This document shows positions 1-64,000 of a stretch of 64,000 bases of DNA, piece by piece (position 1 is the first letter of the stretch; each line of letters opens with the position of its first letter). The position numbers and the translations under genes are program-made. A model generated the notes under the pieces. The model saw only the letters and a list, made by a program, of their open reading frames with translations, ran no database searches and was not told where the DNA came from. Source of the stretch: Octopus vulgaris. Its lineage: Eukaryota. The stretch is taken from the NCBI GenBank assembly GCA_951406725.2, contig OX597820.1, positions 121,520,001 to 121,584,000 on the forward strand, given 5' to 3'.

Positions 1-13655: not shown

Positions 13656-13947
13656 GCCTTCTTAGATTTAATCATGATTATTGCGTAAGCCACACCCCAC
13701 ATTCCTATTCTTCTGTTGTTTTACTGTTGTATCGTATGACTGCATCAATCATTGTTATTTCTGCTCTCCTCAAATCTTCTTTTGCTGGATATCTTACAAA
13801 TCTTCCGCCATTCAGAGCTGTCTTACATACGTGATTCTATTTCCCTTAATTTTTATTGATTTCAATGTTTTCGTGAAAACATCAATATTTTAAGCTACCA
13901 ATAGGTTTTTATCTTTTTTCTGCGTTCTGCTACAGTTTCTGAACATT

Positions 13948-13996
<49 letters not shown>

Positions 13997-14022
13997 AATA
14001 TATATATATATATATATATATG

Positions 14023-14116
<94 letters not shown>

Positions 14117-14117
<1 letters not shown>

Positions 14118-14492
14118 TAGCAGTATCGCCCGGCGTTGTACGGGTTTGTAAGGGAAATAACTATATAAGCATTTTTAGATAGTTATAGCCAAAAAATAGC
14201 AAAAAATGCATAAAAAATGGAAAAAATTGATGGTAATTTTTTTTAAATCGTTGACTCATCGTAGATATTTTTAGAGAGTTACTTCCCTTATATAATAGTG
14301 AAACAAATGCATTAAAATGGAAAAAAAATGATGGTAATTTTTTTAAATCGTAGACTCATCGTAGACGCACGCTAATACCCAGAAGGCTCGATATGAATCA
14401 CGACTATAAGATACCCGCTTTTGGTTAAACTGCACCGCAAAATGTGGGAGTAGTTAGGAATCTAAATCGTAGGATATAGACACACAACTTGA

Positions 14493-14500
<8 letters not shown>
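14117..14500 (-). mobile_element. Non-autonomous Helitron-like element
   Basis: Minus-strand 3' end is a CCCG..CGGG hairpin followed by CTAG; 5' end merges into (TA)n; homologous to 61472-61866. Confidence 0.75.
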
Positions 14501-14535
<35 letters not shown>

Positions 14536-15399
14536 TCAAAATAAGCAACAAGGATATCCAAGGTAGAGTAGTACAATTGTTTCATTCTACTTAATTTTAT
14601 TAAACACTGTAAGTATTGCCCCAGTTTTTAAATGTCGAGCAATCTTCAGCCACATGTAGTATTTTCCAATTAAACGGACAATGCACATTCTTATCTCATA
14701 TGCGTATGTGTGTATGTGTGTGTGTGTGTGAATGTGTGTGTGTGTGTGTACATATAATAAACACATACATATATAGATACGCATACACAGTTTAAATTCC
14801 CTGCATTCGAAATGGAGAACATATCAGTAATTAAAACAAAAAGCCAAAAATTCCAGTTAAGATGGATTAAAATACAGAAAATGGCGAAGAAATTAAGATG
14901 TGTGTAGTAAACTGATGTAAGAGGAAATTATAGAATAACGACGGAGATCCATTAATTATATGAATGATGTGTAAATGTAGCGTATAATGAGTTTATAAAT
15001 AGAGTGCATGAGTAGAGTGGAGTTGCTTTCTGCTCTGTGTTGCAAAATTTAGAAGACTGAATTTTTAGACACTGCCGTGTATCCAGCCTGTGTATCAACA
15101 TCTTCTTACTCGTATTTCATAATCATCTACGCCTGCTTTTCCTTGATCCTTTAGCTAATTAGTTCCTTCTAATGACTCTGAAATTAAGTATTGATAATTA
15201 TGATATCGCGTATTTTATAGAGGCATCCGTTTCATATTTGTGATGCTCATATAAATTTTGCATTAGTGTTTGTGTGTGTGTGTGTGAGTATACACACACG
15301 CACACACACACACAAACGCACACACACACACACACACACATATAAAGTATTAATAAAATAGAGAAAACTGATACAGTATTTAATATAAAACGAAGGCCA

Positions 15400-15620
15400 T
15401 ATCGGAGAGTTGGCCGACACGTTAGTACGCCGGGTGAAATGCTCAGCGGTATTCCGTCTGTCTTTATGTTCTGAGTTCAAATTCCATCGAGGTCGACTTT
15501 GCCTTTCATCTTTTCGAGGTCGAAAAACTAAGTACCAGTTGCGTGCTGGGTCGATCTAATCGACTTCCCCCGCCACTACCACCACCACCAATTTCGGGCC
15601 TTGTTCCCAGAGTAGATAAG
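15400..15620 (+). mobile_element. Meta-core SINE, short-tail subfamily
   Basis: Same head and core as 12107 with a GGGCCTTGT..AGAGTAGA tail; imperfect ~18-bp TSD at 15382-15399 and 15621-15638. Confidence 0.85.
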
Positions 15621-15751
15621 AATATAAAAGGAAGACCAGTTTCGGCAAATTTCCGTTAGGATTACATAATTGTTGTTGACACATTATAAAATCTTATTCA
15701 CACGCCTCATCAATGTTCAGCAAGAAACTGAATTTTTATAAACATATAAAA

Positions 15752-15908
15752 GGTGCAGGAGTGTGGTAAGTAGCTTGCTAACCAACCATATGGTTCCGGG
15801 TTCAGTCCCACTGCGTGGCATCTTGGGCAAGTGTCTTCTGCTATAGCCCCGAGCAGACCAATGCCTTGTGAGTGGATTTGGTAGACGGAAACTGAAAGAA
15901 GACTGTCG

Positions 15909-15953
<45 letters not shown>

Positions 15954-16165
15954 GTTTGTGTGCCTGTGTTTGTCCCCCTAGCATTGCTTGACAACCGATG
16001 CTGGTGTGCTTACGTCCCCGTCACTTAGCGGTTCGGCAAAAAGCGACCGATAGAATAAGTACTGGGCTTACAAAGAATAAGTCTCGGGGTCCATTTGCTC
16101 GACTAAAGGCGGTGCTCCATCATGGCCGCAGTCAAATGACTGAAACAAGTAAAAGAGTAAAAGAG
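15752..16165 (+). mobile_element. tRNA-derived SINE with CORE-like TTGGGCAAGT box, internal (TA)n(TG)n and GTAAAAGA tail
   Basis: GGTTCAGTCCC B-box-like motif; homologous copies at 38617-38992(-), 24518-24725(+), 21855-22075(-), 56655-56785(-). Confidence 0.85.
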
Positions 16166-17245
16166 TATATATTCTTTTACATTTATATAAACAACCCGCC
16201 CGCACACACACGCAGACAGTTTTCCCATTGCTATCAATAGGAATTCAGCAACGGCTGTTCCAAGTGCATTTGGGTGAGTCAGCACAATGACCCAGAAGAG
16301 AAACACTTTACTTTATCTACCTGCAGAGATAAACTATTTGATCTCCGTAATAGATGCAATAAAGTGTTTCCCTGATGACCCAATGCAGTCAGGCTGGACA
16401 GGTGGCACGGCGAGCTGATTTAGGTGTACTTACACCCTTTGTCTACAACGAGAAATTTTCTCTACAACAAAACACCGTGAATGGCTTGCTTACGAGTTCG
16501 AATGCGCCACAAGGATATCTGAACTAGTAATTACATTGCGTTTATACACATCACAGATTAGCGCCCCCACCCCATAAATGGTGACTGTAGAGGTGGAACT
16601 GTTATAGGAAGATGACAACGTTCGGAGGAGCATCCTTAAATATCGGATTTGCTGTAAATAACATAAATACAAAGTAGTAAGCATAGATATGTATATAACA
16701 CATCAAATATAAAATGGGAAAGCTCGAGATATTTAGTTGCTCAAATATGGGAGTTTGCAATTTAATTCTTTTTTAAATTGTACATAAATTCGTGATGAAA
16801 ATACCTATATATTTTGAAGATACAATCACATAGCGTTTATCTTACATAATTACTCAAAACGTATGTACTAAATTCATGCAAACTATCAACATTTGTTCTG
16901 CGATTATTCTGATATTATGCGAATCATAACAACCATAGGAAGTGTTTGGTCGGTTAATACAGATGAAACGCAGCGACGATATAAGATTGGAATGTTAAAC
17001 AAGACACTGAATCGAAAATTCCTGGTAATTTATATTGTATGAAAGCATAATACCGAATACATCTAGACATATACATACACGTAAATGGCGGATTCGGCGA
17101 TACAAAGAGGAGTAATAAATTCAATGTGAACTAATGTCTTTCTCTCTCTCTTTCTCTGTATATATACACACTCTCACGCAAACATACACACACACACACA
17201 TACACACAAATAGATAGATATCGATATATATGTGCAAGTATATGC

Positions 17246-17283
<38 letters not shown>

Positions 17284-17287
<4 letters not shown>

Positions 17288-17445
17288 TCATCATAGTTTA
17301 GCGTCCGCTTTCCATGCTAACATGGGTTGGACGGTTCAACTGGGGTCTGGGAAGCCAGAAGGCCGCACCAGGCCCAGTCTGATCTGGCAGTGTTTCTACG
17401 GCTGGATGCCCTTCCTAACGCCAACCACTCCGTGAGTGGCATGCA
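17284..17445 (-). mobile_element. SINE 3' fragment with (GAT)n tail, RTE-type end
   Basis: Minus strand GGTTGGCGTTAGGAAGGGCATCCAGCCGTAGAAAC...GGAAAGCGGACGCTAAAC(TATGATGATG). Confidence 0.65.
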
Positions 17446-19399
17446 CGTATACACACCATGCACGTATACACAAATATGTGCGTACACACACATGCACGTA
17501 TACACAAATATGTGCGTGTATGTATGTATGTATATATTTAAAGACCTACAACACATAATTAGAAATATATTCATTGATGTTAATCCTATTTATGTTGATC
17601 TTTAATATCCTTTACTTCCAACAACTATTAATCTCTAACTATTCCATTATTCTGACAAACTACCGATATTCATAGAGTATTTTCATGTGTGGTGGTGGGG
17701 AGGGGAGAGAGGGAGAGAGAAAGAGAGAGATAAGGAAAGTGTGCACAACTCGTATTATCGGAAAGCGAAACGTTCGGTAGTCCTTGCGAAGTTTCACATC
17801 CAACAAATTATTTTGTGCTATTGTTTCTGCATTTGGGTCTTCATTTTGAGTTTGCAGAGCGTTGGACTAAATTCTTTACTGCATTATTTAGTTACCTTCC
17901 GTTTCTGAGTTCGAATTTCACCGGCGTTGCCAACAACTGATATTCTCTCATATCGGAAGACCAAATACCAATCAAGTATTAAGTTCGATATAATCTATAA
18001 TTAACTGTCTTCACCTTCTCACTCACTGGCCTCGTGCCTCCATTATTGATCGTGACGCGATAAATTAAGGCTAAATTAATTTATAGGGTATTTATGTTAT
18101 TCTAAAGAGCAAAAAGTAATAATAACACGGCTTGTCTCAGTTTGCTGTTCACCTTTATCTTCTTATTGCTTTCTGCTAATCCAAATAATAATTGCAAGCA
18201 AGACATTATCAATAACATATATTAGAGGATTAGTGTTGTTCGTATGATTAATTAAACAACAGACAAGAACCGTAAATAAGAGAACGAACAATCCTGTGTT
18301 GTAACTTGCCAACTTGCTGTGACGTTGTGGCATCTCGAAACAATTAGACATTCTATGACAACACTAATTCTTTCTAAGACTACAGTAATTCTTTCTTGAA
18401 GAATTTAACCGTCCTCTGAGAATTCTTCATTCGGATCTGCTATATTTTATTATTTCTTTATTCTTGTTGTTATTTCTTTCTCTTTTGTTTGTTGTAATAT
18501 TATTATTATTATTTTTTTATCTTGTCTCGTATATAGACAAGATTCCTTGAAAATGTATAAGCTCTGTGTAACATTAAACGCCTCTTTCATATTCATCATG
18601 TCCAACACAAAAATCTGACGGTTCGCTAGCGGTCGTCGAAAGAACAAAAGAAAATATGAAGACAAAGAAATAAAGTAAAAACAAGAATAAAAATAAGATA
18701 GTTTTATTTAATTACATTTTCTTGCCGAGGCTGTCAGTGTTATTTTTTTCCTCAATATATATGTCTTTTATTCATTGTTTTTCCTTTCTTTTTACCTGAC
18801 CGATCACTATTTTATCCCGACAGTCGCACCACCACCACCACCACCACCACCACCACCACCACCACTATCCACCACCACCACCACCACCATAACCATCTTC
18901 ACTATCATCAAAACTGCTGCCTCCATTTCTTGCTGTGGTTGCAATTACTGCAGTCATATTAAAACTAAACAAAAACAAACAATACCGCTACCATCCATCT
19001 TCCGTGGGGACCTGTCCACCCGCACTCCTACACCCCACCGCCCCTAAAATCCTTGATAACACTAGGTTTCCGTCATAACTGGCAAACACCACCACCACCA
19101 CCACGACCACCAGCGCCACGACCACCATCACCACAACCGCCATCTTAATAAATAACCATCTGTGAACACAATGATAGTAAGTTATACAAGGCTACCAGCA
19201 CTACTACAACCACTAATACCATCAACAACAACGCTACCACAGCCAATACTACAATAACCACCATTACCAACAACAAAAATGACAACAACATGAAGAGTCG
19301 CCACCGACATCATCGTCTTTGACATTACGGTTACATTTACGACACCACCATCGCCGTCGGCTTCTCTGCAATCACCACTGTTATGACCCCGAACGTTAA

Positions 19400-19480
19400 C
19401 ATCTTCATCATCATCATCATCTTCATCATTATCGTCATCGTCATCATCCTCATCGTCATCATCATCATCATCATCGTCAC

Positions 19481-19511
<31 letters not shown>

Positions 19512-19668
19512 GTCGTCATCGTCATCATCATCATCGTCATCATCATCATCATCATCATCATCATCACCATCGTCATCGTCGTCATCGTCATCATCGTCAT
19601 CATCATCATCATCATTATCATCATCATCATCATCATCATCATCGTCATCGTCATCATCATCATCATCC

Positions 19669-19703
<35 letters not shown>

Positions 19704-19740
19704 GTCGTCATCATCATCACCACCACCACCACCACCACAA
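19400..19740. repeat. (CAT/CGT)n microsatellite
   Basis: Direct reading. Confidence 0.96.
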
Positions 19741-20229
19741 ATAACAAACAACTCCAGGATTACCGACACAACCATCTCCTTCGCCACCAGCACCCTTGTT
19801 ACCATTACTGGCAACTGTATCACCCTCACCCACCACCACTACCACCGCCACCACCACCGCCACCACCACCATCGCCGCTACCATTAAAATTGGAACTCCG
19901 AACAATGGCACCGCCATTGCAAAGATTATTACCAATATGAGGCCAACAGTACCACCACCATTAGATTCATCATCACCATGACTACCACTACGACCACTAG
20001 CTTCCCATTCCAATTCTTCCTCCTCCTCCTCCTCCTCCTCATCATCATCATCATCATCATCATCATCTTCATCAGTATTCCTTCCTCCATCAATGTCGTT
20101 ACTGTCAGAATCTCATCCACCACCCGCACCACTGCCCACCCGTTTCCACGCGATTACTGCGATAAAACCATCCCCACTCATCCCACCCCACCCCTTATAA
20201 TAAACTCATGCATTAATATCGATTCCAGA

Positions 20230-20425
20230 TTTTGGCACAAGGCCAGCAATGTCGAGCAAGAATGTCGACCACATCGACTCCACTGGGGTTTGTTTTATCG
20301 ATGTCGAAATGATGATGATGGCAAAGTCGACTTTGGAGGAATTCGAACTCAGAGCGAAAAGACGGGCGAAATGCCGATAAGCATTTTGTCCGACATGCTA
20401 ACGATGCTGCCAGCTCGCCACCCCC
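20230..20425 (-). mobile_element. Diverged Meta-core SINE (short-tail)
   Basis: Reverse complement of head/core (GGCGAGCTGGCAG..GAGTTCGAATTCC..GTCGACTTTGCC). Confidence 0.75.
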
Positions 20426-20484
20426 GAACCCTCATTAATACGGTAACGACTTTAGTACACACAGCTCTATTTCAGCTAATTCTG

Positions 20485-20532
<48 letters not shown>

Positions 20533-20537
20533 TTAAT

Positions 20538-21070
20538 GGCTCTCATGGCTTCTGATCTTAACTGATTGGAAATGTTATCATGTATATTGTTTTGTCTTGA
20601 TATAAAAAATGGGCTACAGCAAATATTCTGCTCAATACCACAGATTTGCTTGTCAGTTGTTTGACCTTAACCAGTTGAGCATGTCCCTTAGTGGCTGACG
20701 ATATGTGCATCTCTGATTACGAGCAGAAGTAGCGGGGGAGCATCATAGCCATGTGTTGAGAGAGATTCTTTGGGGTTTGAATGATTCACCTCTGGAAACA
20801 TGGGTGTTTCATTCAACATCCTTAAACAACCCTTAATCAGGGACCATTTGAGTGGGATGGGTTACCCAAACAGAAGAAAATTCTATCTGGGCCCCACCCT
20901 TCAAGGTCATGCGCTATTTATCTTGTTATGAGATCGCCATGTCGCGCACATATGGTTGTGATGCATGTGCCTGGTGTACCCTTATCAGACGGGTAGTCAT
21001 GATGGGTATACTGGTCTTCGTATATTTTACCCCAGTGTCACTTTGATGACATGCACTGCTCTCTCACTCA
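20538..21070 (+). mobile_element. Probable retroelement 3' segment or non-autonomous element embedded in (TAA)n
   Basis: About 530 bp of complex non-coding sequence flanked on both sides by (AAT)n, directly upstream of a Dong 3' end. Confidence 0.5.
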
Positions 21071-21090
21071 ATAATAATAATAATAATAAT

Positions 21091-21294
21091 AGACAAATAC
21101 ATAACAAAAACACCAGGACTTACAAACACATATAACATACAGAAAATTGCACTACTAGGCACTGCACACATCCTACGCAGAACATTTTCCATACAATAAC
21201 CATCAGAGCATCACAACAAATCACAGCACATACCCAAGGCACACAGAGCTGCGCTCGGTAGTGAAGTGAAAGCACGCAATAAAAAATAAAACTA

Positions 21295-21297
<3 letters not shown>
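21091..21297 (+). mobile_element. 5'-truncated R4/Dong LINE 3' end inside (TAA)n
   Basis: Encodes DKYITKTPGLTNTYNIQKIALLGTAHILRRTFSIQ*, then a UTR ending ACTACTG(AAT)n; near-identical to 41205-41354. Confidence 0.85.
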
Positions 21298-21370
<73 letters not shown>

Positions 21371-21388
21371 GTAATAATGATATTAAAA

Positions 21389-21699
21389 CAGATATCGAAA
21401 GTCTTATCTGGAATCCAGTAATCTGGAATTACCAGAAATCCGGGTACTTTAAAAAAATGAGTAGCTTAGAATTTCGCGGGCTTTTTTTATTCGCCAGGTG
21501 GCCGCCTTGCTTTGGTTTCTTGTGGCGCATGCGTCACACGACGCCAGTTCCTGTGTGACTGCTTTAGAAATGTATTAATTTGTATATGTTATACAATTTT
21601 GTTCTTTATTTTTCCTTGCTTATTTTATAATTCCGGAAAATCCAGAAATCCGGACCTCCTTCTGTCATCAAAGTTGCCGGATAAGAGGTTCGGTAGCTG
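21389..21699. mobile_element. pogo/Tigger-like MITE
   Basis: Imperfect TIRs CAGATATCGAAAGTCTTATCTGG ... CCGGATAAGAGGTTCGGTAGCTG(TA); internal ATCCAG/ATCCGG subrepeats. Confidence 0.6.
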
Positions 21700-22151
21700 T
21701 ACGACTATAAGTAACACCATCACCATCACCACCAACAACAACAACACTAACGCCACCAACAACAACAACAACCTTACCATTGATACCACTAACAAACAAC
21801 AGAATGTGTCGCTCTGGAAACCCTGAGGATTGTCAAAACTTTTCACTGTCATCTTTTGCTTCTTTCAATCATTAGACTGCGGCCATGCTGCAGCATCACA
21901 TTGAAGAGTTTTAGTCGAGCGAATCGCCTCCAGTCCTTTTCTTTTTTCTAAAGGTGAACCGATAGAATAAATATCACATACTTATTACGTCGGTTAACTT
22001 TTACCGAACGGCTAAGTTACGGGAACATAAACTAACCAACACTGGTTGTCAAGTGGTGGCGGTGGACAAACACACATACGCACACACACACACAATCACA
22101 CACTGGAAGGCACACACACACATACACTTATATATATATATATATATATAT

Positions 22152-22187
<36 letters not shown>

Positions 22188-22229
22188 TATATATACCTGA
22201 TCCTAGATGTACCATTTCCATAGAGCAAC

Positions 22230-22880
22230 AGTATGACTATCATCACTATCATAATCATCATCATTATCAACGTCATCTTCATCATCATCATCATCATCAT
22301 CACCACCACCACCACCATCATCATCATCACCACCACCACCACCACTACCACCATCATCATCATCACCACCACCATCATCATCACCATCATCACCATCATC
22401 ACCATCCTGATCATCATCATCATCACCATCATCATCACCATCATCATCATCATCACCATCATCACTATCATCACCATCATCACCATCATCATCATCATCA
22501 CCATCATCACCATCATCATCATCGTCGTCGTCGACGTTGTCATCAACATCATTATTATTGTGACTATCACAAATATCAACAACTCTGCTACCATTTGCAT
22601 CAGTGCATCACCACCCCACACAACCACCACTTCACCACCACTACTCCCACCGTAACAACCATGATCACCACCATGATCACCACAACCAACACAACCGTTA
22701 CAACTATATTTGCCACCATCACCACCACCACCACCACCACCACCAACATCACGACTAATCACCATCGCCAGCATCACTAGCACTACCACCACAACTACAA
22801 CTGCCGCCACCACCACCGCAACCGCAACCACAACCACAACAGGCGCCGCCACCATCGCCGCCACCATCGCCGCCACCACC
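22230..22880. repeat. (CAT/CAC)n low-complexity tract
   Basis: Direct reading. Confidence 0.93.
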
Positions 22881-23219
22881 ACTGTTAGCAATGTGTGAGT
22901 TCTGGAGTCCATTCATGTTTGCAGCCAACTACAATGACTCATTGATCTGCAATGAGATGGGGAGAGTGGGAGGAGGAGAGTGAGAGGAGAGGAAGGAGTG
23001 AAGTGAAAGGGAAAAGGAGAGGAGGGAGGAGGAGGATAAGGAAGCGAAAGAGAGTAATAAAAGGAGAATATAGGAGGTGGGAGGAGGAAGGGGAGCAAAG
23101 TGTGAGTGGTGGGGTAAGAGGGGGGAAGTGGTAGGAGAATCGGAAAAAGTGAATGGAGAGAAAAGTGTGCGGAACGGGGAGGCGGCGAGACGAACCGATT
23201 ATGTGTGTAGGGAATATGC

Positions 23220-23444
23220 AGTGTGTGTGTGTGAGTGTGAGTGTGTGTGCGAGTGTGCGTTAGTATGTGTGTGAGTGTGTGTGTGCGTCAGTGTGTGTAT
23301 GTGAGTGTGCGTTAGTGTGTGTGTGTGAGTGTGCGAGTGTTTGGCTGAGTGTGTGAGTGTGCGTGTGTGTGTGAGAGACAGAGAGTGTGTCTGTGTGTGA
23401 CTTTGTGTGTGTGAGTGTGTGTGTGTGTGAGTGTGATTCTGTGT

Positions 23445-23486
<42 letters not shown>

Positions 23487-23720
23487 CAGTGTGTGTGTGG
23501 GTGTGAGTGTGCATTAGTGTGTGTGTGTCAGTGTGCGCGTTTGTGCGAGTGTTTGGCTGAGTGTGTGAGTGTGCGTGTGTGTGTGACAGACAGAGAGTGT
23601 GTCTGCGTGAGTGAGTGTGTGTGTGTGACGCTGTGTTAATGTGCCTCTGTGTGAGTGAGTGTGATTCTGTGTGTATGTGAGTGTGCGTGTGTGTGGGAGT
23701 ATGTGTGTGCGTGTCAGTAT
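23220..23720. repeat. Degenerate (GT)n/(GAGT)n tract with an internal ~210-bp duplication
   Basis: GTGCGAGTGTTTGGCTGAGTGTGTGAG recurs at ~23331 and ~23543. Confidence 0.85.
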
Positions 23721-24479
23721 ATGTTTATGTATGTATATATCTTTTGAGCATTTCATCCTTTTAATAGTTGCAGTAAATGGACAATTGGCCATGCTGGAGC
23801 AGCACCTTGAAAACAATCTGGTTAGGAAGCAAGCGACTAACCACACACACTTACCATACACCTACACACACGTAGCCTGAGAGAGAGAGAGAGAGTGAGA
23901 GAGTGAGAGAGGAGCAGGTAGAAAGAGAGAGGTGAGAAACAAGATAGGGAGAAACAGAGATCGGGGAGGAGAGAAAAAGAAAGAGATAAATGCGGAAGAC
24001 TTCAGAAGATATCACCATCTGTCTGTTTCTCCATCTCTCTCTCCTTTCTTTCTCTCTCCCTCCCTCCCTTTCTCTCTCTCTATTTACATATATCTACGCA
24101 AATATGAAATAGAGAAAAGAGTTATCTAAATGCAGAGAAGAAAAGATGTACGCGCGTACGTATGCATGTGTATGCATGCATTATATATATATATATATAT
24201 ATATATATCGTTATAATATATATATATATGCATGCTATATATACATATATGTATACATATATCGTTGTAAATGGGTGGAATGTGTATGTGTGTGTGTATG
24301 TACATGAACAAAGATTTCGCTTTAATAAAGAAAACAATATTTGGCAAAGAGTGTCGCGAATTCGAAGATTTCTGTAAAAGTGAAAAGAAATCAGAAGTAG
24401 CGCCATAATGTAGTGACATAAGTACATCCATCCATACATACATACATACAAATGTATGTATGTATATATATCGTGGCAT

Positions 24480-24520
<41 letters not shown>

Positions 24521-24725
24521 TGGGCAATATATATAGTGGATTTGGTAGACGGAAACTGAAGAAGCCTGTCGTATATATGTATATATATATATATATTTAT
24601 GTTTGTGTGTTTGTCCCCCTAGCATTGCTTGACAACCGATACGTCCCCGTTACTTAGCGGTTCGGCAAAAGAGACCGATAGAATAAGTACTGGGCTTACA
24701 AAAAAGAATAAACAAGTAAAAGAGA

Positions 24726-24781
<56 letters not shown>

Positions 24782-25329
24782 GCAAATGTGTGTGTGTACA
24801 GCAGTTACGATGAACCACTGGGGTGAATAAAAATAATCAAGTTACACCGTAATGTGTGTGTGTACTTGTGCGTATTTGTGTGTGTCGGTATGTGTCTTCG
24901 TGCGGGTGTGAGTCGCTGTGTGCATGTGCGTTTGCAGGAATGTGTGTGTGTGTTCCGTTAAAGTGCCTAATTCTTTAGAAATACAAACGAACATATAAAA
25001 TGGAACAAAAGTAGTTCCAATATACAAACAGAATTTACAGAATTAGGAGAGATCAATATGTCAACATGTGGAGGAGGGGGAAAGAAAAGAAAAGTAAGAA
25101 AGGAAAAATAAAAGGAAAAACAAAAAATAGAAAAATAGAAACCGACGCAAATACTGGCATATGTGATTATGGTTTGTGCACAGTTAGTCAGTTGGAGGGG
25201 AAAAATCTCCGGCTGCTTAGCAGATGCTTCCCAAAATGTTTGCACTCCTCAAGTATATTTGACTCAATTTTCAATGCCGATGCTATGTAGTATTTGGAAA
25301 GTAAAAATGTTTTCTCTTCTTAGTTCATT

Positions 25330-25950
25330 TGATGTAATTATAGTTCCGTACGACAACATGAGACATGATCCTATTGGTCCTTTTATTTGGTCTTTACAGG
25401 GGTGATTTTGGGCCTTTGCTACATCAAAAGCATAAATAAATAAACATAGGAAAATTGAACAAAGAAAATATCCATAGATTTAGTTCTTTCGCCCTAAAAA
25501 TAACTATAAACAGTAAAGTACCTACTTTAAACTTCCTTGATGTTACTCTAGACTTAAGCACTAACACAAACCGCTTTTAAAATCCTATGAGAATATCATA
25601 AGCATTCTTGTAGGATCATATCGTCCCCTCCAAGTTTTGTCATAAAATCAAAAGAAGAATTTCCAATCAGTCTTTGTATAACATTCAATCATTGAGAATG
25701 CTGCCCATAACCGTATTAGTTGATGTTAATTTCCTTAGTAAGTTTATCTACAAACCTCACCGGCCCCGTAAACTGTGATGGTTCATGCGCAGAAATTTCT
25801 CTAATTTTAAATGTAATAATTGCAAAACCATTCCTAACTTTAAAAGACGAACACTCTTTAAATGGTTATAAATAAGAATTCTTTTTAAAAGGCATAGACT
25901 GATATTAAGCTTCAGTTGTAACATTGACATAAAAGAATTGAAACGTAGTC
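25330..25950 (+). mobile_element. Highly decayed Penelope-like RT fragment
   Basis: Frame reads KITINSKVPTLNFLDVTLDLSTN (PLE RT thumb NFLDVTLDL motif), with further degenerate PLE-like remnants downstream. Confidence 0.55.
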
Positions 25951-26075
25951 CACCTCAATGGAAACGAGACTTGATACTCATACAGACTTAACATTCTTGC
26001 AACACAACCATAATCTGTGAATAAAAGTTTAATTAGATAAAACCGCAGTGTCATCCGTTGAATAATATGTCGACA

Positions 26076-26490
26076 AGGCGGCGAGCTGGCAGAAACGTTA
26101 GCACGCCGGGCGAAATGCGTAGCCGTATTTCGTCTGCCGCTACGTTGTGAGTTCAAATTCCGCCGAGGTCGACTTTGCCTTTCATCCTTTCGGGGTCGAT
26201 AAATTAAGTACCAGTTACGCACTGGGGTCGATGTAATCGACTTAATTCGTTTGTCTGTCCTTGTTTGCCCCCTCTGTGTTTAGCCCCTTGTGGGCAGTAA
26301 AAAATAGGTATTTCGTCTGCCGCTACGTTCTGAGTTCAAATTCCGCCGACGTCGACTATGCCTTTCATCTTTTCGGGGTCGATAAATTAAGTACCAGTTA
26401 CGCACTGAGGTCGATGTAATCGACTTAATTCGTTTGTCTGTCCTTGTTTGTCCCCTCTGTGTTTAGCCCCTTGTGGGTAATAAAGAAACA
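26076..26490 (+). mobile_element. Meta-core SINE dimer (head plus two 183-bp units)
   Basis: Junction AAAATA|GGTATTTCG at 26307; TSD AATATGTCGACA at 26064-26075 and 26491-26502. Confidence 0.92.
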
Positions 26491-26759
26491 AATATGTCGA
26501 CATGCCTATAACATGAAAATATTAGAATCACTAAATTCTACAAGGATGTGCTTTATGCAGCCCAAAAAAGGGGATCTTCTAAACCTGTATAACTATGAAC
26601 TGTATTTGGCATCTGGATTGAATATTTTTGGAAAGAGATGATTCTTTTAAAAACCAGTTCGTCTAATTGGACCATAAAACCTGCAACAAACTAACTGTAC
26701 TCGAACTTATTCAAATACAGCGATGTTACAACCTGCTTTTATCATATTTTTCCAATCAG

Positions 26760-27140
26760 CGTTGTGGTTGTGGTGGTGGTAGTGCTAGTGATGTTGGCGA
26801 TGGTATTAGTCGTGATGGTGGTGGTGGTGGTGGTGGTGGTGGTGGTGGTGGTGGCGGTGGTGGTGGTTGTTGTGGTTGTGGCTTTCGTGGTGGCGGCGGT
26901 AGTTGTGGTTGTGGTGGTGGTGGTGGTTGAGGTTGTGGTGGTAGTGCTAGTGATGTTGGCGATGGTATTAGTCGTGATGGTAGTGGTGGTGGTGGTGGTG
27001 GTGGTTGTTGTGGTTGTGGCTTTCGTGGTGGTGGCGGTGGTTGTGGTGGTGGCGGTGGTTGTGGTTGTGGTGGTGGTAGTGCTAGTGATGTTGACGATGG
27101 TATTAGTCGTGATGGTGGTGGTGGTGGTGGTGGTTGTGGT
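26760..27140. repeat. (GGT)n-rich tract with three higher-order copies
   Basis: GTAGTGCTAGTGATGTTG(G/A)CGATGGTATTAGTCGTGATGG at ~26779, 26941 and 27076. Confidence 0.85.
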
Positions 27141-27519
27141 TATTTTTCATTTCATTTCTTCTTCAATCATTTGTTCTTCTTTTTCTTCATTCTTTCTCCT
27201 TTTCTTACTATGAATCTTTTGATCTCTCTCAGATCCATACCATTTCCATCCCTCCCGCCCACCTATATTCTTGCTGATTTCTTTTTTCTCTTTTTTAATA
27301 TTCTATTCTGTGTGTTTCAAGGAAATAAGAAATTTAACAGAAGCTATTTATTTAACAGGTTTTGTCAAAATATGCTTCAATAAACATCGCAGCCTGAAGA
27401 TTTGCAATTATACAATTATGGCAACATATTTTCAGTAATCACGATAGGATATTTTTAGCTTGTACTTCTTTATATACGTTACTCTACACATAGCGTAAAG
27501 AAGATATTGATTTAAAGTT

Positions 27520-27710
27520 TTGGCACAAGGCCAGCAATTTCGTGGTGATGGGTTAAATCGATTACATCGACCTTAGGACTCAGCTGTTATTTTATCAATC
27601 CAGAAAGGATGAAATGCAAAGTGGACCGCCGGGGGATCAGAACTGAGAACGTGAAGACAGACGAACTGCCACTATAAATTTTACCTGGGGTGCTAACGAT
27701 TCTGCCAGAG
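27520..27710 (-). mobile_element. Diverged Meta-core SINE (short-tail)
   Basis: Homology to other copies in the window. Confidence 0.7.
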
Positions 27711-27834
27711 GCCACAAAGGTTTATCACGTGGAGCTCAATATAAAAAAACAGGTGGCCTTTATATCGATTAATGGAAGACACTACAATATTAAATGAAAT
27801 AACGAAGGATATATAAATAGAAGTTAGATAGATG

Positions 27835-28640
27835 AATAATAATTAATTGGAATCTCCAAGAACAGGGCAGTCCATTTAGGGTAATTCACGGGAAAACCTA
27901 CGCAAAAGACCCGGGTTACCCTGCCATCCCCACGGAATGAGAAGTACACTCTTCTAGTTTCTTTCCTCCTATTTAGAAAAGCATACGCAGAGTCGACCCA
28001 TTCAGTCTCAGCAGTGTTGCCACTTTTGTCCACCTTTTGACAAATCCAGTAGGAGGCAGCACATACCTCTCTATCCTAACCTTCCTTGGTCAGACAGGAA
28101 AGTAACAATCTTCAAACCTTTCAAACTCGTCCACCACAAAATCTCTTTTTCTCACAGTCACTAAGCAGTGTAAGATCTGCCTTCCATCTCTGTTAATAGA
28201 AGGTAGTGCCTCGATCTTCCCTATGGACTCGACAGACAGTGGATTCGTTTTACATGAGACAGCAGCAGCTCAACGCAAGCCCACAAGTCTCTAATACAAG
28301 GACGCTGAGTGTTTGCATGCAGGACGGTTTCGTCGCCCTGCATGCTTCCCGTGGAGATTCGGCTGTCAGCACTTTCATGCCTAAAGAGTTTCTCTCGAGC
28401 AGGCAATGATCTCTGCAGCACTTCCACGCAAACAAATTGCCCATGAACTTCGACCCGAAAGTCCTCCAGAAGAGACCACTTGGACTGTTTTTTCACCACT
28501 AATTGGTTTAGCTACACTTTCATTACACGGCATTTGATGCATGAAAGTGTCTGGTGTTGCCGCCCTCATTCACGTTTCTTGCCGCGAGGTAGGTCCATGC
28601 AAAAATCTTGACAATATGAAAACCAGTTTTGTTTTGAAGA
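27835..28640 (-). mobile_element. Decayed Tx1/L1-type LINE 3' fragment
   Basis: LPAREKLFRHES..DETVLHA..IRDLWACVELLLSHVKRI aligns with ORF 31620..32141; the 3' UTR motif GGTCTTTT.CGTAGG is shared. Confidence 0.75.
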
Positions 28641-29039
28641 CACCAACCTCACCTTCATGCATGTTTCTTGGTCATTTGGAGAATATTTTGAAGGGCTGAG
28701 GGCCCTTGAAACCCAAGCTCTTGAAGTATTTGCTGTTGTATCTTCAGGGGTGATGTTAGAATCTTTGACATTATGCAGCGGCGTCTCGTTCAGCTGTATT
28801 AATATGTATAATTATATAATTATAAATGTTTATACGTACACACAGACAGACAAAAGTTAACAAGGCGGCAGAAGCTTAACACCAATCCAGAGTACTTTTG
28901 AATGACGCATCATATCCCTCTGGCAACATCTTTCAACCGCCAAGTGTCGAAGTGCATCCCTTGACTAAGTTAGGATGCATGAGGCTGATAAAATCCTAAG
29001 ACTTTGAAGCTAGCTTCACGGGCAACATTCCATGTCTAA

Positions 29040-29900
29040 TAACCTTAAATAGATGCCCGAAGAAGTCACACGACTCTACCGCAATATATCATCAGATAAA
29101 AGAATGAGCGTATATTAGCAGAAGACCATGCATGGATATGTTAGTAGAAAGCTCCGAGATGATTGTAATATTGATCATCAAAGCAGTCTATCATGGACCA
29201 ACAAATAGATTACTAATTCACACTTTGAAGGGTTTGCGTTTGCAATCCAGGAACAGGAAAATATCAAACAAAAATCTGATGCACAAAAGGGACAGGGATG
29301 CAGGAAAAGCAGCATTGTGTAACAACTGTTGTCCTAAAGAGTTATGTATTATCTACCGATGTTGTAGCTGGGACCCTATATAATGAAATCCGTTGGAAGG
29401 GTAACCCCGAGGACAAACAAATAAGAAAGCACAGTGTGGTAGAAGCGATAGCCACTCATTATAAAAAGGAATACAGGTGGAATGTACCAGTGAAGACCTC
29501 AGTGAAATGAAAGCAAAACGGACCTGGTATAATGATTTGGGATAGAGAAGAGAAACTGTGCACAGTTGTGGAAATTAGCTGCCCAGTGGATGTCAACATA
29601 AAGCTGAAGATCAGAGAAAAAGAGAACACCTACGCTGAACTATTTAGAAATCTGCATTTACTCTATCTAGATTTTAAGTTAAGGTTTATACCTGTAATTA
29701 TTGGAACACTCGGATATGTAACACACGGCCTAAATACCATTGTTGAGGAACTAGGCTTCTCAAAACCAGAAAGGAGAAAGCTGATTCAAAGACTACAGAT
29801 CCGAGTTATTACTGGAACTGGAAAAGTTTGTAGAACTTAGCGGAAGTTTATCATTTAAGTATATATATAAGCATGACTAGATATGCAAGTATAGGCATCA
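29040..29900 (+). mobile_element. R4/Dong-like LINE (second family), C-terminal RLE region
   Basis: SHFEGFAFAIQEQEI, WNVPVKTS, IWDREEKLCTVVEISCP.D.N...KE..Y and FIPVIIGTLGYV motifs with stops and frameshifts. Confidence 0.85.
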
Positions 29901-30340
29901 GAAGTTTGTATATCTATATACAGGAAAGAGTGTATATACTTCTTCCCTGCCAAAAAGAAAAATGAAAATTGTAATCCTGGCCTTTCTGGTTTTAATCTCA
30001 ACGACTTGGTGTCTTGATCATCTTTTTCATAAGTTATTCACATGATGACGCGCAAGTACATAGCTATTGTCAGGTTATATTTATGTAATATTTATATAAT
30101 GATATGTATAACATGGAAACGCAGCCACTGGCAACTGTTACGAATGCTGAGAAACATTTGGATTAAAACCTGCTCATTCTCTCTTCGTGTATTATAAATG
30201 TTTGTGTGATTCCTGCGAAGATCGTCAGATTTCTACATGTATTTCTAGTAAAAAGAGAATTTTTGCTGTATGCCAGCATATGATAGCCAATAAACATAGA
30301 GGAGCTTTGAAGTGCCCGTTATAGGGTTATATTACCCAGA

Positions 30341-30399
<59 letters not shown>

Positions 30400-30401
<2 letters not shown>

Positions 30402-30928
30402 GTCAGGTCACTTTCGAGAGCTACTGGTAACATGTAACCCAGTACAACCTGTTGCATGGTCGGGTCGTCGGCGACTAAATGGTCAACCCTACCAAGCTTG
30501 CTTAGTGAGGAGGGATGAAAAACAAAACCCATCAAAAGGCGGAGGAACTCTTGAGAGTCAACGGCCATCTGATAAATGTTTTAAGGCTGTATTATGCGCG
30601 GGGACATAGAAATAATGGGACTGGAATACCCGATCGCGCGGTTAAACCATTGGGAGTGAAGGAGTCCTAGCCTTTGTTAGGGCATCCTTCAAGGAGAAGG
30701 TAACTCAGGTAACTTGGATAACTCCGACATAAAACCTGCGGCTCAGTGTTTACCGATGATGTTGACTTGTTCTTCTTTTCGGATTATGGCTGCTGTTGCT
30801 TAGTGAGTGGGATTGACTCAGTGCACAGCCTTTCCTCGCTTTAAAAAAAATCTTCTGGCATTGCACGATAACAACATTGATTAAAGCTTCGTGCATTGGC
30901 CATACTCGATAACGAGGGGGCAGCCACC
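30400..30928 (+). mobile_element. Non-autonomous element resembling an RTE LINE 5' UTR, inserted in (TA)n
   Basis: GGCATCC..AGGAGAAGGTAACTC...AAACC motif resembles RTE 5' UTRs; flanked by (TA)n on both sides; no real ORF. Confidence 0.5.
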
Positions 30929-30931
30929 ATG

Positions 30932-30968
<37 letters not shown>

Positions 30969-31401
30969 ATCAATTTCTAGAATAAACCATTTGGTGTGTA
31001 GATGTGGCAATTAGTGTTGGAGAAAATTGTGTAAGACCTCTTGCTCCACAGAGGAGTTCGTAATTATTCTGCATCACTAATTAGTATGTCGACAGCGCAA
31101 CTTGTTTCATTGTGGATAATGAGTTAAATACATAAACCCGGCTGGGAGAACAGACGTGCTTCTAACTAGATTGGCGCTGGTAAGGACTAATTTGTTGAAA
31201 ATAGCATTGTTTCAGGTTTGGGATCAGCAGGATTCTCTGCCAGGGAGTATTAACCATATCTGGGCTACAACTTCTCTTCTCATTTAGAATTAATTAATTA
31301 TTGTGTGCGCATGTACGTGTATCTCTGTGTACTCATATATATTTTATAGTGTAGCATCAATTAAGAGCAAATGAATACGTACACATATTCGTTTGCATAC
31401 C

Positions 31402-31590
<189 letters not shown>

Positions 31591-31607
31591 CTAGCTAGCT
31601 ATATATC

Positions 31608-32491
31608 GGACCAGGGCCCATGGACAACTTCCAGAGATCCCTGGCCTGGCAGTGCTATCGAAAAGCGCTACCTGTTCGGGATAAGCTCTACAGACACGGC
31701 TCGAGAAACACTTTGCCGACCTGCCCGAGATGCGATCAGAGCGACGAAACCGCTCTGCACGCACTCGTGCAGTGTCCGACAATTTCCGATCTGTGGGCTT
31801 ATGTCGAACGACTGCTGTCACATGTGGGACGAGTCGGTTTATTAGCCGAGTCTATCGTCAATATCGTCACGCCTCCTTCCTTCAAACGGGAAGGAAGAGC
31901 TATTTTCATCATCCCTGTGGCTATGGCGAAAGAATGTATCTGGTGGACGCGTCTGAAAAGATTGGAGACAAACACTTTCCTCTCTGGTAAATCTCTCATC
32001 AACTTCTTCAAGTATCACTTGAAAAGGAAAGTGAGAGAAGAGAGGCAAGTTTTGTCTAGCGAATGTTTTAAAAAAAGATGGGTGAATGTAGCAAGGATGG
32101 CATGTATGAATGACGAAGCCACCTTGAGCATAATCCTATGAACCCGGAAAATTTAAAACATAGGGTTACCTACTTGCAAACAAATGTGGTAACATGTAAT
32201 AACATTGACCGAGGTTACCGTGGTCTTTTCCGTAGGCTTTTCTTCCCACGGATAAACCTTATCTGCTTCCCTTTTTACACTTTACATCATGACACTGTGA
32301 TACACGATCCCTATCGATCGTTTTGTTTTTCTTTTGTTTCTTTTCCTTTTTTTCTTTTATTTTCTTCTTTCCCTTTTACGATCCCTTTTGATCGAAAACC
32401 TGCCCCACCTTTTTTTTCTTTCCCAAAAAAAGAAAAGCTCTACTTTGTAATCTGTCCCGTCTGTGTGCAGCCATGTGTGGCTAATAAAAAA
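31608..32491 (+). mobile_element. 5'-truncated Tx1/L1-clade LINE: ORF2 C-terminus (zf-RVT/CCHC), 3' UTR, AATAAA and short A tail
   Basis: Open ORF 31620..32141 with LAWQCYRKALPVRDKL..CPRC..DETALHALVQC..LW; T-rich UTR; AATAAA at 32483; possible TSD ATATATC at 31601-31607 and 32492-32498. Confidence 0.85.
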
Positions 32492-32494
32492 ATA

Positions 32495-32522
32495 TATCTA
32501 TCTATTTATCTATCTATATGTA

Positions 32523-32602
<80 letters not shown>

Positions 32603-32702
32603 CATCCATCCATCCATCCATCTATCTATCTATCTATCTAGCTATCTAGCTATCAATCTATCTATCTACTTATCTACCTATCTATCTATCTATCTATCTA
32701 TC
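32495..32702. repeat. (TATC)n/(CATC)n microsatellite, 3' flank of the Tx1 insertion
   Basis: Direct reading. Confidence 0.96.
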
Positions 32703-33399
32703 TCGCCCCTCTCTCCAAATATGTATATATGTATGTATGTTTATCTATTGATATATACATACACATACACATGTATATATATGCATACAAATTCACCTAT
32801 ATTTACACAGTAGCACTCATATCTATATTTGTCTACGTGTGTGTGTGTGTGTGTGTCTGTGTGAGTGCGTGTATATATGCTTTCATATGTGTGTGTTCAT
32901 CAGAGAAGAATATATGGAAGAGATGAGGGCGGGCAGATGTTCCAAAGAGAGAGAGAGAGAGCTAGGGCGGTGAATGACCGACCACATCACAGATACATTA
33001 TAGGATCACTTATTTTTAGTGAAACCTCCTGGTGATTGTAATTACTGACGAATGGAAAAGCCTTTTTTTATTATTTTCATTTTATTTTATTTAAAGAAAA
33101 AAAGAAATAAATAACAAAACCATGAATATAGAATCAGGAACAAAAATAGAAGAAAATCCGAAATGGAACCAATGAATAAATAAATAAATTAATTTGGAAA
33201 AATAAAGAAAGACAAGATAAAAATAATTAGTAAAACTGAAATTATAAACAATATTGAAAAAGTGAAACATAACCGGTGATATATGACACAGAGTTTGTTT
33301 GAGAAAGCAAAATATTTAAATGAGTATCGCCACAGGGGCAAGAGAAAGGGGAAACATTACGCAAACAATTTACGTCATTAAAATGTAGTGACCAATAGA

Positions 33400-33686
33400 T
33401 GGCGGCGGCGGTGGTGGTGGTGATGGTGGTGGTGGTGGTGGTGGTGGTGGTGGTGGTGGTGGTGGTGGTGGTGGTGGTGGTGGTGGTGGTGGTGGTGGTG
33501 GTGGTGGTGGTGGAGGTGGTGGTGGTGGTGGTGGTGGTGGTGGTGTATTTCTGGATTATAATTCTTTTTGTAAAGGGGATGATAATGTTTTATGCTATGT
33601 TCCATGACAATCGTGGTATTGACAATTGTGACGAAAACAGCTGCTGCTGCTGCTGCTGTTGCCCCCCTTCCTCCTCCTCCTCCTCT

Positions 33687-33718
<32 letters not shown>

Positions 33719-33750
33719 CAACTACTACTACTACTACTACTACTACTACA

Positions 33751-33823
<73 letters not shown>

Positions 33824-33826
33824 TTC

Positions 33827-33857
<31 letters not shown>

Positions 33858-33890
33858 GACTACTACTACAACTACAACAACAACAACAGC
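33400..33890. repeat. (GGT)n and (ACT)n microsatellites
   Basis: Direct reading. Confidence 0.93.
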
Positions 33891-34468
33891 GACTGCTACA
33901 GCGTCGGCGAAGACGACAACTGCAATACACACAGGGCCACCTCAAATTGCAGCTCCACCGAGAGCTTTCGACTCCATTCCTCATTCTCCATTCGAATCGC
34001 TCACATACAAATTCGTTGCTGTCAGACCTGGAAGCACAATGGCGTCTCTTCTCATTCACTTTTGTTGTCAACTTAAACCTGCGGTCTTTGGACTCCTTTA
34101 CAAATCACACAGGCAGCTTGATACATAGATGACACCACACACATTCATTCACCAATCACATGACACCGTTCTACACGAGTCCGATTCTATTGGAATCTTT
34201 CAGAGACCTAGTTCCACAACACCATGTCAGCCTCTGCCAAATCCGTCCTCTAACTTGTCAGCAGCAGCAGCAGCCGTTCAAGAATTTGGACCTGGAGATC
34301 TCCATTTCCAGCGACATCGAGGGCCACCTCCCAGTGTTGTCGGGCGTCAACGAAGAGCCCTCGACTACAACAAGACGACCAAAGTTTTTTTTTTCCAATG
34401 TCTGGGGGTCTCCCGCCCCTAAGCCCAAGATCATCACCTAATCACCCTTACCCGTCTTGTTGCTTAGC

Positions 34469-34500
<32 letters not shown>

Positions 34501-35475
34501 GTAGCAGCAGCAACAGCGGCCATTAAATGTAACTCCTGCACAATAACATAAATACAAACATAACCACTCTGCAGAACATCAGAGAGTTACAATTCTAGGA
34601 ATTGCCCACAACACTGCTGCAGCGTTCACCAGACTTGTATAAGGAACCAAACCGATGTCCGAACACAGAACAATCACAAGAACCACATTTGGCCAACAGA
34701 ATGAAATAACACCAACAACGATGTATAAAGAATGCAAATGTGGATTCTGTAAGTCTTTATAGAGTCCCTAATTTCGCCACAACACCCAACGATTAATTAC
34801 CGAAAGCTTAAAACCGCAGACTATGCAACACCACAGGGTGTATATAGACGATATAGACATAATACAGCTAACGTAATTAAAACGAGAAACCCCATGGGTA
34901 TTGCAACATCCAACCTCCCCTTTCGTTGTATTACTTGAAGAATCACCTCCAAAATAGATATTTGTTCAAGAGCAGAGAACGGCTACGATAACAACCTTAA
35001 AATTCTATCGTTTGCGTTTAGCCAGAACAGGAATGGGGATTATAAACTGGTAAGCACTGTGCAAGGACATATGCCAGAAACAAAGTTGAGAATAGCACCA
35101 ACTGTCGTGTTCTGAATAACCCTATCTTTGCCAGTTTTGAATCTATGACAAGAAGGAAGACATAAAACATCTCGCAGAGTATGCCCAGAACGTCATGAGA
35201 CAACCAATATGATTCATCGCCACATGTCAGATTGTGTGGAGAAGCGGAAATGTTGTATAACAGAGAAGGTAGATCTATAGGCTGGAACTGATCGATCACC
35301 TGACTACTTCACTGTGAAACGGTTGCTCAATAAAAGTTAAATTTCGGCTGCACAACAACAGTAACCCGAGTAAGCATTTAACAATCCCAATAACAAATGC
35401 AGGACAAGTGGGGACAGCCAACATGGCTGGTAATAGAGGCCGACTTGTGCAAACAGCTAACAGGCCCTGAATACC

Positions 35476-35673
35476 TATTTCTTTACTACCCACAAGGGGC
35501 TAAACATGGAAGGGACAAACAAGGACAGACAAACTGGTACTTATTTAATCGACCCCGAAAGGATGAAAGGCAAAGTGGACCTCGGCGAAATTTGAACTCA
35601 GTACGTAGCGGCAGGCGAAATACCGCGAAGCATTTCGCCCGGCGTGCTAACGATTCTGCCAGCTCCCCACCTT
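35476..35673 (-). mobile_element. Meta-core SINE, long-tail subfamily, internally deleted
   Basis: TSD AGGCCCTGAATACC (35462-35475) / AGGCCCTGAATGCC (35674-35687). Confidence 0.88.
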
Positions 35674-35914
35674 AGGCCCTGAATGCCGTTTCCTTGGTCT
35701 TCCTAATTCTGATCCCTGTCAACCTCCTCCCAAGTCATTTTCCAACTCATTTTCAGGCGTCATACCATATCCTTTATTTCTTACTACGGATTTTCAAATT
35801 ATTTTTCTTTATCTGTTTCTACAAGTTTTAGAAGATGAATCACTACATAAGTGCTTCTGGACGAGTATTATTTCTTCTTCTTCTTTGATGCGGTAAAAAG
35901 AAAAGGGAACATTT

Positions 35915-36149
35915 TGTTCTTGAGCAAGACACTTTATTTCATGTTGCTTCAGTCCATTCAGCTGGCAAAAATGAGTAGGACCCGTTTTTCAAGAGGCCAG
36001 CCTTGTCCCACCATGTCACGCTGACTCTCCCTGAGAACTACCTGGTGCGGATTCACGCGTCTGCGGTGTACTCAGTCACTTGCACGTTAATTTCACGTGA
36101 AAGCTATTCCATTGATCGGATCAACTGGATCCATCGTCGTCTTGACCAC
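35915..36149 (+). mobile_element. Headless tRNA-SINE fragment, same body and tail as 47372
   Basis: TTGAGCAAGACACTTTATTTCA...GGATCAACTGG..CGTCGTC. Confidence 0.8.
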
Positions 36150-36166
36150 TAAAACATCGTAATACC

Positions 36167-36397
36167 TATTTCTTTATTATTCACAAGGGGCTAAACATAG
36201 AGGGGACAAACAAGGACAGACATAGGTATTAAGTCGATTACATCGACCCCAGTGCGTAACTGGTACTTAATTTATCGACCCCGAAAGAATGAAAGGCAAA
36301 GTCGACCTCGGCGGAATTTGAACTCACAACGTAACGCAGACGAAATACCGCTAAGCATTTCGCCTGGCACGCTAACGTTTCTGCCAGCTCGCCGCCT
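36167..36397 (-). mobile_element. Meta-core SINE monomer, long tail
   Basis: Full head and tail; 17-bp TSD TAAAACATC(G/A)TAATACC at 36150-36166 and 36398-36414. Confidence 0.92.
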
Positions 36398-37855
36398 TAA
36401 AACATCATAATACCACCACCACCACCTTACCATTGTCACAGCCCCATATCCTTCCCACCAAATTATCCTTCACTCCCCCACACCACCATTAATCCTATTC
36501 TCACGAACTTACAATGGAGCTATCGCGCAATTGGTTGATTTGCGAGAAATAGCAAATGAATTCCCCTCAAATCGCATCTTATTATCTTAATAAGGGAAGA
36601 AGAATACATGTAGTCATGAATATCTGAAATATACCGACGGGAAAGCCATGGCTGGAACGCTTTCACCCATTTACCCCTTCTGACACCAACATTAGAACGG
36701 CCACTACCACGATCACTGCATTATAAACTATCACCACACTATTATGTCTGACATCATTACCACCTCAACCTGTATTAAACTGCTACTACTACTACTACAA
36801 CAACTACTACTACTACTACTACTACTACTATATTTAATAAGACTATCACCTCCACCATCACCGCTACTACCACCTCAACCGCGAAAACCACTGCCGTCAC
36901 TACCACCAAATTTCCAATACAACATTCCTATATTTAATACCTCCACCACCTCCATACTATCTCCTATACAACCGCCTTCCTCTCTGCACCCCATTCAGTT
37001 CCCCTACTACAGCCATTACACCCTCACTTATCAATTTACCTTCAATCCACCCCTTTGTCTCAATTATCTCCTTAATGCTCCCCACCCCCACACTTCCCCC
37101 ACCCCTTCTCAGTTTGTCCCTATTTCTCACTTCCTCCATACCCGACCAAACCGGCACATGCCTCTACTACCACCATCACCACTACCACCACCGCCACTCC
37201 TTCTCCCCCCCCCCCCCCGTCATTCCCCCCCGCTCCATAGACTCGGTGCTCGTCATTCCAATTAGCGAATAAATAAACACATATAGGGGAAACAGACTAA
37301 TTAACTGAAGGCGCGGGGGCTGGTTGATGGTAGCGGGGCGGTGTTGCAGTGTGATATGATGGGGGGGCGGAGTGGTGTATTGATGACCCGTCCACCCACC
37401 AACAGTGATGGAGAAGTTAGTGGCGGGAGATGGAATGGTGGCGGTAATAGCGAAAATAGCGACGGAGCAGTATTGGTTGTGGTAGCAGTGGTGATGATGA
37501 TGGGGATGATGTTAGTGGTGGTAATGATAGTGATGATGGTGATGGTGGAGATAGGGTGCTGGTGAGGGCGATGTGGTAGTGTGTTAATTCTGGGTTGTGG
37601 TGGTGGTGGAGGGTTGTAGTAATAGTGGTGCTGGAGTTGGGTGAGTGTTGGTGGTAGTGTGTTGTTAGTTGCGGTAAAAGTGAAGAAGTGGTTGTTCGTT
37701 TGCTTATGGTAGCGGCGATGGTGTTAGTGGTACTCTTAATGACAGTGATAATTGTAGTATAGGTGCTGGTGCTGGTCTCACCGCTGCGCTGTTAGTGGTG
37801 TGGAGTTAATTATGATAGTGATGGAGTGCCGAGTTGATAATAGCTGTTGAGGTGT

Positions 37856-37912
<57 letters not shown>

Positions 37913-38344
37913 GAAGAGGAGGAGGAGAAGAGGGGGAGGAAGAGCAGCAGCAGAAATAACGGTAATACTGTAGTAGTGGTGATGGTGGTGGTGGTGTGAT
38001 TTACAATAAAGCGCTTCTGATAATTCGTTGGTGATAGTGTGGCTATGGTACTGTGTTGTAATTGTGGATTGGTGGTTTCTTAAGTGGTGGTCAGGTGTAT
38101 TGAATGTGTTAATATTAATTGTAGATTTTCTTGTTGTCAGTAAAATGTGACAGGACACTACCCATAAATAAGCCTTAAATGGATTTTCCCAAGGTAGTGG
38201 GGAGTGTGCCTTCAAACCAAAAGCCTAGCGTCTGGTTCCATCGTAATCCCCCAAATATCCTTAAACCGAAGACCTGCCATCCATATAAAAAATCTCTCAT
38301 TGTTTGGATGGAGGTGTTGTATGGAATTAAATGGCTCTTCGAAA

Positions 38345-38545
38345 GGCAAAAGGCCAACAAATTTGTAGCAGAGTGGGGGTAAGTCGATTACATTGACCCC
38401 AGTACACGGCTGGTATTTATTTTATCGACCCTGAAATGATAAAAGGCAAACTGAACTCGGTAGAATTTGAACTCAGAACGTAATGACGGAAGAAATGCCG
38501 CTGAGAAGTTTTAGCAGTGCGGTTTCGATTCTGCCAACTCAACGC
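38345..38545 (-). mobile_element. Diverged Meta-core SINE (short-tail)
   Basis: Homology to other copies. Confidence 0.7.
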
Positions 38546-38616
38546 AAATGAAATCTGTAACTTCTACACAGCTTTGGGATAAAATGGTTTTAGTAAAATC
38601 CCCAATGATCTAGAAC

Positions 38617-38992
38617 TCCTTTATTCTTTTACTTGTTTCAGTCATTTGACTGCGGCCATGCTGGAGTACTGCCTTTAGGATTTATTATACCGACCCCATG
38701 ATTTATTCTTTGTAAGCCTAGTACTTATTCTATCGGTTTTTCTTTTGCCGAACCGCTGAGTTACGGGAACGTAAACAAACCAGCATCATTTGTCAAGCGA
38801 TGTTGGGGGGACAAACACAAGTACATACACACACACACTACACATACACAGACGACGGGCTTCTTTCAGTTTCCTTCTACCAAATCCACACACAAGGCTT
38901 TGGTCGGCCCAAGGTGCCACGCAGTGGGACTGAACCCGGAACTATGTGGTTGGGAAGCAAGCTACTTACGACATAACCAACCATGAGCCTAT
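38617..38992 (-). mobile_element. SINE of the 15752 family
   Basis: Reverse-complement match to 15752-16165. Confidence 0.85.
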
Positions 38993-39522
38993 AGCGGATG
39001 ATGATGATGATGATGATGGTAGTGGTGGTGCTGTGGTGGTGGTGGTTTGGGGAAGGTGTGAGGGAATGGTAAAGCAGGAATGTAAGACATTTTTGTCAAA
39101 ATGTACATATTCTCCCCCCCCTCTCGCGCAACCTCGGTATTCGTTACACTTCCTCACATTCTTCGTCACTAACCTGAATCCGCCCACAACAGGATCAAAC
39201 CAGTTGATCACCATCAACGATATCAGATTCTGGGTTTCAGTCCTTTCCCAGACAGCGAAGAAATATCAGTAGATTTCACAGGAAACCGAAAGAAATGAGC
39301 TCATTCCAATTGCTTAGCATCTTGGGACGATAAAACTGGGAGAAATTAGGTCGACGTCTGTCTTGTATCTGCAGTGCAGTGTTATGGAAAGCTGCGCGAA
39401 ATGCTGAGTTACGAACACTTTACTGGAAGGATCAGTTCAGTTTCATCACACAACAAAAACCTAAATCGACAACAAAAAAGTAAAAGAAACCTCAGCCGTC
39501 ACTTGCAAGCATGTATGATACC

Positions 39523-39693
39523 TATTTCTTTATTGCCCACAAGGGGCTAAACATAGAGGGGACAAACAAGGACAGACAAAGGGATTAAGCCGATTACATC
39601 GACCCAGTGCGTAACTGGTACTTAATTTATCGACCCCGAAAGGATGAAAGGCAATGTCGACCTCGGCGGAATTTGAACGTTTCTGCCAGCTCG
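39523..39693 (-). mobile_element. Meta-core SINE, long tail, head partly deleted
   Basis: TSD ATGATACC at 39515-39522 and 39694-39701. Confidence 0.85.
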
Positions 39694-39908
39694 ATGATAC
39701 CGTGGCGTGTACCATGCCTTTTCTAAGTTTCTTGAACTCACGTGAGCCGACATAGACTTCCTCTTTGCCATTCCATTGCAAACACACACGTGCACACATA
39801 TGGAAACTTCAGCAAGAGACATATAAATGTGACAAATTTGAGAAATTTTGTATTTTCAAGCAGTAAATGTAAGCAGATCAATCTTTCAGACTCCCAGTTT
39901 ATCGATGA

Positions 39909-40098
39909 TAAACTGGGAACCCAACCTAGGCCCCCATATCTATGGCATTCACCGCTGGAATAAGGAGTGGTTGGAGATCACGCGGTCGTTAGCCTCAGAT
40001 CGCCAGGCTTGGTCTGCATTTGTGAGAGATGCAGCATTGAGGATGAATGAAGCCAGCTCAACCCACCCCGGGTGAATGCTGTAAGAAGAAGAAGAAGA
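39909..40098 (+). mobile_element. 5'-truncated RTE LINE 3' end with (GAA)n tail
   Basis: Encodes RWNKEWLEITRSLASDRQAWSAFVRDA (RTE C-terminal LA.DR..W motif); 13-bp TSD AGTTTATCGATGA at 39896-39908 and 40099-40111. Confidence 0.85.
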
Positions 40099-40488
40099 AG
40101 TTTATCGATGAGGACACAAATTTGGTGGTGATGAAACAAAATTTATCGAATCGAAAAGCATTAACTGAACAAGTGTTCGAACTTGCCCCAACCTCAAAAC
40201 TTCCACGAGATACACATCCAATAGTTTGTTGTGTTATTTCTCCACTAGGCTCTCTTTTATCACATCTTCACTTGCTTCTTATTGTTATTCATCTAATGGT
40301 ACACTTACCAATTAAATTACATACAAATTATACTTATCTTTCAACAGTGAAATATGCGCGCGAGCGTGTATGCGTGTGCAGTATATGTTCGTATATACAT
40401 GTGTGTGTGTATGTGTGTGTGTGTGTGTGTGTGTGTACATATGTACGTATATATATCTTTATGCAGATAAGCAGATAGATATATATAG

Positions 40489-40546
<58 letters not shown>

Positions 40547-40831
40547 ATATATATATATATACACACCTAGCATTCACATAGGTGTGTAGACACCGAGGTA
40601 TATTTTCTCTAGTAAAGTTATTTCGATTCAGCCAGCTCCCGCCTCATTAAAACTTAACTTCTCACTAATTAAGCCAATCTGTTTTGATATTTTGCCAAAT
40701 CTCTTTCACCCGTGTTATGACCCTTACAGGAAATCTTTTCTCTACAACTTTATTGTCTGGCTTCAGCCAAATCCTTTCAGCCTCTCGCCCATCACTGCTG
40801 ATCTTCGTTTGAAGCTTTTCCCTCTCTCTCA

Positions 40832-40938
<107 letters not shown>

Positions 40939-41136
40939 TTCATATATGCACCGTCTCGCACAGAACGCTATACCACTTCCAGATCTTGAGAGTGAGAATG
41001 TGTGATCTTAAATCATTCGGTAGCGATTTTAGTTCTGTAAATGAAATTAAACATTTAGAAAAGCAATAAATTGTTTAAAACTCCTGCTTTGTACTTAGTG
41101 ATCCCCCTCCTGTATTTATTGTTATTATTATTATTA

Positions 41137-41204
<68 letters not shown>

Positions 41205-41207
<3 letters not shown>

Positions 41208-41353
41208 TAGTTTTATTTTTATAGCGTGCTTTCACTTCACTACCGAGCGCAGCTCTGTGTGCCTTAGGTATGTGCTGTGATTTGTTGTGATGCTCTGATG
41301 GTTATTGTTTGGAAAGTGTTCTGCGTAGGATGTGTGCAGTGCCTAGTAGTGCA

Positions 41354-41354
<1 letters not shown>
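41205..41354 (-). mobile_element. 5'-truncated R4/Dong 3' end inside (TAA)n
   Basis: IALLGTAHILRRTLSKQ* plus UTR; (TTA)n on both sides. Confidence 0.88.
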
Positions 41355-41422
<68 letters not shown>

Positions 41423-41480
41423 ATTATTACTACTACTTCTACTACTACTATTATTATTATTATTATTATTATTATTTTTA

Positions 41481-41541
<61 letters not shown>

Positions 41542-54778: not shown

Positions 54779-55390
54779 CAGGGCGCCGTGAATAAACTGT
54801 CGTCTAAAATGAAAATAACACTGACGTCTAACTTTATCAGATATATCTACGTAAACATAGTAAAGAGTAAAGAGTAAATTTATTCAATAAAATCGCCATT
54901 GGCTTCAGCCAAGACCGCCCCCACCAGACGACTTTGGAATCTCCTGCAACTCTTTGGAACAGTCTCCTTATTTAATTTGGTGAATGCTGCTATAATCGTT
55001 GTCATCAGTCCATCTCTCGTGTCACAAGGAGTTTTGCTGGTCTCCCGCTCAACTGCACCCCACATATAATAAAACAAGGGAGTTGCAGTCTGGGAAGTTA
55101 GATGACCAAATGTTAGGGGTGATGTGGTCGCAGAAATTGTTTGACAGCCATGACTGGGTTCTCCAAAATGTGTGGTATGGTGGAGAATCCCGTTGCTAGA
55201 TACAGGGTCTTCCAGCAGCAACCCTCTTGACCGAGGGCAGAACTACCTCCTCCGGGCACTTGATGTAAGCCTCCGCTTTGAGTGTGAAGCTGTGTAGGAA
55301 GATGAACGGAGGCATAACGTCGCCATCACTAGTGATCACTCCAAACAACATAATATTAACAGGATATTTGACTTTTATCACTATCGGTTC
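54779..55390 (-). mobile_element. Tc1/mariner DD37D (maT-type) transposase relic with one terminus
   Basis: FGVITSDGDVMPPFIF..YIKC..VVLP, then QRDSPPYHT...WSSNFPDCNSL(V) with 37 residues between D and the third catalytic position (now V), and WGAVER..RL.AV..ANG. Confidence 0.85.
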
Positions 55391-55636
55391 AGGTCCTCAG
55401 ATTGACACCGCAATACTCTGAAACGTTCATGCTGGAGATTCCGGCGCGAATTCCAAGCATTGCAGCATGTCATTTCAAACTTTCTGGAAAAGTGAATTGT
55501 GTCATAGTACTGCTTTGCTCACAGACTGTGCCCAACTGACCCTACTATACTGTGTAGTCGACAAATTCAAAAACAAAGAATGTGCATGCGTGAAAGTAAA
55601 AATACAAAATGGTGACAATTTACCCATCGCATACTG

Positions 55637-55678
<42 letters not shown>

Positions 55679-55879
55679 TGCTCCCTCACTCCCCTTCTCT
55701 CTCCCCCTCTCCCTCTTTCCTCCTTCCTCCCCTCCTCCTCCCCTTCCTCCTCCCCCTCCTCTCCTCTTCCCCTCTCCTCCCCTCTTCTTCCCCTCCCCGT
55801 CTCCCCCTCTTCTCCCCCTCCCCCTCTTCTCCTCACTACACCACACGACTTTACACATCACATCATATATGATGTGCCA

Positions 55880-56230
55880 TACTAATACATACACCAACTA
55901 ATACATACTAATACGTACTAATACATACTAATACATACTAATACATACACCAACCCTATACATACACACGTCCAGACCCCTCATACGCACTTATACTCTA
56001 CACACAGACACACACACACACTTATACATACTAATACGTACTAATACATACTAATACATACTAATACATACACCAACCCCATACATACGCACGTCCAGAC
56101 CTATCCTACGTACTAATACTCTCTCATACACACACACACACACACACACACCTAATACATACTAATACATACTAATACATACACCAACCCTATACATACA
56201 CACGTCCAGACCCCTCCTACGCACTAATAG
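55880..56230. repeat. Local tandem repeat (about 3 units) built on CTAATACATA subrepeats
   Basis: CACCAACCC..CACGTCCAGACC recurs three times. Confidence 0.8.
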
Positions 56231-56339
56231 CTGGTCATTCAACTCTATTATCAACCCTATTATCTCCCCTTATTTCGCTCTCGCGTCTCATGTTTGATCT
56301 TTGACCTCTGGCCGAAATCAGATCGCCATGTTGATTCGT

Positions 56340-56535
56340 TAGTTACTGCACGCATTTTTTTCTCTCCTTCTTTCTGTGTTTTTTTTTCTCTCTGTGTATC
56401 TTTCTGTTGAAGAGCGTAGGCTCGAAACGTTAAAGACTTGTTTTATTTATATTTCCTGAGCGCCATACTAATACAATTGTTTGTTTGTTTTCCACCTGCC
56501 TTCGTCTTTTGTCTATTTTCATAAAGCTTCCCGTT
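56340..56535 (+). mobile_element. Penelope-like terminal repeat with minimal hammerhead-like motif
   Basis: TCTTT-CTGTTGA-A-GAGC-GTAG-GCTC-GAAA-CGTT-AAAGA at 56399-56436; copies at 57320-57470 and 57805-58010. Confidence 0.65.
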
Positions 56536-56557
56536 ATATATATATATATATATATAT

Positions 56558-56602
<45 letters not shown>

Positions 56603-56809
56603 ATATATATATATATGTATGTATATATATGTATTTATTTTATTTATTTTATTTTATCTTACTTGTTTCAGTCATTTGACTGCGGCCATGCTAGAGCACC
56701 GCCTTTAGTCGGGCAAATCGACCCCGGGACTTATTCTTTGTAAACCCACTACTTATTCTATCGGTCTCTTTTGCCGAACCGCTTTATATAGATATATATA
56801 TATATATAC

Positions 56810-56849
<40 letters not shown>

Positions 56850-57319
56850 TTCTTCCCTTTTCTCCTGAGCGCCCAATAATACTTTAATTGTTCCACATCC
56901 TCGCGTTGTTGTCTTTTTGTTTTCTTGTTTGGATTAACTTTATATAATATATATATATATATATATATACATATACACGTATGTATGTATATTTAAACAT
57001 AACATTTATATTTGAATATATTACACAGTATGCCGTTCTAAATTTGACGATGCTAAATTATAACTTGCAGGATGTTTGTGAGCTGCTTCTAGCAACTAAG
57101 TGTTTGTTCCTCATTTCCCCTGTCGTTGACAATTAAGATACCAACTTGGCAGTATTGACAGAGTTAGCGGTCAAAAATGTCTTCCCGTATATAAGTTACA
57201 TCTTTTCAGCTTCTCATTTCAAATGGGTGGAAAAAGCCTGCGGTATTGTTTCCTCGCACTCGTCCCGATATAACAAGTGCTTGTCATGTTCTCGAATAGA
57301 TTTATCGAGTTAGACAGCT

Positions 57320-57467
57320 ATATTTCTTTTCTGTGTATCTTTCTGTCGAAGAGCGTAGGCTCGAAAGGTAAAAGACTTGTTTTATTTATATTCCTGAGCG
57401 CCATACTAATACATTTGTTTGTTTGTACTCCACCTGCCTTCGTCTTTTGTTTATTTTCGTAAACCTT

Positions 57468-57470
<3 letters not shown>
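57320..57470 (+). mobile_element. Second Penelope-like terminal repeat with hammerhead-like motif
   Basis: TCTTT-CTGTCGA-A-GAGCGTAGGCTC-GAAA-GGTA-AAAGA. Confidence 0.65.
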
Positions 57471-57506
<36 letters not shown>

Positions 57507-57804
57507 CTTATAGTAGGATTTTCATCCACGTTTCGTGGTTCGTCACCTCAACAGCTGCTTTATAGGATCTAATCGCTAGAAAGCGAACACATTTCACCAT
57601 GTGATCCGCTTGAAAAATTGTTAAGGCACTAGGATATTTCCCTATTTTTCTTCACATGAAAACAATGGCAGCCTTAAATCAAAAAGAAAGAAATATCTAC
57701 CAGTGCCGTGTTGAGCACTCATGTTCAGCGTTCGACATTTACGTATATACATACATACATACATACATACATACATACATACATACATACATACACACAT
57801 TTAT

Positions 57805-58010
57805 ATCGTTAGCCACTACACACATTTTTTCTCTCCTTGTTTCTCTCTTTGTTTTTTCTGTGTCCCATTTTGTAAAAGAGCGTAGGCTCGAAACGTAAAA
57901 TACTTTTTCAATTCTTGAGCGTTATACTAATACATCGGCTTATTTTGTGCACTTGTCTCTGCTACGTTGCTTCCTTTTTGTGTCGTATTCATTACAAGAG
58001 ACATTTGTAT
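57805..58010 (+). mobile_element. Third, more decayed Penelope-like terminal repeat
   Basis: GAGCGTAGGCTCGAAACGTAAAA retained; 5' core degenerate. Confidence 0.55.
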
Positions 58011-58043
58011 ATTTGTCAGTAGGTGCATGCGTGTGTGTGTGTG

Positions 58044-58103
<60 letters not shown>

Positions 58104-59429
58104 TGTACATGTATATACGTATACATGGCTGACGTACGACCGTGTATGTACATATAGAAATGCCTACACAAATACACGCTCGCACGGATACACACACATA
58201 CATTCACACACATACACACTCATACATATACAATTTCAGTCAGTTCTAAAAAAAAAGGTTTGTACTACATTTTGTATCCGCATAATTTAGATTACGCTGT
58301 TTCAAATGCCAGTGGCCCCATTTGAAGTTGCTTGGTGCTTGGGTAAGCCAACGATGTGAAAGTGGCCGGAAGCTGCAACTGAATATGCTGATCGTCTTCC
58401 AACACTTGTTGTCTGCACGTTCTCCTGATAACATCTATTATCTTCTTACACTGATTGTTAGTAAAATAACTGCCATGGAGTATTCATATCCTTTATGTCT
58501 TCTATATACACTTCATTCAAAATTAAACGCCAGGCGTCCTTTTCAACAAACATGTTTAGTTATATTTAATATTTATAACATTCATACCTCTAAAACCTGT
58601 TTATTTTCACCAAACAACAGCTCTAGCTGAATATGAAATCAGCATAGATCAATCTGATAAAACTTTACGTTAGAAGGACTTTAGAAGGGTTTGTATATCC
58701 ATGAAAATAATCACTGGAAACTAGTTTTAGAACACCTTAGTTTTTCCCAATCGGAAATATATTTAGTTTTACAAACTGAAAAAAAGCTACGTGAAAATTA
58801 CAGTTTCGAATTACTGACAGTCACCCTCTGCTCACCGGATGGTATTGATAGTAGCCTGTTTTAGTGAAGGGCTGTTTTTGACACATTCTTTTCTTAGTGG
58901 TGAATTAACCGAAGTATTTGACATTTCTTTGAATGCTAATGCATCGGGAATGTAGAGTTTCTCGACACGAACCAGCTTCGGTCTGACTTTCGAATTCTTT
59001 ACCACATACTCGCAAAATACTCGCCAGTTAAAGAGTTCTGATAAGGATTAAATAGTTTTAATTACATCACGTTTTAATAATTCTGTAGGTTTTAAAGAAA
59101 AGTACAAAGTTTAATATTTGTATCACTCTAAATGGTGCTGAACTGACGTATTATTCGATCAACAGACGAAATATTCATTGATTTGGTCATGTGAACAATT
59201 CTATTTCTTCAAAGCCAACCAATTTAGATGTTAAATTTATTTAGTTATTCTTACTTCTTTACTCTGTCAAGTTTAAGCTTAGCTGATAAGATCAGAATAA
59301 CATCGAAACGATTCCAGAGTTACCTCCCATACTTGCTAATTTGTCGCTCACTAATATTGGTTTATTCGCCATTGCATGATTGATTTCTAATTAGTTTTTA
59401 CGTTTACGTTTCCATTAATAATGGTTTCT

Positions 59430-59615
59430 AACTTTTGGCCCAAGGCTAGCAACTCTAGTGGGGTGGTTACTCGATTACCTCGACCCTATTGCTCAGCGGG
59501 TATTGAGCCAGCATGTATGCAAGGCACAGTTGAATTTGAACTGCCAACTTAAAGGCGGACGAAATGCAGCTAAGCATTTTGTCCGGCGTCCAAAGGTTTC
59601 TGCCAGTTCGCCGTA
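59430..59615 (-). mobile_element. Diverged Meta-core SINE (short-tail)
   Basis: Homology to other copies. Confidence 0.65.
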
Positions 59616-60694
59616 TTCAAGTTTCTTGCAATATTTAAGACAAACTGAAATTATTGCTTGTGTGGAATAAAACAAAGAAATTAAATTCGATGAGATTAAC
59701 TTCCTTACATGACAGGACATTTCTGACTAGAAAAGTGAAAGGAGAACTAAAATTCAGCAGCGTTTTAAATGGATTTTGTGAGACGGATTTATATTCTAAA
59801 AATATTTAATGATTCACTCGTTATTTCTTAAATTATAATTATCCTCGAATATAATTTAGTTTGGACATTCGTTCTTTGACCGTTTTCACTCGAGTAAAAA
59901 TATTTTTTCTTCATTTCTCATTATCAGGTAACTGTTGCTGTTCAGCATAAGTGACTGGAAGCATAAACTAGTCTATGAGGACTGGAGTTGAGCACGTTCT
60001 TCAGGGTGGCGGACATGTTGGAGGAAGAGGGAAGTGAAGGAGGAGTGGATGGTGGAGCAAGTGATGGCGGTGGGGGGGGGGGAACCTCTGGAATGTTTAC
60101 TTCATTAATTGGAAGAAGCGGTGAGTAAAATTTTTTCTTTTTTTAAAGCATTCGCTGCAAATACTTATCTGATAATAGATGTATGTATGTATGTATGTAT
60201 GTATGCATACATGTATGTATGCATACATGTATGTATGTATGTATGCATACATGTATGTATGTATGTATGTATGTATGTATGTATGTATGTATGTATGTAT
60301 GTATGCATACATGTATGTATGTATGTATGTATGTATGTATGTACGCATGTATGTATGCATGTATGTATGTATGTATGTATGTATGTTTGCATGTTGCATG
60401 TATTTATATATTGTATTGCTTCTATGAATGTATGACGTATGTATATATTGTAATGTATGTCTGTATTTATTGTTTGTTTGTGTATATATATATATATATA
60501 TAACAGATTTAATTACGTGAGTCAAAAAATGCCGCATTCGACACAAATTGTTGAGTTGATTCTATTTCTATAAAGCAATAACGAGCAATTGCATTACATG
60601 CTTACTTCAAGTGGAATATCTCCGCCATGATATCAAAACTTGAACTAACTCATCGTCTCAACGGAGAAATACACGATGACGCACATAGCCAAAG

Positions 60695-60727
<33 letters not shown>

Positions 60728-60735
60728 AGCACACA

Positions 60736-60821
<86 letters not shown>

Positions 60822-61471
60822 AACACACACACAAAAACACACACAAAACACACACACACACACACACACACACATGCATCCCTCTCTTTTTCTACATACA
60901 TACGTATATACAACCACACATATACACACACATATTTAGACGTAGATATTGCTATCTATTTGTATCTGAGCAGAAGCCGAGCTTTGCTTATAATATACAC
61001 ATCAATACTGATAAATATTCGTGAATTACTAAAGTGAATATATATCTGCCACAGAACCTCCCCCGGGAACAAGACGCTAATATCTGAGCGTTATCTAAGC
61101 TTAATAAGATTATGTATGCGTAAAAGCATACAATGTAATTTCCACAGACCATGAATCCACCAAAGCTTTCCACCAGAATGAAGGACAACTCAGATTTACA
61201 AGACTTGGATATCAAGATACACAAACACGCATCACAAATATGCATTCCTATCATCAGCTGCCAAACAGATATCATTATGGTTTCAACGCCTGGTCTGCAC
61301 CATTTAGTGCGATGGTGTCAACAGCGTTAGAAGCCGAAGCTCTACCTGGGAATCAATAGTAATCAGCAAGATATCTGATAGGATAATTATTTAGACATTT
61401 ACTGGATGCAAAACCGAGTCGAAAGTATATTGCTCTATCCTGGCTTTCTTTATTTTAAACTTTATTCAATG

Positions 61472-61866
61472 CTAGCAGTATCGCCCGGCGTTGCAAGGGT
61501 TTGTAAGGGAAATAACTATATAAGCATTTTAGAGATGTAAAGTATAATAGCCATCTCAATATGGCTAACCACAAAGGTTAGCCATACTGTAGCTTTTTAC
61601 GTTCTGAGATTTAATAATAAATTTTTAGAGAGTTACTTCCCTTATATATGCCAAAAATGCATTAAGAAATGGGAAAAATTGATGGTAATTTTTTTTTTTA
61701 ATCGTAGACTCATCGTAGACGCACGCTAATACCCAGAAGGCCTCGATACAAATCACGACTATAAGATACCCGGTTTTGGTTAAACTGCACCGCAAAATGT
61801 GGGAGTAGTTAGGAATCTAAATCGTAGGCGACAGACAGCACACAACCTCTCTTTTATATATAAAGA
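61472..61866 (-). mobile_element. Non-autonomous Helitron-like element
   Basis: Minus strand begins A|TCTTTATATATAAAA and ends with a hairpin-like CCC..CGCCGGG followed by CTAG; no TSD; homologous to 14117-14500. Confidence 0.78.
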
Positions 61867-62238
61867 TTAATCAAAACCAGAATATTTGCACGAAACAAAT
61901 CTAAGATATTTTAATTATTTGTACATATTTTTATTAAATCACGATGTAATTTTAACTCCTAATATCATATTTGCAGAATATATAGCTATGATATTGTACA
62001 TGGATAGGAATAAGTTTTAAAATTTACAAATTAACAATTATTTTTAGAAGCTTTTAATTTCCATTTAACATTAAAATAAGATCATTCAAACCAAATGCTA
62101 ACATTCCCAGTACCACCACAAATCGAAAACAGACCATAGCCTCTAAAACTTTCTAATATTTTTCACCTAAAAACACATACAAACATTTGTATTGTAGGTG
62201 ACGGTGAAACAAACCATGAGTAAAGCAAAATATTCATG

Positions 62239-62288
<50 letters not shown>

Positions 62289-62361
62289 CATCTATCTATC
62301 TATCTGTCTGTCTGTCTGTCATGAGCTATGAAGAAGCGAATGAAGTGGGTGAGAATTATTA

Positions 62362-62431
<70 letters not shown>

Positions 62432-62458
62432 ATATTTCCATGTATTATGGCATTTATG

Positions 62459-62887
62459 GGATCTTTTCGGTTTAACGGCAGTTTTTAACATAATTTCTTG
62501 GTAATTAAAAAATGTTAAACTTCGTATACTGGTAGAATGTGTTTATAAAACATCTTTTTCTCTTGGTTTTATTGAGAAAATTCTATAGGTTGTAAGGTAT
62601 TTGTTGTTTTTTTTTCTTCAATTTCTGCAATTTCAACCAATGACGTCCATTGAGGTAAACAACGTTCTGTGCCGTATGAATATGTCCCTCGTTTAAGAAA
62701 CAGATTGGGTTTATTTACATTTGTGAAGAAAAAAGATACCCTTCCCCCCCACCCCTAACCCTAACCCTAACTAACCCTAACCCTAAAACAGATTGAAATG
62801 CAATAGATCGATACTAGTGTCATAATAATGGGTGACAATTTCATATGCTACCGCTAGAAATAACTGCCGTTCAAACCGAAAAGATCC
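62459..62887. mobile_element. MITE with ~27-bp TIRs (Merlin-like) carrying internal (CCCTAA)n
   Basis: GGATCTTTTCGGTTTAACGGCAGTT ... AACTGCCGTTCAAACCGAAAAGATCC; 8-bp TSD CATTTATG at 62451-62458 and 62888-62895. Confidence 0.85.
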
Positions 62888-63210
62888 CATTTATGAAATA
62901 TGGAATAAAAATATCGTCCAGTTACGAAGATAATAGGACGGTCAATTTGATTTCCCCATTCCTCATTTAAGCTATTATTTTTATTCTTCCTCTTGCGGGG
63001 CTTATATGAAACCTACAGGACCTCGGAATTGTGTAGTACCACCCCACCAACTTACCACCTCACCACCACCATTTATACTAATGGAAGGTTTTTGATCAAC
63101 CGTTGATTCTTTGAATACTAAGGTAGCAAGAATTAGCCATGGGGTACTGATGACAACCAGGGTTATAATTAACCCCTCAGTCTCTCTCTCTCTCTTTCTC
63201 TCTCTTTATA

Positions 63211-63619
63211 TATTTCTTTTGCTGCCAACAAGGGGGCTAAACACAGAGGGGACAAACAAGGACAGACAAACGGATTAAGTCGATTACATCGACCCCAGTG
63301 CGAAACTGGTCCTTTATTTACCGAAAGGACGAAAGGCAAAGTCGACCTCGGTGGAATTTGAACTCAGAACGTAACGACAAACGAAATACCTATTCCTTTA
63401 CTACCCACAAGGGGCTAAACACAGAGAGGACAAACAAGGACAGGCAAAGGGATTAAGTCGATTACATCGACCCCAATGCGAAACTGGTCCTTTATTTATC
63501 GACCCCGAAAGGATGAAAGGCAAAGTCAACCTCGGTGGAATTTGAACTCAGAACGTAGCAGCAGACGAAATACCGCTAAGCATTTCGCCCGGCGCGCTAA
63601 CGTTTCTGCCAGCTCGCCA
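63211..63619 (-). mobile_element. Meta-core SINE dimer, long tail
   Basis: Internal junction (element strand) AAAGGAATA|GGTATTTCG near 63390. Confidence 0.88.
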
Positions 63620-63883
63620 TATATATGAGTTTGTGTGTGTTTGTATGTGTGTCTGTGTGTGTGTGCGTGTCTGTGTGTGTATGTACACACACATATATAA
63701 ATCGTTTTTCTAAAGATGGAACTCGTTGTAGCCATTGCAAATAAACTCTTTTTTCCATCCGAAGTTTGTTTAACTCAACGTTTACCTATTATTATGTATA
63801 GCACCAAATCCCTACTTTCTTCAAACTCTTCTCTTAAAAACAAAATCGCAATAAATTTCTAACTTCTGATGACGTAAGTGACA

Positions 63884-63952
<69 letters not shown>

Positions 63953-63954
63953 AT

Positions 63955-64000
63955 GAACTGCTTCGGCAATACATAGACTAAAATTGGAACGATACAGAGA
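63955..64000 (+). ncRNA. U6: U6 snRNA 5' portion, truncated by the window end; probably a retrocopy or pseudogene
   Basis: GCTTCGGCA.TACATA.ACTAAAATTGGAACGATACAGAGA matches metazoan U6 including the ACAGAGA box; 5' stem diverged; (CT)n rather than PSE/TATA directly upstream. Confidence 0.85.

Follow-up and report, generated by a model that had tools for sequence, protein, structure and literature searches.

What decides where a retrotransposon lands in TPRT: the endonuclease that nicks the site, or the RNA that pairs with the primer? In L1 and Alu the two shares are hard to separate, because both signals are runs of A or T. A 64,000-nucleotide stretch of the Octopus vulgaris genome (contig OX597820.1, positions 121,520,001 to 121,584,000), here called the window, poses the question with other letters. 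A sequence-only reading had noted that the TSDs of a long-tail SINE in it repeatedly start, right after the tail, with GGTAT, which is also the start of the SINE's own repeat unit. With a non-A five-mer at many natural insertions and copies of a candidate partner LINE to count alongside, the question becomes testable from the assembly.

Octopus SINEs derived from tRNA, named OK, OR1 and OR2, were reportedly described by Ohshima and Okada in 1994 and are likely of the same host group and element type as the SINE in the window; the latter may resemble them or the Meta, CORE or Deu superfamilies. According to the O. vulgaris paper, SINEs make up 11.6% of the genome and 13 L1-Tx1 families have recently been active, and a text search of its supplement found neither 'GGTAT' nor 'target site' (PMC13282606).

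Results

The element, a SINE in being short, non-coding and interspersed, is 232 nt long; the window holds 13 of its tails, which group into seven insertions with variable TSDs of about 7-17 bp. GGTAT stands at offset 0 past the tail in four of the seven tail-bearing insertions, all at the places where the sequence-only reading had seen it. Against a masked background of 78 GGTAT in 118,654 positions (6.6e-4), the probability of at least four in seven is 6.5e-12, or 6.4e-8 with ten registers permitted. GGTAT directly after the SINE tail, at the start of the tail-side TSD, is thus confirmed beyond chance, in agreement with contigs from a sequencing run (X5, below).

On the forward strand, a tetramer (12106..12886) of a head and four 183-bp units with three exact tail|GGTATTTCG junctions is flanked by AGGTATATATATTA on the head side (12093..12106) and the tail side (12886..12899); from 12887 the tail-side TSD reads GGTATATATATT, and the head-side copy at 12094 is identical. 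The other three GGTAT-class insertions lie on the reverse strand. At 35475, a monomer with a 36-nt internal deletion and 14 of 198 letters diverged (35476..35673) has GGTATTCAGGGCCT on its tail side (35462..35475) against GGCATTCAGGGCCT, with one mismatch, on its head side (35674..35687, read from 35687). The full 232-nt monomer at 36167..36398, which carries an internal GGTAT at position 50 (36349-36345), is followed from 36166 by a 17-bp TSD, GGTATTACGATGTTTTA (36150..36166), against GGTATTATGATGTTTTA on the head side (36398..36414, read from 36414); both begin GGTATT, and the head-side copy has one CpG-type mismatch and a final A in common with the head. At 39522, a 5'-truncated copy whose internal deletion takes out position 50 (39523..39693) stands between identical TSDs, GGTATCAT, on the tail side (39515..39522) and the head side (39694..39701, read from 39701). 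The head-side copy starts with exactly GGTAT in three of these four cases, so the motif was already present in the empty site.

The remaining insertions are dimers. One on the forward strand (26075..26502) has the TSD AATATGTCGACA at 26064-26075 and 26491-26502, which overlaps the AATA of its tail, and one on the reverse strand (63211..63618) has a TSD of ~ATATATA, overlapping the tail's ATA; both overlaps had been claimed and are as described. With the third dimer (52667..53085, reverse strand) counted, two of the three SINE sites without GGTAT overlap (A)ATA of the tail, and so does the site of a LINE described below. The match to the next unit extends over 5, 6, 6 and 5 bases in the four GGTAT-class insertions and over 0 bases at the other three (26491, 63211, 52667).

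GGTAT is position 50 of the SINE, and five of the six multimer junctions resume there, reading tail|GGTATTTCG, which fixes the motif independently. Multimers account for four of the seven insertions, and all four retain the head. The sixth junction, tail|TATATTTTG, belongs to the 53085 dimer and reads TATAT, not GGTAT (site (G/T)ATAT). This dimer consists of an old head, a young first body and an old second unit: divergence is 9/61 in the head to position 61, 9/172 in the first body and 26/180 in the second unit (Fisher P = 0.025 and 0.004), and the other five headed copies have no head excess (13/300 vs 41/822). Old-young-old is what self-insertion predicts, and on this sequence evidence the dimer is likely a self-insertion at position 50-51. 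The suggestion that GGTAT drives self-insertion therefore has one dimer in its favour, although with a TATAT junction. Within the 26075 dimer, the 63618 dimer and the tetramer, units share private letters, which excludes insertion of an unrelated copy as the origin of these three. A tree of the 13 units gave no starred branch, and we therefore relied on shared letters and distances alone.

Mismatches between TSD copies had been taken as a trace of RNA templating. The GGTATT (tail side) to GGCATT (head side) difference at 35462/35674 is real, but at least one mismatch is expected in a TSD of that age (P = 0.87), and the second mismatch, at 36166, is a CpG transition. One informative case, which age alone would probably produce, is what a tail-favouring asymmetry comes down to, and we rejected it as evidence.

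Outside the window, we used four of 24 listed sequencing runs. In the DNA run X5, where unique flanks were scored at the points at which contigs leave the SINE, 255 contigs exit after tail+GGTAT and 267 right after the tail; these figures count contigs, were partly tallied, and come from a run whose organism is coded unlike most runs carrying the SINE. All other exit positions from +1 to +12 fall below the sixth-ranked count (129). The GGTAT exit exceeds the chance expectation ~2,200-fold, and the rise comes at precisely five bases: efficiency with a 5-base match is at least 12-fold that with a 4-base match, and with a 6-base match at most 0.85-fold that of the 5-base class, which is little or no gain. 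In the window as in X5, GGTAT follows roughly one insertion end in two. Contigs continuing into the next unit number 129+299 in X5 and 38+85 in X7, which we guess to be RNA and in which the +5 end is not among the six listed, hence at most 21, vs 28 at +0. The remaining runs, X23 and X24, yielded 2 and 145 matching reads of 12.9 million each, which have no bearing on frequency, and the depth table, dominated by edge effects, was left out. Runs X15-X20, with fewer than five matching words or a small share of them, carry no evidential weight. The aligner left 11-letter ends with eight matches and three mismatches unextended; TATAT-type flanks were therefore not pulled to +5, and only xGTAT could inflate that count. 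Exact-pattern scans of metagenome, genome and viral contigs returned no locus with a further SINE copy.

The SINE has an A-box-like match at position 10 and a B-box-like match at 76. A long hairpin lies in its head; ARAGORN found no tRNA gene, and Rfam gave no match. TTTT is absent from 10 of the 13 units; past the tail, the first TTTT comes after 13 to 300 nt in six of the seven insertions, and the seventh has none within ~300 nt. Since intact units lack TTTT, a Pol III transcript would be expected to run through to the TSD or to the unit that follows.

A possible partner lies in the same window. The 5'-truncated L1/Tx1-type LINE remnant at 31608..32494 (forward strand) comprises the zf-RVT end of ORF2 (to 32141; zf-RVT match, E 5.5e-8) and a 3' UTR, and sits between two (TATC)n arrays with a TSD of ~ATATATC. 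Its last 42 nt are common with the SINE tail (79% identical over 42 nt; score 44, against 32 for the best of 300 shuffles). Two of eight scanned LINE relatives have the APE endonuclease, RT and zf-RVT together, and one relative has a ZCCHC3-type RNA-binding domain, no more than a hint of the Tx1 clade; a scan of viral contigs with a LINE relative gave no locus. The Argonauta relative P0170 is 58% identical over 128 aa, and its closest solved structure is L1 ORF2p (E 2e-53 vs 4e-24 for R2). Judged by these matches, the remnant belongs to the L1/Tx1 group and is a candidate partner of the SINE. The LINE's own target is seen in one copy only, inside (TATC)n.

In the youngest subfamily (T1-T4 and 36398), two derived changes let positions 170-181 pair with tail+GGUAU, with predicted pair probabilities of 0.88-1.0 at 11 of 12 arm positions. 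In the full monomer this arm (36218..36231, reverse strand), found in the youngest subfamily only, is complementary at 13 of 14 letters to tail+GGTATT(A) at 36160-36173. Among 1024 five-mers, GGTAT ranks 2 for pairing with the youngest arm but only 360 and 29 with the older arm, so the fold-back stem is confined to part of the family. Through the arm, GGTAT is linked in cis with the source copies; the stem could have originated by DNA-level palindrome correction, and would compete with the primer.

Discussion

We favour, with somewhat better than even confidence, a SINE that prefers sites before GGTAT through a LINE nick combined with 5-bp pairing to read-through GGUAU. An L1/Tx1-type enzyme, probably borrowed by the SINE, would nick the target with a preference for a short motif, perhaps TAT at an offset of two bases; TAT is seen at 3 or 4 sites only, in a genome rich in AT microsatellites. 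The Pol III transcript, lacking a terminator, would read through into TSD or following-unit sequence, and copying would start most readily from a cut strand whose final five bases are paired with GGUAU of the SINE RNA. That the RNA runs on past the tail is predicted; its pairing through GGUAU we infer. The RNA would offer two registers, one at the tail's AAUA and one at the GGUAU that follows directly, which would account for the two TSD classes, and a GGTAT-class daughter would again be followed by GGTAT, making the five letters self-renewing. The SINE's own position 50 would be a target as well: insertion into an older copy would create a seamless head+unit+unit dimer, which slippage or unequal exchange could later lengthen, and GGTAT targeting would explain why many copies are head-plus-unit multimers. 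RNA extension and endonuclease preference, between which the sequence-only reading had left the choice, were the right candidates and do not exclude each other, because a copy inserted before GGTAT yields read-through GGUAU. The enrichment stands, with these two mechanisms as candidates; the proof by mismatches and the circular template find no support, and the multimeric one is not required.

Could the partner LINE's endonuclease alone read GGTAT and nick before it, with the RNA match as a by-product? We regard this as tenable though somewhat unlikely. An endonuclease motif would account just as well for a sharp five-base step without gain at base six, the head side carries GGTAT in three of four cases, and self-insertion at position 50 would follow because the site fits the motif; moreover, in many Tx1-clade elements the endonuclease confers target specificity, and the target of Tx1-Mar is passed on to SINEU (PMC4494074). 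However, about half of the ends lack GGTAT (267 vs 255 in X5; 3/7 in the window) and mostly overlap the tail, the sole LINE copy (1/1) lies in (TATC)n and not before GGTAT, and the self-insertion site reads (G/T)ATAT. This reading also requires that copying begin precisely where the tail ends, although the transcript has no terminator at that point.

Long multimeric RNAs as the main templates, with copying that starts at any tail and pairing to GGUAUUUCG of the next unit, would produce multimers by template jumps within one RNA or onto a sister RNA. Multimers at 4/7 insertions, exact junctions in 5/6, private letters shared by array units and the contigs that often run into the next unit in X5 and X7 (129+299; 38+85) agree with this, and L1 ORF2p produces template-jump concatemers in vitro (PMC10830420). 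We retain it as an improbable rival: it expects rising use of 6-, 7- and 9-base matches, whereas the 6-base class in X5 reaches at most 0.85 of the 5-base class, and the 53085 dimer is an age mosaic that a single template cannot give. As the signal steps at five bases with little or no gain at the sixth, and a monomer's own GGTAT TSD would supply those five, a multimeric template is dispensable. Highly improbable is a 183-nt circular RNA (position 50 to tail) that is reverse-transcribed by a rolling circle, as retrozymes are; it would suit the exact junctions, the junction inverted repeat GAAATA-GG-TATTTC and the hairpin loop adjoining position 50, but all four multimers begin with a head that the circle lacks, and an Rfam ribozyme search over the tetramer, with E up to 10, gave no match. 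The junction hairpin has a pair probability of at most 0.16, and we rejected it as a ligation site. Chance or an alignment artefact, which might be suspected given the small window sample and a genome-wide signal from one external run, we consider negligible in view of the window P of 6.5e-12 and of an aligner that left mismatched 11-letter ends unextended, so that only xGTAT could add to +5.

Taken further, pairing with read-through GGUAU may amount to a heritable five-base RNA guide outside the SINE body, captured at the first position-50 insertion, renewed with each TSD, and diverting the borrowed L1/Tx1-type enzyme from the LINE's (TATC)n-type target to GGTAT, the SINE included. The youngest subfamily's arm would then have evolved to pair with the guide and would set the RNA 3' end. 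As a whole this is speculative and rather unlikely. If five RNA bases do redirect a LINE enzyme in trans, this would bear on retrotransposon-based insertion tools.

The underlying principles are known; the self-referential case is unusual. Human L1 ORF2p contacts the primer out to n+5 and can extend primers of 5 nt (PMC10830420); in L1 priming, the four terminal paired bases matter most ('snap-velcro', PMC3649969); and SART1Bm and R1Bm make use of RNA beyond the 3' end that resembles the target (PMC7265360). There, as proposed here, target choice is sharpened through pairing of the nicked strand with a few RNA bases beyond the copied end. However, those bases are poly(A) or match the LINE's own fixed target, whereas here a non-A five-mer would serve a trans-mobilised SINE while the lone LINE copy sits in another target. 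In crocodilian SINEU and Tx1-Mar (PMC4494074), as probably here, a Tx1-type LINE mobilises a SINE with a target preference, insertion into another repeat and tandem copies; SINEU targets a Mariner element and its tandem copies sandwich the TSD, whereas here the five-mer is a SINE-internal site and the junctions are seamless and head-less. Our search of titles, abstracts and passages, which covered few subscription journals and not Repbase, so that an earlier description may exist, returned no account of the GGTAT motif, self-targeting or the SINE-LINE pair. Multimers of the form TSD1-(SINE)n-TSD1 in the clam S. broughtonii (PMC11481361) and squamate SINE satellites (PMC10702118) resemble ours in a headed first unit, later units head-truncated at one position and one TSD pair. 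Unlike here, inner clam units are also tail-truncated, which is ascribed to unequal recombination, and neither account, as far as accessible, ties the arrays to target choice or self-insertion. Some of the octopus arrays may still be due to multimeric templates.

Results

The window is eukaryotic DNA rich in microsatellites, and it holds tandem arrays at 49798-50549 (147-bp period, about five copies, 94% matches, GGT/AGT-rich) and at 55901-56229 (123-bp period, 2.8 copies, including CATACTAATA decamers). The long-tail SINE is 232 nt long, ends in AATAAAGAAATA and contains an A-box-like motif at position 10 and a B-box-like motif at position 76. A search of the window for its tail yields 13 tails in seven insertions, plus an older tail at 32453-32494. 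Three insertions are monomers (35476-35673, 36167-36398 and 39523-39693), and four are multimers in which one head is followed by 183-bp units (12106-12886, 26075-26491, 52667-53085 and 63211-63618). The units restart at position 50, the junction reading tail|GGTATTTCG in five of six cases. In three of the full-length copies, the target-site duplication (TSD) and the head overlap by one base at the 5' junction, the A that closes the TSD also opening the head (12093-12106, 36398-36414 and 26064-26075). Older, more diverged sister SINEs lie at 939, 1613, 15403, 20422, 27708, 38505, 43871, 51965, 52195, 52650 and 59613; they have the head and body of the long-tail SINE but a different, shorter tail, which suggests a tail swap to another partner LINE. 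Position-50 multimers occur in none of ten sister copies listed.

GGTAT directly follows the tail in four of the seven insertions, matching the next unit over 5, 6, 6 and 5 bases. This confirms the sequence-only reading, which had placed GGTAT at the start of the tail-side TSD in four insertions; the enrichment has P = 6.5e-12 (masked background 78 in 118,654), or 6.4e-8 with ten registers allowed. The head-side copy of these four TSDs reads GGTAT in three and GGCAT in one, so the motif was already in the empty site. Among the insertions lacking GGTAT, overlap of the TSD with the tail's AATA/ATA is seen at 26491 and 63211, much as had been noted for AATA; at 52667 the tail is a slipped (AAAT)n. 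The further proposal that asymmetric mismatches between the two TSD copies betray RNA templating fails: the 35476 copy is diverged at 14 of 198 letters, so a mismatch in its 14-bp TSD is expected (P = 0.87), and the mismatch at 36167 (P = 0.81) is a CpG transition adjoining a base unmatched to the RNA. Since the strand that primes TPRT is itself target DNA, an RNA-templated base in it would place the nick to the right of that base.

Scans of metagenome, genome and viral contig collections returned no further SINE copies. Four of 24 listed sequencing runs were aligned to a 90-nt stretch comprising 75 nt of tail and 15 nt of next unit. In run X5 (DNA contigs, 85,392 aligned; possibly the source of the window; tallies incomplete), the six loose-end classes listed include 267 contigs that end directly after the tail and 255 after tail+GGTAT, with flanks that are long (medians of 233 and 255 nt) and mutually unlike (agreement of 0.38 and 0.36) in both, and a further 129 and 299 contigs that continue into the next unit. 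Other positions from +1 to +12 hold at most 129 each, if, as we read them, the classes listed are the run's six best. As the window background predicts a 5-base to 0-base match ratio of 4.4e-4, these ends imply an approximately 2,200-fold enrichment of the 5-base match. Five matches are at least 12-fold as efficient as four, and six at most 0.85-fold as efficient as five, a bound that rests on small background counts; plain base frequencies would put it at about 1.6. Because 11-letter ends that match at 8 letters and mismatch at 3 stay unextended in the alignment, the +5 peak cannot be an artefact of TATAT flanks. Run X7, RNA by our guess, lends no support: +5 lies outside the six classes listed for it and holds at most 21 ends, versus 28 at +0. 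Nor do X23 and X24, with only 2 and 145 reads aligned of 12.9 million each. The GGTAT preference is a real feature, visible both within the window and in a single external run. Reads from X24 at 12629-12718 reveal short satellites of SINE tail plus next-unit start, whose joints step back by 60 and 67 nt. Apart from these the run contains little of the SINE, despite a species label shared with runs containing it in full.

By motif search, the units of the tetramer (12106-12886, +) and the monomer at 36167-36398 (-) carry at positions 170-181 an arm that is the reverse complement of tail+GGTAT (13 of 14 bases). These copies are among the least diverged, and both diagnostic changes of the subfamily within the arm region improve pairing. 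Predicted folding gives a GGUAU-arm pairing probability of at least 0.94, and among 1024 five-mers GGTAT comes second for predicted stabilisation of the 3' domain (360th and 29th in two older-arm copies). At the two diagnostic sites, roughly half of the X5 depth comes from arm-bearing sequence, a proportion that the choice of aligned stretch inflates. Whether it arose through selection on RNA structure or through DNA palindrome correction, the arm shows that GGTAT stood behind the tail in the source copies. More speculatively, its stem might also fix GGUAU(U) as the end of a trimmed RNA. The copy at 35476-35673 has lost the arm region in an internal deletion with short direct repeats at its ends, and that at 39523-39693 has an internal deletion flanked by short direct repeats (GTT); both are compatible with template slips during copying.

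Private letters are common to the units within the tetramer, the dimer from 26075 (+) and the dimer at 63211-63618 (-), so each of these arrays was built from a single source or grew by duplication in place. The dimer at 52667-53085 (-) diverges at 9/61 letters from the head to position 61, 9/172 in the first body and 26/180 in the second unit (Fisher P 0.025 and 0.004), against 13/300 versus 41/822 in the other five headed copies (P = 0.75), and a private A at position 51 is common to both its sides. In this one case, considered post hoc, the pattern would result from a young copy entering an old one at position 50-51, joined by homology. AATCGCAAA occurs three times in 52480-53100 (-), before this dimer, between it and the older 52650 copy, and after the latter, an arrangement that resembles successive insertions into a single site.

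A candidate partner is the 5'-truncated LINE at 31608-32494, whose ORF end matches zf-RVT (E 5.5e-8; one of 31 scanned frames). Its final 42 nt and the SINE tail align with a score of 44, versus 32 for the best of 300 shuffles. Arrays of (TATC)n flank it on both sides; its TSD, approximately ATATATC, overlaps its tail, and GGTAT does not follow. Among named sequences, those closest to its protein come from Argonauta hians, which makes an octopod the likely host; long relatives contain APE endonuclease, RT and zf-RVT (all three in two of eight scanned), and for one relative L1 ORF2p is the closest solved structure. Tx1 elements are often target-specific, with crocodilian SINEU inheriting such a target (PMC4494074), and O. 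vulgaris has 13 recently active L1-Tx1 families (PMC13282606). Another LINE remnant is an RVT_1 fragment at 4896-5273 (-; E 1.1e-7).

Discussion

How does the SINE come to prefer a motif of its own? TTTT is absent from 10 of 13 units, and in six insertions it is first met 13 to 300 nt past the tail, so transcripts should include the TSD or the next unit. L1-type RT binds and extends 5-nt primers (PMC10830420), and the last four paired bases matter most in its priming (PMC3649969); SART1Bm and R1Bm rely on target-like RNA to start accurately (PMC7265360). For these reasons we favour, with some reserve, a pairing mechanism. The transcript would run past the tail and carry GGUAU, with which the nicked target strand would pair over 5 bp to start copying; each new TSD would place GGTAT behind the tail again, and position 50 would serve as a built-in target for further insertion.

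An endonuclease that alone recognises GGTAT is a possible but less probable explanation: it fits the sharp five-base step as well as pairing does, but accounts more poorly for the tail-overlap class and for the LINE's (TATC)n site, which is represented by one copy. Some arrays could stem from template jumps on long multimeric templates, which seem improbable as the source of the preference. The circular RNA template raised by the sequence-only reading is not borne out and is very unlikely, given that all four multimers keep the head and that no Rfam ribozyme matches across the tetramer; chance is the least credible of all. In the literature covered, we found no report of a SINE whose favoured target lies within itself and in register with its multimer junction. 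Each ingredient is already known, among them head-truncated SINE multimers within one TSD in a clam (PMC11481361) and SINE-derived satellites in squamates (PMC10702118).
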